Below are positions 1 through 64,000 of a stretch of 64,000 bases of DNA, one piece after another. Position 1 is the first letter of the stretch, and each line of letters begins with the position of its first letter. The position numbers were made by a program, and so were the translations under genes. The DNA comes from Alphaproteobacteria bacterium (lineage in GTDB: Bacteria; Pseudomonadota; Alphaproteobacteria; MPNO01; UBA830): positions 1,664,001 through 1,728,000 of the forward strand of contig OZ219790.1 of NCBI GenBank assembly GCA_964291215.2, given 5' to 3'. The notes under the pieces are model-generated. The model had not been told where the DNA came from. It did no database searches and saw only the letters and a list, made by a program, of their open reading frames with translations.

Positions 1-760
1 CGAACAGGCGCCAGACAATGTCCGGACGCTCGACATGGCAATTATGTCCTAGCCCGTCGAGGACGACAGCATCGAGATCCAGCACCCGCATATCGTCAAG
101 CGTGCACATCCGGTCTTCGCCGCCGGCAGCAAGCCGTACGCGTGCGTCCGCCGCATGGTAGAAGGTGGCGAGCTCCGGTCCGGCGACGGCATTGACCACA
201 TTGTCCGCGGCCAAGCGAAAACGCCCGTTCTCTTCCACGACGCCAGCCGTTGCCATGTGCGAATCCGGGGCGACCAGGCCGATCAGTCCCGAGACCTTGA
301 GGTAACGGTCGATTGCCTGGTCGCGTTCGTCGAACCAGCACACCGGCCTGGCAGCCAGGTCCTTGAGCCTCGCAATCTCCTCTTCGGTCCAGCTGATCTT
401 CACGCCGAAGGCCAGCGCACAATTCACGGTCACTCCGAACCAGCCGGTCGCCAGCGCCATCGCGACGGCACCACCCATCGAATGGCCGAGAATGACGATT
501 TCCCGACCCTGCCCGCCGACGGTCGCCGCCACGTCCGCAGCATGGACCGCATAACCGTAGGGCGATGCATGACCGGAACGCCCGTGCCCCCTGAAGTCAG
601 GCGCGATCCAGCGATGGGGCCAGGCTTCCCGAACAATGGGAATCAACGGATCCCACACCGAAGCGTTGGCACCGAGACCGTGCAGAAGCACCAGTGTCGG
701 ATCACCGGATCCGCCCTCTTCGAACCACAGCGAACCCCCGTCGGCAGTCGTCGCATTCAT
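1..760 (-). CDS. alpha/beta fold hydrolase (3' end runs off the window)
   Basis: Manual translation from ATG at 760: MNATTADGGSLWFEEGGSGDPTLVLLHGLGAN...APDFRGHGRS...VILGHSMGG...LGHNCHVERP. Has the HG oxyanion motif, GxSxG nucleophile elbow and catalytic His. Absent from the ORF track because no stop codon lies in the window. Confidence 0.88.
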   Translation of the reverse strand, partial: MNATTADGGSLWFEEGGSGDPTLVLLHGLGANASVWDPLIPIVREAWPHRWIAPDFRGHGRSGHASPYGYAVHAADVAATVGGQGREIVILGHSMGGAVAMALATGWFGVTVNCALAFGVKISWTEEEIARLKDLAARPVCWFDERDQAIDRYLKVSGLIGLVAPDSHMATAGVVEENGRFRLAADNVVNAVAGPELATFYHAADARVRLAAGGEDRMCTLDDMRVLDLDAVVLDGLGHNCHVERPDIVWRLF

Positions 761-806
761 TGCGGAATTTCCTCGCGAGCTGAAAGCCGGCCGCTGCCCC
801 CAAGCT

Positions 807-2366
807 TCATTGCGCACCGGAGGAAAGTGCGTAACGCCCGTCTTCCAACCTTTCCAGACCGTGTGTCCTCCGGACGTCATCGAGCGCCGTCACGACCTCA
901 CGGCCATCCCGGCTACAGGCCGCCTCCATGAGATCCCGGAAGGTCCGTGGGCCAAGCTGCAGTGCTTCCAGCACCGAGCACGGTGTTCCGGCCGCAATAG
1001 TCGGCGGTTCCGGCACCAGATAGTCGGTCTCCGGATTCCACCCGAAGGGGAAGGTTAGATCAAATCCCGCCTTGGCGCCGAGACGCGAACCATCAAGCGA
1101 CGGATCCAGCGGAACCGCACGATAACCGCTGGTCGGGATGAAATCCCTGTCGGCCTGAAAGCGGGTCGCCAGCGCCCAGTCCATCTGCTGATCGGAGAAA
1201 ATGTCGATGTCGGGATCGACCGCAAAGACATGCTTGACATCAGCCTTCGATCCGAGCACTGCAGAAATCGCGTTGCGCGCTTCGCCGGGATAGTTCTGCT
1301 CAATGCAGATGCGCGCATTGAACATCCCGCCGCACGACGGCGTGACATATACGCCACGCGGATTGCGCACCGCGGTCTCAAGGGCCTGCCACACTGCAGC
1401 TTCGGTGCGAAGCGCGCAAAGCTGAGCCGTATCGGTGCAGTCCAGATGCCGCCCGCCTATGGTCAGCGTCTGGAACAGCGCGTCGCGCCGCTTCGTGATC
1501 GCCGTCAGATGAAAGACCGGATTAATCTTCATGTGGCCGTAATAGCCGACATATTCGCCGTACGGCCCCTCGCCCTCGTGCCAGCCCTTCTCGTCCAGAT
1601 AGCCCTCCAGCACGAACTCCGCATCGGCAGGAACCCAGGCATTTATCGTCACGCATTTGACCAAGGGCACCGGGGCGCCACGCACCGAACCCATGACACC
1701 GAGTTCATCCTCGTGGACCGTCATGCTGGTGGCGGCAATGCCGTCGGCAGGATGGGATCCGACGACAAAGGCCATCGGCATGCGTGCGTCCTCCCGGACG
1801 AAGGGCGCATACATGCCCCGGAGATCGCTGGGCGCTACGAGGTCGATGCCCGCTTCCCTGCGTCCGCGAAGCATGATGCGGCGATATCCCACGTTACGTT
1901 TCGTTCCGTCGAGACTGCAGGTGATGTCGATGCCCGCCGAAATGTACGGAGCACCATCGAGTTCGTGCTGGAGATGAACCGGAAGGCGCGTGAAGTCCGC
2001 ATCTCCGCCCTCCCAGACCACCTCTTGGCAAGGCGCCTCAGCCGCGGTGACTTCCACCGGAGCAATGGACCCGCGCAGCCGTTCGATGACGGTCTGCTGA
2101 AGCTTGCCCGGTTCGACACCGAGCGCCATCGCAAGCCGTCGGCGCCCGCCCATGACATTGCCGACGATCTCGGCCTCTTCAGGGCCCACGGCCTCGAACA
2201 GCACAGCCTTGTCATTGCCGTCGAGGCGGGATGCCACATCGATGAGATCCGTACGGGCCCCGACCCGTTCCAGTTCTCCGGTCTCCTCGAGACGTTCGAC
2301 AAAACGCCGAAGCCGGAACGCATCCGGCCCGGATCCGGCAGACTCTGCGGCAGCCGCAGCGTTCAT
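807..2366 (-). CDS. UbiD-family (prFMN-dependent) decarboxylase with C-terminal extension
   Basis: EGPYGEY motif, VPADAEFVLEG, DWALATRFQADRD. GGAGG RBS precedes ATG at 2366. Confidence 0.9.
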   Translation of the reverse strand: MNAAAAAESAGSGPDAFRLRRFVERLEETGELERVGARTDLIDVASRLDGNDKAVLFEAVGPEEAEIVGNVMGGRRRLAMALGVEPGKLQQTVIERLRGSIAPVEVTAAEAPCQEVVWEGGDADFTRLPVHLQHELDGAPYISAGIDITCSLDGTKRNVGYRRIMLRGRREAGIDLVAPSDLRGMYAPFVREDARMPMAFVVGSHPADGIAATSMTVHEDELGVMGSVRGAPVPLVKCVTINAWVPADAEFVLEGYLDEKGWHEGEGPYGEYVGYYGHMKINPVFHLTAITKRRDALFQTLTIGGRHLDCTDTAQLCALRTEAAVWQALETAVRNPRGVYVTPSCGGMFNARICIEQNYPGEARNAISAVLGSKADVKHVFAVDPDIDIFSDQQMDWALATRFQADRDFIPTSGYRAVPLDPSLDGSRLGAKAGFDLTFPFGWNPETDYLVPEPPTIAAGTPCSVLEALQLGPRTFRDLMEAACSRDGREVVTALDDVRRTHGLERLEDGRYALSSGAQ

Positions 2367-2534
2367 CTGTACCTCCGTTCCGGCTGTGTCTCGAATCCGT
2401 CCACGTCGCAACAGCGCCGGATCAAATCCGGATCGCGGAACCCACCGCCCCGAGCCTCTCCGGTTGCCACAGGACCAAGCCTGCCGCCCTTATATCATAT
2501 GTGTCCGATGAGGTTGCCCCGGAGCCGCAGCCCC

Positions 2535-4193
2535 CAGGGCTGTTCTGTTGTCGTCCCAGCGATCGGCGCATGCTTATTTTGGTCCGGGCATTCCGTTTTC
2601 GCCGTGGCAGTGTGCCGGCGTGGCGACGCTTGCGACCCCGGATTCCCTCCTTCGCGAGGTGACGGTGCGCCCGTGGCGCACGTGAGCTCCGGGACCGTCT
2701 GGTGAAGGAGCATCACTAGCTGCGGTTTCACGGCATCAAGGGTCTGCGCCATGTCGCCCTGCACGGCGAGATCTGGGTGGTCGGCTGGCGGCGCTCAAGC
2801 TTGCTGCACCGCTGGATCGCTGCGGAACAGCAATTCCGGCGCCTGCACGCGAACAATTCCCGGTTCGTTGGGGGGATGCCGAACCTGGCGTGCCTTCGAC
2901 GGCTGGACATCGAGGCCGCGCGTTCCTCGCGGAGACGTTCGTCAAGCGCTTCGCCGGAACCTGCTATCGCGCGGCGAACTGGCGCTCGCTTGACGCTCGG
3001 TCGCGAGCGGCTCCGCGCGCTTCCGTCACCATGGCCAGGGGATCTTCATGTACGAACTGGGGCCGCCGGGACGCGATCCCGGAGAGCGCAGCACGACAGT
3101 GCCGGGCTTTGGCTGCGCAGCCTGTGCCTGGGCGAGGTGTGCCGCAAGCGCTATCCGCTGAGAACCATTCTCGCGGCTCGCCGGCTACCGCGGCGTGACC
3201 GCATTCGCCGCCCTCCAGGAACAGCTTGCGGCGGTGAACTCGTTCTTCAGCCCGAAGCGCTACACCGCACCCACACCTTCCACACCATCCTCGCTGACCT
3301 GCCGCCCGAGACCCTGCCCTGTAGACGGCCCGGCAGCAGACACGACGGCAAGGACATCCGCGGTGCCTCCAGCCGACGGCGGATGATGGGGTCGAGCACG
3401 GATGGTTCTCGGCCAGGCGAAGAGCAACGAGATCCCCCTCGCCAGCAGCATCAACGTCATCGGCCGCATCGTCACCATGGACGCGATGCACGCTCAGCAC
3501 GAGCGGCGGCTTCTCGAGCGCCGCATGTCGTCACGGCGATAAAAAATAACCAGAAGACCATGCTCGACGACCTCAAGGCCATCGACTTCGAGGGCTCGTT
3601 CGAAACCCTCGACAAGGGCGCATCGAGCGCCGCCGCCGTGGTCGACATCTCCGGCGCCGAGCGGGACCGCTGCGCTGCTCTCCACGGTCGCCGCCATCCG
3701 CATCAAGCGCGAGATCTGCAAGACCAAAGAGAGCAGTGTCGAGACCACCTGGTGCCTCACCTCGCTCGGCCCCGAACGCCCCGAGATGCTTCTGGCGCGC
3801 GGGTCATGGAAAATCGACTCCGCTAAGTACGCGATTTCACCTACGACGAAGACCGCTGCAGGGTGCGCCGCGCAACCTCTTGACAAACGCCGCCATCGTG
3901 CGCTGCGGCGGACACTTCATGCCCGAGGCCAACCGGCACTATGCCGCCCGCGCCCGGGACGCGCGCCATCCTCATCCCGTAGATAAACCTTCGCTCCTGA
4001 CCCCGCGCCACAAGCCGGGAACGCGCCGGCGCAACAGGACAGCTCTGCTCGAACACTCGAAAAAGCGTGCCCGTGAGCCCTGATGCACCAGCAGTGACCA
4101 CTGAAACCGGCCCACAGTGAACCCAAGGTGCCTCAACCATGCCAGGTCCCTGTCACATCAGCAATCCACAGGCCCGACAAAAGAATGGTCCTG
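2535..4193 (+). mobile_element. ISAs1-family IS with N-terminal DUF4338 (DruA-like) region; transposase is a pseudogene
   Basis: Imperfect terminal IRs CAGGGCTGTTCTGTTGTCG / revcomp CAGGACCATTCTTTTGTCG. Exact 10-bp flanking duplication CCGCAGCCCC (2525-2534, 4194-4203). Fragments AETFVKRFAGTCYRAANW, KSNEIP..GRIVTMDAMHAQ, IKNNQKT, RDFTYDEDRCR lie in shifting frames. Confidence 0.88.
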
Positions 4194-4314
4194 CCGCAGC
4201 CCCACCTTCGCCACCGCCGCCCGGCGCGCATCGACAACGGGCAACCGGTCGCAGCGATGACCTGCGGCACGGCACTTGCGTCTTCAGCCCGCACGAGACC
4301 GGCGGGCCTCGCTG

Positions 4315-8207
<3,893 letters not shown>

Positions 8208-8281
8208 GGCAGGCCGGGCCGGCGGACCGGACTACATGTCCATCGCCGGCGTCCGGGCGGGCCGCGCATCGTCGACCGGGA

Positions 8282-9121
8282 TCAGATCAACCGGTCCCAT
8301 ATTCGCCGGAATAGTCCCTTGTTATCGGCTTCGCGCCGGCCACTGCCGACCCCAGTGACAAGTGCATGGCTGTCGCGGTACCACTCGCTGCCCGGATAGT
8401 TGTGCCCGAGTACAGCGGCAACCTTGCTCGCCTCGTCGGTGATGCCGAGCGCGAGATAGGCTTCGACGAGCCGGTGCAGGGCCTCCGGTACGTGGGTCGT
8501 GGTCTGATAGAGATCGACGACACGGCGGAACCTGTTGATCGCAGCCGAATAGTGCCCGCGTCGGAGATAAAACCGGCCAACTTCCATTTCCCTGCCTGCC
8601 AGGTGACCGTGCGTCACGTCGATCTTGATCTTCGCGTCGCGGGCATAGGCTGTCTCGGGGAACCTGCGCACGACCTGCTGGAGCGATCCGAGGGCCTCTT
8701 CGGTCATGCTCTGGTCGCGGGCGGGATCGGACATGCGCTCGTAGTGGCAGAGCGCCCGCAAATAATAGGCATAGGCGAGGGCCTTGCGGTCTCCGGGATG
8801 CAGCTGGATATAGTGATCGAGCGCCGCAACCGCCTCGTCATACCGGTTGGCCTGATAGTTCGCATAGGCCGTCATGAGCTGGGCCCGGGTCGCCCATTGC
8901 GAGTAGGGGTGCTGGCGCTCTGTCTCCTCAAACAGTGTCACCGCATCCGGGTAATTCCCGCGCTCGAGAGAGTCCATTGCCTCGTTGTAGAGGGTCTCTA
9001 CCGGCCTCTCGACATATTCCTCTTCGGTGGATCCGCAGGCATGGAGTGCGGCGGCCAGCAGCAGTACTGCCGCCAAGCGCGTTGCCTGCACAACCAACAT
9101 TGCTGACCGTGAAGGCGGCAT
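8282..9121 (-). CDS. bamD: outer membrane protein assembly factor BamD (lipoprotein)
   Basis: Lipobox LHAC, TPR-like helices, HPYSQWA, EALHRLVEAY; canonical position between lpxC and recN. Confidence 0.93.
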   Translation of the reverse strand: MPPSRSAMLVVQATRLAAVLLLAAALHACGSTEEEYVERPVETLYNEAMDSLERGNYPDAVTLFEETERQHPYSQWATRAQLMTAYANYQANRYDEAVAALDHYIQLHPGDRKALAYAYYLRALCHYERMSDPARDQSMTEEALGSLQQVVRRFPETAYARDAKIKIDVTHGHLAGREMEVGRFYLRRGHYSAAINRFRRVVDLYQTTTHVPEALHRLVEAYLALGITDEASKVAAVLGHNYPGSEWYRDSHALVTGVGSGRREADNKGLFRRIWDRLI

Positions 9122-9431
9122 GAGGCTGATCCCGTCTGTTTCGCGAGACTGTCGGGCCGATCACCGAACCGACCTGTCCTGTATAACGAAACCGAAACCG
9201 TCTGTCAGCCCCGGCCTTCCGGGCGCGCACGGTGATCCCATGCTGATTCCGAGACGCGAAATCCGAGTGCGTTGGGGCTCGCGTCATCACAGATGGCCCC
9301 TTGATCGCAATTTTTCGCGCCGAGAAGGTCTCATTGAGCCTTGGCGGCACGATTGCAGCGCGACGCAGACCGAAAAATCTCGCCGATCGCCGCTGGATTA
9401 GCAGCGTGGGATCGTCGTGTCCGGGTACCGG

Positions 9432-10322
9432 CTAGCCGATGGCCGCCTCACCCGGCGCCGAGGCATCGACCATTGCCCACGCCGTTTCATCCGTAAACAG
9501 GGTCCTGAGCAACTGGTTGTTGAGTTCGTGGCCGGACCGGTACGCCTGCACGGCACCGAGGAGCGGAGCGCCGGCCAGATACAGATCGCCGAAACAGTCG
9601 AGAATCTTGTGGCGGACGAATTCGTCCCGATAGCGAAGGCCGCCCTCGTTCAGGACTCCGTCGACGCCGACCACGACGGTGTTCTTCAGGGACCCGCCGC
9701 GCCCGTATCCACTTCGCAGCAGCTCGTCCACATCCTGCTCCATGCCGAAGGTCCGGGCCCGGGAGATCTCGGACCGGAAGCCGCCACCGGCGGGCTCGAA
9801 ACGGTAGCGCTGGCGGTCGATTGCCGTCGCGGCGAAAGCGATCTCGAAGTCGATGCTGAAACGCTCGGCAGGGACGATCGATACCGATCTGGTGTCGTCG
9901 CCGACGGATACCGGCTTGAGGATCTTGACCGTCCTGCGGGCTGCATCTTGTTCGACGATGCCGGCCTTCTCGATCAACGAGACGAAAGGCGCCGCGCTGC
10001 CGTCCATCGCCGGAATTTCGGGTCCATCGATCTCGACCACAATATTGTCGATTTCGCATCCCGCAAGGGCCGCCATCAGATGCTCGATGGTCCCCACAGT
10101 CGCGCCGCGATCGTTCGCGATCGTTGTCGCAAGGCGCGTGCTCGAGACGCCACGCCAGTCGGCAACGATTTCCCGTGCACCGTTCATCAGGTCGGTGCGC
10201 ACGACCCGAATACCGGAATTCGCGTCCGCCGCCTTCAGGGCGAGACCGATCTCGTGTCCCGAATGCAGCCCGACATCGCGGCATTCTATCGAGGTTCCGA
10301 TCGTCTTCTGTCTGACCACCAT
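9432..10322 (-). CDS. lpxC: UDP-3-O-acyl-N-acetylglucosamine deacetylase
   Basis: GLHSG, TIEHLMAAL, MDGSA, ARTFG, RHKILD. Start chosen at MVVRQKT. Confidence 0.96.
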   Translation of the reverse strand: MVVRQKTIGTSIECRDVGLHSGHEIGLALKAADANSGIRVVRTDLMNGAREIVADWRGVSSTRLATTIANDRGATVGTIEHLMAALAGCEIDNIVVEIDGPEIPAMDGSAAPFVSLIEKAGIVEQDAARRTVKILKPVSVGDDTRSVSIVPAERFSIDFEIAFAATAIDRQRYRFEPAGGGFRSEISRARTFGMEQDVDELLRSGYGRGGSLKNTVVVGVDGVLNEGGLRYRDEFVRHKILDCFGDLYLAGAPLLGAVQAYRSGHELNNQLLRTLFTDETAWAMVDASAPGEAAIG

Positions 10323-10536
10323 GCCGATCACGCTGTTTGCTAAATTATTGTGGTGACAGTCATAATTCAGCCACAATCGACATTTGGCAAATCAACAAAT
10401 ATTGCAGGAATATTACGCGCTTGCCGGATTCCTCCGCCACCCGCGGCGTAACTGAACACGGGCCGGCGGCGCCGGGACGCGCCGCCGCCTGCGACCACGA
10501 GAGGCGGCGGCGCGCGCGGTCCCGGAACCGCGGAGG

Positions 10537-12180
10537 TCAGTTAGCCTGGCGTCGCAGGAACGCGGGGATCTCGAGAAGATCATCGTCGACCTGCGAGGTC
10601 CGGATGCGGTCACCCGAATCGACACCCTCGAGCCGGGCCTGCTCCAGTGCCGGCGGCCGTTCGATCGCTACCGATGGCTCTGTCCTGGCCGGCACCTTGG
10701 CCGCCTCGGCATCGGCGGCCTTTCGGGCCTCCTTCCTGCCAGCGCCGGGACCCTTCCGGAAGAGGCCGGTTCCGAACAACCCTGACGATTTGGGTTCCTG
10801 AGCCGGCCGCGCGTCGGCCTTGAACAGATCCGGCGTGCCAGCAGTCTTCGGTGCCCGGTCGCCGTCGGGCGTCAGCGGTACGCCGCCCCGGGTCGGCGGA
10901 GTTACGGTAATGGCCTGCGGCTGCGATATCGGCACCCTCTCGGGCGCGAGTCCGGCAGGCGACGAAGTACCGACGGCAGCCGGATTCGCACCGTCTCTCA
11001 ACACCGCCGGCCGTGCGGTGGGCGGGTCATCCGCTGTCGTGCGCGCGACAGTTGCGTCCTCACCGAGGCCGCCGGGCTGCGTCTCATTACCGTCGTCGCG
11101 GATTTCGGTCACGGGCTCCTCTGCGGCCGGTTCCGGCGGGATGGTCGTCTCGGGCGCTACGGGCTGGGTGCCAGGAACCGCACGCAGCGACGGACGCGCC
11201 GTCTGGCCCGGTACCGGCGCGTCGATGCCGGTGGCCACGACAGATACCCGTATCTTGCCGTCCAATTCGGGGTCAATGGCCGATCCGAACACGATTTCGG
11301 CGTCCCCTCCGACTTCCTCACCGATCCGGTTGGCGACCTTGTCGACCTCGAACAGGGTCATGTCGCTTCCACCCGTGATGTTGATCAGGATACCCCGGGC
11401 CCCCTGCAGCGAGACCTCGTCGAGCAGCGGATTGGAGATGGCGGTTTCCGCCGCCACGATCTCACGATCTTCTCCCTGGCCCTCGCCGGTGCCCATGATC
11501 GCCTTGCCCATGTCGCTCATCACGGTGCGGACGTCGGCAAAGTCGAGATTGATCAAGCCAGGCACCACCATCAGATCGGTGATTCCCCGCACGCCGCTGT
11601 GCAGCACATCATCGGCCATTGCGAAGGCGTCCGCGCAGGTCGTCTTTTCGTTGGCTACCCGGAACAGGTTCTGGTTCGGGATGACGATCAGCGTATCGAC
11701 GTGCTGCTGCATCCCCTCTATCCCCATCTCGGCCATCTTCATCCGCTTGGAACCCTCGAACTGGAAAGGCTTGGTGACGACGCCGACGGTGAGAATGCCC
11801 TGCTCCCGCGCCACTCTTGCAACAACAGGCGCAGCGCCGGTTCCGGTTCCGCCACCCATCCCGGCCGTGATGAACAGCATGTGGGTATCGGACAGGGCAT
11901 CCGACAGGATATCGGCAGCCTCCTCGGCCGCGGCGCGTCCGATTTCCGGCCGGGTGCCGGCACCGAGACCCTGCGTGGTCTCGATTCCGAGCTGGATCTT
12001 GCGCGGCGCAAGATTGTGCGACAGCGCCTGCGCATCGGTGTTGGTGGCAATGAATTCGACGCCTTGCAAATCAGCTGCAATCATGTTGTTGACGGCGTTG
12101 CCGCCCGCGCCCCCGACGCCGATAACGGCTATTCTCGGCGACAGCTGGTCATGTTCGGGAACTGAGAGATTGATAGCCAT
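10537..12180 (-). CDS. ftsZ: cell division protein FtsZ
   Basis: GGGTGTG tubulin motif, NLDFAD, long Pro/Ala-rich linker, C-terminal [12 protein letters not shown]. Confidence 0.98.
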
Positions 12181-12285
12181 GTTTACCTCCTGGTTGCCAT
12201 GGACAGGGGCGGGGACAGGATGTTCGCCCGGCCTCCGTGGGTGTGGGCGCAGTGCCCGGGATTGCGGTTAATGAACTCCATCGTT

Positions 12286-13569
12286 TCAAAAACACTCCTT
12301 CAGCCACCGGCGAACTCCGAACAGGCGCCTCCCGCGGCCATGGTCGATTTCATCGTCAGGGAAATCGCCATGCCGCTCGAGGCTGTGGCGCAGCAGGCCG
12401 GCGCAGACCGCAAAGGCGGGACCGCCGTTGGCGTCGGGCAGTCCCGAAATGCGAAGCGGACGACCGACCCGGACCTGCTTGCACAGAACCTGTTCGGCGA
12501 AGCGCTGCAGGCCCTGCAGTTGCGCGCCGCCACCGGTAAGAACAAAACGTTGGGAAACCGTCGGGTCGAGATGAGCGAGCTCGAGGCGTTCGCGGACAAG
12601 TTCAAAAATTTCCTCGATCCTCGGCCCGACGATTCCGGCAAGGATCGACCGCCGCACGTGATTGGCCTGCTGGTGCTCGCCCTCGCCGACCACGGGAACA
12701 TCGATGAGCTCGTTGTCGTCGCACAGAGAGGTGCCCGCGTCGCCGCAGAGGATCTTCATGCGTTCGGCATCGCCGAGCGGTGTCGACAATCCGCAGGCGA
12801 TGTCCTTGGTGATGTGATTGCTGCCGACCGGAACGGAGTCTGCGAATACCATCTCACCGCCGACGAACGACGCAATGGTGGTCGTCCCGCCGCCCATATC
12901 GAGAAGCGTCACGCCGATTTCCCTTTCGTCCTCGACGAGGCATGCAAGACCTGACGCGTAGGACGACACCACGACATCCTCGAGCTCGAGATGGCAGTGT
13001 GCGATACAGTTGTGAAGATTGCGGACCGTGGCCGCGGCCGCGGTGACCTGGTGATAGCGAGCACCCAGCAGCTCCCCGAACATGCCCCTCGGATCCCGGA
13101 CCCCCCGGTATCCGTCGATGTCGTAACCAACCGGCTTGCAGTGGAGGACGGCGCGATCTTCTGGCTGCAGGCATTCAAGGCTCTGCCGGCGCATCCGGCG
13201 AAGATCGGCATCGCCGATCTGGTGGCCGTCGAGCGCAACCTCGATCCGGCACATGCTCGAGCGGAACTCGCCTGCCGACAGGTTGACGACGACACGCTGC
13301 ACCTGTTCGCCCGCCCGCTCCTCGGCGACACCCACCGTCTCGACGACGGCCCGCTGGGCCGCTTGCATGTCGACAACGCAGCCATTGCGAATTCCGGCAG
13401 ATGCCTGGTGGGCGGCGCCGATGACGCGAATGCGCCCGTCAGCCTCGGTCTGGGCGATGAAACAGCAGATCTTCGAACTGCCGACATCCAGCGCCGCGAC
13501 GAGTCCGGTGCGTGGTCGGATCACGATCAGCCTCCCCTCCGGTCGCGCCTGCCCGCGCGTTGCCGGCAT
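12286..13569 (-). CDS. ftsA: cell division protein FtsA
   Basis: LDVGSSKICC, DMGGGTT, LTGGGAQL, C-terminal WLKECF. Start codon uncertain. Confidence 0.95.
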   Translation of the reverse strand: MPATRGQARPEGRLIVIRPRTGLVAALDVGSSKICCFIAQTEADGRIRVIGAAHQASAGIRNGCVVDMQAAQRAVVETVGVAEERAGEQVQRVVVNLSAGEFRSSMCRIEVALDGHQIGDADLRRMRRQSLECLQPEDRAVLHCKPVGYDIDGYRGVRDPRGMFGELLGARYHQVTAAAATVRNLHNCIAHCHLELEDVVVSSYASGLACLVEDEREIGVTLLDMGGGTTTIASFVGGEMVFADSVPVGSNHITKDIACGLSTPLGDAERMKILCGDAGTSLCDDNELIDVPVVGEGEHQQANHVRRSILAGIVGPRIEEIFELVRERLELAHLDPTVSQRFVLTGGGAQLQGLQRFAEQVLCKQVRVGRPLRISGLPDANGGPAFAVCAGLLRHSLERHGDFPDDEIDHGRGRRLFGVRRWLKECF

Positions 13570-13570
13570 C

Positions 13571-14434
13571 TCATGTCCGATCCCCCTTGCCGTCCGCACG
13601 TTCCTGTCTTTGCGGCGATTCCGATTCCCGCGTGCGCACGATGAGGCGGCCCGGAAAACGGAGATCAATGGCGACCAGATTCTGTTCGAGCAGCCCGTGC
13701 TCGCGCTCTAGCCGCACCAGACTGTCCCAGGCGTCGCGAGCGCCGGTTTCGGGAAGCCAGACATAGACCCCGCTGTCCATGCGGATGTTCCATCTCCGGC
13801 CGCCGACACGGACGGCGGCATCCACCCGTTTCTCAAGCTCGGGCGCTGCTGCCAGCATCGTCATCAACTCCGCGGCATGCGCCGGTGCGTCGGCGCCGAC
13901 GACAACCAGAAGGTCCGAAAACCCTTCCAGGTCGTCGTGCCGAATCACCGTGCCTTCATCATTGATGAGAACCAGCTGCTTGCGCCGCTGCCACAACGCG
14001 ACCGGCCTCCACTCCGCGATCACCACCCGCAGCGCATCCGGAAAGACCCGTCGTACGCTCGCCGCCCGCACCCAGGACAGCTGCTCCAGCCTCTGCCGTG
14101 CGGCCTCCAGGTCGACGGACAGGAGCGGCGTCCCGCGGGCCACGGCCAGCGCTCCCGAGACCTCCTTCACCGACGCCTGACGCCGGCCTTTCAGATAGAT
14201 CTGATCGACCCGCAGGCCGGCCCCGGCGAGGGTGGTCTCGGCAGTGCTGCGCACATTGTCCATGACCGCCGCCGGCCAACCGGCGTGCCAGGACAGGATA
14301 GCGCCGGCCGTAACCGTCGAGGCGAGCGCAGCCGCGACGGCGAAGCGCCGTATCCACCGCGTTCTGCGCGACGCCGGCCGGCGGCGCCTTTTCGCGGCGC
14401 TTCGGGAGCGGAAGGGCAGCCTCAGGCGTCGCAT
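13571..14434 (-). CDS. ftsQ: cell division protein FtsQ
   Basis: Single TM segment, POTRA (LSWVRAASVRRVFPD), IDLRFPGR; position in dcw cluster. Confidence 0.92.
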   Translation of the reverse strand: MRRLRLPFRSRSAAKRRRRPASRRTRWIRRFAVAAALASTVTAGAILSWHAGWPAAVMDNVRSTAETTLAGAGLRVDQIYLKGRRQASVKEVSGALAVARGTPLLSVDLEAARQRLEQLSWVRAASVRRVFPDALRVVIAEWRPVALWQRRKQLVLINDEGTVIRHDDLEGFSDLLVVVGADAPAHAAELMTMLAAAPELEKRVDAAVRVGGRRWNIRMDSGVYVWLPETGARDAWDSLVRLEREHGLLEQNLVAIDLRFPGRLIVRTRESESPQRQERADGKGDRT

Positions 14435-15342
14435 GTCGCCTGCTCCACCATCCACGACACCAACTCCTCGAAGCCGATGCCAATGTGCGCCGCCGCCTCG
14501 GGAACCAGAGAAAGCGGGGTCATGCCAGGCTGGGTGTTGACTTCGAGGAGATACAGCCGGCCTGGCTCGCCACCGGTGTCGTCATAGCGGAAATCCGCTC
14601 GCGACACGCCGCGGCAACCGAGGACGCGGTGCGCCCTGACCGCATAGTCCATCGCCGCCCGATAGGCCTCCTCATGGATGGGCGCCGGAAGCACGTGATC
14701 GGACGCGCCGGCGGTGTACTTGGCGCTGTAGTCGTAGAATCCGATTCGCGGCCGGATTTCCGTGACGCCCAGTGCACGGTCGCCCATGACGCAGACCGTC
14801 AGCTCACGCCCCGGAACGAATTCCTCGATCATGATCCGATCGCCGAGCCGCCAGTCGCTGACATCGGCATCACGCCTGTCGCCGGGCTCCTGCACGATCC
14901 GGACGCCGACGCTCGAACCCTCGTTGGCCGGCTTGACGACAGCTGGCAGCGGTCCCAGATCCGCGCACAGATACTCGTCCCGCGCAAGAATGCGATGCGC
15001 AGGACACGGAATTCCGACCGCGGCAAACAGCTGCTTCGCTGCAGGCTTGTCCATGGCAAGCGCCGAGGCCAGCACGCCCGAATGGGTATACGGGATACCT
15101 AGGCATTCGAGAACTCCCTGCATGCAACCATCCTCGCCGTAGCGCCCGTGAAGCGCGTTGAAGACCACGGCCGGACGCGGCTCAAGTTGCGTGAGGAGAT
15201 CGTCAAGCTGCCTTTCGACGCGGATCGGGCGGACATCGTATCCGGCGCTGGCGAGCGCCTTCAGCACTTCGGAGCCGCTGGTCAGCGAGACTTCACGCTC
15301 GCTGGACCAGCCGCCCATCAGGACCGCCACCGACCCGGTCAT
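14422..15342 (-). CDS. ddl: D-alanine--D-alanine ligase
   Basis: GGWSSEREVSL, LHGRYGEDG, EGSSVG, LEVNTQPGMT. Confidence 0.96.
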   Translation of the reverse strand: MTGSVAVLMGGWSSEREVSLTSGSEVLKALASAGYDVRPIRVERQLDDLLTQLEPRPAVVFNALHGRYGEDGCMQGVLECLGIPYTHSGVLASALAMDKPAAKQLFAAVGIPCPAHRILARDEYLCADLGPLPAVVKPANEGSSVGVRIVQEPGDRRDADVSDWRLGDRIMIEEFVPGRELTVCVMGDRALGVTEIRPRIGFYDYSAKYTAGASDHVLPAPIHEEAYRAAMDYAVRAHRVLGCRGVSRADFRYDDTGGEPGRLYLLEVNTQPGMTPLSLVPEAAAHIGIGFEELVSWMVEQATCDA

Positions 15343-16283
15343 CGGCAGGGTCCTCCGACCGAAGAGGCGGCCGGCCTGCCGATTCGTCTGATCTCCCATT
15401 CCAGTTTGACGCCGCTATGGGCCAAAACCCGCGCCCGAATCGTCTCGCCGAGCGTTTCGATGTCAGCAGCCGTGGCGCCGCCATCGTTGATCAGGAAGTT
15501 ACAGTGCTGTTCAGAAACACGGGCTCCGCCGACTGACAGGTCGCGGCAACCGGCGGCTTCGACCAGCTCCCAGGCGCTGGCACCGGGAGGATTCTTGAAA
15601 GTCGACCCGCCCGTGCGCACCTGCATTGGCTGGTCGGATCGGCGGCGGTCCGCAATCGTGGCCATGCGGCAGGCGATGTCGGCACTGTCGCCCGGAATGC
15701 CCTGGAAGCAGGCGGAGACGAAGATCCAGCCTTCGGGGACGGCGCAATGCCGGTACGACATCCCGAGTTCGACCTTCGAGAGCGTATGCAGGTCACCGCC
15801 GCGATCGACCAGCCTGGCGTCGATGACGATGTCGGAAACCTCGCTGCCATAGGCGCCCGCGTTCATGCGAAGCGCCCCACCGACCGTTCCCGGAATCCCG
15901 GAAAGGAATTCTGTGCCGGCGAGGGCGCGGTCGCGACAGGCGCGCGACAGGGCGGCGCCGAGCGTTCCGGCACCGGCCTCGACACGGCCCGCATCGCCGA
16001 AGGCGATGCTCGAAAACGGCCGGCCCAGCGTAACCACTACACCTGGAACGCCGCCGTCGCGAACCAGCAGATTGGCGCCGATCCCGATGACGGTAACGTC
16101 GATATCGGGATCCAGGCCGCCGAGGAAGTCCTGGAGATCCTCGATGTCGGCGGGGCGGAACAGGATCTCAGCTCGCCCGCCGGTGCGAAACCAGGTGAGC
16201 GAGGCCAGTGCCGCATCGCGGTCGATGCGTCCGCGCACGGGCGGCAGCCCGTCGCCGGGATGGGTTGCGGCGGCGGCGAGCAT
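15339..16283 (-). CDS. murB: UDP-N-acetylenolpyruvoylglucosamine reductase
   Basis: GIPGTVGGALRMNAGAYG, GSTFKNP, HCNFLIN, LEWEI. Confidence 0.96.
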   Translation of the reverse strand: MLAAAATHPGDGLPPVRGRIDRDAALASLTWFRTGGRAEILFRPADIEDLQDFLGGLDPDIDVTVIGIGANLLVRDGGVPGVVVTLGRPFSSIAFGDAGRVEAGAGTLGAALSRACRDRALAGTEFLSGIPGTVGGALRMNAGAYGSEVSDIVIDARLVDRGGDLHTLSKVELGMSYRHCAVPEGWIFVSACFQGIPGDSADIACRMATIADRRRSDQPMQVRTGGSTFKNPPGASAWELVEAAGCRDLSVGGARVSEQHCNFLINDGGATAADIETLGETIRARVLAHSGVKLEWEIRRIGRPAASSVGGPCR

Positions 16284-16285
16284 GG

Positions 16286-17725
16286 TCAGGTCCTCTCCGC
16301 CCGGCCGGCCCCGGCCATATTCCACAACTCCTCGAGCGACCCCGGAAGTTCGTGCGCCCAGCTGGTAACGTCGCCGGCTCCGAGACAGACAACAAAATCC
16401 CCGGGGCGAGCGACATCGGCGACGATGCCGGCCAGCGCGGCCGGATCCTTGAGATCGATGACGTGGCGGTGCCCGTGGGCCCGAAGCCCCTGCACGAGCG
16501 CCGTTCTGTCGATGCCGGGGACCAGGGCCTCGCCGGCCGCATAGATGTCGGCGACAATGACGACATCGGCATCATCGAAACACGTGCAGAAGCCGTGGAA
16601 GAGATCGCTGACACGAGAATAGCGGTGCGGCTGAAGGACGGCGACGACCTTGCCGGCCGCGTTTGCGCGAGTCGCTGCAAGAACCGCGGAGATCTCCCGC
16701 GGATGGTGGCCGTAATCGTCGATCACGGTGACGTCATTGACGACGCCGGTCCTGGTGAAGCGCCGGCTGACGCCACCGAACCCGGCCAGCGCGCGCCGCA
16801 CGGTATCGGGTTCGATGCCCATTTCGTCGGCGATGGCTATCGCCGCCAGGGCATTCCGGGCGTTGTGGTCGCCGGCCATCGGCAGCGTGAACCGCCCGAG
16901 TGCACGCACCGGTCCCATAGCCCGGTCGGCAGCGACGACGGCAAAGCTGGTGCCGAGAGTGCTCGCCGCAAGCTCGGTGATCCGGAAATCGGCCTGGGGG
17001 CTGAAGCCGTAGGTCACGATCCGTCGATCCGACACCGACGGAATCAGCGCCTGCACGTCCGGATCGTCGATGCAGAGCGTCGCGAAACCGTAGAAGGGTA
17101 TGTTCTGGATGAAGGACACGAACGCGTCTTTCAGGGAATCGAAATCGCCGTAGTGATCGAGATGCTCGCGGTCGATGTTCGTTGTCACGGCGATGGTCGC
17201 CGGCAGCTTGACGAAGGTGCCGTCCGATTCGTCGGCCTCGACGACGATCCAGTCGCCCTTGCCGAGCCGTGCGTTGGTGCCGTAGGCGTTGATGACGCCG
17301 CCATTGATGACCGTGGGATGGAACTCGCCGGCGTCGAGCACGGCCGCGACGATCGATGTCGTCGTCGTCTTGCCGTGGCTTCCGGCGACCGCGATCGACC
17401 ACTTGAGGCGCATGAGCTCGGCGAGCATCTCGGCCCGCGGGACTACCGGAATAAGGCGCGCGCGCGCCTCAAGAACCTCGGGATTGTCCGACCCGATGGC
17501 CGATGAAATCACCACTGCGGCCGCGCCCGCGACCCGGGCCGGATCGTGGCCGATCGTGACCTCGATGCCCAGCGACCGGAGGCGCCGGACGCCGCTGCCG
17601 TCCGCGATGTCGGTACCGCGCACCGAATAGCCGAGATTGTGGAGTATCTCGGCGATGCCGCTCATGCCGATGCCGCCGATGCCGACGAAGTGGAAAATCC
17701 CGATATCGAAGGGGAGCGGGCTCAT
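16286..17725 (-). CDS. murC: UDP-N-acetylmuramate--L-alanine ligase
   Basis: GIGGIGMSG, GSHGKTTTT, EADESDG, DDYGHHP. Start at MSPLPFDIG overlaps the murG stop. Confidence 0.97.
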   Translation of the reverse strand: MSPLPFDIGIFHFVGIGGIGMSGIAEILHNLGYSVRGTDIADGSGVRRLRSLGIEVTIGHDPARVAGAAAVVISSAIGSDNPEVLEARARLIPVVPRAEMLAELMRLKWSIAVAGSHGKTTTTSIVAAVLDAGEFHPTVINGGVINAYGTNARLGKGDWIVVEADESDGTFVKLPATIAVTTNIDREHLDHYGDFDSLKDAFVSFIQNIPFYGFATLCIDDPDVQALIPSVSDRRIVTYGFSPQADFRITELAASTLGTSFAVVAADRAMGPVRALGRFTLPMAGDHNARNALAAIAIADEMGIEPDTVRRALAGFGGVSRRFTRTGVVNDVTVIDDYGHHPREISAVLAATRANAAGKVVAVLQPHRYSRVSDLFHGFCTCFDDADVVIVADIYAAGEALVPGIDRTALVQGLRAHGHRHVIDLKDPAALAGIVADVARPGDFVVCLGAGDVTSWAHELPGSLEELWNMAGAGRAERT

Positions 17726-18849
17726 GCCGTGGCCTCTCGGAGCCCCGGAGCGGCGTCCAGCAGCTGCTCGAACCGGTTGACCAGCGCAGCTGCCGCGTCG
17801 CGGCCGCCGGCGCGGCGCATCGCAGCGGCTGCAGTGGCGAGGAGCTCGGGTCCGACGACGAATTCCTCGAAGCGGAGGGCCAGCGCTTCGGCAGTGAAGG
17901 CGCCCCCGGGGATCAGCCACGCGCCGCCGGCCTCCTCGATGGCCCGGGCGTTCGCCGTCTGGTGGTCGTCCGTGGCATGGGGATAGGGCACGAGTATGGC
18001 CGGGCGGCCGACCTCGGCCAGCTCCGCCACCGTCGAGGCGCCCGAACGCGCAACAACCAGATGCGCCGCCGCCATGCGCGCCGCAACGTCGGTGAAGAAG
18101 CGGGCGAGTTCGGCATCGATGCCGCTCCGCCGGTAGGCGCGCCGGACTTCCTCGATGTCCTCGGGACGGCACTGCTGGACCACCCGAAAGCGGCGGCGCA
18201 TCGCATCGGGTAATCGCGACAAGGCGGCAGGCACCACGTCGCTGAACACGCGCGCCCCCTGGCTGCCGCCAAGCACCAGTACCCTGATCTCGCCGTCCCC
18301 GGCGACGCTTTCCGGGTAGGCCAGCATCCGCGCCTCGCTGAACGCGCCGCGGACGGGATTGCCGGTCGTCACCGCCTTGGCGCGTCCGGCATCACCGAGT
18401 CCGGCGGTTGTCTCGAAAGAGGTCGCGACCGCTGACACCCGCCGCATGACGAGGCGGTTTGCTCGTCCGAGCACCGCGTTCTGTTCGTGGATCAGGCTCG
18501 GCAGGCCTTGCGCCACGGCTACGAGCATGGTCGGCATCGAGGGATATCCGCCAAAGCCGATCACGCCGGCCGGCCGCAGCCTGCCCAGCAGCCGCCAAGC
18601 CTGGATAACTCCCGCACCGATGGCGAGCGCGGCGCCGATCCGCGCCAGCGGCCCGCCGGCCGAGCCGGCCGAACTGATTCGGTGGGCGCGAACGCCGTCC
18701 ACGCCGGTCTCGAAATTCTCGCCCCGCCGGTCGGTCGCGAGCGAAACCGGATAATCGCGGCGGACGAGCTCCCGGGCGACAGCGACAGCCGGGAACAAAT
18801 GTCCCCCCGTGCCGCCGGCGGCCAGCACGACATGGCGGGACGGTGTCAT
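17722..18849 (-). CDS. murG: undecaprenyl-PP-MurNAc-pentapeptide GlcNAc transferase
   Basis: GGTGGHLFP, GFGGYPS, HEQN, GGSQGA, RSGASTVAE, DHQTANA. Confidence 0.97.
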   Translation of the reverse strand: MTPSRHVVLAAGGTGGHLFPAVAVARELVRRDYPVSLATDRRGENFETGVDGVRAHRISSAGSAGGPLARIGAALAIGAGVIQAWRLLGRLRPAGVIGFGGYPSMPTMLVAVAQGLPSLIHEQNAVLGRANRLVMRRVSAVATSFETTAGLGDAGRAKAVTTGNPVRGAFSEARMLAYPESVAGDGEIRVLVLGGSQGARVFSDVVPAALSRLPDAMRRRFRVVQQCRPEDIEEVRRAYRRSGIDAELARFFTDVAARMAAAHLVVARSGASTVAELAEVGRPAILVPYPHATDDHQTANARAIEEAGGAWLIPGGAFTAEALALRFEEFVVGPELLATAAAAMRRAGGRDAAAALVNRFEQLLDAAPGLREATA

Positions 18850-19970
18850 GAGGCCGTCACCTGTTCCGGGCGACGCCGCGTCATCGCGAGAAGCAGGCCG
18901 ATCCCGAGGGCAGTCGCGGTCAGGGAGGAGCCGCCGTAGCTGACGAACGGCAACGTCATGCCCTTGGTCGGTATCAGGTGGAGCGTCGAGCCCATGTTGA
19001 TCAGGGCCTGCACCCCGAACAGAAATGCCAAGCCAGAGCCTGCAAGGAGGGCGAACAGATCGGTCTCGCGCATGATCCGAACGAGGCTGCGCAGCACGAT
19101 GAAGCCGAACAGGGCGATGAGCGCCAGACAGAAAACGGTGCCGAATTCCTCGCCGGCGACGGCGAACACGAAATCGGAATGCGAGTCGGGAAGCGCGTTC
19201 TTGACCGTGCCTTCGCCGGGCCCGAGTCCGAACAGGCCGCCTTTGCGGATAGCCTCCAGTCCACGCTCTATCTGATAACTGTTGCCGGCTTGCGGATCGA
19301 GAAAGTTGTCAACCCGCTTGGAGACGTGCGGAAACGCCAGATAGGCGCCGATCATCACGCCGATACCGCACAGGGCCAGGACGGCGGTGGTCAGGAGACG
19401 GAGGCCGGCGATGAAGAACTGGCCCATCCAGACCACCGCGACGACCACGGCCATTCCGATGTCCGGCTGGCGGGAAAGAAGGAATATCAGGAGACAGAAC
19501 ATCGCTGTCGAGATCAGGTTGCCGCTTGGCAGCGCGCCGCTGCGGCAGCCGGCGAACAAGGCCGCGGCGACGACTGCAAAGGCCGGCTTGAGAAACTCCG
19601 AGGGCTGCACGACGATCATGCCGAGCCTGAGCCAGCGGCTGGCACCCTTGATCTCGCTGCCGACGACGAACGTCGCGACGACGAGAGGAACGGCAATGAC
19701 GAGCACCAGGACTGAAACCGCCAGCGCGCCGCGCGGCGACAGCAGCGAAACCGCGAACATCGCGGCGACGGCGACGAAGAAATGGAAACTCTGGCGCCAT
19801 GCGAAGTAGAAGTGGTCGAGCCCGTAGCGATCGGCTGCTGACGGGCTCGCGGCGAACGCCATGAGAATCCCGGCAACGATGAGGAGGCCGAGTGCAACCA
19901 GGGTCGGCCGATCCACGGTCCACAGCCAGCGGCCAACGATCGAGGTGTCGGAGCGGGCGAAGGCGGTCAT
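18846..19970 (-). CDS. ftsW: SEDS peptidoglycan polymerase FtsW
   Basis: GASRW, QPSEFLK, QPDIG, HSDFVF, PTKGMTLPFVSYGGSS. Confidence 0.96.
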   Translation of the reverse strand: MTAFARSDTSIVGRWLWTVDRPTLVALGLLIVAGILMAFAASPSAADRYGLDHFYFAWRQSFHFFVAVAAMFAVSLLSPRGALAVSVLVLVIAVPLVVATFVVGSEIKGASRWLRLGMIVVQPSEFLKPAFAVVAAALFAGCRSGALPSGNLISTAMFCLLIFLLSRQPDIGMAVVVAVVWMGQFFIAGLRLLTTAVLALCGIGVMIGAYLAFPHVSKRVDNFLDPQAGNSYQIERGLEAIRKGGLFGLGPGEGTVKNALPDSHSDFVFAVAGEEFGTVFCLALIALFGFIVLRSLVRIMRETDLFALLAGSGLAFLFGVQALINMGSTLHLIPTKGMTLPFVSYGGSSLTATALGIGLLLAMTRRRPEQVTAS

Positions 19971-21349
19971 CTCGCCTCTCCCGACGCGCCGTCGAGGACA
20001 AGGGCGCGGAAATGTTCGCCGCGAGCCGCAAAATTCCGGTAGCGGTCGAAAGACGCTCCGGCGGGCGACAGCAGAACCACCGGCTCCCGTGCACGGTCGA
20101 CCGCAGCCTGGCATCGGGCCGCGTGCACGGCGCGCTCCAGGGAATCGGACTGCGTGCACGGAACACGGCCCCGGAGCTCGCGGCCAAAGGACGCAGCCGC
20201 CTCCCCGATCAGGTAAGCATGGCTGACATTGCCGAGCCAGGGGGCGGCGGGCGACAGCCCGTCTTCCTTCGCGATCCCGCCGGCGATCCAATAGATCTTC
20301 GAGAAGCTCGCGAGCGCCCGCGCCGCTGCGGCACCGTTGGTCGCCTTGGAATCGTTGACGTAGCGGATGCCGTCGATCACCGCGACGGTCTCCATCCGGT
20401 GCGGCAGCCCGCGGAATGTCGGCAGCGCCGCGCGGATGGCATCGGGCGCGATCCCGAGTATCCGCGCCGCCGCCCACGCCGCGGCCGCGTTCTGCCAGTT
20501 GTGCGGTCCGCGCAGGCTGGAGGCTGCCGAGAGGTCGCAGGATTCTCCGTCCGCATCATCGACCAAGGTTCCATCAACGACAGTAACCCCGGTGCCGGCG
20601 CCCGCCGAAACAGGCCGTACGGTGAACCGGCCGCTGCCGGCAAGCTCGTCGTGGATGGCACGGCAGCGGTCGTCGTCAATGCCGATAACGGCAGACTGCG
20701 GCCGGCCGTCCCGCGCGTCGCGGAAGATGCGTTTCTTGGCAGCGGTGTAACTGGCCATGCTTCCGTGGCGGTCGAGATGGTCCGGGGTCAGGTTGAGAAG
20801 GATGGCGATGTCGAAGGCGGTGTTGCGCGTCAGCTCGAGCTGGAAGGAAGACAGCTCGAGAATGATCACCTCGCCGGGCGCGGGCGGATCGAGATCGAGC
20901 ACCGGGCGTCCGATATTGCCCCCGAGCTGGGCCCGGCGGCCGGCCGTGCCGCAGATATGGGCCAGCAGCGCCACCACCGTCGACTTGCCGTTTGTGCCGG
21001 TGACGGCGACGAGAACCGCATCGCGGCAGCATTCCGCCATGAGCTCGATGTCGCCGATGACGGCTATGCCGGCGGCGGCGGCGCGCTCGACAACCGCATG
21101 CGGCCGCGGATGGGTGAGCGGCACGCCCGGGCTGAGAACAAGGGCCGACTGCCGCGCCCAGTCTATTCCGTCCGGCTCGACGAGCGGTATGTTCTCGGCG
21201 GCGGCGGCCGCGCGCGAGGCCGCCGCGTCATCCCATGCCACCACCTCCGCGCCGCCCGAGACGAGAGCGCGGGCGGTTGCCCGCCCCGAGGCGCCGAGGC
21301 CGAACACGGCGAGGTTCTGCGCCGCTCGTGTAGTCACGGGAATCATCAC
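19967..21349 (-). CDS. murD: UDP-MurNAc-L-Ala--D-glutamate ligase
   Basis: GTNGKST, ELSSFQL, DHLDRH, NDSKATN, LLSPAGASFD. Confidence 0.97.
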   Translation of the reverse strand: MMIPVTTRAAQNLAVFGLGASGRATARALVSGGAEVVAWDDAAASRAAAAAENIPLVEPDGIDWARQSALVLSPGVPLTHPRPHAVVERAAAAGIAVIGDIELMAECCRDAVLVAVTGTNGKSTVVALLAHICGTAGRRAQLGGNIGRPVLDLDPPAPGEVIILELSSFQLELTRNTAFDIAILLNLTPDHLDRHGSMASYTAAKKRIFRDARDGRPQSAVIGIDDDRCRAIHDELAGSGRFTVRPVSAGAGTGVTVVDGTLVDDADGESCDLSAASSLRGPHNWQNAAAAWAAARILGIAPDAIRAALPTFRGLPHRMETVAVIDGIRYVNDSKATNGAAAARALASFSKIYWIAGGIAKEDGLSPAAPWLGNVSHAYLIGEAAASFGRELRGRVPCTQSDSLERAVHAARCQAAVDRAREPVVLLSPAGASFDRYRNFAARGEHFRALVLDGASGEAR

Positions 21350-21356
21350 GGCAAGA

Positions 21357-22445
21357 TCACCTCAGCTTCAGGGTAGCCAAGCCGACGAGGGCGAGGATGG
21401 TCGCGATGATCCAGAACCGGATCACGATCGTCGATTCTGCCCACCCCTTCTGCTCGAAATGATGATGGAGCGGCGCCATGCGGAAAACGCGCCGGCCGGT
21501 GAGTCTGAACGACACCACCTGCACGATCACGGAGATTGTCTCGAGCACGAACAGCCCGCCAATGACCGCAAGCACAAGCTCGTGCTTGGTCACCACGCTC
21601 ACGGCGCCGAGCGCACCGCCGATGGAGAGCGAACCGGTGTCGCCCATGAACACGGTAGCCGGAGGGGCGTTGAACCACAGGAACCCGAGGCCGGCGCCGA
21701 CCAGGGCGCCGCAAAACACAGCCAGCTCGCCGGCGCCGCGTACGAAATGAATCTGCAAGTAGCCGGAAAATACGAAGTTGCCCGCGAGATAGGCGATAAG
21801 GGCAAAGCAGGCGGCCGCAATCAGCGCCGGCATGATCGCGAGGCCGTCGAGGCCGTCGGTCAGGTTGACCGCGTTGGCGGAGCCAACCAGGACGAGGACG
21901 GCCCACGGAACGAAGAACCAGCCGAGCGGCAGGAGGACATCCTTCAGGAACGGCACCGCGAGGCCGGTCGACAGCGGCGCCGGGGTCAGGTGCATGATCC
22001 ACAGCGCGCCGCCGCCACCGGCGGCAACAAGCGCGAGGAGCTTTGTCCGCCCGCGCAGCCCATCGCTCGAGTTCCGGGTCAGCTTCAGGTAGTCGTCGAC
22101 GAAACCGACGGCGCCGAATCCCAAGGTGACGAAGAGCACCGCCCACACATAGGCGTTGGCGAGATCGGCCCACAGGAGGGTCGCGATGCCAATCGCGAGC
22201 AAAATCAGCACGCCGCCCATGGTCGGCGTCCCCTTCTTGGTGATCAGATGGCCAGCCGGGCCGTCGAGGCGGATCGGCTGGCCCGCACCCTGGTATTGCC
22301 TGAGGCGGCGGATGACGGCCGGGCCGAGAACGAAGCTGACGAACAGCGCGGTCACGATCGCTCCGCCCGTCCGCAGCGTGATGTAGCGGAACAGGTTGAA
22401 CGGCCCGAACTCATCGGCCAACGGGAACAGCAGGTTATAGAGCAC
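21357..22445 (-). CDS. mraY: phospho-N-acetylmuramoyl-pentapeptide transferase
   Basis: [42 protein letters not shown]. Confidence 0.98.
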
Positions 22446-23871
22446 GACCCGACACCCTCATTTGCCGATCCGCAGCCGCCGGATTCGCGTTTTCCACGAT
22501 GGCGTCGACGACGCGCGACAGGCCTACCGCATTCGAGGCCTTGACGGTCACGATGTCGCCGCCCTGCAGATTGTCGACGAGGCCGGACACAATGTCGTCG
22601 ACCCGGTCGGCAACGAGACCGAGACGGCCGGCATCCAGCACCTCGGCCAGCGCGCGCATCTCGCGACCGACGAGATGGACGAGGTCGATTCCGTTACGCT
22701 CGATGTCGGCGCCGAGATCGCCGTGCGCCTGGCGTGAGACGCCGCCGAGTTCGAGCATGTCGCCGAGGACGGCGATACGCCGGCCGCCGGCCGGGGTCAT
22801 GGCGCCGAGGGTGGCCAGCGCCGCTCGCATCGAGTCGGGGTTGGCGTTGTAGCTGTCGTCCACGAGCCTAAGCTCGCCGTCTCCCCAGCGCAGGGTATGG
22901 ACCATGCCACGCCCCGGGAGCGCAGGCAGCGTGGGCAGCGCGGCGGCGGCCTCGCGCATGCTGGCACCGAGGCCGTGGACGGCGCACAGCACGGCCAGCG
23001 CGTTGCACGCCCAGTGTGCCGCGGGCTGGCCGACCCGGAATTCGAGGCGTTCTCCGCGCCACGACGCGCTGACATCGAGCCCGTTCCGGTCGGAGCGGGC
23101 GGCGATGAGGCGCAGGTCGGCATCCGGGTGCCTGCCGAAACCGACCGTCTCGGCCGCACCGGCAGCACGCGCGGCATCCGTGAGCAGCTCGTGAAACGGG
23201 GTGTCGAGATTGATCACCGCGATACCGCCATCAAGTCCGGTGAAGATCTCCGCCTTGGCGCGGGCGATGGCCTCGAGCGAATCGAAATACGCCCTGTGCG
23301 CAGGAGCGACGGCGGTCACGACCGCGACCCGGGGCGCGGCAAGCGCCACGAGGGGCACGATTTCCCCGGGACCGCTCATCCCGATCTCGAAGACTCCGAA
23401 AGCGGCGTCCCGGCGCATGCGGGCGAGCGACAGCGGGACGCCCCAGCAGTTGTTGAGGCTGTGCTCGCTCGATGCGGTCGCGCCCTGGGCACCAAGCACA
23501 TGGGCCAGCGCCTCCTTGACGCTGGTCTTGCCGACGCTTCCGGTCACCGCGGCAATGCGGGCGCCGGTTCTCCGGCGGGCGGCACGGGCGAGGCCGTTCA
23601 GCGCTTCGAGCGTGTCGTCGACGACAAGCACCGGGCCGCTGCCCGGCTCTACCGGCGGCGTCGACACCACCGCGGCGGCTGCACCGGCCGCGAACGCCGG
23701 TTTGACGAAGGCGTGGCCGTCAAGGCTGGGACCCCGGATGGCCACGAACAGGTCGCCTTCCTGCAGGGTTCTCGAATCGATGGAGACGCCGGTCGCCCGC
23801 CACCGGCCCGACGACCGGCCGCCGGTCGCCACCTCGGCCTGTTTCGATTCCCAGAGGGCGGAGCCTGTCAT
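22435..23871 (-). CDS. murF: UDP-MurNAc-tripeptide--D-Ala-D-Ala ligase
   Basis: [32 protein letters not shown]. Confidence 0.96.
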
Positions 23872-25331
23872 TGCGCCGTCCCCCCCGAGGCCGCGACGGC
23901 CACGCGCGCAACCTCCGCATCATCGAAGGGGACGACCGTCGTGCCGACGATCTGGCCGGTTTCATGACCCTTGCCGGCCACCACCAGCATGTCGCCGGCC
24001 CCGAGCCGGCGCACGCCCTCCGCAATCGCCTCGGCGCGGTCTCCGATCTCGGTCGCATCCGGCACCGCAGCAAGGATCTCGGAGCGGATCGACGCGGCAT
24101 CCTCGGTGCGCGGATTGTCGTCGGTAACGATGACGGCATCGGCCAGCGAGGCGGCAACCCTGCCCATCATCGGCCGCTTGCCCGGATCGCGGTCGCCGCC
24201 GCAGCCGAACACCGCGACGAGGCGCCTGGCGCCGTGGGCGCGCAGCGCCCCGAGGACGGCACCGAGCGCGTCCGGCGTGTGCGCGTAGTCGACAAAGACC
24301 GGCGCCCCGCCGGCGCTGCGCGCAACCAGCTGCATGCGACCGCGGATTCCCGCAAGTCTGGTGCAATGATCGAGAACGGTCTCCGGGTCCGCACCGGTGG
24401 CCACGACCAGCCCTGCGGCGCAGACGGCGTTGCGAACTTGGAACTCCCCGACGAGCGGGATCTCAACACTCGTCGCGCGGCCGAACACCTCGATCTCGAG
24501 AACGTGACCGCAGGGCGACGGCGCGATGCTGGCGAACCGGAGATCGCAGCCCTTGCGGCCATAGGACATGACCGAGCCGCGGACACCCGCCGAAACCGGC
24601 TCAAATTCGGGAATGTCGGCATTCAGGACGGCGACGCCGTCCAGATCCAGGAGCTCCTCGAACAGGCGCCGCTTGGCTGCAAGATACAGCGCCGGCGTCG
24701 CGTGGTAATCGAGATGGTCGCGCGAGAAGCTGGTAAATCCGGCAGCCTTGAGCCGGACGCCGTCCAGGCGTCTCTGGTCGAGGCCGTGGCTCGAGGCCTC
24801 GAGCGCAACGCACTCCACGCCGTTCCGCGCGAGATCCGCAAGGCAACCATGCAGCGCGACCGGCTCGGGCGTGGTCAGGTCGGGATCAGAGGTCCCCGCG
24901 GGCCCGCACACCCCGAGAGTGCCGATGCTCGCCGCAGCGCGGCCCTGCATCGACCAGAGCTGCTGCGTGAAGCAAGTGACCGAGGTCTTGCCGTTGGTCC
25001 CGGTGACGGCGACTGCCGTGTCCGGCTGGCGGCCGGCGTGGGCGGCGGCGATCCTGGCGAGGCTCGCACGGACATCCGGCGAGGTAAGCAGGACGACGCG
25101 GTCGTCCTCGAGCGCAGTTCCGTCGGGAGCAAGCACCGCCCGTGCGCCGCGTGCGATCGCATCGGCGATAAAGCGGCGCCCGTCGGTGCAGGTCCCGGGC
25201 AGGGCGGCAAACAGGAAACCCGGCGCGACATCGCGGGAGTCGGCCGCGATTCCGGTGATCTCCGGACCGCCGGCGCTGTCCGCCATCCTGTCGCGCTCCC
25301 CGGCCCGCTCAATGAGCTCAGCGAGACGCAA
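23868..25331 (-). CDS. murE: UDP-MurNAc-dipeptide--meso-diaminopimelate ligase
   Basis: TGTNGKTS, EASSHGL, DYAHTPD, DNPR (DAP-type), AGKGHE. Probable TTG start overlapping the ftsI end. Confidence 0.96.
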   Translation of the reverse strand: MRLAELIERAGERDRMADSAGGPEITGIAADSRDVAPGFLFAALPGTCTDGRRFIADAIARGARAVLAPDGTALEDDRVVLLTSPDVRASLARIAAAHAGRQPDTAVAVTGTNGKTSVTCFTQQLWSMQGRAAASIGTLGVCGPAGTSDPDLTTPEPVALHGCLADLARNGVECVALEASSHGLDQRRLDGVRLKAAGFTSFSRDHLDYHATPALYLAAKRRLFEELLDLDGVAVLNADIPEFEPVSAGVRGSVMSYGRKGCDLRFASIAPSPCGHVLEIEVFGRATSVEIPLVGEFQVRNAVCAAGLVVATGADPETVLDHCTRLAGIRGRMQLVARSAGGAPVFVDYAHTPDALGAVLGALRAHGARRLVAVFGCGGDRDPGKRPMMGRVAASLADAVIVTDDNPRTEDAASIRSEILAAVPDATEIGDRAEAIAEGVRRLGAGDMLVVAGKGHETGQIVGTTVVPFDDAEVARVAVAASGGTAQ

Positions 25332-27021
25332 CCTGGCGCCCTCCGTCGAGATCGAGCGCCAGCGCCGTCCTGGCGCTGTCGTTGCCGTCGACTGGCAGGA
25401 CTCCGAGGATCGGGGCGATGCGTTCGATGACCGACCTTGCTGTCGGCACCGCGACCCATCCGCCGGTGGCGCGGCCGTAGGTCTCCGCATTGCCCTTCGG
25501 CTCGTCGAGCATGATGTGGATCACGTAGCGGGGATCGTGCATTGGGAACACGCCGACGAACGACGACAGCAGAGACGACTTCCTGTAGCCGCCTCCGGAC
25601 GCCTTCTCGGTCGTCCCGGTCTTGCCGCCGATCAGGTAGCCCGAGTTGCCGGCCTTGCTGGCCGTGCCCTTCTCGACGACGAGCCGCAGCAGGCGCCTCA
25701 TATGGTCCGATGTCGTCGGCGAGACGACGCGGCGCCCGGCTTCGGCCTGCGCTTCCTCGCGCCTGAGAAGCGTCGGATCGCGATAGATGCCGCCATTGAC
25801 CACCGCCGACACCCCGGCGACGACATGCACCGGGCTGACCGCGAGTCCGTAGCCATACGATATCGTGATCGAGTTTATCGCCCGCCAGCGGGGCGGCGAC
25901 ATCGGCGTCCCGAGCTCAGAGAATTCGAGCTGGATTGGCTTCAGCATTCCCAGTCTCGACATGAACTCGAGATGCCGGTCGAGCCCGACGGCGCGCGCCA
26001 TCCGGGCCGTGCCGATGTTCGACGAGTAGGCAAAGATCTCGGTGACCGAGAGCCAGCGATTCCTGGGGTGATAGTCCTTGACCAGATACCTCGCCACGCG
26101 CAGCGGCTTGGTCGCGTCATAACGGTCCTGGAGGCCGGCGGTGCCGGTGTCCAGAGCCATCGCCGTCGTGAATATCTTGAACGTCGAGCCCATCTCGTAG
26201 ATGCCGAGCGTGGTACGGTTGAAACGCACCTTCTCGTCGGCGGCATCGGGGGTATGGGGGCTGAAGGTCGGAAGCGAGACCATGGCGACGATCTCCGCAG
26301 TGTCGACATCCATGACCAGTCCGGATCCGCCGATCGCCCGGAACTTCTCAAGCGCGCGTCCCAGTTCGCTCGCCACCGCATGCTGCACGCGGACGTCAAT
26401 GGAAAGCGCAAGGCCGTCGCCGCCGGCACGCAGCGCCTCATCGAAGTGGCTCTCGATTCCTGCAAGACCGCGCCCGTCGATGTCGGTGAACCCGACCACA
26501 TGGCTGGTGAGCGAACCCAGCGGATAGATGCGCCGGGATTCCTTGCGGAACGCAAGGCCCGGTATGCCCATGCGGTTGACGCTGTAGTGCTGGTTGGGTG
26601 TCAGATGCCGGCGCAACCACACGAATCCGCGGTCGGAAGCGAGTTTTCGCTCGACCGCCCCGCGGTCAAGTCCGGGCAACGCGCCGGCCAGCTGCTCCGC
26701 CACTTTCCGGGGATTGCGGATCCTGCGGGGATCGGCGATGAGCGAGGCCGAAGCCAGGCTCGATGCGAGGAGCGTACCGTTGCGGTCGACGATGGCGGCG
26801 CGGACCGCCGCCGGTCCGGGGCCGGAGACCGGACGCGCCGGCTCCCCGGCGTGGCGCTGGCCGCCGTCACGGGAAAACAGGCTGACATCGACGAGGCGGA
26901 CAGCAGTGACCAGGAATGCGGCAAGGAACAGGGTGCCGACCAGGAGAATCCGGTTGCGGGACGTATCGAGCGCGGCCTTCCAGTAACCGTCGAGGCGAGT
27001 CTTCCGGGATAGATCGATCAT
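25318..27021 (-). CDS. ftsI: penicillin-binding protein 3 (septal transpeptidase)
   Basis: IVDRNG, SxxK (STFK), SSN, KTGT motifs, N-terminal TM. Confidence 0.95.
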   Translation of the reverse strand: MIDLSRKTRLDGYWKAALDTSRNRILLVGTLFLAAFLVTAVRLVDVSLFSRDGGQRHAGEPARPVSGPGPAAVRAAIVDRNGTLLASSLASASLIADPRRIRNPRKVAEQLAGALPGLDRGAVERKLASDRGFVWLRRHLTPNQHYSVNRMGIPGLAFRKESRRIYPLGSLTSHVVGFTDIDGRGLAGIESHFDEALRAGGDGLALSIDVRVQHAVASELGRALEKFRAIGGSGLVMDVDTAEIVAMVSLPTFSPHTPDAADEKVRFNRTTLGIYEMGSTFKIFTTAMALDTGTAGLQDRYDATKPLRVARYLVKDYHPRNRWLSVTEIFAYSSNIGTARMARAVGLDRHLEFMSRLGMLKPIQLEFSELGTPMSPPRWRAINSITISYGYGLAVSPVHVVAGVSAVVNGGIYRDPTLLRREEAQAEAGRRVVSPTTSDHMRRLLRLVVEKGTASKAGNSGYLIGGKTGTTEKASGGGYRKSSLLSSFVGVFPMHDPRYVIHIMLDEPKGNAETYGRATGGWVAVPTARSVIERIAPILGVLPVDGNDSARTALALDLDGGRQVASR

Positions 27022-27365
27022 GGCGAATTCCTCGATACGGGCTGGGCGGAAACGGTCGGCGTACGTGCCGCCGCGCCGCGCCGCTCCCGCTTGCCGTCGG
27101 CAAGGAAGCCCTCGATGGTGCGGATCTGCTCGGATCTGGGTGCATCCAGTCCAAGCAGGCGGCGCCCGAGATCCTCGAGCCGGGACGGCTGGTTGAGGTG
27201 GGTCCATTCGGCGTCCAGCACCGCGATTGCCCCGCGCTCGGTCGCAATCTCGGCGTGCACGCCGTGCAACTCTTCCTCGAGTTCCTTCACGTTCTGCTTC
27301 ACGACGAAGATCGTGACGGCCGTCGCTATGACAAATACAGTCCAGAGGGCGGTTGCAGGTCGCAT
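27018..27365 (-). CDS. ftsL: cell division protein FtsL
   Basis: TM segment, coiled coil, LDAEWTHLNQPSRL; lies between rsmH and ftsI. Confidence 0.88.
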   Translation of the reverse strand: MRPATALWTVFVIATAVTIFVVKQNVKELEEELHGVHAEIATERGAIAVLDAEWTHLNQPSRLEDLGRRLLGLDAPRSEQIRTIEGFLADGKRERRGAAARTPTVSAQPVSRNSP

Positions 27366-27388
27366 GTCTTCGCTTCCGTTTTTCTCGG

Positions 27389-28339
27389 TCACTCGTCTGC
27401 CAGGCGCTCGGCAATCCGAAGCCGGGCCGAGCGCGCACGCGGGTTGCGCCGGATTTCCTCCTGAGACGGCTTGCGCGCGCCGCCGCGGCACGGCCTGAAG
27501 GTCGGCCTTTCCGTAGCTTGGGGAAGCGCCGGTGCATGGCGCGAGACGGATCGCCGGACCCCCGACCGCTTGCGGAGGAAGCGCTTGACCAGCCTGTCCT
27601 CGAGCGAATGAAACGAGATCACGGCGAGACAGCCGCCGGGCGCGAGAACCACTTCGGCGGCGCAAAGTCCGCGCCCGAGTTCCTCGATTTCCCGGTTGAT
27701 AACGATGCGAATCGCCTGAAATGTGCGCGTGGCGGGGTCCAGGCGCTGATGACCGGCAGTGCCGTGGGCGGTACGGACGATGGCGGCGAGCTGTCCAGTC
27801 GTCGTGATGCGCCGACGCCCGCGTGCGTCGGCGATCGCCGCCGCGATCCGCCGCGCACGGCGTTCGCCGCCAAAACGGAAAATGACGTCCGCAAGCGCCG
27901 CCTCATCGGCATCGTTGACGAAATCCTCGGCGCTCGCGCCGCACGATTCCTGGCGCATGTCGAGAGGGCCATCATGGCGAAAGCTGAAGCCGCGGGCCGG
28001 ATCGGTCAGCTGCATCGCGGATACGCCGAGATCGAGCGCAATGCCATCGACCCTGGTCACGCCGCGTTCGGCGAGGAGTTCGTCCATGTCGCCGAAGCGC
28101 CCCTCCATCACTGCGAGCCGTCCATCGAACTCGCGGACCAGTTTAGCGCCGCGCGCCGCTGCTTCGGGATCCCTGTCGATGGCCCAGACAGCGCAGTCGG
28201 CGGCGTTCAGGATGGCTCTGCTGTGCCCGCCGCCACCGAACGTGCCGTCGACATAGCAGCCGCGGTCGCGGGGGCGCAGCGCCTCGAGCATCTCCGCCAC
28301 CATCACCGGCTCGTGATGATCTGCGGCGCCGGCCGTCAT
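27389..28339 (-). CDS. rsmH: 16S rRNA m4C1402 methyltransferase
   Basis: HEPVM, DGTFGGGGHS, LDLGVS, PLDMR, ISFHSLEDR, NPRARSA. Confidence 0.97.
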   Translation of the reverse strand: MTAGAADHHEPVMVAEMLEALRPRDRGCYVDGTFGGGGHSRAILNAADCAVWAIDRDPEAAARGAKLVREFDGRLAVMEGRFGDMDELLAERGVTRVDGIALDLGVSAMQLTDPARGFSFRHDGPLDMRQESCGASAEDFVNDADEAALADVIFRFGGERRARRIAAAIADARGRRRITTTGQLAAIVRTAHGTAGHQRLDPATRTFQAIRIVINREIEELGRGLCAAEVVLAPGGCLAVISFHSLEDRLVKRFLRKRSGVRRSVSRHAPALPQATERPTFRPCRGGARKPSQEEIRRNPRARSARLRIAERLADE

Positions 28340-28809
28340 TTGCCGTCCTCCGTGGCCAGCCGGTCACGCAGCGTCTCGAGCGCGGACTCGAGCTGCTTGC
28401 TGTGATTCTCGGGGGACCAGATCTGGATGCGGTTGCCCCGACCCGTGAAGGTCGCGCGTCCGTCGATTTCGGCATGCGCCAAGAGGTGGGACGGGAGCAA
28501 CACCCTTCCGTCGTTGTCGATCAGCAGGGGCGTAGCCAGCCCCATCATCGTCTCGACAACGGAATCCTTGTGATCCCCGAACAGGACGCGCTCGAATTCG
28601 CCCTCCTCGACATTCCGATCCGTGCGTTGCTGCATGAGCCTGTCGAATACCGTCTTCGGCAGGCTCTCGATTGATTTCTGCCGGGGCGAGGGATAGGCGA
28701 CCAGTTCGCGGCAGCCGAAATCAGCAAGCCTGTCCCGAAACTGGGCAGGCACCGAGACCCTGCCCTTGCGGTCGACCCTGTTTTCGTACGTCGAGATAAA
28801 CGAGGTCAC
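28336..28809 (-). CDS. mraZ: division/cell wall cluster transcriptional repressor MraZ
   Basis: Two SpoVT/AbrB repeats (VDRKGRVSVP, IDNDGRVLLP); first gene of the dcw operon. Confidence 0.92.
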   Translation of the reverse strand: MTSFISTYENRVDRKGRVSVPAQFRDRLADFGCRELVAYPSPRQKSIESLPKTVFDRLMQQRTDRNVEEGEFERVLFGDHKDSVVETMMGLATPLLIDNDGRVLLPSHLLAHAEIDGRATFTGRGNRIQIWSPENHSKQLESALETLRDRLATEDGK

Positions 28810-28860
28810 AACCTGATCCGCCTCTGTTCATGCAACGGCATGCGAAAGCTGTCATTTTAA

Positions 28861-28910
28861 TATGGGATTTTATGGGTATCAATGCCTGTTCATGGGAAAT
28901 CATGGATATT
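28861..28910. promoter_or_regulatory. 10-bp-periodic ATGGG boxes upstream of mraZ (putative MraZ operator)
   Basis: tATGGGattt tATGGGtatc aATGcctgtt cATGGGaaat cATGGatatt in an AT-rich tract. MraZ is known to bind TGGGN repeats with 10-bp spacing. Confidence 0.65.
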
Positions 28911-29014
28911 TTTATAGATTGATTTTTTTTATTTGTACTTGTTTTGTTCTAATAGCGGCGTATCGAAACAATGCGCTGCCGCGGCATCGTGCTGCCTGGA
29001 TGGCGGCAGGAGGA

Positions 29015-29377
<363 letters not shown>

Positions 29378-29385
29378 CGCCACAA

Positions 29386-29414
29386 AGACTGAACCGCGCC
29401 ATCCACCGGGTCAA
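29386..29414 (-). promoter_or_regulatory. putative sigma70 promoter of rnpB
   Basis: TTGACC-17 bp-CAGTCT ending 8 nt upstream of the predicted RNA 5' end. Confidence 0.45.
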
Positions 29415-29664
29415 GTTCCACGGTGATCCCACGCTGCTGATCCGGCGACGACTGGCGAGATTTTCTCAGTTTGCGTCGCGCTGCAATCGTGCCGCCAAGG
29501 CTCGATGGGACCTTCTTGGCACGAAACTTGCGATCAAGGAGGCGATCTGTGATGAGCCCCAACGCATTTCGCGTCTCCGAATTAGCATGGGATCGTCGTG
29601 GCCGCGTTCCATCGGGGCCCGCCCCTGCCGCCGCATCGAACGCAATCCGGAAACGGAGGCGTCA

Positions 29665-30888
29665 TCACCCCGTGCCCGGCCCTTCCCCGCGCATGACGGT
29701 CAGCGACAGAATGGACAGCGCCGAGCCCAGCGCCATAACGACAAGAGCCGCGGTCCACGCTCCGCCAGAACCGCTTCCTCCCGCCGCGTCGAGCGCGATA
29801 CCAAAGGCAAGGGGGCCCAGCACGCCCCCGGAGAAACCGACAAATGCCTGCACCGCAAGGGTCGCGCCACGGCGCGACGGGTCGGCGGCCGTTATCATGC
29901 CGGCCGATGTCGCCGAATTCCTGCCGTAGGAAACCATGCCGAACAGGATGCAAAGCACAAGCGGAATTTCGTAGCGCATCTCGGCGGTCAGCGCTATCGC
30001 AACGGCGAGGACGAGCGACGCGATGGCAACGCAGACCAGCAGCGCACGACGGTTGAAGCGCACCGCGAGTTCGCCGAACACCATGGCTGCGGGCGGTCCG
30101 ACCAGCGCGACCGCCGTCGCCCAGGCCGCAGCGCTCAGGACAATGTCGCCGTCGCCGGTTCGTTCGGCAAGGAAGACGAAGAAGCTGACCAGCCAGATCC
30201 GGCTCGTGAACACCTCCCAGGCAATGCCGAGGAAAGAGAAGACGTACCCCATCACCGCCCGGTTGCAAAAAACCGGCCGGAAATCGAGCACGGCCCCCCG
30301 CCCCGCCGGGTCGACCCTGGGCGGCGCCGCAGGAAGCGCCGCGGCCACCACAAGCGCGGCCCCGAGAGCGCCGCAGCCGGCGACGGCGAAGGCCCAGTGC
30401 CAGCCGAGCCAGTCGGCAAAGACGCCGCCCGACAGGATCGAGAGGCCGGATCCGAATCCGAAGACCGCAGTATAGTAGGTCACGCCGCGCTGCTGCACCG
30501 GCCCGTCCAGAAGCTGGTCGGCCAGCGCCTTCATGCCGGGAGCATAGGTACCCGCAAGACCGATTCCGGTCAGTATGCGAAACGCGACGCCCGACCACAG
30601 GCCGTCGGCGACAAATCCGAAACCGAAATTCCCGACCGCCCCGACTATCGCCGAGGCCAAGTAGATCCGACGCGGATCAACGCGGTCCGTATAGGCTGTC
30701 AGCACCGGCACGGTCGCGATGTAGCCGAGAAAGAGCGCGCCGCCGAGCCATCCGGCCTCGCTGTTCGACAGCGACCAGTCGCGGCTGATCTCGCCGAGCA
30801 CCGCAGCCGGAGCCATGAAGCCCAGGAGCGAGAGCACGAGAGCGACGCAGAGCGAGGCCACCAGCAGCACGGGAGACCGCGAACTCAT
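29665..30888 (-). CDS. MFS transporter
   Basis: About 12 hydrophobic segments, motif-A-like TDRVDPRR, GTYAPGMKAL. Confidence 0.88.
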   Translation of the reverse strand: MSSRSPVLLVASLCVALVLSLLGFMAPAAVLGEISRDWSLSNSEAGWLGGALFLGYIATVPVLTAYTDRVDPRRIYLASAIVGAVGNFGFGFVADGLWSGVAFRILTGIGLAGTYAPGMKALADQLLDGPVQQRGVTYYTAVFGFGSGLSILSGGVFADWLGWHWAFAVAGCGALGAALVVAAALPAAPPRVDPAGRGAVLDFRPVFCNRAVMGYVFSFLGIAWEVFTSRIWLVSFFVFLAERTGDGDIVLSAAAWATAVALVGPPAAMVFGELAVRFNRRALLVCVAIASLVLAVAIALTAEMRYEIPLVLCILFGMVSYGRNSATSAGMITAADPSRRGATLAVQAFVGFSGGVLGPLAFGIALDAAGGSGSGGAWTAALVVMALGSALSILSLTVMRGEGPGTG

Positions 30889-30938
30889 TGGCGGCGGCAC
30901 CCGTCTCCGGTACGGCCGGTCATGATCTTGCCACCGGC

Positions 30939-31931
30939 CTAGCCGTCAACCGCGACCACGATCTTGCCGAGCGCCGAGCCCGCTTCCATCATCGCGTGCG
31001 CCTCGCGGATCTCCTCGAACCGGAACACCTGTTGCAGCGAACTCCGGTAGATGCCGCGCTCCAGGCCCTTGAGGAAAGCCTGCAGCGACGCGGCGTCCAT
31101 CGGCGTCTGCGAACTCGAGAAATACGTCAATCTTGTCGTCGACGGGATCTCGGCGCCCGGGGAAAACTCCCTGAGCGTCCACTCCCCGCCCAGGATGCCC
31201 GCCATGCAGAGCGTTCCGCCGGTCCTGATGCAGGCAAACGAGTCGACGAGGACGGCCGTTCCGACGAGATCGAACATCTTGTCGACGCCATCAGCGACGA
31301 TTTCGCGGACGGAGGGTGCGATCCTGCCATCGTCGATCAGGACATGTTCCGCGCCGAACTCCCGCAGCCGTTCCCCGGCGGCGCAGCGGCGGGATGTCGA
31401 GAGAACCTTCACCCCTCGGACCCGTGCATAGTCGGCAGCCATCAGCCCTACCGCCGACGTCCCGCCCCTGATCAACAGCGTGTCGCCCGCCGCTATGCCG
31501 AGGCCGAGTTCCAGCGCGCCCCACGCGGTATGGAAGGTCTCCGGCACAGCGGCGAGCGCGGGCCAATCGAGCGACGTGTCAACGACATGAACGCTCGCGC
31601 TCGGCACGGAGACGTACTCGGCATAGGATCCGTCATATTCTCGGCCCATGCCGCCAGTGGTCGCAACGACCTTCTGTCCAGGCGTGAACGGCGTCCCGGG
31701 CGCGGCCTCGACCTCGCCGGCGCACTCGATACCCAGCACGCGGGGAAACTTGACAGTGGGCGAATGCCCGAGACGCGTATAGAGTTCTCCGCGATTGAGG
31801 CCGAAGGCCTTGACGCGGATCAGCACCCGCCCTTCGCGCACCGGCGGCCGCGGCCAGTCGCCGCGCAGTTCAAGCACGTCCGCGCCGCCGGCCCTCTCGA
31901 CAACGATCGCGCGCATCCCGTCCGATGTCAT
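30939..31931 (-). CDS. medium-chain dehydrogenase/reductase (quinone oxidoreductase-like)
   Basis: RVKAFGLNR, LGIECAGEV, GSYAEY, RGGTSAVG, GKIVV. Confidence 0.88.
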   Translation of the reverse strand: MTSDGMRAIVVERAGGADVLELRGDWPRPPVREGRVLIRVKAFGLNRGELYTRLGHSPTVKFPRVLGIECAGEVEAAPGTPFTPGQKVVATTGGMGREYDGSYAEYVSVPSASVHVVDTSLDWPALAAVPETFHTAWGALELGLGIAAGDTLLIRGGTSAVGLMAADYARVRGVKVLSTSRRCAAGERLREFGAEHVLIDDGRIAPSVREIVADGVDKMFDLVGTAVLVDSFACIRTGGTLCMAGILGGEWTLREFSPGAEIPSTTRLTYFSSSQTPMDAASLQAFLKGLERGIYRSSLQQVFRFEEIREAHAMMEAGSALGKIVVAVDG

Positions 31932-32032
31932 CCCGCCCCCGTCTCTGCGCCCTCGGGATCTTCCCCGCAGCAGCACCCAGGATAGCATCGAGAGGGGTTT
32001 GCACAATCCGGAACAGCGCCTGTCGGTGCCGT

Positions 32033-32461
32033 TCAGCGCAATCCTTCGGCCTTCCGGATCACCCGCACGGTTTCCGACCAGAGGCCCTGCCGGTCGATCT
32101 CCGAAAGCGCAACCCATCTTGCCGCGGCAGCGTCGTCCCCGGCCACCGGTTCGCCGGCCACCCATTCGCCAGCGAAATCGACCAGGGTGTAGTGATAGCG
32201 CACTCTTCCGGCATCGTCGTGGCGGACCGAATCGACGACATCGACGAGGCCTATCAGACGCGCCTCGATACCGGTCTCCTCCATCAGTTCGCGAAGCGCG
32301 GCTTCCCGCGTGGTCTCTCCGAGCTCCTGTCCGCCGCCGGGAATCGACCACTCCGAATACATCGACGGACCAGCCCGCCGGATCAGGAGCACCCGGTCGT
32401 CCCTGAAACAGACCACGCCGACACCGCAAATCGGCCGCTCGGGATATTCGCGGTCGCTCAT
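32033..32461 (-). CDS. Nudix hydrolase
   Basis: Nudix box GGQELGETTREAALRELMEETG. Confidence 0.92.
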   Translation of the reverse strand: MSDREYPERPICGVGVVCFRDDRVLLIRRAGPSMYSEWSIPGGGQELGETTREAALRELMEETGIEARLIGLVDVVDSVRHDDAGRVRYHYTLVDFAGEWVAGEPVAGDDAAAARWVALSEIDRQGLWSETVRVIRKAEGLR

Positions 32462-33741
32462 AACACCGTTTCCCGACGGCGGCGCGGCCACAGGAAAAAT
32501 GCAAGGCCGCAAACTTCGATGGCTATGAAGAACAGCAATGCCGTCTGATGGCCCTCGGGGCTGTAGAGCCCGTCGCCGGGCGACGGGTAGAGCCCGATTA
32601 TCACGCCAACCAGCCACTGGGTCGCAAATGCCGCGATGAAGGTGAGCATGTTTTGCGCGGTGTTGACCCGGCCGATCAGATGCGCCGGAAAGTTCTGGTT
32701 CAGGACCGCATAGGCCAGCGTCGACGCAGAACCGAAATATCCGAAGAGAAGGCACAGGAGGGCCGGGAAGGCCGTCCACTGGAGGGCAAACAGCAGCTGG
32801 ACCGTGATCGAGGCCATGATGCCGGCGACCGCAGGAGCGATCGTCGGGATCCCGGCCCGTTGAAGCCGCTCGGCGAAGACGCCGACAGAGAGAACGCCGG
32901 CAAACATGCCGGCATTGAACATCAGCATGGCGTCGGCAACTGCCACCCTGTCCAGACCCGCCACATCGCGGAGCCATGGGGCCGCCCACAGCGCCTGATA
33001 GGACAGGAAGACTCCGTTGTGCACGAAGACCATGCAGGAAAGACGCCAGAAGAACCCGCTGCGATACACCTGCCCCAGCTCCGCAAGCTGCCGGCCCGGC
33101 GCCGCGCCGCCGCCGGCATCCGCGCGAGACGGGGGGTGGTCGGGCACCACGAACCGGATCAGGAGGCCGGACAGGACCGACACGGCTGCAAGGCACCAGA
33201 ACACGATCCGCCAGTCGATTTCCCGGACCGCGAGCTCAAGCGGAACCGTTGTCGACAGCGCGCCGAACGTGCCGAAGGCAAAAATCACGCCGTTGACGAG
33301 CGGGATCTTCTCACGCGGAAACCACAGCACGTTGGCCTTCAGCGACGCCATCAGGCACGCCGACACCCCGATTCCGATCAGCGCCCGTCCGACCACCAGC
33401 GTCACCGCATCGGTGCCGAGCGCGAACACGGCCGCCCCTGCGGCAGCTACCATGATGAGCGCTGTCTGCACGCGTTTCGGGCCATAGCGATCGAGGACGA
33501 TGCCGAGGGGCAGCTGCGTCGCGGCGAACGCGATGAAATAGGCGCTGGTCATGAACCCGAGGTCGGCTGGCGACAGGCCGACATCACGAGCCAGTTGCGG
33601 CGAGATTATCGCGTTCACGGTGCGGAACAGATAGGACATGTAGTAGCCGATGCCGAAGGGCAGGACGATGGTCAGCGTCAGCACCACAAGGGACCTGCGG
33701 CGTGCACCAGGTGGCAATGCACTGCCCTCCCTGTCAGCCAT
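32458..33741 (-). CDS. MFS transporter
   Basis: GIVLDRYGPKR motif A and 12 TM pattern. Confidence 0.9.
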   Translation of the reverse strand: MADREGSALPPGARRRSLVVLTLTIVLPFGIGYYMSYLFRTVNAIISPQLARDVGLSPADLGFMTSAYFIAFAATQLPLGIVLDRYGPKRVQTALIMVAAAGAAVFALGTDAVTLVVGRALIGIGVSACLMASLKANVLWFPREKIPLVNGVIFAFGTFGALSTTVPLELAVREIDWRIVFWCLAAVSVLSGLLIRFVVPDHPPSRADAGGGAAPGRQLAELGQVYRSGFFWRLSCMVFVHNGVFLSYQALWAAPWLRDVAGLDRVAVADAMLMFNAGMFAGVLSVGVFAERLQRAGIPTIAPAVAGIMASITVQLLFALQWTAFPALLCLLFGYFGSASTLAYAVLNQNFPAHLIGRVNTAQNMLTFIAAFATQWLVGVIIGLYPSPGDGLYSPEGHQTALLFFIAIEVCGLAFFLWPRRRRETVL

Positions 33742-34987
33742 CGCGCCGCTCCCGCGCCGCAGGCCGCACGAAATTCACGAAGCATGCCAGCTGAATAGCG
33801 ATCATCGTCCAGAGCGCCACCGAATGCCCGCGCGCCGAATAGCCGCCGTCCGCCTGCAGCGGAAACGCCTCGATAATGACGCCGATCCCCCACTGTGCGG
33901 CAAAAGCGACGACGAACATGAAGAAGTTCGTGGCCGTCATGGCCCGCCCCGTAAGCCTTTCGGGGAAGCGCACGGTCAACATCGCATAGGCCAGATAGGC
34001 GGCCGATGACAGGAAACCGAGGCTCCCCCAGATCACGACCAGGCCCGACGTAACTCCGAGCGCCAGCAGCACCTCCAGCAGCGCGAGCAGCAGCAGGCCG
34101 GCGGCGAATACGTGAACCGCCTGAACCACGGTCTTGCGGAGACGATCCGCGAGCACCCCGCTCGCCAGCAGCCCGAGCAGGAAGCAGACCTGCAGGGTGA
34201 AGAGCTGATTGGCGCGCGCAGTCTGATCAAGGCCGGCCACATCCCTGAGCCACGGATCCGCCCACAGGGTCTGATAGGACACAAAGGTGGCATAGGCGGC
34301 CGAATAGAATAGCGTCACCCGCCAGAAGAAGGGGTCCCTGACGACATCGGCAAAGCCGCAGAGCTGTCTTGCGAAGCTCTCGCCCGCCGGCATCGAAGTC
34401 TTTCTTTCGGGCACCAGAACCATGATCGCCAGCGAGACCGCCACCGTCACCACCGCGAGTCCGGCAAAGATGTCCCGCCACCCCGCCAAGTCGAGCAGCA
34501 TTTCCACCGGCCGGGTGGCTGATATCGCACCGACGGCGCCAAAGGCGCCGGTCAGGTTGTTCATCAGCGGAAGCCTGTCCGCGGGAAACCACATCACGTT
34601 GGCCTTGAACGAGCCCATCAGGGCGGCCGACACGCCGAAGCCGATCAACGCGCGGCCGATCAGCAGCGGAACGAAGTCGTCGGCGACGGCGAACACCGCG
34701 GCGCCAGCCGCGGCGAACATGAGGAGCCCCGCATTCAACCGTCTCGGACCGTAGCGGTCGAGCGCCACGCCGAGGGGGATTTGGGACGACGCGAACGCGA
34801 TCATGTAGATGCTTGTCAGGAGCCCGAGATCGGCCGGCCCGATGTCGAGCTCCGTAGCCAAGTTCTCGGAGATGACCGCGTTGACGGTGCGATACAGATA
34901 GGAGAGGTAGTACCCGCATCCGAACGGGAGAAACACGACAAAGATAATTCGGGGGCCGCTGGGCGTCCGGCGCTCCTCCGCGCTCAC
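33734..34987 (-). CDS. MFS transporter (paralog of the adjacent gene)
   Basis: GVALDRYGPRR motif A; shares PFGxGYYxSYLxRTVNA and KANVxWFP with its neighbour. Confidence 0.9.
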   Translation of the reverse strand: MSAEERRTPSGPRIIFVVFLPFGCGYYLSYLYRTVNAVISENLATELDIGPADLGLLTSIYMIAFASSQIPLGVALDRYGPRRLNAGLLMFAAAGAAVFAVADDFVPLLIGRALIGFGVSAALMGSFKANVMWFPADRLPLMNNLTGAFGAVGAISATRPVEMLLDLAGWRDIFAGLAVVTVAVSLAIMVLVPERKTSMPAGESFARQLCGFADVVRDPFFWRVTLFYSAAYATFVSYQTLWADPWLRDVAGLDQTARANQLFTLQVCFLLGLLASGVLADRLRKTVVQAVHVFAAGLLLLALLEVLLALGVTSGLVVIWGSLGFLSSAAYLAYAMLTVRFPERLTGRAMTATNFFMFVVAFAAQWGIGVIIEAFPLQADGGYSARGHSVALWTMIAIQLACFVNFVRPAARERRDG

Positions 34988-35183
34988 AAAAAGGGCTCCG
35001 GCGCGCCAGCCGGCAGGCTTCGGCCGCCGGCCGCGCCGTTCCTGTTCGTCGATGCAGCCATTGCCTACCGTGCCTGCCCCGCAAAGCGCGGGATACGTTC
35101 ACGCCCATAGTATTGTCCTTCCCGACTCCTGCAAGTAGTCTGGCGCGACACCGGCAATGACCGCTTGGGGATCCGATCTACCG

Positions 35184-35861
35184 ATGCAGCTTTCACTGAC
35201 CGTGGAACCGGAAGGCGGCGCCCGCAGCGTCGAGGTGGACCAGCTCATCATTGCCGGCTGGACCGGGCGCGACATCGAGGCGCTTGAACGGCACATCAAG
35301 GAGCTCGAAGAGCTCGGTGTCGCCCGTCCGCCGGCAGTTCCCTGCTTCTACAGGGTCGGCTGCGGCAACCTGACTGGCGCAGACTCCATCCAGTGCCTCG
35401 GCGACGCATCGTCGGGCGAAGTCGAGTTCGTACTGATCGGGACCGAGGACGGCATGCTCGTCGCCGTCGGCTCGGACCATACGGACCGCGAGGTTGAGAC
35501 CTATTCGGTACCGGTGTCGAAGCAGATGTGCGCAAAGCCGGTTTCCACGAGCGCCTGGCGCTATGACGATGTCGCGGATCATTTCGACGCGCTGCTTCTG
35601 CGCGCCTGGATCGGCACCGGCGACGCGAGGGAACTCTACCAGGATGGCAGCGCCGCCGCGATGCGGCCGCCCGGGGAACTGATCGCGCGCTATCTCGACG
35701 GCGCACAGACTCTGCCCGCAGGGACGGCCATGTTCGGGGGCACGCTGGCTGCCATCGGGGGCATTCGGACCGCAGGGCGGTTTGAATTCGAAATCCACGA
35801 TCCGGTGCTGGACCGCAGCATCTCCCATGGCTATAGCATCAATTGTCTGCCCGTAACATGA
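35184..35861 (+). CDS. DUF2848-like protein (FAH-related fold)
   Basis: IAGWTGRD..HIKEL, SSGEVE, VGSDHTDR, SKQMCAKP recalled from DUF2848 proteins. Confidence 0.78.
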   Translation: MQLSLTVEPEGGARSVEVDQLIIAGWTGRDIEALERHIKELEELGVARPPAVPCFYRVGCGNLTGADSIQCLGDASSGEVEFVLIGTEDGMLVAVGSDHTDREVETYSVPVSKQMCAKPVSTSAWRYDDVADHFDALLLRAWIGTGDARELYQDGSAAAMRPPGELIARYLDGAQTLPAGTAMFGGTLAAIGGIRTAGRFEFEIHDPVLDRSISHGYSINCLPVT

Positions 35862-35880
35862 CCAGGAAGGGAGAACGGCG

Positions 35881-36264
35881 ATGCCCGTGAACAAGGAACA
35901 CAAGGAATTCCATGCTCTGGATTTCGGCGGCGAATGGGAGGTTCCCGAAGGCTATCCGGAAGGCATCAAGCAGAAGATCCTCGTCGGGCATCTCGACGAG
36001 GTCAAGAAGACCGGCGGCCGCACGCGGCTTCTCAAGTTCGAACCCGGCGTCTTCACCACGAAGCCGTTCACGCATGACTACTGGGAAGAGGTCTACCTGA
36101 TCACCGGCGACCTCATCGTCGGCAATGACGAGAACGGCAACGGCGGCCGCAGGTTCGATCCCAACACCTATGCGTGCCGCCCGCCGGCGACGCCGCACGG
36201 CCCATTCAAGTCGGACGAAGGCTGCGTTTTGCTGGAAAGTCACTATTACGACGAAGGTACCTGA
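35881..36264 (+). CDS. cupin domain protein (ChrR-like)
   Basis: HDYWEEVYLITGDL and YACRPPATPHGPF cupin motifs; good RBS. Confidence 0.82.
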   Translation: MPVNKEHKEFHALDFGGEWEVPEGYPEGIKQKILVGHLDEVKKTGGRTRLLKFEPGVFTTKPFTHDYWEEVYLITGDLIVGNDENGNGGRRFDPNTYACRPPATPHGPFKSDEGCVLLESHYYDEGT

Positions 36265-36297
36265 AGGCCGGCCCGACGATCGCTGGAAGAGCGCAAC

Positions 36298-37668
36298 ATG
36301 ACCGACGCGATGAAACCCGTTCTTGAGTTGCAGGCCGCGCTCTGGAGCGGCAAGACGACGAGCCGCGAACTCACGGAACAGGCGCTGGCGCGCATCGACG
36401 ATCCCGACGGCGAAGGCGGCCGCGCCTTTCTCGCCGTTCACCGCGACGCCGCGCTTGCCGCCGCCGACGCCTCGGACCGGCTGCGCGCCCACGGCATCGT
36501 GCCGTCGCCGCTGGCCGGCCTGCCGGTTTCGCTGAAGGACCTGTTCGACGAGCAGGGACAGCAGACCCGCGCGGCGTCGCGGGCGCGGGACAACGCGCCG
36601 CCCGCCGCCCGCGACGCCACCGTGACGGCGCGGCTTCGCGCCGCGGGCGCGGTCCTTATCGGACGCACCAACCTCACCGAATTCGCCTATTCCGGACTCG
36701 GACTCAACTGCCATTTCGACACGCCGCGCAACCCTTGGGACCGCGCCACCGGCCGCATACCGGGGGGCTCCTCCTCGGGTGCCGGCGTGTCTGTCGCTGA
36801 CGGCATGGCGGCGGTCGGCATCGGTACCGACACCGGCGGATCGGTACGCATACCGGCGGCCCTGAACGGGGTGACCGGCTTCAAGACGACGACGGGGCGG
36901 ATACCGTGCGACGGTGTATTTCCGCTGTCCTCGACGCTAGACAGCGTCGGGCCGCTGGCGCCTACGATCGCCTGCTGCATCGTCGCCGAGGCAATAATGG
37001 CCGCCAGTCCGCCGGCAGTCCCCAAGGCACCGCCGCTCGGCGGGCTCCGTTTCGCCGCGCCGCAGCATTACGTACTTGACGATCTCGACGCGCATGTCGC
37101 GAGCGCGTTCGAAGCCGCCCTGCAGGGGCTTTCAAGGGCCGGCGCGTCCGTCACCGAGATCGATTCGCGGGTCTTCGAGGAAATCCCGGGCGCAATGCCC
37201 CATGGCGGCATTCTCGGCGCCGAGGCGTTCGCCCTGCATCGCGGGCAGATGGACGAGAAGAAGGACCTCTACGACCCGCGGGTCTGGATCCGCATCCGGC
37301 GCGGAGAGAATCTCTCAGCCGCGGACCTTATCGACTGCCACGCCATGCGCCGGGACATCATGGTCCGGGCCGCCGAGATCTCCATGTCGTTCGACGCCCT
37401 GCTGATGCCGACATGCCCGGCCATAGCTCCGCCGGTCGCAGACCTGGACGAGGACGACAAGGCCTACGGACAGGCCAATTTCCTGATGCTCCGCAACACC
37501 ACCGTGGGCAATTTCCTCGATGCCTGTGCGCTGTCGCTGCCCTGCCACGCGCCGGAAACCGCTCCGGTCGGGCTGATGGTCATGGCCGCGGGCCACCACG
37601 ACGGCTGGCTCGCGCGGATCGGTCTGGCCATCGAGGGCGCACTGGCTGCATCCCGGAACGTGTCCTGA
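36298..37668 (+). CDS. amidase-signature family amidase
   Basis: SLKDLFD, PGGSSSG, GTDTGGSVRIPA. Confidence 0.93.
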   Translation: MTDAMKPVLELQAALWSGKTTSRELTEQALARIDDPDGEGGRAFLAVHRDAALAAADASDRLRAHGIVPSPLAGLPVSLKDLFDEQGQQTRAASRARDNAPPAARDATVTARLRAAGAVLIGRTNLTEFAYSGLGLNCHFDTPRNPWDRATGRIPGGSSSGAGVSVADGMAAVGIGTDTGGSVRIPAALNGVTGFKTTTGRIPCDGVFPLSSTLDSVGPLAPTIACCIVAEAIMAASPPAVPKAPPLGGLRFAAPQHYVLDDLDAHVASAFEAALQGLSRAGASVTEIDSRVFEEIPGAMPHGGILGAEAFALHRGQMDEKKDLYDPRVWIRIRRGENLSAADLIDCHAMRRDIMVRAAEISMSFDALLMPTCPAIAPPVADLDEDDKAYGQANFLMLRNTTVGNFLDACALSLPCHAPETAPVGLMVMAAGHHDGWLARIGLAIEGALAASRNVS

Positions 37669-37727
37669 ACCACCGCCGCCCGGGCGCGGCGCCACCCACC
37701 CGGGCGGCGATGTGCCGCGAAGCCCCC

Positions 37728-39218
37728 CTACTCGGCGGCCAAGCTCGCGCCACTGCGGCCAAGTTCGTCCTCAAGACTGTAGCTGTCGAGCACGGAATCG
37801 ACCAGCTCCGCGGCCCGGTCCCAGTCATAAGTGCGAAAGGCGTGCGCGCGCGTCACGAACTGCGCGCCGGCGTAGAACATCTCGTACTGGGCATGACGGC
37901 TCGCGAACTCGGAACCGATCGCATCCCAAGCCAGCTTCATGAACTTGACCTTTTCCTCGGACGAGCCGACGGCCGATTTCTGCGTAGCGTGGATCAGGGC
38001 GTTCAGTTCGGGATTCGCGAAGTCGCGCGCCGAAGACGGAAGCATGATCAGCCCGCCACCGGCAAGCTCGCGTATCGAGGTGATGAATTCCGGGTACAGC
38101 TGCTGCGTAAGGACCTGCGCGGTATACATGAGATTGCGATCCGGCACGTAATAGCCATTGTACTCGCCACCGCCTGATTCCATGCCGTAGACCAGCCCCT
38201 CGACCATGGCCGTCTGAGCAGCCAAGTGCCCCAGCCTCTCCGCCACCGGCGGCATGCCGATGGTGCCGATGGTCTCGCAGATTCGCCGCGCCACGCCGAC
38301 GAGGAACTGCATCTTGACCATCAGGCGAATCTGCGCCTGGTAGTTCTGCATGTAGTGGGCGTAGGTGTCCTGGAACTGGGCGCGGGCGGTGTCGGCGTCG
38401 CGATAGATGAAGACCCTTTCCCACGGCACCTTGACATCATCGCAATAGACCAAGGCGTCGTTCTCGTCGAACCGGGCCGACAGCGGATAGTCATAGGCCG
38501 TGGTGACCGATGCCTCGTAGGAGCGCCGCGACATGATCTTCAGCCCCTTGGCGTTCATCGGCAAGGCGAAGGAGATGGCGTATTTCTCCTCGCCGGGCTT
38601 GAGCGGCTGGATGTTCGCGAACAGGACCTCGTTGGCCATGATCGAGCCGGTACCGAGCATCTTTGCGCCACGGACCGTGATGCCTTCGGAATCCTCGTCG
38701 ACGACGCCGGTGGCAAGATACTCGGCCGGCTGCTCTCCGGTGGATTTCGAGCGCTCCGCCTGAGGATTGATGATCACATACGTCATGTAGACATCATTGT
38801 CGCGTGCCCACTGGAAGTACTCCCAGAGCGCCGCCGCCCGCTCCGGCGAATGCCGCTCGAAGACGGGAAGCCCCATGACCTGCCCGACCATCGACGACGC
38901 AATATGATCCGGAGAGCGCCCCAGCCAACCGCCGGAGAGCCTTGACCATGCTGTGATCGCCTTGCGGCGGACGACGAGTTCCGCATAGGACTTCGTAAGC
39001 TGCCAGCATCGGTTCACCCGCTCGCCCGATGTCGGGCTTTCGAACGTCATGTATTCGACATGATCGGGTTGGGCCTGGAAATCGTACAGCCCGGCCGCCG
39101 TCTCGACGGCATTCCGGTATGCCGGATGCGTCGTCACGTCATCGACCTTGCCGCCATCGAGATAAACCTCGCGACCGTCGCGAAGCGATTGCAGATGTTC
39201 CGCTCCTGTCTTTGGCAT
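37728..39218 (-). CDS. HpaB-family two-component flavin-dependent monooxygenase, oxygenase subunit
   Basis: LRDGREVY, GRSPDH, RFDENDA, WDAIGSEFASRHAQYEMFYAG; GGAGA RBS. Confidence 0.9.
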   Translation of the reverse strand: MPKTGAEHLQSLRDGREVYLDGGKVDDVTTHPAYRNAVETAAGLYDFQAQPDHVEYMTFESPTSGERVNRCWQLTKSYAELVVRRKAITAWSRLSGGWLGRSPDHIASSMVGQVMGLPVFERHSPERAAALWEYFQWARDNDVYMTYVIINPQAERSKSTGEQPAEYLATGVVDEDSEGITVRGAKMLGTGSIMANEVLFANIQPLKPGEEKYAISFALPMNAKGLKIMSRRSYEASVTTAYDYPLSARFDENDALVYCDDVKVPWERVFIYRDADTARAQFQDTYAHYMQNYQAQIRLMVKMQFLVGVARRICETIGTIGMPPVAERLGHLAAQTAMVEGLVYGMESGGGEYNGYYVPDRNLMYTAQVLTQQLYPEFITSIRELAGGGLIMLPSSARDFANPELNALIHATQKSAVGSSEEKVKFMKLAWDAIGSEFASRHAQYEMFYAGAQFVTRAHAFRTYDWDRAAELVDSVLDSYSLEDELGRSGASLAAE

Positions 39219-39293
39219 ACCCTGTTCTCCCTCCGGGCGCGTCGGTGCAGGCACCACCGTCCGCAATTCTGTTTTGCCGCCAAGTTAAGTCAA

Positions 39294-39687
39294 CCCAAAT
39301 TGGCACTTTTTGTTGCGGCCTGGAATTTTTATCGCGTTGCGCGATTTTTTTGTCGGCCGATTTCAACATGGCACCACATTCTGTTGAATTCTGTCAGCTT
39401 GTGAGGCGGCTCCTCGTGCGGTGGGTTCGACACCAGCCGCCGAGGAGATTTCGGCAATCTCGGCGGCGCGTGTCCTGTCGGTTGACGATCAATGCGCGCA
39501 GGCGCGTGGTGACCCTGGTTCCGCATGCTCTCGCGGATTGATGTCCGGCACTTGTCGATGCCCCACGCGGGGATCAGATACACCGCGGCGAGCACGGCGA
39601 TCAACAGGTGGGCGGCGATGCGCTGGCCGGGCGCAATCCGGGCTCGGATTTCAATGAACGGAAGGTGGCCTCGATATCCATGTCCCG
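39294..39687 (-). pseudogene. IS1634-family transposase, 3' half and probable right end (split by IS110)
   Basis: DIEATFRSLKSE(P)GLRP and RIAAHLLIAVLA fragments; continues at 42197-42328. Terminus at about 39294 is approximate. Confidence 0.75.
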
Positions 39688-39827
39688 AGCATCCATGTTT
39701 CTTGGCAAGGTTTTTGCGGGTGTCTGCGGTGATGTTTTCTGTGGTTGTCCACAAGCGGTGTGGGATTTGCTCTGCGAGCGAGGCGACATGAAGCTTGTGG
39801 TCCCGGCGGCGGGTTGCCGTCCATTGG

Positions 39828-40019
39828 TCACGTGAACGCGGCTACCTTGCCGCCCCCGGGCACGTGACCGTCCGGGTTCCAGGTGTCCCAAGGCGGTTCG
39901 ATCTCCTCGATGTCGGCCTCGACGATGATCTGCAGACATTCTCCCCAAGTCGTGTCGGAGACTGTCGAGACAGTCCCGATCGCGCTCTCGGCAGGGCCGT
40001 GTCTCCTTCGCTCACTCAC
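39828..40019 (-). CDS. small hypothetical passenger ORF in the IS110 right end
   Basis: GTG start overlaps the TGA of the recombinase frame (GTGA, 40019-40016). 63 aa, acidic, no recognised motif. Confidence 0.35.
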   Translation of the reverse strand: MSERRRHGPAESAIGTVSTVSDTTWGECLQIIVEADIEEIEPPWDTWNPDGHVPGGGKVAAFT

Positions 40020-40725
40020 CGGTGCTTCAGGCAACGCTGCTGTCGCAGCAAGGTGTTCGCCAGAGCTTGCGCATCACGGCGACAATAGCGACTTTGTGGG
40101 CCTTGTGGCGCACCAGATCCGCGTTGAAGCGTGCTGCCGAGGTCGCGGCCATGAACAGGAGATCACGTGGCCTCCGGCGCCCGCCTCGGATATGCCGAGC
40201 ACCGTGGCCATCGGCGCCACCCCGATCAAGGCTGCCGACGCTGCCGAGTTCGGGCATCCAGCAAAGAAGGGCTGCGGCGGTCACTGGATCGAGGTCAGGG
40301 TACCTCTGCTCGGGATCACCGGCGATCACCGCTTTGATCGCCGCGCCGGCAATCATCGAGATCGGCCGCCGAAGCCCTTGTGACGGTCTCGCCATCCACC
40401 TCATCTGCCACTTGCCTGGCGTCGACAAGCGCGGCACCAGGAGATCCCCCAGGCAGTTGAGGAAGGCTTCCTGAGGAGCCACAGGCTCGAGATCGCACCG
40501 TGCCGATCTTGGCGTCAACGCGGTTGGCCCAAAGCCTCGGCGAAGCCCTCAACGGGCAGGACAACCTCGAAGCCCCGGTCATGAAGACACTCCTTGCGGT
40601 GATAGCGGCCTGTCGCCCACCACACGGGTTACCTCGAGGCTGCGAAGCCACGTGCCCGTGGCGTCGTTCGTAAAACGACGCCCCAGATGTCCAGACTGGC
40701 TGACCCCTGCTACTACCTTGACCAT
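40016..40725 (-). pseudogene. IS110 DEDD recombinase, eroded
   Basis: MVKVVAGV..RFTNDATG..WLRSLEVTRVV N-terminus; RHIRGGRRRPRDLLFMAATSAARFN..KVAIVAVMRKL C-terminus. Multiple frameshifts; only about 710 bp. Confidence 0.88.
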
Positions 40726-40726
40726 C

Positions 40727-40912
40727 GTTCCTCGCCTTATGATGATACGGTTCAAACCCAAGCATCCATTCAGGACGCAAGGGACGCCAAAGGAGGTTGC
40801 CACGCTCGGGAACGGCTCTATAAAGCCAAGGACGGAACGGCAACCTCCGCGGAGATCGTTTGATCCCCGCTCCCCTGTACGTTCTCACACAGGGGAGCGG
40901 AATCTCTCTGCA
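40727..40912 (-). ncRNA. IS110 bridge RNA
   Basis: 5' 12-bp hairpin (40867-40878/40889-40900). Target-binding loop closed by a 10-bp stem (40792-40801/40839-40848). Donor-binding loop at about 40730-40785. Guide segments match the element ends and flanks. Exact RNA ends are estimated. Confidence 0.85.
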
Positions 40913-41000
40913 ACCATAGCTCTCCCATAGTCGAGGTTATCCACATTTTCCCGCCCCCAACTGCTGTGGATGATTTCATCATCAAGGGGACAAAACCTAG

Positions 41001-42184
41001 CCCCACTTCCAGTCTGAAGTGCAACACCCGGCCCTCATCGCAGTGAGGGCGTAGCCCGAACGGAGATGAGGGCCGGGTGTTGCGCAAATTTTTCCCCTCT
41101 GCCCCTCTCGATTCCGCCTAGGAACAGCTTCAGTTCCTTCAACATCAAGCTTATGCAACGCCTTTGTCGGCTTCAAGCCACTATTTCCCCGTCGCGCGGC
41201 ATGGACCCTGCTGCACGTTGCGGCTTTGGAACGCAGATGGTCAGGGCGGTTTCACTTCAAGATTACCTCCGTCGGCGATCCCAGGACTTTCCGAGTGTTG
41301 AGCCGATCCTTCTGAACATCTTCGTTGCATGTCGCGCGAAAGTCCGTGCCCTTCGGGAAGTACTCCCGCACCAGGCCGTTGGTGTGCTCATTCAAGCCGC
41401 GCTCCCAGGAATGGAAAGGCGAAGAAGAAATCTGCATCAAGTGCGACACGCCTGTGGTCTGCGAACTCCTTGCCGTTGTGATTGTGTGGACCAATAGCGC
41501 ACCAGAGCCGAGCAGGCGGATCATACCGACCGTGTCTTTCTGTCCACCCAGCAAGGTGTATTTCGTGGCACGAGCAACCAGCGACAGCTCCACTGTGAGC
41601 TTTGCCGATGATGGCTCCCAGTCGCCGATCCGTTCCTTTGCCTCCGCAGGGCGCTCGGAAATGTCCACTCGGCCAGGACCCGGCCAGAATGGCATCCGCC
41701 CTTCCAGTTCGGCTTCTTGCCGCGCCGCCGAAGCTTCAAGACACCCCCGGCTCTCCGATCTTCGGCGATCATGGATACGTTCACGGCCCTCCAGTCGAAA
41801 ACGGCCGCTGCTCGGGGCCCTCCCGCAGCTTTTTCTGAGCTTCAACCCGAGGCGTCAACCGCCAGGAAACAGACGAGGCGGCCCTGCGTTTCTGCCATCC
41901 TTTGCGCCTGCTTGTGACGGTAACCCCGTCCCCCGGTGTTGCGCTTGATCTCCCGGAAAATTGTTGATCGGCCCAGCTGCCGAGCAATCGCACCTTGTGA
42001 AAGACCGCTTTTCTGCCTCAATCTGGCATCGCTCTTCGTAGGTGACGGTAGCCTTTGGACATGAACAAGCTCCCTCCATCTTGTACAGGAACTCTCGCCG
42101 CTGCTGGACAGCTCCGCAACATCATGCGTCTAAAAACACATGGCCACAGCCCATCATGTGTTGCACTTCACTATGGAACGGGGG
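41001..42184 (-). mobile_element. IS30-family element, transposase pseudogene
   Basis: 27-bp IRs sharing TGAAGTGCAACAC (41001-41027, 42158-42184), 3-bp duplication TAG (40998-41000, 42185-42187). Fragments EERCQIEA, RIGDWE, PFHSWERGLNEHTNGLVREYFPKGTDF. Confidence 0.9.
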
Positions 42185-42196
42185 TAGTCATATAAG

Positions 42197-42328
42197 GACG
42201 GTCTCCCGGTCGCTGGTGCGCAGGCGTCCGCGGTGTCATCCGCCTTGTCGTCTGTGGCTGAAGCGCACGGCAGTTGCGTTGGCGCCGGCCTTCTCGACAG
42301 TGGTCTCGTAGTGCCGGCGACGGCGGAG
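42197..42328 (-). pseudogene. IS1634-family transposase, segment upstream of the IS110 insertion
   Basis: VARHYETTVEKAGANATAVRFS..LRTSDRETVL leads directly into the CT core. Confidence 0.7.
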
Positions 42329-42447
42329 CAGAGGAGTCTCACGCTAAATTCTGTGTAACTGCTCACCCTCTGATTCCGGCTTGATGTCGGGGTAGAGCAA
42401 CCAACGGATTTTCGTGGAGACATGACACTGTAGATCGATTCGGCTAG

Positions 42448-43078
42448 TCCGAAGTTCCAGAAAATTTCGGCTGATTTCCACCTCAAGTTATTGATTTGGC
42501 GTGGTTTATCGGATTTTCCATACATCAAAATGTACCCATATAATTGTGGGCCGATTTTTGACAGAGAAAAACATATCAGCTATATATAGTGGCCATGTAT
42601 AGTGGCCATGTATATCGAATCCGTCCCCAACCGCTCCTCACCGCCCGCCATCACCGCACCGAACCTCGGGCCCATGTCTTCCTGTGCATGCTCGCCTGCT
42701 ACGTCGAATGGCATGCGCCAGAAACTGAAGCCCATGTTGTTCGACGACGAGGATGCCGAAGGCGCCAGCGCAGGTCTCGGCAAGCGCCCGGGCCGGCAGC
42801 AAGAGGAGCGTTGACGGTGATCCGGTGCACAGCTTCCGTACCCTGATCGACGATCTCGCCACCCTCACCCGCAACACCGTGGCGCCCCGCCTTGCGGGCG
42901 CCGAAACCCTTCCAGCTCACCACGCGGCCCACGCCGGTCCAGAAAAAGGCCCTCGATCTCCTAGGCGTGAAGCCTTGGTGTACCTTGGGCGTGAAGCCTT
43001 GGTGTACCCAGACCGCTGAAATTTATTGAATGTGATTTCTATCAGGCACTTACGTCTGATCGGCTCTGGAACTTCGGG
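42448..43078 (+). mobile_element. IS1634-family internal-deletion derivative (MITE-like)
   Basis: IRs TCCGAAGTTCCAGA / TCTGGAACTTCGGG. MYIESVPNRSSPPAI fused to HHRTEPRAHVFLCMLACYVEWH; PVHSFRTLIDDLATLTRN. Confidence 0.85.
42558..42586 (+). promoter_or_regulatory. sigma70-type promoter in the IS1634 left end
   Basis: TTGACA-17 bp-TATATA just upstream of the transposase start. Confidence 0.6.
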
Positions 43079-43079
43079 C

Positions 43080-45152
43080 GTAAGCATTCGTTCGTGCGGT
43101 GATGACGATCTGCGCTGAGGATTATTTGGGCGGTTGCAAGAAGGGTGCTGGTAATCGGAATTCGGCTGTGCTATCAGGTCGTGCATGGTCATGTGCATCA
43201 AGGATTTCGTGTCATCATCGGGTGCGGACGCCGCTGGCGACGTGCCGCAGTCGTCGTGTAGTGATTCGGCCACCTGGAAGTCCCTGTACGATCGCGAGCG
43301 CATTCGAGCCGAGGTTGCGGAGGGTCGCTGTGAGGAGCTGCGCCTGCGGGAGGTGGAGGGGCCGCGCGAATTCCCTGAAGGCGATTTTCGAGAGCAATCG
43401 TGAGAAGCTGGTAGCTGCCCGTGCGGAGGTCAGGGAAGTTCGGCGGACGGCGAAGCAGCCTCTTGCGCTGAAGCAGGAGGTTGCGCGTCCGGGCCAGCTT
43501 CTTGCCGAGACCGGCGCGCGGAAGCGGTCGACGGTGGTGTCGCTGCGCATGGAGAATGCCGGCCTGAAGACCGCGATGAGGGTTCTGAAGGGTCGGGGCG
43601 GAGAACGACAAGCTTCGTTCGAACAGGTCGTACGGGCGCAAGAGCGAGAAGAGGCAGCGGGCGTCATCGAAGCGCGGCCAGCAGCGCGGCACTCCTGGCC
43701 GCGGCCGGCGTTCGAGGAGGTGGAGGAGCGGCTGGAGGTGGCGGAGGACGCCTGCTCGTGCTGCGTTGCCAACGGTTCGCACCAGGATCATCGAGATCAA
43801 AAGCGGCGGATTGTCCGCCGGGGCTGTGACTGCCCCGGTTCACCGAGCGAGGTGGCGGCCGGCACCGCATTCGGGTGTGGACGCATGTGCTGCACGAGCG
43901 CGTGCATACGGCCCTTGCGCCGCGTCCAGGGGCTTTCGCCGGAAACGCTGGCCAGCGAGCCGGATGCTGCCCCTGTTCGAGCCGCTTCGGGACGCGATCC
44001 TCGCGCACCGGGGTCTGCGCCATGCCGATGCATCCGGGCCCCGAGGGAGGTCCGAAAGTCGCGCCTGGCTCCGGACATCGGTCAGCCGTGACGCGGTCCT
44101 CTCCCTCGCGCAGCGCCGAGGTCGCGGCGAAGCTGTTCGCGGACGCCCCCATGTATCCGGTCTGCGGCCACCGGCGGCCGGTCGGCGTTCGAGGCTGCGC
44201 AGGCGGCGCCGGAGACTGCGGTCTCCGCGCTGTTTGCGGAAGCGCCGAGGCTTCCTAAAGCGGCGCCGGAAGGCAGGCCGCTGCGCTCAACCATCGCGTG
44301 TTCGTCGACCATGGACAACAATTTCGGGAAAAGGGCTGTCAGGGGCCCGGGCGGAAGCCCGGCTTCGGTTCCGACAGCATGGACGGCTGTCATGTACACG
44401 GTACGGTCGCGAGGAGCGGCCTCGACGTTCTGCGCTGGCGCCTGCGCGGAGAACGTCGGCCCGGCGATCTGTCGCCCTGGTTGCCGTGAGCCCGGAGAGG
44501 CGGCGGAGATTCGCAGCGCCGCCGTGAGGTCGAGGGCGCGACTTCATGGTCGCGGAGATGCGGCTGTTGCGACGATCACGGAGCGAACCCCATCGCCCGC
44601 GCCTTCTGCCGCCGCCGGGGGCCCCCCCGAAGCTGATCACACCGCCGCCCCGAAGACCCTCGACGAGCTCCGCCCGCTGACACTGCCTCGGATACACGCG
44701 CTTGGCGGCGCCGCAGATGCGCTACGCGATCCATGCGGCGAGCCGCTGCTTCTCGACCGCCGCATGGAGCGCGCGCTGCAACACCACGCCCGTGCCCTGC
44801 GAGACCCTGGTCGAGGTCCCGCGCCGCGGCGTCTGCCGGCCGCGTCGGAACAACCAGCGGCCGCTACGACCGACATGACAGAAGCCGAAGAAGGACATCT
44901 GGCCCGCTCCGCAAGGACTGGAAGCGGACCCTCAATCGCTGACCCCTGCAACCGGCACGGGATGGCGCTCAGCTCCTCCTCCGCAGCGCCGGGACAAAAC
45001 CGCGACCAATGCGGAAAACACGGCATCGCGCCAGTGCCCCTCACCGCGCATCCCGGTGCACGAAACCGCTCCGGGTGACGCTCGAACTCCCTGACAAAAG
45101 CCCGTCAAACGGACGAAAACAACAACACCTCACCGCACGAACGAACGCTTAC
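43080..45152 (+). mobile_element. IS66-family element with DUF4338 passenger gene, eroded
   Basis: IRs GTAAGCATTCGTTCGTGCGGTGA / TCACCGCACGAACGAACGCTTAC. Transposase fragments MLPLFEPLRDAI..LRHADAS, VFVDHGQQF/MDNNF. DUF4338 fragments at about 44520-44942. Confidence 0.82.
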
Positions 45153-45233
45153 CCAACCCGCCCTCCGCAAAACCCGGGTACTGCCTTGAAAAATCAGACA
45201 TAATTTAGCGCAAGATCGCCTTGGTTGTGACCG

Positions 45234-46984
45234 CACGGCGATCCCACGCTAGGTTTGTTGGAAGGGTCGGTTTCGCTTGTTCAGGATGATTCGCATTTTC
45301 GCTGGCTTTTTGTGAAGCGGCGTAGTATCCGTTGTCGTGGGGGCAGCGGATTTTTTTGAGACGACTCCGGAGGGTTTTGAGCTCCGGGATGTGGTTGTGC
45401 GCCTTGCGCGGCCTGATGTCGCTGGAACCGTGTTGTTGACCGTATCTTGGTTTCAAGCAGTTTGCCGGTCGAGGTCTGCGTGTTCACTTGGCGCGGGCGG
45501 TGGATTGGCACTGCAGGCTGGCAGACGGGCGCCCTCAGCTGCGCACCCGTTGGCTGGCGCCGCGAGGAACAGTTCAGGCGGTTGCCGGGAACAACACAAG
45601 GTTTGTTGTTCTTGGTGGTCGTTTCCGGGCCTCGTTTGCGTTGTCGCGGATGGTGCGGCGGCGACTGGGAGGCTGCCGTTGCTTGTTGCGGAGTCGTTTG
45701 TCTTGCCGACGAAGTTCAGCGGCACCATGTACAAGGCGGCGAACTGGGAGTGCGTTGGCAGGAGCTATGCGCGCGCCAGCGGGCGCTATACCGACCGGGG
45801 AGGCGAAGGATCTTTACGTGTTTCCGCTGCGTCGCGATGTCGGCTGCGGGATCGTTCGCCGCTTCCTGTGGCGTGGGAGTCTGCGGGCGCCGCTGGTCGG
45901 CGCAGGAGTTGCGCTCGATTTATCAGCGGCGCTTTCCGGCGCGCGCAGGGGCATCGCCTCGGTGCTGTGCGTGATTTTGCTGGCTTGCGAACCGGCACGG
46001 TGCGGTTGCGGCGGCGCACTACGACGCAGAAGGAGCTGGAGCAGCATGGAAGAACAGGGACAAGCCGGTCTCCACCGTGCACCGGGTGCTGCAGAACACC
46101 GACCCGGGATGGATCGAGGATGCGGCGCGCAGCCGCAGGTCGGCAACGCGGTCGACGGCAAGCGCACCGGCGAGGATCATTACGAGACAGTCTCGCTGGC
46201 CGGTATTCGATCCTCAACTATCACGACGGGGAGATCGCTGCCGTCCACGCCGCGACGGCGCTGGCCGTCTGCTCACCCTCGACGCGCTCCACACCACCCG
46301 CGAGGCTGATCATCGAGACCCATCGCGCGGACTGATGGTCAAGGGCAACGCACCTTCGAGAGAGCATCAACTGGAAGACCGCCAGCGCTACAACGAAAAG
46401 CCCGCGCATGGCCGCCAGCGCACCATCTTCACCCCGCTGGCGAAGATGATCAACTAGCAGATCTTCCGCGTCACCCGGCGCGTCGAATTCAAGAAATCCG
46501 GAAAACGGACAACCGAATACGCCATGACCTCGGCCGAACGCGCCTCGCCGCAACAGCTGCTCGCATGGAATCATGGACACTGGGTAGTCGAGAGCCATCA
46601 TCATGTCCGCGATGCCACCTTCCGCGAAGACGACTCCATGCTCCGAACGCGCCCGCAAACAACGCGATCACCCTTGCAATCATCATCCGCAACAAGCTGC
46701 CCAAACCCTTCAACAGCTTCGTCGACACCACTATGCCAACAAGCGCAAGCAGGTCCTGCACGCAATCACAAGACCAGGCTGACCGCGCCTCTCTCCCCGG
46801 CAGAAACTGCAAGCTTTCGAGCCCGGCAACCAAGGCCTCTCGCTCGCCCCGGATACGCCGACCAATCGCGCCCCGCCCCGTAACAGCGCGTCAGCAAATC
46901 TCAAAATCGCAGCCTCGAACGCGTCGACCCGCGCCACGATCAGGACTCCGATCATATCACATCAACAAGCATGGGATCACCTTG
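45234..46984 (+). mobile_element. ISAs1-family IS with N-terminal DUF4338 region; pseudogene
   Basis: IRs CACGGCGATCCCACGCT / revcomp CAAGGTGATCCCATGCT. Exact 9-bp duplication TTGTGACCG (45225-45233, 46985-46993). AESFV..FSGTMYKAANW, AVDGK, LTLDALHT, VKGN, HGHWVVESHHHVRDATFRED. Confidence 0.88.
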
Positions 46985-47093
46985 TTGTGACCGCCGGGGT
47001 GCTTGCCCCGGCCGCGGTTATGGGATAGGATTGCCGCACTGAAGCATGTTCATCTGCCACATGACAGATCGACCACAAAGGGGAAGAAGCGCG

Positions 47094-49433
47094 ATGACAC
47101 AGAATATTTCCCGGACCGGCGGCGCTGACGACGACACCCTGACGGGGGGCGTCGGCAATGACATCCTGAAAGGCGGCCTCGGCGACGACACGCTGACGGG
47201 CGGCGCTGGCGACGACACGCTGACGGGCGGAACCGCAAGCCCGGGTGCCGACGCGGACTTTCTCCTCATGAACCCCGGCAGTTCGGACGATGACACGCTG
47301 GACGGCGGTGCTGGCGACGACACGCTGGACGGCGGTGCTGGCGACGACACGCTGGACGGCGGCACGGACAACGACACGCTCTATGGCGGCGACGGGGACG
47401 ACACGGTGGATGGCGGTGCGGGCAACGACCGTCTGGAAGGCGGCCGGGGCGCCGACAGGCTGACCGGCGGCCGGGGCGCGGACTCGCTCTATGGCGGCAG
47501 TGGCCATGACGTCTTTGCGTTCGCGGTCGGCGACGGGGCCGATTACATCGGCGATTTCGAGGCTGGCGACATCATCGAGATTGCCGGGGTGTCCGGCGGT
47601 TTCGGGGATCTGGTGATCGAGCAGAAGGGCTTCCATACCGTCATCCGCTACGGCGACGGCGACACGATCAAGCTGGAGGGCGTGTCGGCGGCCTCCCTTG
47701 GCGCGGACGACTTCCGGTTCCTTCCCGTCGAGGCAGCCCCGCCGGAGGGCGGCGGCGAGGACGCTCTTGCACAGGGCGCGCCGCCGGAGGGCACGTCCGG
47801 CGACGCCTCGAGCGGCGGGCCTTCTGGCGGCGAGGTGCTGAAGGGTAGCAAGGACGCGGACACGCTCACCGGCGGGGCCGGCGACGACACCCTGCGTGGC
47901 TACGGGGGCGCCGACACGCTGACCGGCGGGGCTGGCGACGACCTCCTCTATGGCGGCCTGGGCGCCGACACGCTGACCGGCGGGGCTGGCGACGATACGC
48001 TGGGGGGCGGCAAGGGCAACGACACGCTGGACGGCGGCGCGGGCGACGACACGCTGCGCGGCGCCAGGGGTGCCGACACCCTGCGCGGCGGCGCGGGCGA
48101 TGACACGCTGGGGGGCGGCAAGGGCGCCGACACCTTCGTGTTCGTGGCGGGAGACGGCCACGACACGATCACCGACTTCGGAGCCGGCGACCGGATTCGC
48201 CTCGACGGCGAGTCCGGCGGATTCGCGGCGCTGGTCATCGAGCAGGACGGCGCCGATACCGTCATTCGCTACGGCGGCGGCGACACGATCACCCTGTCGG
48301 GCGTGTCGGCGGACAGCCTGGATGCGAACGACTTCATCCTGCCTGCTGGCGGTGGCGGCGACGATCACGAAAAGGCCGCTTACGGCGCCAGTACGAGCGA
48401 CGACGACAACGACGGCGGCAATCCCCTCGATAACGACAACGACGGTGGCAACCCGAATGCCGGCAACGATGGCGGCGACCCGAATGCCGGCAACGATGGC
48501 GGCAACCCGAATGCCGGCAACGATGGCGGCGAGGACACGGACACGATCCCGGGCACTTCGGGCGATGATCCGCCAGACATTGAGGCCTGCGGCGTGACCA
48601 TTCGTGGCAGCGCGGACCGCGATTGGCTCTTTGGCACCGCGTGCGACGACACGATCTACGGCAACTCGGGTGACGACAAGCTCTACGGTCGAAAAGGCGA
48701 TGACATAATCTATGGCGGCGGGGGTAACGACCTCCTCCGCGGCAATTCGGGCGACGATGAGCTCTGGGGTGGGGACGGGCACGACTTTCTGACCGGTCGT
48801 AACGGCGACGACACGCTGGAAGGCGGCAAGGGCAACGATTTTCTCTCGGGTGGTTTGGGGGTTGACACGCTCCGGGGCGGGGAGGGCGCCGACCGATTCG
48901 GTTTCTTCGAGAAGGGCTACTACAGCCAGTGGGGATTCAAGGATGGCAGCGACGACACGATCCTCGACTTCGAGGATGGAACGGACCGCCTCGACTTCCA
49001 CTCGGTCGACGGGGAACTCGGCTTCGATGACCTCGAGATCTGGCAGTCCGACAGCGGCGCTGCCATCAACTGGTCCCTGGGGACCATCACCCTGGAGGGG
49101 ATCCAGACGTCGCAACTGACCGAAGCCGATTTTCACTTCGTCGGCCTGCCCGACTGGGCACTCGACGACAGCAAGGGCGACGACACGCTCCGAGGCCGCC
49201 CGGGCTACGACTCGTTCGGATTCGCGAATGGTGGCGACGACACGATCGTCGGCTACGAGGACGGAATAGACCGCATCGACTTCTACACGGAAGACTCGGA
49301 GCTCGACTTCGACGACCTCGTGATCCGGCAGTCCGACAGCGGCGCGGTCATCACCTGGTCCCTGGGGACTGTTACCGTGGTGGGGATTCAGGCGTCGCAA
49401 CTGACCGAGGCCGATTTCGACTTCGTCGGCTGA
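47094..49433 (+). CDS. RTX (hemolysin-type Ca-binding) repeat protein, probable type I secretion substrate
   Basis: Many GGxGxDxLx nonapeptides in three blocks; four modules ending in xDFxF/L; very acidic and Gly-rich; purine-rich RBS before ATG 47094. Confidence 0.92.
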   Translation: MTQNISRTGGADDDTLTGGVGNDILKGGLGDDTLTGGAGDDTLTGGTASPGADADFLLMNPGSSDDDTLDGGAGDDTLDGGAGDDTLDGGTDNDTLYGGDGDDTVDGGAGNDRLEGGRGADRLTGGRGADSLYGGSGHDVFAFAVGDGADYIGDFEAGDIIEIAGVSGGFGDLVIEQKGFHTVIRYGDGDTIKLEGVSAASLGADDFRFLPVEAAPPEGGGEDALAQGAPPEGTSGDASSGGPSGGEVLKGSKDADTLTGGAGDDTLRGYGGADTLTGGAGDDLLYGGLGADTLTGGAGDDTLGGGKGNDTLDGGAGDDTLRGARGADTLRGGAGDDTLGGGKGADTFVFVAGDGHDTITDFGAGDRIRLDGESGGFAALVIEQDGADTVIRYGGGDTITLSGVSADSLDANDFILPAGGGGDDHEKAAYGASTSDDDNDGGNPLDNDNDGGNPNAGNDGGDPNAGNDGGNPNAGNDGGEDTDTIPGTSGDDPPDIEACGVTIRGSADRDWLFGTACDDTIYGNSGDDKLYGRKGDDIIYGGGGNDLLRGNSGDDELWGGDGHDFLTGRNGDDTLEGGKGNDFLSGGLGVDTLRGGEGADRFGFFEKGYYSQWGFKDGSDDTILDFEDGTDRLDFHSVDGELGFDDLEIWQSDSGAAINWSLGTITLEGIQTSQLTEADFHFVGLPDWALDDSKGDDTLRGRPGYDSFGFANGGDDTIVGYEDGIDRIDFYTEDSELDFDDLVIRQSDSGAVITWSLGTVTVVGIQASQLTEADFDFVG
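48407..48530 (+). repeat. 27-bp coding tandem repeat (NDGGNPNAG) within the RTX gene
   Basis: CCCGAATGCCGGCAACGATGGCGGC occurs three times at 27-bp period, with a degenerate upstream copy. Confidence 0.85.
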
Positions 49434-49709
49434 CACACCTGTCGCGCGGCGCCAGAGCTATGCGAGAAGCGCCGCGCTGAGCGCCAGCCAGAGGGGCAGG
49501 AGCGTTGCGGGCCCGACATGCGGGCGCCCGGCGGCAGCTGACTGTGGCACGGATGCAACAGGTCCGGGCAATCGGCGTTCGGGTGGCCTGCCCGTTCCCT
49601 CCCGGCACATGCGGCCCGGGCGCGCCTGCGGCCTCATGCGCTTTCCCCGGCCTGTTTTCTGCCGCGGCGCCCGTTCGACAAGGCCTGTCCAACCCCGCGG
49701 ATCGGGCGG

Positions 49710-49803
49710 GTCTGGTTCAACGGGCCCCACAATATCCCCGCCGAGGCAAGGGGGAGCTGAAAGGTCCGAACATCCTCCAAGTCCAAACGATCCGGAGACC
49801 GGC
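49710..49803 (-). pseudogene. fragment of tyrosine-integrase N-terminal domain (type often paired with IS91-like transposases)
   Basis: RSPDRLDLEDVRTFQLPLASAGILWGPLNQT resembles the recalled motif RSPDRLGLEDVRAFQVHL..W..LNQTV. Confidence 0.65.
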
Positions 49804-49992
49804 GGCGCTCCCAAAAGGACCGCACCGAATGGAGGGACATGGACGCCCTTGCCCACTGGCCCAAGGCCAGCATCCGCCACCCGTGGCCAAGCCAGCGTCT
49901 TGTCGTCAGGACCTGAGGGAGGAGCCGGATGCGAACAGCGCATGTCCGGATCCGTGCGGCGGAACCGGGGAAACCCGGTTCCCTATCGCGAT
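49800..49992 (+). mobile_element. group II intron 3' remnant (maturase C-terminus plus ribozyme domains V and VI)
   Basis: RRRSQKDRTEW..HWPKASIRHPWPSQRLVVRT-stop (49800-49916). DV GAGCCGGATGCG..CGCATGTCCGGATC (49922-49952). DVI hairpin GGAACCGGG-GAAA-CCCGGTTCC with bulged A at 49985; AY 3' end. Confidence 0.88.
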
Positions 49993-50457
49993 AGTTGGTG
50001 CACAGCTGTACCCACTCCTTACCTGGCCTCGTTCCCGTTCCTGGGTCCGGAGCTGATCTACAGCGATCCTCCCTATCTACATGCGGCTCGGCGTTCGTCG
50101 CGGCGCTGCCGCTTCGAATACGAGGAGGCCGACCATGTCGCGCTCCTCGAACTGCTCAAGGGTTTGCCGTGTCAGGTGATGGTTTCAGGCCACCCGTCTG
50201 CGCTTTACGACGACCTGCTGACGGGTTGACGCCGTCTTGCGCTGCAGGTGACGACCCAGGCCCGGGTGCGGACCGAGGTGATGTGGTTCAACTTTGCCCC
50301 CGACCGGGTGCACTGGTCGCGCCACGCGGGCCGGAACTTCACCGACCGCCAGCGCATCAAGCGCAAGGCGGCCAACTGGGGGCGGCGCTACGAGGCGATG
50401 CCGGCGGGGGAACGTCTCGCGGTGCTGGTCGCGATCATGGCCGTCGAGGGTTCGTGA
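49993..50457 (+). pseudogene. Dam-like N6-adenine DNA methyltransferase, C-terminal part
   Basis: LIYSDPPY catalytic motif, VMVSGHPSALY, RTEVMWFNF. In-frame TGA at 50227-50229; N-terminus missing. Confidence 0.8.
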
Positions 50458-50559
50458 CAGTCTTGCGCTGGCGCGAGGACCTCGCTGCCCATGACGAGGC
50501 CTTCGTGCGCCTGCAGGATCTTTTCAGTCCACCCTCCTTCGCCGTGACAACCGTCAAGG

Positions 50560-51883
50560 GAATGGGGTCAGGGGCTGCTGCGCCTGAGCGCGGCGCTGAT
50601 CAAGGAGGTCGACGCGCTGGAGTGCGAGAATGTCCACTTGCGCGAACGGGTTGTCGCACTCGAGCGCAGCACTCGACAGCTCCAGGCCGCCGGCCAGCGA
50701 CGATCTGAAGAAAAAGAGCGGACCCCGGAAGAAGCGCACCCGGAGCCGGGCCGCAAGTCCGACAGGCCCAGCGGCGGCCAGCCGGGCCACAAGGGAGCCA
50801 CTCCGGAGCAGGCCGAAAGCCCGGACCACATCGTCGATCATGATCCTTGCGCCTGCAAGGGCTGCGGCGCGCCGCTGTCGGATGATGATCGTCACGCAGA
50901 ACCCGTCTGTCGGCAGGTCTTCGATGTGCCGCAGCCCCTCGAGGTCACCGAACATCGCGCCCATCGCTGCCTTTGCGCCGCCTGCGCCACCGTGACAACA
51001 GCCGCCTTCCCACACGGCATGAGCGCCCCGGTCCAGTACGGGCCACGCATCACCGCGTGGGTCTGTCGCACGCCCGGTTCATTCGCACTCGGGCACCGGT
51101 CAAACACGTCGACGAGACCGGCATCCGCATCGCCGGCCGGACCCGGTGGCTCGATGTGCCGTGCACCCCGTTGCTCACCATCCTGCGCGTCGCCTCCGGG
51201 CGCCGCCACATCGACGAGAAGCTCAACGGCATCGTCATCCATGACGACTACGCCACCTGCTTCGCTCTCGAGGGCGTGCGCCACGGCGCCTGCAACGCCC
51301 ATCACCTGCGCGAACTCCAGGCCCTGATCGAGAAGGAAGACCGGGCCACCGCGATGCACCTGCTCCTCATCCGTGCCAACAGAGCCGCCCGCTTCGCCCG
51401 CAAGAACAACCGCGACATGCCCGCTTCACGGGGCGCCCGAATCTCGCAAGCCCGGGACAGGATTCTCGAGCGTGCCATCGCTTCCCACGAAGACAGGCCG
51501 CCGCTCCAGCCCGCAAGGCGCGGACGACAAAGACGCCGCATCGGTCACAACCTCGCGCTCCCGCTCCGCAAGCACAAGGACGGGGGCCTGCGCTTTCTCA
51601 CCGACCCTCGTTCTCCGACAACGAGGCGCGACCTCCGGATGGGCAAGCTGCGGCAGAAGATCTCGGGCGGCTTCCGCTCCATGTAAGGCGCTTCGCCAAC
51701 CTGCGATCCGTCATCACCACCGCCCGAAAACAGGACTGGAATGTCCTCGAAACCCTGGCCCACCCCGAACCCATCCAGCTGATCCCGAAACCGCGCTTGT
51801 GAAATCCCTCCTCGGCGCCACCACACCGGAACCATCAATCCACCTCCTGTGAGCGCTCGCCGAAATCAGACCTGGGCAGTTAC
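50560..51883 (+). mobile_element. IS66-family transposase remnant, left end missing
   Basis: SGGQPGHKG, CxxC..RQVFDVP..VTEHRAH..CxxC, PVQYGPRI, HVDETG, HGACNAHHLREL, DLRMGKLRQKISGGFRS. Right IR ..AATCAGACCTGGGCAGTTAC ends at 51883. Confidence 0.87.
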
Positions 51884-52485
51884 GCCACAGCATCCGAGCG
51901 CTGGAATTCGGCGCCAGCGTGTTCGACGGGACCGCCCGAGACCCCTATCTGCTGTATCTGTAGCGTCTCCGGACCACGGTGTTGGTGCCGAATTACGAGC
52001 AGATCCGCCAGTTCGGGCTTGACGCGCAACTGACCACCAGGCCATTGCTTCTCGAGCTCGAGGCGATTCGCCGCGAGGGTGCCCGCAACCAGCCCCTTCG
52101 GGAGAACGACTTTGGTGCGTTCATCATCGGTGGAGAATATGCATGCGCGTCCGTCTTCGGCTCGGACATTGGCCTCACCCTGTTCGCGGAATGGCTCCAT
52201 GACGGATGGCTGCGGCAGGCGACCAACGCCTTCCAGAACGACATCTTCGTGGCTGCGCGTTTCGCCTTCAACGACGCCGAAAGTACTGATCTGACCTTCA
52301 GCCTGCTGAAGGATCTGGACTACTCGACCCAGGCCGCGGGCGTCGAATTCAACCGGCGGCTCTCGAACCAGTGGTCACTGCGTTTCGAGGCGACCGTCTC
52401 CTTTGACGTTGCCGAAAGGGATCTGCTCCCCTACTCGACCCGGCGTGACAGCTTCGCCGAGTTGTACCTAGTTTACAGCTTCTGA
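51884..52485 (+). pseudogene. 5'-truncated outer-membrane beta-barrel-like protein
   Basis: Alternating beta-strand pattern, terminal Phe (LYLVYSF), no signal peptide; begins immediately after the IS66 right IR. Confidence 0.55.
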
Positions 52486-52500
52486 TCCTGCCGGCGCGGC

Positions 52501-53817
52501 TCAGGCCAGGCCGGTCCCCACACGGCCGTTTCCCCGCGCCCGAAGATGATCGTCCGAGATTGCGCGCGCGGCCATTACGCCGGACCGCACGGCGCCCTCA
52601 ATCGTTGCCGGCAGCCCGGTATCGATCCAGTCACCTGCAAGATACAGATTGACAAGTCGGCTCCGCGTCCCAGAGCGTTTCAGGTTCCGGGGCGTCTGCG
52701 CGAACGTGGCGCGTCTTTCCTTGACCACGCGATATTGCGGCACGACATCGGGATCGTGGTCCAGCGCAGTGGCGACATCCCGCCAAGTCTGGCGGGCGAT
52801 CCTCTCTGCCGGTTCGCCGACATGCGCGTTTGCTGCGCTGATCGTGATCGACGCCACAGTGCCGCGGGTGAAGAGCCATTGCGCGGTGCCGCCGATCAGC
52901 CCGAGGAATGGCAACTCGTTCGGCAGTCCGGTGGATTTCGGAAGGCGAAAATGCACATTGACGATCGGCTGGCTTTCCTCCGGCGCGTCGAGGCCCGGAA
53001 CGAGATTGGCCGCTGCCGCCGGGGGAACGGCAAGAATGACGCTGTCGTTCTCTCCCAGCGCTACTGTTTCGTGGCAGAACTCAAGGCGCTCCACGCGGCC
53101 GGCTGCGCCGCCGATCGCACACAGCCGACTGTTGAACCGGACGACGGCTCCGTGACGGCCGAGAAACCCGAGGGCCGGAGTGACGAAGGTATCCGAGAGG
53201 CCGGTCCTGGCGATCCGCGGCCGGCAGGCAGCTTCACCGCGCGCGAAGGTTTCGCCGAGGACCGGGCGCAAGAGACGTGCCGCGCCGAGTTCGGCCGGCG
53301 TGTTCAGCGCTGCGACTGCAAGCGGTTCCCAGAACCTCTCGAACAGAACGCCGCCGTTGCCGACGCACTCCGTCACCGTCCGGTTGCTGCCGGCCAGCGC
53401 CAGCCGAAGTCCGGGAAGGTAGTCGGCGAAAACCGTGTCCGGTACGCGCCGCCGGGAATCGAGGATCCACCAGGGCAGGCGCCCGGCATTGGGCCGCAAC
53501 AGCCATCGCTGGCTGGTGCGCAGGTCGAGAAACGGAAAACAGGCCGAAGCGGGGCCAGCCAGCATGTCGTCGCTCCCGATGGTCTTGAGATAGCGCATCG
53601 TCTCGCGGTTGCCGCTCAGCAGGAGATGGTTTCCGTTGTCGATCAGGCAATCGAGGCTGCTGTCGACGAAGGACCTGCAGCGCCCGCCAGCAGTGCCCGC
53701 GGCCTCGTGAAGCGTCACGGCGTGCCCTTGGCGTGCCAGCAGAGTTGCGGCGGCCAGACCCGCCATTCCGGCGCCAACGACATGAGTGATCGGAGGGCGG
53801 CGGTCAGAACAGCCCAT
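52501..53817 (-). CDS. hpnE: hydroxysqualene dehydroxylase
   Basis: GAGMAGL FAD motif, AGGRCRS, IDNGNHL, KERRATF, LAGDWIDTGLPATIEGAVRSG; follows hpnD. Confidence 0.92.
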   Translation of the reverse strand: MGCSDRRPPITHVVGAGMAGLAAATLLARQGHAVTLHEAAGTAGGRCRSFVDSSLDCLIDNGNHLLLSGNRETMRYLKTIGSDDMLAGPASACFPFLDLRTSQRWLLRPNAGRLPWWILDSRRRVPDTVFADYLPGLRLALAGSNRTVTECVGNGGVLFERFWEPLAVAALNTPAELGAARLLRPVLGETFARGEAACRPRIARTGLSDTFVTPALGFLGRHGAVVRFNSRLCAIGGAAGRVERLEFCHETVALGENDSVILAVPPAAAANLVPGLDAPEESQPIVNVHFRLPKSTGLPNELPFLGLIGGTAQWLFTRGTVASITISAANAHVGEPAERIARQTWRDVATALDHDPDVVPQYRVVKERRATFAQTPRNLKRSGTRSRLVNLYLAGDWIDTGLPATIEGAVRSGVMAARAISDDHLRARGNGRVGTGLA

Positions 53818-54673
53818 AACGCAGGCCAAGCCAGATTTTCCGGTATTGTGTGATCCGGACGGGACTGTCGATGGAATTCCAGCCCCGTTTCTCAAGGAGA
53901 TCGAGCATCTCGCGGTAGACCTTCATCATCACCACTGCCGGGCGCATGCGCCGGTATCCGATCTCGTCGGCCAGCAGCCTGTCGGCCTCGCCGTAATATT
54001 CCCGCGCAATCGCGGCCAATTCCGCGCAGGCTTCCGCCAGGCCTGGATGCGCGAGGGCAGCGCTCGCCGAATGTGTCGGGACGCCGTGCCGGGCGAGCAT
54101 GTCCATGGGCAGATAGATGCGTTGCAGCCCGGCGTCCTTGCGCAGGTCGCGCAGGATGTTGGTTAGCTGGAGCGCGTAGCCGAGCGTTTCCGCTACCCGG
54201 GGCGCGGGGTGCTCCGGCACGCCGAATGCGCGGATCAGGAGCATGCCGACTGCGCCGGCGACCTTGCGGCAGTATTGCAGGAGATCGTCGAGATCCGCCA
54301 TCCGCATTGTCTGCACGGTGTCGATTTCCACGCCATCGATGATGGCAAGGAATTCCTGCTCCGGGAGATCGAAGCGCCGCACCGGCTGAAGCAGCGCTTT
54401 GGTGGTCGGCCGTCTTGGCGTTCCCGAAAAGAGCAGGGTGATCTCTTCGCGCCAGGCCGCAAGGGCGCGCCTCTTATCAACCAGCTCGCCCGGCTCGTCC
54501 GTGACATCGTCGACTTCGCGGCAGAAAGCATAGATGGCATAGACGGCACGGCGCCGTTCCGCCGCCTGCACCCTCATCCCCCAGAGGAATGACGTTCCCG
54601 ACTGCGCGACGACGCGATGGACATGAGTCCAGGGATCGGCTCCGTCGTCGGCCGGGCCACGGGGGTCGGCCAT
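53804..54673 (-). CDS. hpnD: presqualene diphosphate synthase
   Basis: SGTSFLWGMR, YAFCREVDD, YCRKVAGAVG, LQLTNILRD, RIYLP. Confidence 0.88.
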   Translation of the reverse strand: MADPRGPADDGADPWTHVHRVVAQSGTSFLWGMRVQAAERRRAVYAIYAFCREVDDVTDEPGELVDKRRALAAWREEITLLFSGTPRRPTTKALLQPVRRFDLPEQEFLAIIDGVEIDTVQTMRMADLDDLLQYCRKVAGAVGMLLIRAFGVPEHPAPRVAETLGYALQLTNILRDLRKDAGLQRIYLPMDMLARHGVPTHSASAALAHPGLAEACAELAAIAREYYGEADRLLADEIGYRRMRPAVVMMKVYREMLDLLEKRGWNSIDSPVRITQYRKIWLGLRYGLF

Positions 54674-54881
54674 GGGCCGATGCGTCGAGTTCACCTGGTT
54701 GCGGCCTCCCTCGCCCGTTCCGCGGGGCCGACCGTTATGGCTGCTGTCGGGCCTGCAGGCAGCAGAACGCATTGCGGAGCTGCGCCCGGAACGACCGTAA
54801 CCGCCCCGGACAGATGCAGACCACGCCCGGACCGGCGCTGCGGCCCTTCGCGCCGAAGGCTGTTTCCGGGTGCCCGCATCC

Positions 54882-56798
54882 TCAACCCTGCCGCGCGATC
54901 TTCAGGCCCTCTTCTCGCCCAAGGGCCAAGAGAACGGTCGCCACTATGCTTGCCGCATCGAGCCCGGCGCTCTGCAACTGTCGCTGCGGAGTGTCCTGGT
55001 CGAGAAACGCGTCGGGCATTACGATCGGCCGGAACACAAGCCCGGAATCAAAGATTCCCTCCCGCGCCAGCACATGCATTACCTGGGTGGCAAAACCGCC
55101 GATCGAACCCTCCTCGATGGTTGCCAGGATCTGGTGATTGGCCGCGAGATCGGTGACGAGCTTTTCGTCGAGGGGTTTTGCGAAACGCGCGTCGGCGACT
55201 GTCGTCGACAGGTTGTGCGTCTCGAGCGTACCGGCGGCCTCGAGGCAGTCCTGAAGACGCGCACCGTAGGACAGCAGCGCGACCCGTGTACCCTCCTGCA
55301 CGACCCGTCCCTTGCCGATTTCGAGCGCCTCGGGGTGCTCGGGAAGCGGAACGCCGATACCGCTGCCGCGCGGGTACCGGAAGGCGCTCGGCCGGTCGTC
55401 TATCGCCGCCGCGGTGGCCACCATCCTGACCAGTTCGCCTTCGTCTGCTGCGGCCATCAGCACCATTCCCGGAAGACACCCCATATAGGCAATGTCGAAA
55501 GCCCCGCAATGCGTCTGCCCGTCGGCACCGACATATCCTGCCCGATCGAGCGCGAAGCGCACCGGCAGTTCCTGGATCGCGACATCGTGGACAATCTGGT
55601 CGAAGGCTCGCTGCAGGAACGTCGAGTAAATGGCGGCGAACGGCTTCATGCCCTCGGCGGCAAGGCCGGCAGCGAAGGTAACCGCATGCTGTTCGGCAAG
55701 GCCGACATCGAAGGTCCGGTCCGGAAACACCTCGCCGAAGCGGTCGATGCCCGTGCCGGACGGCATTGCTGCGGTGATCGCCACGATGCGGTCGTCGCGC
55801 CGCGCTTGGTCGATGAGGCTGTCCGCGAAAACGCGGGTATAGCTCGGCAGGTTGGACCCGCCGCCGGCGAACTCTCCAGTGGCGACATCGAACTTGCCGA
55901 CGCCGTGATAGTAGTCGGCCGAACTCTCCGCCGGCGCATACCCTTTGCCCTTCTGGGTGATAACGTGAACCAGGACCGGACCGTCGGCCTCGTCGTCACG
56001 GACGTTGCGCAGCACCGGGACAAGATGGTCCAAATTGTGGCCGTCAATCGGTCCGACATAGAAGCAGCCGAGCTCCTCGAACAGGGTGCCGCCGGTCAAC
56101 ATTCCGCGGACATAGCTTTCCGCCCGCTGCGCGGACTTCTTGACCGTTCTCGGAAATCGCTCGGACAGGTGAAGTCCGATGTCGCGCAGGGAACGGTAGG
56201 ACTTGGAGGAAATCAGCCGCGACAGGTAGGCCGACAACGCCCCGGTCGGAGGCGCGATCGACATGTCGTTGTCGTTGAGGATGACGATAAGCTTGTTGTC
56301 CATGGCCCCGGCGTTGTTGAGCCCTTCGAACGCCATGCCGCCGGTCATCGCGCCGTCGCCGATCACCGCCACCACCTTGTTCTTTCCGCCCTGCAGGTCA
56401 CGCCCCACAGAAAAGCCGAGCGCCGCCGAGATTGATGTCGAGGCGTGAGCGGCGCCGAAGGGGTCATATTCGCTTTCCGCGCGCTTGGTGAAACCCGACA
56501 GCCCGCCGCCCTGGCGCAGCGTGCGGATCCGGTCGCGGCGCCCGGTCAGGATCTTGTGCGGATAGACCTGGTGCCCGACATCCCAGACGATCCGGTCGTC
56601 CGGGGTGTTGAACAGGTAGTGAAGCGCCACGGTAAGCTCGACAACCCCGAGGCCCGCGCCGAGGTGTCCGCCGGTCATGGACACCGCATCAATGGTTTCG
56701 GCCCGCAACTCGTCGGCAAACTGGCGCAGTTGGTCGAGTCTGAGTTTCCTCAGGTCCCGCGGCTCGTTGACGATGTCAAGCAGTGCTGTCTCTGGCAT
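54882..56798 (-). CDS. dxs: 1-deoxy-D-xylulose-5-phosphate synthase
   Basis: [38 protein letters not shown]. Confidence 0.97.
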
Positions 56799-56846
56799 TG
56801 TCCGTCCTTTGCTGCACTGACCTGATGCCGGGGTCGTCAAGAGCTG

Positions 56847-57740
56847 TCAGCGGTCGCGTTTCAACACGTATTCGGCGACTGCCCTGAGAGCGGTGTTGCG
56901 CTCGCCGAACATTTCGAGATTCGCGAGTGCCGAATCGGCGATTCGCCGGAGTTCGCGCCTCGCGCCCTCGATTCCGAGGATCGAGATGAAGGTTGCCTTG
57001 CCGGCGGCCATGTCCTTGTGGACCTTCTTGCCCAGCGCCGTCTCGTCACCCTCGACGTCGAGAAGGTCGTCGACGATCTGGAAGGCGAGTCCCAACTCGG
57101 AACCGAACGTCTGGAGCACTCCGCGAGCCTCGCGAGGCGCCTGTCCCAGTATGGCGCCAGCCGTGGCGGAAAAAGAGAACAGGGCACCAGTCTTGAGCCG
57201 GGCCAGCCTCGTCGCGACATCGGCTCCGACGGTGACATGTTCGCTCTCGAGGTCGATCATCTGCCCGCCCACCATCCCCCGTGGGCCGATAGCGGCGGCA
57301 AGGGTGGCCGCCAGGTCTGCCCGGACGCCGGTGTCGGGATGGGTGTCCGGCGCCGCCAGGGTCTCGAATGCGAGGCTGTGCAACGCGTCTCCCGCCAGTA
57401 TCGCTGTCGCCTCGTCGAAAGCCTTGTGGCATGACGGCTTCCCGCGGCGCAGGTCATCGTCATCCAGCGCCGGCAGATCATCGTGCACCAGGGAATAGGC
57501 GTGGATCATCTCGACGGCGGCGCCAACCCTCCTGCGCTGCGCCGCCGGTACTCCGAACATGCTCGCCGAGGTCTCCACGATGTAGGGCCGCAGATACTTG
57601 CCTCCGCCGAGCACCGCGTACGACATCGCTTCGTACAACTTCTCCTCGGGGCCGTGCTGCGATGGCAGCAGCGCGGCGAGCACCCCCTCCATCTGTCCGG
57701 AAAAATCGGAAAGTTCGTCCGGAACGCATATCGTGCCCAT
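56847..57740 (-). CDS. ispA: farnesyl diphosphate synthase (short-chain polyprenyl synthetase)
   Basis: GGKYLRP, SLVHDDLPALDDDDLRRGKP, GQMID, KTG, FQIVDDLLD. Confidence 0.93.
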   Translation of the reverse strand: MGTICVPDELSDFSGQMEGVLAALLPSQHGPEEKLYEAMSYAVLGGGKYLRPYIVETSASMFGVPAAQRRRVGAAVEMIHAYSLVHDDLPALDDDDLRRGKPSCHKAFDEATAILAGDALHSLAFETLAAPDTHPDTGVRADLAATLAAAIGPRGMVGGQMIDLESEHVTVGADVATRLARLKTGALFSFSATAGAILGQAPREARGVLQTFGSELGLAFQIVDDLLDVEGDETALGKKVHKDMAAGKATFISILGIEGARRELRRIADSALANLEMFGERNTALRAVAEYVLKRDR

Positions 57741-58233
57741 CGCTCCAACTCTCCGCAGTGTTTCCGGTTCCCGTCCACCGCCGCCGCTTGCCTTCAGAGC
57801 CAGTCGCAGGCGTGACCGGCTGCCACCAAGGGGACATGATGGTCCAGGTTCACTTGGTAGCGTCGGGAACCGAATCCACGGGCGATGAGGCGACCACCCG
57901 CACCAACATGTCACGAGTATGGATATCGATTTGGGGATGCGAGTGCAATTTTCAAGACTGCGTCGATCATGAACAGGAGCTCTCCAGAAGCGCCGACCGG
58001 GGGGCAGCGGACGGCATATTTGCGTCCCGCGCCGTCCAAACCGTGCTACCGTGTCATGGCGGCAGGCGTTGCATGGGCAGGCAGGGCAGGCCGCATGGCA
58101 GCGGACGGGGGCTGGGCCGCAACCGCCAGTCGGGAAATTCGTGGCAGGACTGCTGACGTGTCGCTGACGTTGCCCGCGCCTGAGCCATTCGTTATGTTAG
58201 CGGCCGTTTTGTCAGGGAATTCGGAGCAGCCTA

Positions 58234-58881
58234 GTGGGCGACATCTTTCGAGAGGTCGATGAGGAACTCAGACAGGAGCGCTACGAGAGGCTGTGGCGCC
58301 AGTACGGGAAATACCTCATCGCCGCCGCCGTGATTGTCGTCGCGGCAGTAGCCGCATGGCAAGGCTGGAGCAGTTACAGGGTCTCTCAGCAGGAGGCCGG
58401 GGGGCTTGAGTTCAGCGCCGCCACCCGGCTCGTGCGCGAGGGCAGGATCGAGCAGGCGGAAACCGCCTTTGCCACGTTGAGCGCCAGTGCCGGCTACGGC
58501 GTGTTGTCCCGGTTCCACCAAGCGTCGATTCGCGCTGCCGGCGGCGATCACGCGTCGGCTGTCGACATCTATGACAGGCTCGCGGCCGACCGCGACACCT
58601 CGCCCTCCCTTCGTGGGTTGGCGACCGTTCTTGCCGGTCTGCAGGCCCTCCGGGTGGACGATATCCCCGCGGATGCGATTTCGGACAGAATCGCTCCACT
58701 GACCGGGCCGGGAGCGGCCTACCGCCATATCGCGCAAGAAATACTCGCCATGGCGGCACAGCGGGCAGGTGACCGGGAGACGGCAGTGTCGTACTATCGC
58801 AAGCTCGTCGACGATGCCGAAACGCCTTCGGGAATCCGGACTCGCGCGGCGCAAATGTTGAACATTCTCGGGGCTTCCTGA
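58234..58881 (+). CDS. YfgM-like membrane-anchored TPR protein
   Basis: DIFREVDEELRQE start, single TM, helical repeats; upstream of bamB-der. Confidence 0.85.
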   Translation: MGDIFREVDEELRQERYERLWRQYGKYLIAAAVIVVAAVAAWQGWSSYRVSQQEAGGLEFSAATRLVREGRIEQAETAFATLSASAGYGVLSRFHQASIRAAGGDHASAVDIYDRLAADRDTSPSLRGLATVLAGLQALRVDDIPADAISDRIAPLTGPGAAYRHIAQEILAMAAQRAGDRETAVSYYRKLVDDAETPSGIRTRAAQMLNILGAS

Positions 58882-58902
58882 GAACAACCGGAGAGTCCGG
58901 CG

Positions 58903-60225
58903 ATGACGGAATCACGTGCGGTTGTGATCCTTCTGGCGGTGCTGGCGTTGTCCGGGTGTTCCGGATGGTTTGGCGAATCCGAAGAGGAGAGGCTGGCGGG
59001 AGAGCGCGTGTCGATCCTCGACCGCATTGGCGTTCCATCCCCTGACGCCCAGGTTGCAAACGTCGCGATAACGCTACCGGCGCAGCGCGTCAACGCGAAC
59101 TGGCCCCAAGAAGGGGGTGAGCCGGGTCACGCAATGCGGCATTTGGCCGCTTCCGGCGAGTTTGCGGCCCTGTGGAGCGGTGACGCCGGCGCCGGCTCGG
59201 GAGGCAGCGCCAAGATTCTCGGCCAGCCGGTGATTTCGGGCGGCCGCGTCTTCACAATTGACGCCGATGCTGCCGTGAGCGCTTTCGATGCCGGAAACGG
59301 CGATGTGCTGTGGCGCGTCACTCTCGTTCGCGACGACGATGACGACGACGGCATACTCGGCGGCGGGCTGGCCGTAGCGCAGGGCCGGGTCTTTGCGACG
59401 ACGGGGTTCTCTCATGTCGTCTCGCTCTCGGCTGCGGACGGCACCGAAATCTGGCGAAAGGCGCTGAATGCGCCGCTGAGAGCTGCGCCGACAGTCAGTG
59501 ACGGGCGGGTGTTCGTCCTAACCGTCGCCGACCAGCTCTTTGCGCTCGATGCTGGTGACGGCCGTGAACTCTGGAACTATCCGGGCCTGAGCGAAGTCGC
59601 GAGACTGGTCGGCGCCGCTGCACCGGCTGCCGGTTCCGGGGTCGTGGTCGCTCCGTACAGTTCCGGCGAGGTCGCGGCGTTGCGGGTCGAGAACGGCCGT
59701 GTGGTGTGGACCGAATCGCTCGCCGCAGTTCGGCGGCCGGATGCGATTACATCGCTCGCACACATTCGCGGCTGGCCGGTGATCGACCGCGGCGTGGTCT
59801 ATGTCGTCAGCCACGCCGGCCGCACGATGGCCGTGGACCTTCGGACGGGCGGCCGCCTCTGGGTGGCCCGGGTCGGAGGCGTGCACGGCCCTTGGGTGGC
59901 AGGCGACTTCGTCTACGTGGTGACTGGCGAGGCGGCGCTGGTTTGCCTGACCCGTCGTGGCGGACTGGTGCGCTGGGTGAAGCAGCTGCAGCGCTACGAG
60001 GACGAGAAGGACCTCGAGGACGAGATACTCTGGACCGGTCCGGTTCTTGCCGGCGGAAGACTGGTCGTTGCCAACAGCAACGGTGAAATCCTGTTCCTGT
60101 CGCCACGGGACGGAGAAATCGTCGGCCGCGCAGAGGCTCGAGGGCCGGTCCTGATTCCCCCAGCCGTTGCCGGGGAGACGCTGTTCGTGCTCACCGAGAA
60201 TGCTCTCCTGACAGCCCTGCGCTGA
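58903..60225 (+). CDS. bamB: BamB-like PQQ-repeat beta-propeller lipoprotein
   Basis: Lipobox LSGC, repeated A.D..xG..xW blades; yfgM-bamB-der synteny. Confidence 0.82.
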   Translation: MTESRAVVILLAVLALSGCSGWFGESEEERLAGERVSILDRIGVPSPDAQVANVAITLPAQRVNANWPQEGGEPGHAMRHLAASGEFAALWSGDAGAGSGGSAKILGQPVISGGRVFTIDADAAVSAFDAGNGDVLWRVTLVRDDDDDDGILGGGLAVAQGRVFATTGFSHVVSLSAADGTEIWRKALNAPLRAAPTVSDGRVFVLTVADQLFALDAGDGRELWNYPGLSEVARLVGAAAPAAGSGVVVAPYSSGEVAALRVENGRVVWTESLAAVRRPDAITSLAHIRGWPVIDRGVVYVVSHAGRTMAVDLRTGGRLWVARVGGVHGPWVAGDFVYVVTGEAALVCLTRRGGLVRWVKQLQRYEDEKDLEDEILWTGPVLAGGRLVVANSNGEILFLSPRDGEIVGRAEARGPVLIPPAVAGETLFVLTENALLTALR

Positions 60226-60235
60226 ATACCCGGCC

Positions 60236-61624
60236 ATGAAACCGGTTGTCGCCATTCTGGGGCGGCCCAATGTCGGCAAATCGACTCTGTTCAATCGCCT
60301 GGTTGGATCTCGTCGCGCGTTGGTCGCGCCGACGCCCGGCGTGACCCGGGACCGCAGGGAGGATAAGGCGCGAATCGGGCAGCTGGAATTCACCGCGGTT
60401 GATACGGCCGGCCTCGAGGAGGCTCCTGCGACGGAGCTCGTCGGCGCGATGCAGGAACAGGCCCGGTGCGCCGCCCTCTCCGCCGATGTCGTGTTGCTGG
60501 TGGTGGACGCCAGAGCCGGCGTCACGCCCGTGGACGAATTCTTCGCCAGACAGGTCAGACGGGACGGAACGCCGTCGATCCTTGTCGCGAACAAGTGTGA
60601 GTCTCGTGCCGCAGACGCCGGAGTCCTGGAGTGCGCCCGGCTCGGTCTCGGGCCGCCGGTGGCTGTCGCCGCAGAACACGGAATCGGGATGCTGGAGCTG
60701 GAACTGGCGCTCCGGGACCGGTTTCGCAGCGCGCTGCCGCCTGACGCCACCGGCGAAGACGAACTCCTGGCGGAAGGGTCCGGAGCAGGCGGCGACGGGG
60801 ATCAGGGCCCGTTGCGCCTGGTGATTGCAGGGCGGCCGAATGTCGGAAAGTCGACCCTTCTGAACCGACTCCTCGGCGAAGAGCGTGTCATCACGGGTTC
60901 GGAGCCGGGTACGACGCATGACGCGATTGCCGTGCGCTGGACCTGGGACGGCCGACAGTTCGAACTTGTCGACACTGCGGGACTGCGGCGCAAGGCGCGG
61001 ATAGCTGAGCGGCTCGAGAAATTGTCGGTTGGCGATACTCTCGAAGCGATCCGCCTCTCCCATGTCGTCGTACTGGTGGTCGACGCGAACCAGATGCCCG
61101 AACGGCAGGACCTGGTGATTGCACGCCACGTGATCGACGAGGGGCGTGCGATCGTCATCGCCGTCAACAAGTGGGATGCGGTTGATGACGGCCGTGCAGC
61201 GACAGACCGCCTGCGTCACCGTCTCGAGATCTCGTTGCCGCAGGTCCGCGGCGTGCCTGTCGTCACGTTGTCGGCGCTTACCGGCAAGGGCGTCGAAGAC
61301 CTTCTCCCCCGGGTGCTGTCCGCCCATGAGACCTGGAACCGCCGCGTTGCGACGGGGCCGCTCAATCGCTGGGTCGCGGAGGTCGTCGAGCGCCACCCGC
61401 CGCCGCTTCACCGGGGCCGCCGGGTCCGCATCCGCTACGTCACCCAGTCGGGTGTGCGCCCGCCCACCTTCGCGGTGTTCGTCAACCGGCCGCGCGGCGT
61501 GCCCGAATCGTACATTCGCTATCTTGTCAACGATATCCGCAACAGTTTCGGGTTTTCCGGCGTCCCCATCCGAATTCAGCTCCGGCGCCAGGACAATCCC
61601 TACGCGGCTGACCGGGGCAGGTAG
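60236..61624 (+). CDS. der: ribosome biogenesis GTPase Der (EngA)
   Basis: Two GRPNVGKST P-loops, two DTAG motifs, NKCE/NKWD, KH-like tail. Confidence 0.97.
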   Translation: MKPVVAILGRPNVGKSTLFNRLVGSRRALVAPTPGVTRDRREDKARIGQLEFTAVDTAGLEEAPATELVGAMQEQARCAALSADVVLLVVDARAGVTPVDEFFARQVRRDGTPSILVANKCESRAADAGVLECARLGLGPPVAVAAEHGIGMLELELALRDRFRSALPPDATGEDELLAEGSGAGGDGDQGPLRLVIAGRPNVGKSTLLNRLLGEERVITGSEPGTTHDAIAVRWTWDGRQFELVDTAGLRRKARIAERLEKLSVGDTLEAIRLSHVVVLVVDANQMPERQDLVIARHVIDEGRAIVIAVNKWDAVDDGRAATDRLRHRLEISLPQVRGVPVVTLSALTGKGVEDLLPRVLSAHETWNRRVATGPLNRWVAEVVERHPPPLHRGRRVRIRYVTQSGVRPPTFAVFVNRPRGVPESYIRYLVNDIRNSFGFSGVPIRIQLRRQDNPYAADRGR

Positions 61625-61895
61625 GGCGGAAGGTTGTCATCGGACGGTCTTCGCGGCTGGTCTTTTGTTACCGGTCGAGAGCGCGAAGGTTGGGAGCGCG
61701 GCGCTGATAGCGACGCCCGGAAAACGGTGGTTGGTTGTCGACGGGCGGGATGGTTTCGCAGGCGGCCGGGCGGGGTTCCATCGGCAGCAGAACATCGCCG
61801 CGGGTCAGCCACCATTCGGCGGCGTGTACCGGGCAGGACTACTTTTCGGCACCGGGCCTCGGATGGAGCGGCGAGATGGACGCAGGAGCGCGCGG

Positions 61896-62612
61896 TCAGG
61901 GATCGGGCAGGACAGTCTCACCGTGGCGCTGGCATGCGGGGGAAGCCAGCTCGACGAACAGGCTGGCGACGGATTCGGGCGATTTCAGGGTTGTCGGATC
62001 CTCACCGGGATAGGCCTGAGCACGCAAGCGCGTCCGGGTCGCACCCGGCTGCACGATGTTGACCCGAATCCGGGTGCGACGGGTTTCCGCGGCCCAGCAG
62101 GCGACCAAGGCCTCAAGGGCCGCCTTGCTCGCCGCATAGGCCCCCCAGTACGGAGCCTGGTTCCGCGCGACGGGCGCGGAGACGAATATAGCGCGTCCCG
62201 AGTCGGACGCGCTCAGCAACGGCGCAAGCGTACGGATGAGGCGCCAGTTGGCATGCAGATTGACGTCGAAGGCTTCCGTCCACCGGGCCTCGTCGATGTC
62301 CTGGACCGGCGCCAGCTCGCCGAGTGCGCCGGCATTGGCGACAAGGATGTCGAGCCTGCCGAAACGCTCTGCCAGGGCTGGACCGATGCCGTCGACCCGA
62401 TCGAAGTCGGCAAGATCGAGCTCGATCAACGTCGCACGACCGCCCTGTGCGGCCCTGATCTCGTCGTCCACCTCCTCGAGCGCGCCCCGGGTGCGCGCGG
62501 TCAGAACGACATGCACGCCCTCGGCGGCAAGTCGCCGCGCCACCGCCGCGCCGATGCCCCGCGAGGCTCCGGTGATCAGGGCGACGCGGTCCGCAAGAAT
62601 GCCGCCGGTCAC
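61896..62612 (-). CDS. short-chain dehydrogenase/reductase
   Basis: TGASRGIG, NAG, YAASK; GTG start overlaps the purF stop. Confidence 0.9.
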   Translation of the reverse strand: MTGGILADRVALITGASRGIGAAVARRLAAEGVHVVLTARTRGALEEVDDEIRAAQGGRATLIELDLADFDRVDGIGPALAERFGRLDILVANAGALGELAPVQDIDEARWTEAFDVNLHANWRLIRTLAPLLSASDSGRAIFVSAPVARNQAPYWGAYAASKAALEALVACWAAETRRTRIRVNIVQPGATRTRLRAQAYPGEDPTTLKSPESVASLFVELASPACQRHGETVLPDP

Positions 62613-64000
62613 GCGAGTCGCGTCATGAAAGAGAGCTGCCGGTCCGCTTTGCGGCCGGACAGGTCTGTCAGTCGGACCGGGTAGTCGCCGGTAAAACAGG
62701 CATCGCAATATCCGGGCGAGTCCGGATCGCGTCCGGTCTCGCCCATCGCGCGGTAGAGGCCGTCAATCGAGAGGAAGGCGAGGCTGTCGACGCCAATGAT
62801 GCGCGCCATGTCCTCGACGGTATTCTGCGCGGCGAAAAGCTCGCTGCGGTCGGGCGTGTCGACGCCGTAAAAGCATGAATTCGCGGTTGGCGGGCTCGCT
62901 ATCCGCATATGTACGCTGCGTGCGCCCGCTGCGCGGACCATCTCGACTATCTTGGTCGAGGTGGTCCCCCGAACGATGCTGTCATCGACCAGTACGATGC
63001 TCTTGCCCCGGATGATTTCGCTGTTGGCGTTGTGCTTGAGCTTGACGCCGAGATGGCGGATGCGTTCCGTCGGTTCGATGAAGGTGCGGCCCACATAGTG
63101 ATTGCGGATGATTCCGAGTTCGTAGGGAATCCCGGACTGCTCGGCATAGCCAAGCGCCGCCGGGACGCCGGAGTCGGGCACCGGAACGACAATGTCGGCG
63201 GGAATATGAGTTTCCCGCGCGAGCTCGACGCCGATGCGCTTCCGAGATTCGTAGACGTTCCGTCCCTCGATGGTGCTGTCGGGCCGGGCAAAATAGATAT
63301 ACTCGAAGACGCAGAACCGGTGCGGCTGCGGTGTGAAGGGGTGCGTTGTCCGCACGCCGTCGGAGTCGATCAGGATCATCTCGCCCGGCTCGACATCCCG
63401 GACGTAGCTGGCGCCGATGATGTCGAGGGCGCAGCTTTCGGAGGCCAGCACGTGGCTGTTCTCGAGACGCCCGAGGACCAGCGGGCGGATGCCGTGGGGA
63501 TCGCGAACGCCGATCAGCGTATCGTTGTGCAGAGCGGCCAGCGAATATGCGCCCTCGACCTGCCCGAGCGCCGCTACCATGCGCTCGACGAGTGATTCTG
63601 CCCTGCTGGTTGCGATCAGATGAATCAGTACTTCGGTGTCGGTCGTCGACTGGAACAAGCAGCCGTCGGCCACGAGTTTCTGCCTTATGGTGAGGGCGTT
63701 GGTGAGATTGCCGTTATGGGCGATGGCGAAGCCGCCCGACGCGAGGTCTGCGAAGAGCGGCTGGATGTTTCGGGCAAGCGTTTCGCCGGTGGTCGAGTAG
63801 CGGTTGTGGCCAATCCCGATATTGCCCTGCAGCCCCCGGATGACGGACTCGTCGCCGAAATTGTCGGCGATGTTGCCGGGTCCCCGATGGCTGAAGAAGC
63901 GCCCATCCTCGAAAGTCACGATGCCGGCTGCCTCCTGCCCCCGATGCTGAAGGGCGTGGAGGCCGAGCGCGATCAGCGCCGCCGCGTCGGCATGACCGTG
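62609..64000 (-). CDS. purF: amidophosphoribosyltransferase (5' end outside the window)
   Basis: LQHRGQE, GHNRYST, HNGNL, VPDSG, VDDSIVRGTTS. Confidence 0.97.
   Translation of the reverse strand, partial: HGHADAAALIALGLHALQHRGQEAAGIVTFEDGRFFSHRGPGNIADNFGDESVIRGLQGNIGIGHNRYSTTGETLARNIQPLFADLASGGFAIAHNGNLTNALTIRQKLVADGCLFQSTTDTEVLIHLIATSRAESLVERMVAALGQVEGAYSLAALHNDTLIGVRDPHGIRPLVLGRLENSHVLASESCALDIIGASYVRDVEPGEMILIDSDGVRTTHPFTPQPHRFCVFEYIYFARPDSTIEGRNVYESRKRIGVELARETHIPADIVVPVPDSGVPAALGYAEQSGIPYELGIIRNHYVGRTFIEPTERIRHLGVKLKHNANSEIIRGKSIVLVDDSIVRGTTSTKIVEMVRAAGARSVHMRIASPPTANSCFYGVDTPDRSELFAAQNTVEDMARIIGVDSLAFLSIDGLYRAMGETGRDPDSPGYCDACFTGDYPVRLTDLSGRKADRQLSFMTRLA

Follow-up and report, generated by a model that had tools for sequence, protein, structure and literature searches.

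In all likelihood the window, i.e. the whole 64,000-nucleotide stretch of DNA analysed here, carries a broken bridge RNA of an IS621-type IS110 element, one of approx. 64 copies in its genome which share one donor and have target loops matching their flanks, a state likely reached through guide changes that re-aimed the family at resident multi-copy elements. The window copy itself is ordinary and dead; its value lies in the family, which is likely a fossil record of natural guide re-aiming. The family is useful as a natural mutational scan of the bridge RNA, within one genome and at a constant donor: the scan indicates that the target is read from position -5 to +5, that empty sites are associated with single mismatches and that the handshake base changes along with the target.

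The element and its bridge RNA in the window

Judged by its sequence, the element is an IS621-type IS110 with the bridge RNA in its left end. The IS1111 group, where the guide RNA lies in the right end and long sub-terminal inverted repeats are present, was rejected since the RNA here is in the left end. On the minus strand the element extends between two CT cores, 42196-42195 at its left end and 39689-39688 at its right end (Table 1). Both junctions are CT, no long terminal repeats are present and empty sites rejoin seamlessly at one CT. The window flanks, when rejoined, form a remnant of an IS1634-family gene, and an exact empty site exists at C2:3461094 of the same genome (G000; 6.15 Mb, 2 contigs). 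Empty copies of this IS1634-type host overlap NF033559 matches (e.g. C2:2442121-2442585, E 3e-13).

Table 1. Features of the nested element and its surroundings in the window
Feature	Position	Strand	Remarks
IS1634-family transposase remnant, 5' part of the host	42197..42427	-	ends in left target GACCGTC; outer limit approximate
First 12 nt of the IS110 left end, with the CT core (42196-42195)	42185..42196	-	holds the right donor and a predicted -10 box (42192-42187)
IS30-like element inside the left end, broken	41001..42184	-	3-bp duplication CTA; NF033563 E 1e-15, under cut-off
Remainder of the left end, with the bridge RNA	40726..41000	-	covariance model (R1) match 40719-40885, 61.9 bits
Two 5' hairpins	40852..40900	-	predicted folds, 40900-40867 and 40867-40852
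Target-binding loop	40792..40848	-	left target guide (LTG) 40837-40829; inner hairpin 40827-40814; right target guide (RTG) 40811-40805; handshake bases 40804-40803
Donor-binding loop	40727..40783	-	left donor guide (LDG) 40769-40761; right donor guide (RDG) 40744-40736 (8 nt, one bulge); handshake bases 40735-40734
IS110 recombinase remnant	40027..40725	-	approx. 699 nt, frameshifted; tblastn to the relative P0001 E 1e-23; PF02371 E 0.006, under cut-off
Right end	39688..40026	-	small-ORF remnant; predicted -35 box (39708-39703); left donor ATGGATG; CT core (39689-39688)
IS1634-family host, 3' part	39361..39687	-	right target CGGGA at its start
Empty ISAs1-type target of sibling guide B	46522..46535	+	one-base mismatch CGGCC

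The reading of the region as a bridge RNA and all four guide assignments of the initial annotation were confirmed. The LDG equals the right end at 39696-39688 (9/9), the five RDG bases 40740-40736 are complementary to 42196-42192 (5/5), the LTG agrees with the left flank at 7/9 bases and the RTG is complementary to 39689-39683 (7/7); the RDG can moreover be extended to 8 nt (8/8) with one bulged base. In dinucleotide shuffles of the 186-nt region (n=20,000) all four guide words occurred together in none and three of them in 2. The left end had been placed at 42196, and this proved correct despite the distance of 1.2 kb, since the gap is filled by the IS30-like element, inserted 12 nt inside the IS110 left end, and other copies are uninterrupted, reading CT-TATATGA-CTAGG directly into window position 41000. 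This left-end junction was compared with 9 relatives, and the joint 40998-42187 is present in contigs of two public runs. The genome has 45 near-full copies of the IS30-like element. In 4 of the 64 left-end rows such elements lie directly against the left end, possibly a hot spot at the junction promoter.

The 5' hairpin and the two internal-loop stems described upstream of the gene were found as well, with the stems partly deleted in the window copy. The RNA cannot, however, be called intact, as it had been at first. Compared with the longest sibling (L007) and the relatives, the basal stem of the target loop is short by 6+5 nt, what remains being a perfect 10-bp helix, and the donor-loop stem lacks its 3' arm of 7 nt; in addition, the left end is split by the IS30-like element and the recombinase has lost 4/5 catalytic motifs. 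Scoring by a covariance model had been suggested. Model R1 was built from 20 relatives only with the structure set by hand (RNAalifold mis-paired the donor loop), and it gave 61.9 bits (E 5e-11) for the window RNA, while undamaged copies from the window lineage reach 70.5 and L007 reaches 100.5. In the R1 alignment 94.3% of the cells pair, and 15 two-sided changes were counted against 2.9 after shuffling, mostly from one 3-member clade. The fold of the 186-nt region has a z of -4.55. The guides had been expected in unpaired loops. This did not hold for the LDG in the predicted fold of the free RNA, where 6/9 of its bases are paired (p unpaired <=0.21); the guide reading is nevertheless not refuted, since partial pairing of a similar kind is seen in intact relatives.

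By homology to IS621, the excised circle would join a -35 box of the right end to a -10 box of the left end, and the RNA would be transcribed from there. When the ends are joined, -35/-10-like boxes stand 17 nt apart in the window copy, where they are split by the IS30-like element, and in the relatives displayed, which is a match to the consensus only; a promoter scan gave nothing useful. The circle junction occurs 0 times in the assembly, and it was not seen among the matches listed in contigs of four public runs, which says nothing on its absence. The recombinase would hold ATGGATG-CT-TATATG in the donor loop and approximately CCGTC-CT-CGGGA in the target loop, and the strands would be exchanged at CT with handshake pairing.

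A small-ORF remnant (approx. 70 aa, same strand) is present in the right ends of the long copies of the family (L002:1334-1537; approx. 39830-40010 in the window), and searches for homologues of this ORF gave none. The right ends of the long copies are longer than those of the intact relatives. Intact, catabolic-looking genes at 35157-39266 directly adjoin the nested IS stack; the frame at 36298-37668 is presumably amidase-like and that at 37728-39266 flavin monooxygenase-like. On the other side an intact 795-aa ORF (47046-49433), rich in GG-G-D nonapeptide repeats, is taken by us to be a calcium-binding RTX-like protein.

Guide repertoire, flanks and exchange between copies

Counting the family in G000 gave 64 bridge regions, 64 left ends and 70 right ends. 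A single donor is common to the 64 copies, and their target loops combine 11 left guides with 10 right ones into 18 pairs; two parses were fixed by hand, and one flank was dropped because an IS30 element abuts the core. The window target had been given as TTCCGTC-CT-CGGGA. Along the left target, from position -7 to -1, the guide matches the flank in fractions of 0.15, 0.15, 0.68, 0.90, 0.82, 0.85 and 1.0 of 40 copies, and along the right target, from +1 to +5, in 0.98, 0.97, 0.92, 0.73 and 0.90 of 60 copies. The outermost positions, -7 and -6, thus match in only 15% of the 40 copies versus 68-100% for -5 to +5, which points to about CCGTC-CT-CGGGA as the read target of the window guide, with -7 and -6 apparently not read.

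Covariation between guides and flanks was evaluated with one unit per flank class, represented by its majority guide, ties being broken arbitrarily. In G000 the left halves scored 51/60 against a null of 36.1 (15 classes) and the right halves 68/80 against 49.0 (16 classes), each reached in 0/20,000 permutations. Among the relatives 51 of 79 loci could be scored for both guides and both flanks; their 19 guide pairs gave 143/171 against a null of 72.1 (0/20,000), and permutation only within four genomes gave 90 against 65.2 (59/20,000). The covariation proposed by the initial annotation as a check is therefore present both in the G000 copies and in the 51 related loci, and the single specificity that it suggested has to be given up: other copies have other flanks, yet they carry other guides matching those flanks.

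The handshake base in the donor loop tracks target position -1 (G with C, A with T) in 48 of 53 related loci and in 38 of 39 own copies; T/A swaps are seen in three genomes, and four related loci depart from the rule with C/A. This is as expected of an IS621-type element, where the handshake base is to pair with position 7 on the other substrate. A change on the donor side is followed too, since copies with the left end CTTGT have the matching donor guide in 4/4 cases versus 3/36 of the others.

That these matches arose by chance or by local flank duplications, without any RNA-guided targeting, is hardly credible. The words are short and the DNA is GC-rich, the seven-base RTG alone occurs in 953 of the 20,000 shuffles, and an Rfam search found no bridge family, its one match (E 3.2) being a chance one; but the guides keep a fixed order and position in a conserved two-loop scaffold, they covary with the flanks across 12 genomes and they follow the handshake rule. 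The permutations of the guide/flank covariation (0/20,000) refute the chance reading.

The backbones of 57 aligned copies fall into a near-clonal lineage A (19 copies, the window copy included), a mosaic lineage B (33) and the long copies (5). C2_3385750 joins two different sites, by crossing-over or conversion, C2_2862896 is a long copy with an A-type middle, and L040, when compared with L074, has acquired the right guide of a sibling by local conversion. Since mosaics are present, the copies are not independent of each other. New guides may have been made by point changes and by conversion between copies. It is improbable that the 18 guide pairs are mostly decay or conversion products of three or four separately acquired elements with fixed targets, with little re-aiming in G000. 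Three backbone lineages do exist, lineage A has one main guide, and lineage B is heavily mosaic with shuffled left/right guide combinations being common. However, within one backbone the bases changed in rare guides are just those by which they fit rare sites (TTTTCAC/CGCTC at ATCAC-CT-CGCTC; CGATC; CGTCC; CATGA; TTTCCGT with its handshake change), and the same one-base tracking of target by guide is seen in the intact relatives (L073 versus L078).

Re-aiming by guide changes, which we prefer, has to accommodate the misfits. Only 20 of 36 fully scorable own copies match at 9/9, even with wobble, the right target is matched 5/5 in 38 of 60 own copies, and a sibling right guide is present in 10 of the 16 copies scored within the main flank class, CGGTC. 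The intact copy of G001, a genome of the same genus, matches its own left flank at only 1/7. Most of the misfits in G000 are probably due to conversion and crossing-over between copies. Almost an even chance is given to a shared guide pool, where the common donor would let any target loop insert any copy, even a defective one, in trans. The own guides of L064, L077 and L081 fit their sites at 2-3/9 and a sibling guide at 9/9 (L075: 5/9 versus 9/9), the former three copies keep their own type out to both ends, and catalytic motifs one and three are missing from all 19 lineage-A copies. Trans guiding is plausible since the two loops of one IS621 complex come from two RNA molecules, according to the available part of PMC11208158. 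Against the pool, such cases amount to only 4 of 51 related loci at 3 distinct sites, with only 2-5 guide pairs sampled per related genome; local guide conversion is directly visible in L040 and C2_2862896; the lesions shared in lineage A may have spread by conversion after insertion; and L075 also fits a 'half-match' insertion as outlined in the available part of 10.64898/2026.08.31.748434. The presence of L064, L077, L081 and L075 at the target of a sibling guide can thus reflect either trans guiding or gene conversion, whole-element conversion included.

Target sites, occupancy and decay of the family

The target sites are mostly within other repeats, most of whose family matches are under their cut-offs. 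The hosts are of the IS1634 type (H1), the ISAs1 type (H2), a second ISAs1 subfamily (H4, H6), ISNCY-like (H5), a DruA-like repeat (H7) and IS630-like (H8), with one further host (H3). The window lineage A is mostly in one spot of the IS1634-type genes, and the spots matched by sibling guides, 1-3 bases away, belong to two ISAs1 subfamilies or to ISNCY-, IS630- and DruA-like repeats; H2 and H4 are targeted at matching codons by guides two bases apart. In L118:1-2010 and L115:1-1395 a Druantia DruA-like domain (PF14236, E 2e-23) lies upstream of an ISAs1-type transposase frame and is continuous with it, an arrangement with approx. 31 copies.

In case of H1, 14 sites are filled, all of them with CGGGA, and 13 of the 14 empty sites are mismatched, in five kinds. 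In case of H2, 21 sites are filled and none of them has CGGCC, while the empty ones comprise 13 with CGGCC, 7 exact and 3 otherwise damaged. At H6, which differs from the window guide by one mismatch, 30 sites are empty and 1 right flank is filled. The filled H1 hosts are not clustered (11 changes versus 9.6 shuffled, on a poorly resolved tree), which fits repeated insertion. On the other hand, exact yet empty sites were found for rare guides, 19 in H4 (guide D) and 7 in H8 (guide F), and 4 exact window-type sites are unoccupied genome-wide; these count against simple saturation. Conversion among empty hosts could also have spread the mismatched alleles afterwards.

A wider proposal would make the family a guide library with one donor, whose target loops are re-aimed by point change and left/right shuffling, serve defective copies in trans as well and are directed mostly at other IS families, the matches there being filled until mismatched escape alleles remain; it would also take the L122/L121 locus, described below, as a retained stand-alone guide. 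This proposal is possible but, on the whole, doubtful.

No intact recombinase of the window family is present among the 64 copies in G000. The longest ORF from a start codon among them is 120 aa, the window copy keeps 1/5 of the catalytic motifs and no copy more than 3/5, and all of the seven scored scaffold segments are kept in 0/64 copies. Two intact 427-aa genes of the IS110 family, L025 and L026, were considered as helpers and are not counted as such since model R1 finds no RNA near them. They belong to another IS110 group and, together with two intact IS1634 genes, escape the general decay; perhaps they are recent arrivals.

The sizes of the indels between copies have a sharp peak at 5-8 nt, where 203 of the 313 distinct ones of the window family fall, and deletions of this size later eroded all copies. 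The same peak is present in the six other multi-copy IS families scored, with 4-19 indels of 4-9 nt per kb across families, and the same deletions are common to different lineages. In 100 kb of single-copy DNA 18 such losses were found in G000 versus 6 in G001. An assembly artefact was rejected as their source, as contigs of the public runs X1-X3 have the window bridge sequence with 0 differences; in these contigs, which stem from one study that may include the source, the copies differ by indels of 5-12 nt. Microhomology was likewise rejected as the main cause, since repeats of at least 4 bases accompany only 33 of the 262 indels, against a null of 4.8, most indels showing 0-1. MutS is intact in G000, and a search of this genome for a Piwi domain found none. 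Another IS family of G000, starting with GTAACTGCTCACCC (e.g. C2:3051594), has at least 182 copies of half length or longer.

Relatives and comparison with known systems

The relative P0001 of G001 has 315 aa, encoded by an intact gene of 948 nt, with PF01548 and PF02371 and an NF033542 match over the cut-off. The only solved structures that it matches are those of IS621 (E 4e-27) and ISCro4, to which it aligns at the catalytic positions. P0001 retrieved 79 related loci, the records of which are mostly from Paracoccaceae and other Alphaproteobacteria, and all parsed right ends of these loci finish in ATGGATG-CT. The best full-length protein relatives are approx. 44% identical. DNA searches gave a match only in G001 among 40 related genomes, and none among plasmids with a long copy as query. 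The intact relatives of 313-315 aa, with approx. 25 natural guide pairs, make re-aiming and guide sharing testable, and the family adds a new donor sequence to the genome-editing toolbox.

The bridge-RNA mechanism (2024), covariation across orthologues, engineered use in trans and transposase genes as targets are already published, as the available portions of the literature compared below state. The closest known system is IS621 of E. coli with its bridge RNA (Durrant 2024, PMC11208160; Hiraizumi 2024, PMC11208158; PDB 8wt6). As far as the accessible text of these papers goes, the family shares with it the RNA in the left end, the 5' stem-loop ahead of two internal loops, the CT core, the LTG/RTG/LDG/RDG layout, the handshake bases, the discontinuous RDG and the junction promoter, here a predicted one; D, E, D, D and S are aligned in the 315-aa relative. 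It differs in the donor (ATGGATG-CT-TATATG) and the targets, which are genes of other IS and not REP, in the bases read (7+2 in IS621, approx. 5+5 here, with -7/-6 unmatched and +1 to +5 matched), in the one bulged RDG base, in the left end of approx. 290-310 nt and in all G000 copies being dead. ISCro4, or IS622 (10.1101/2025.05.14.653916; PDB 9t56), as described in the part of the report available, also has the CT core and a long target-loop stem with one flipped base, as in L007; its protein is distant (E 3e-25 to P0001) and, unlike the family here, it has a single natural 14-nt target.

Transposase genes of other elements are targets of ISEc21 as well, which inserts at their conserved codons (Siddiquee 2024, PMC11187229, available in part). 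The same portion of that paper cites ISEc11 versus ISXne4 as natural re-direction by a changed guide, the two being 72% identical and from different species, in contrast to the 18 guide pairs within one family of one genome here; it also raises IS621 versions of >95% identity with different targets, of which it reports none found. ISPpu10/ISPpu9 of Pseudomonas putida (10.64898/2026.03.19.712850; PMC12288879) resemble the family in the junction promoter, predicted here, and in a G-U wobble in the left guide, and trans activity was shown for them with engineered donors; unlike the family, according to the available text, they have one REP target and no natural guide repertoire, and their orphan ssr9 RNA is not the guide. 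Further related literature, likewise available in part, is PMC13626964 and 10.64898/2026.08.14.744561. A guide repertoire within one genome was found in no paper of a search mostly confined to literature outside subscription, ISfinder lying beyond its coverage, and the papers found gave no answer on natural re-aiming of bridge RNAs or guide sharing between sibling copies. The supplements of Durrant (7 files as text, one incomplete and one unreadable) contain the donor or target words only as chance library words.

Apart from the repeated family, a single-copy left end with a bridge RNA and only approx. 20 recombinase codons is present at L122:1500-1806 (G000 C1:1870811-1870987) and L121:1378-1680, in the same place beside a tRNA-editing gene (PF04073) in the sister species G000 and G001; the two are 86% identical. 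The scaffold is kept (95.5 and 110 bits) and the donor loop is the same, while the target guides differ at 8/12 bases versus a background divergence of 14%. The L122 guide matches its own left flank at 6/7. In G002-G004 a search for this bridge locus matched only the neighbouring gene. The locus may be a relic or a retained guide. A second bridge-like RNA of G001 (L123:407-591 on C57) scores 82 bits, with no recombinase seen after it; the gene whose end lies upstream of it is presumably that of EF-Tu.
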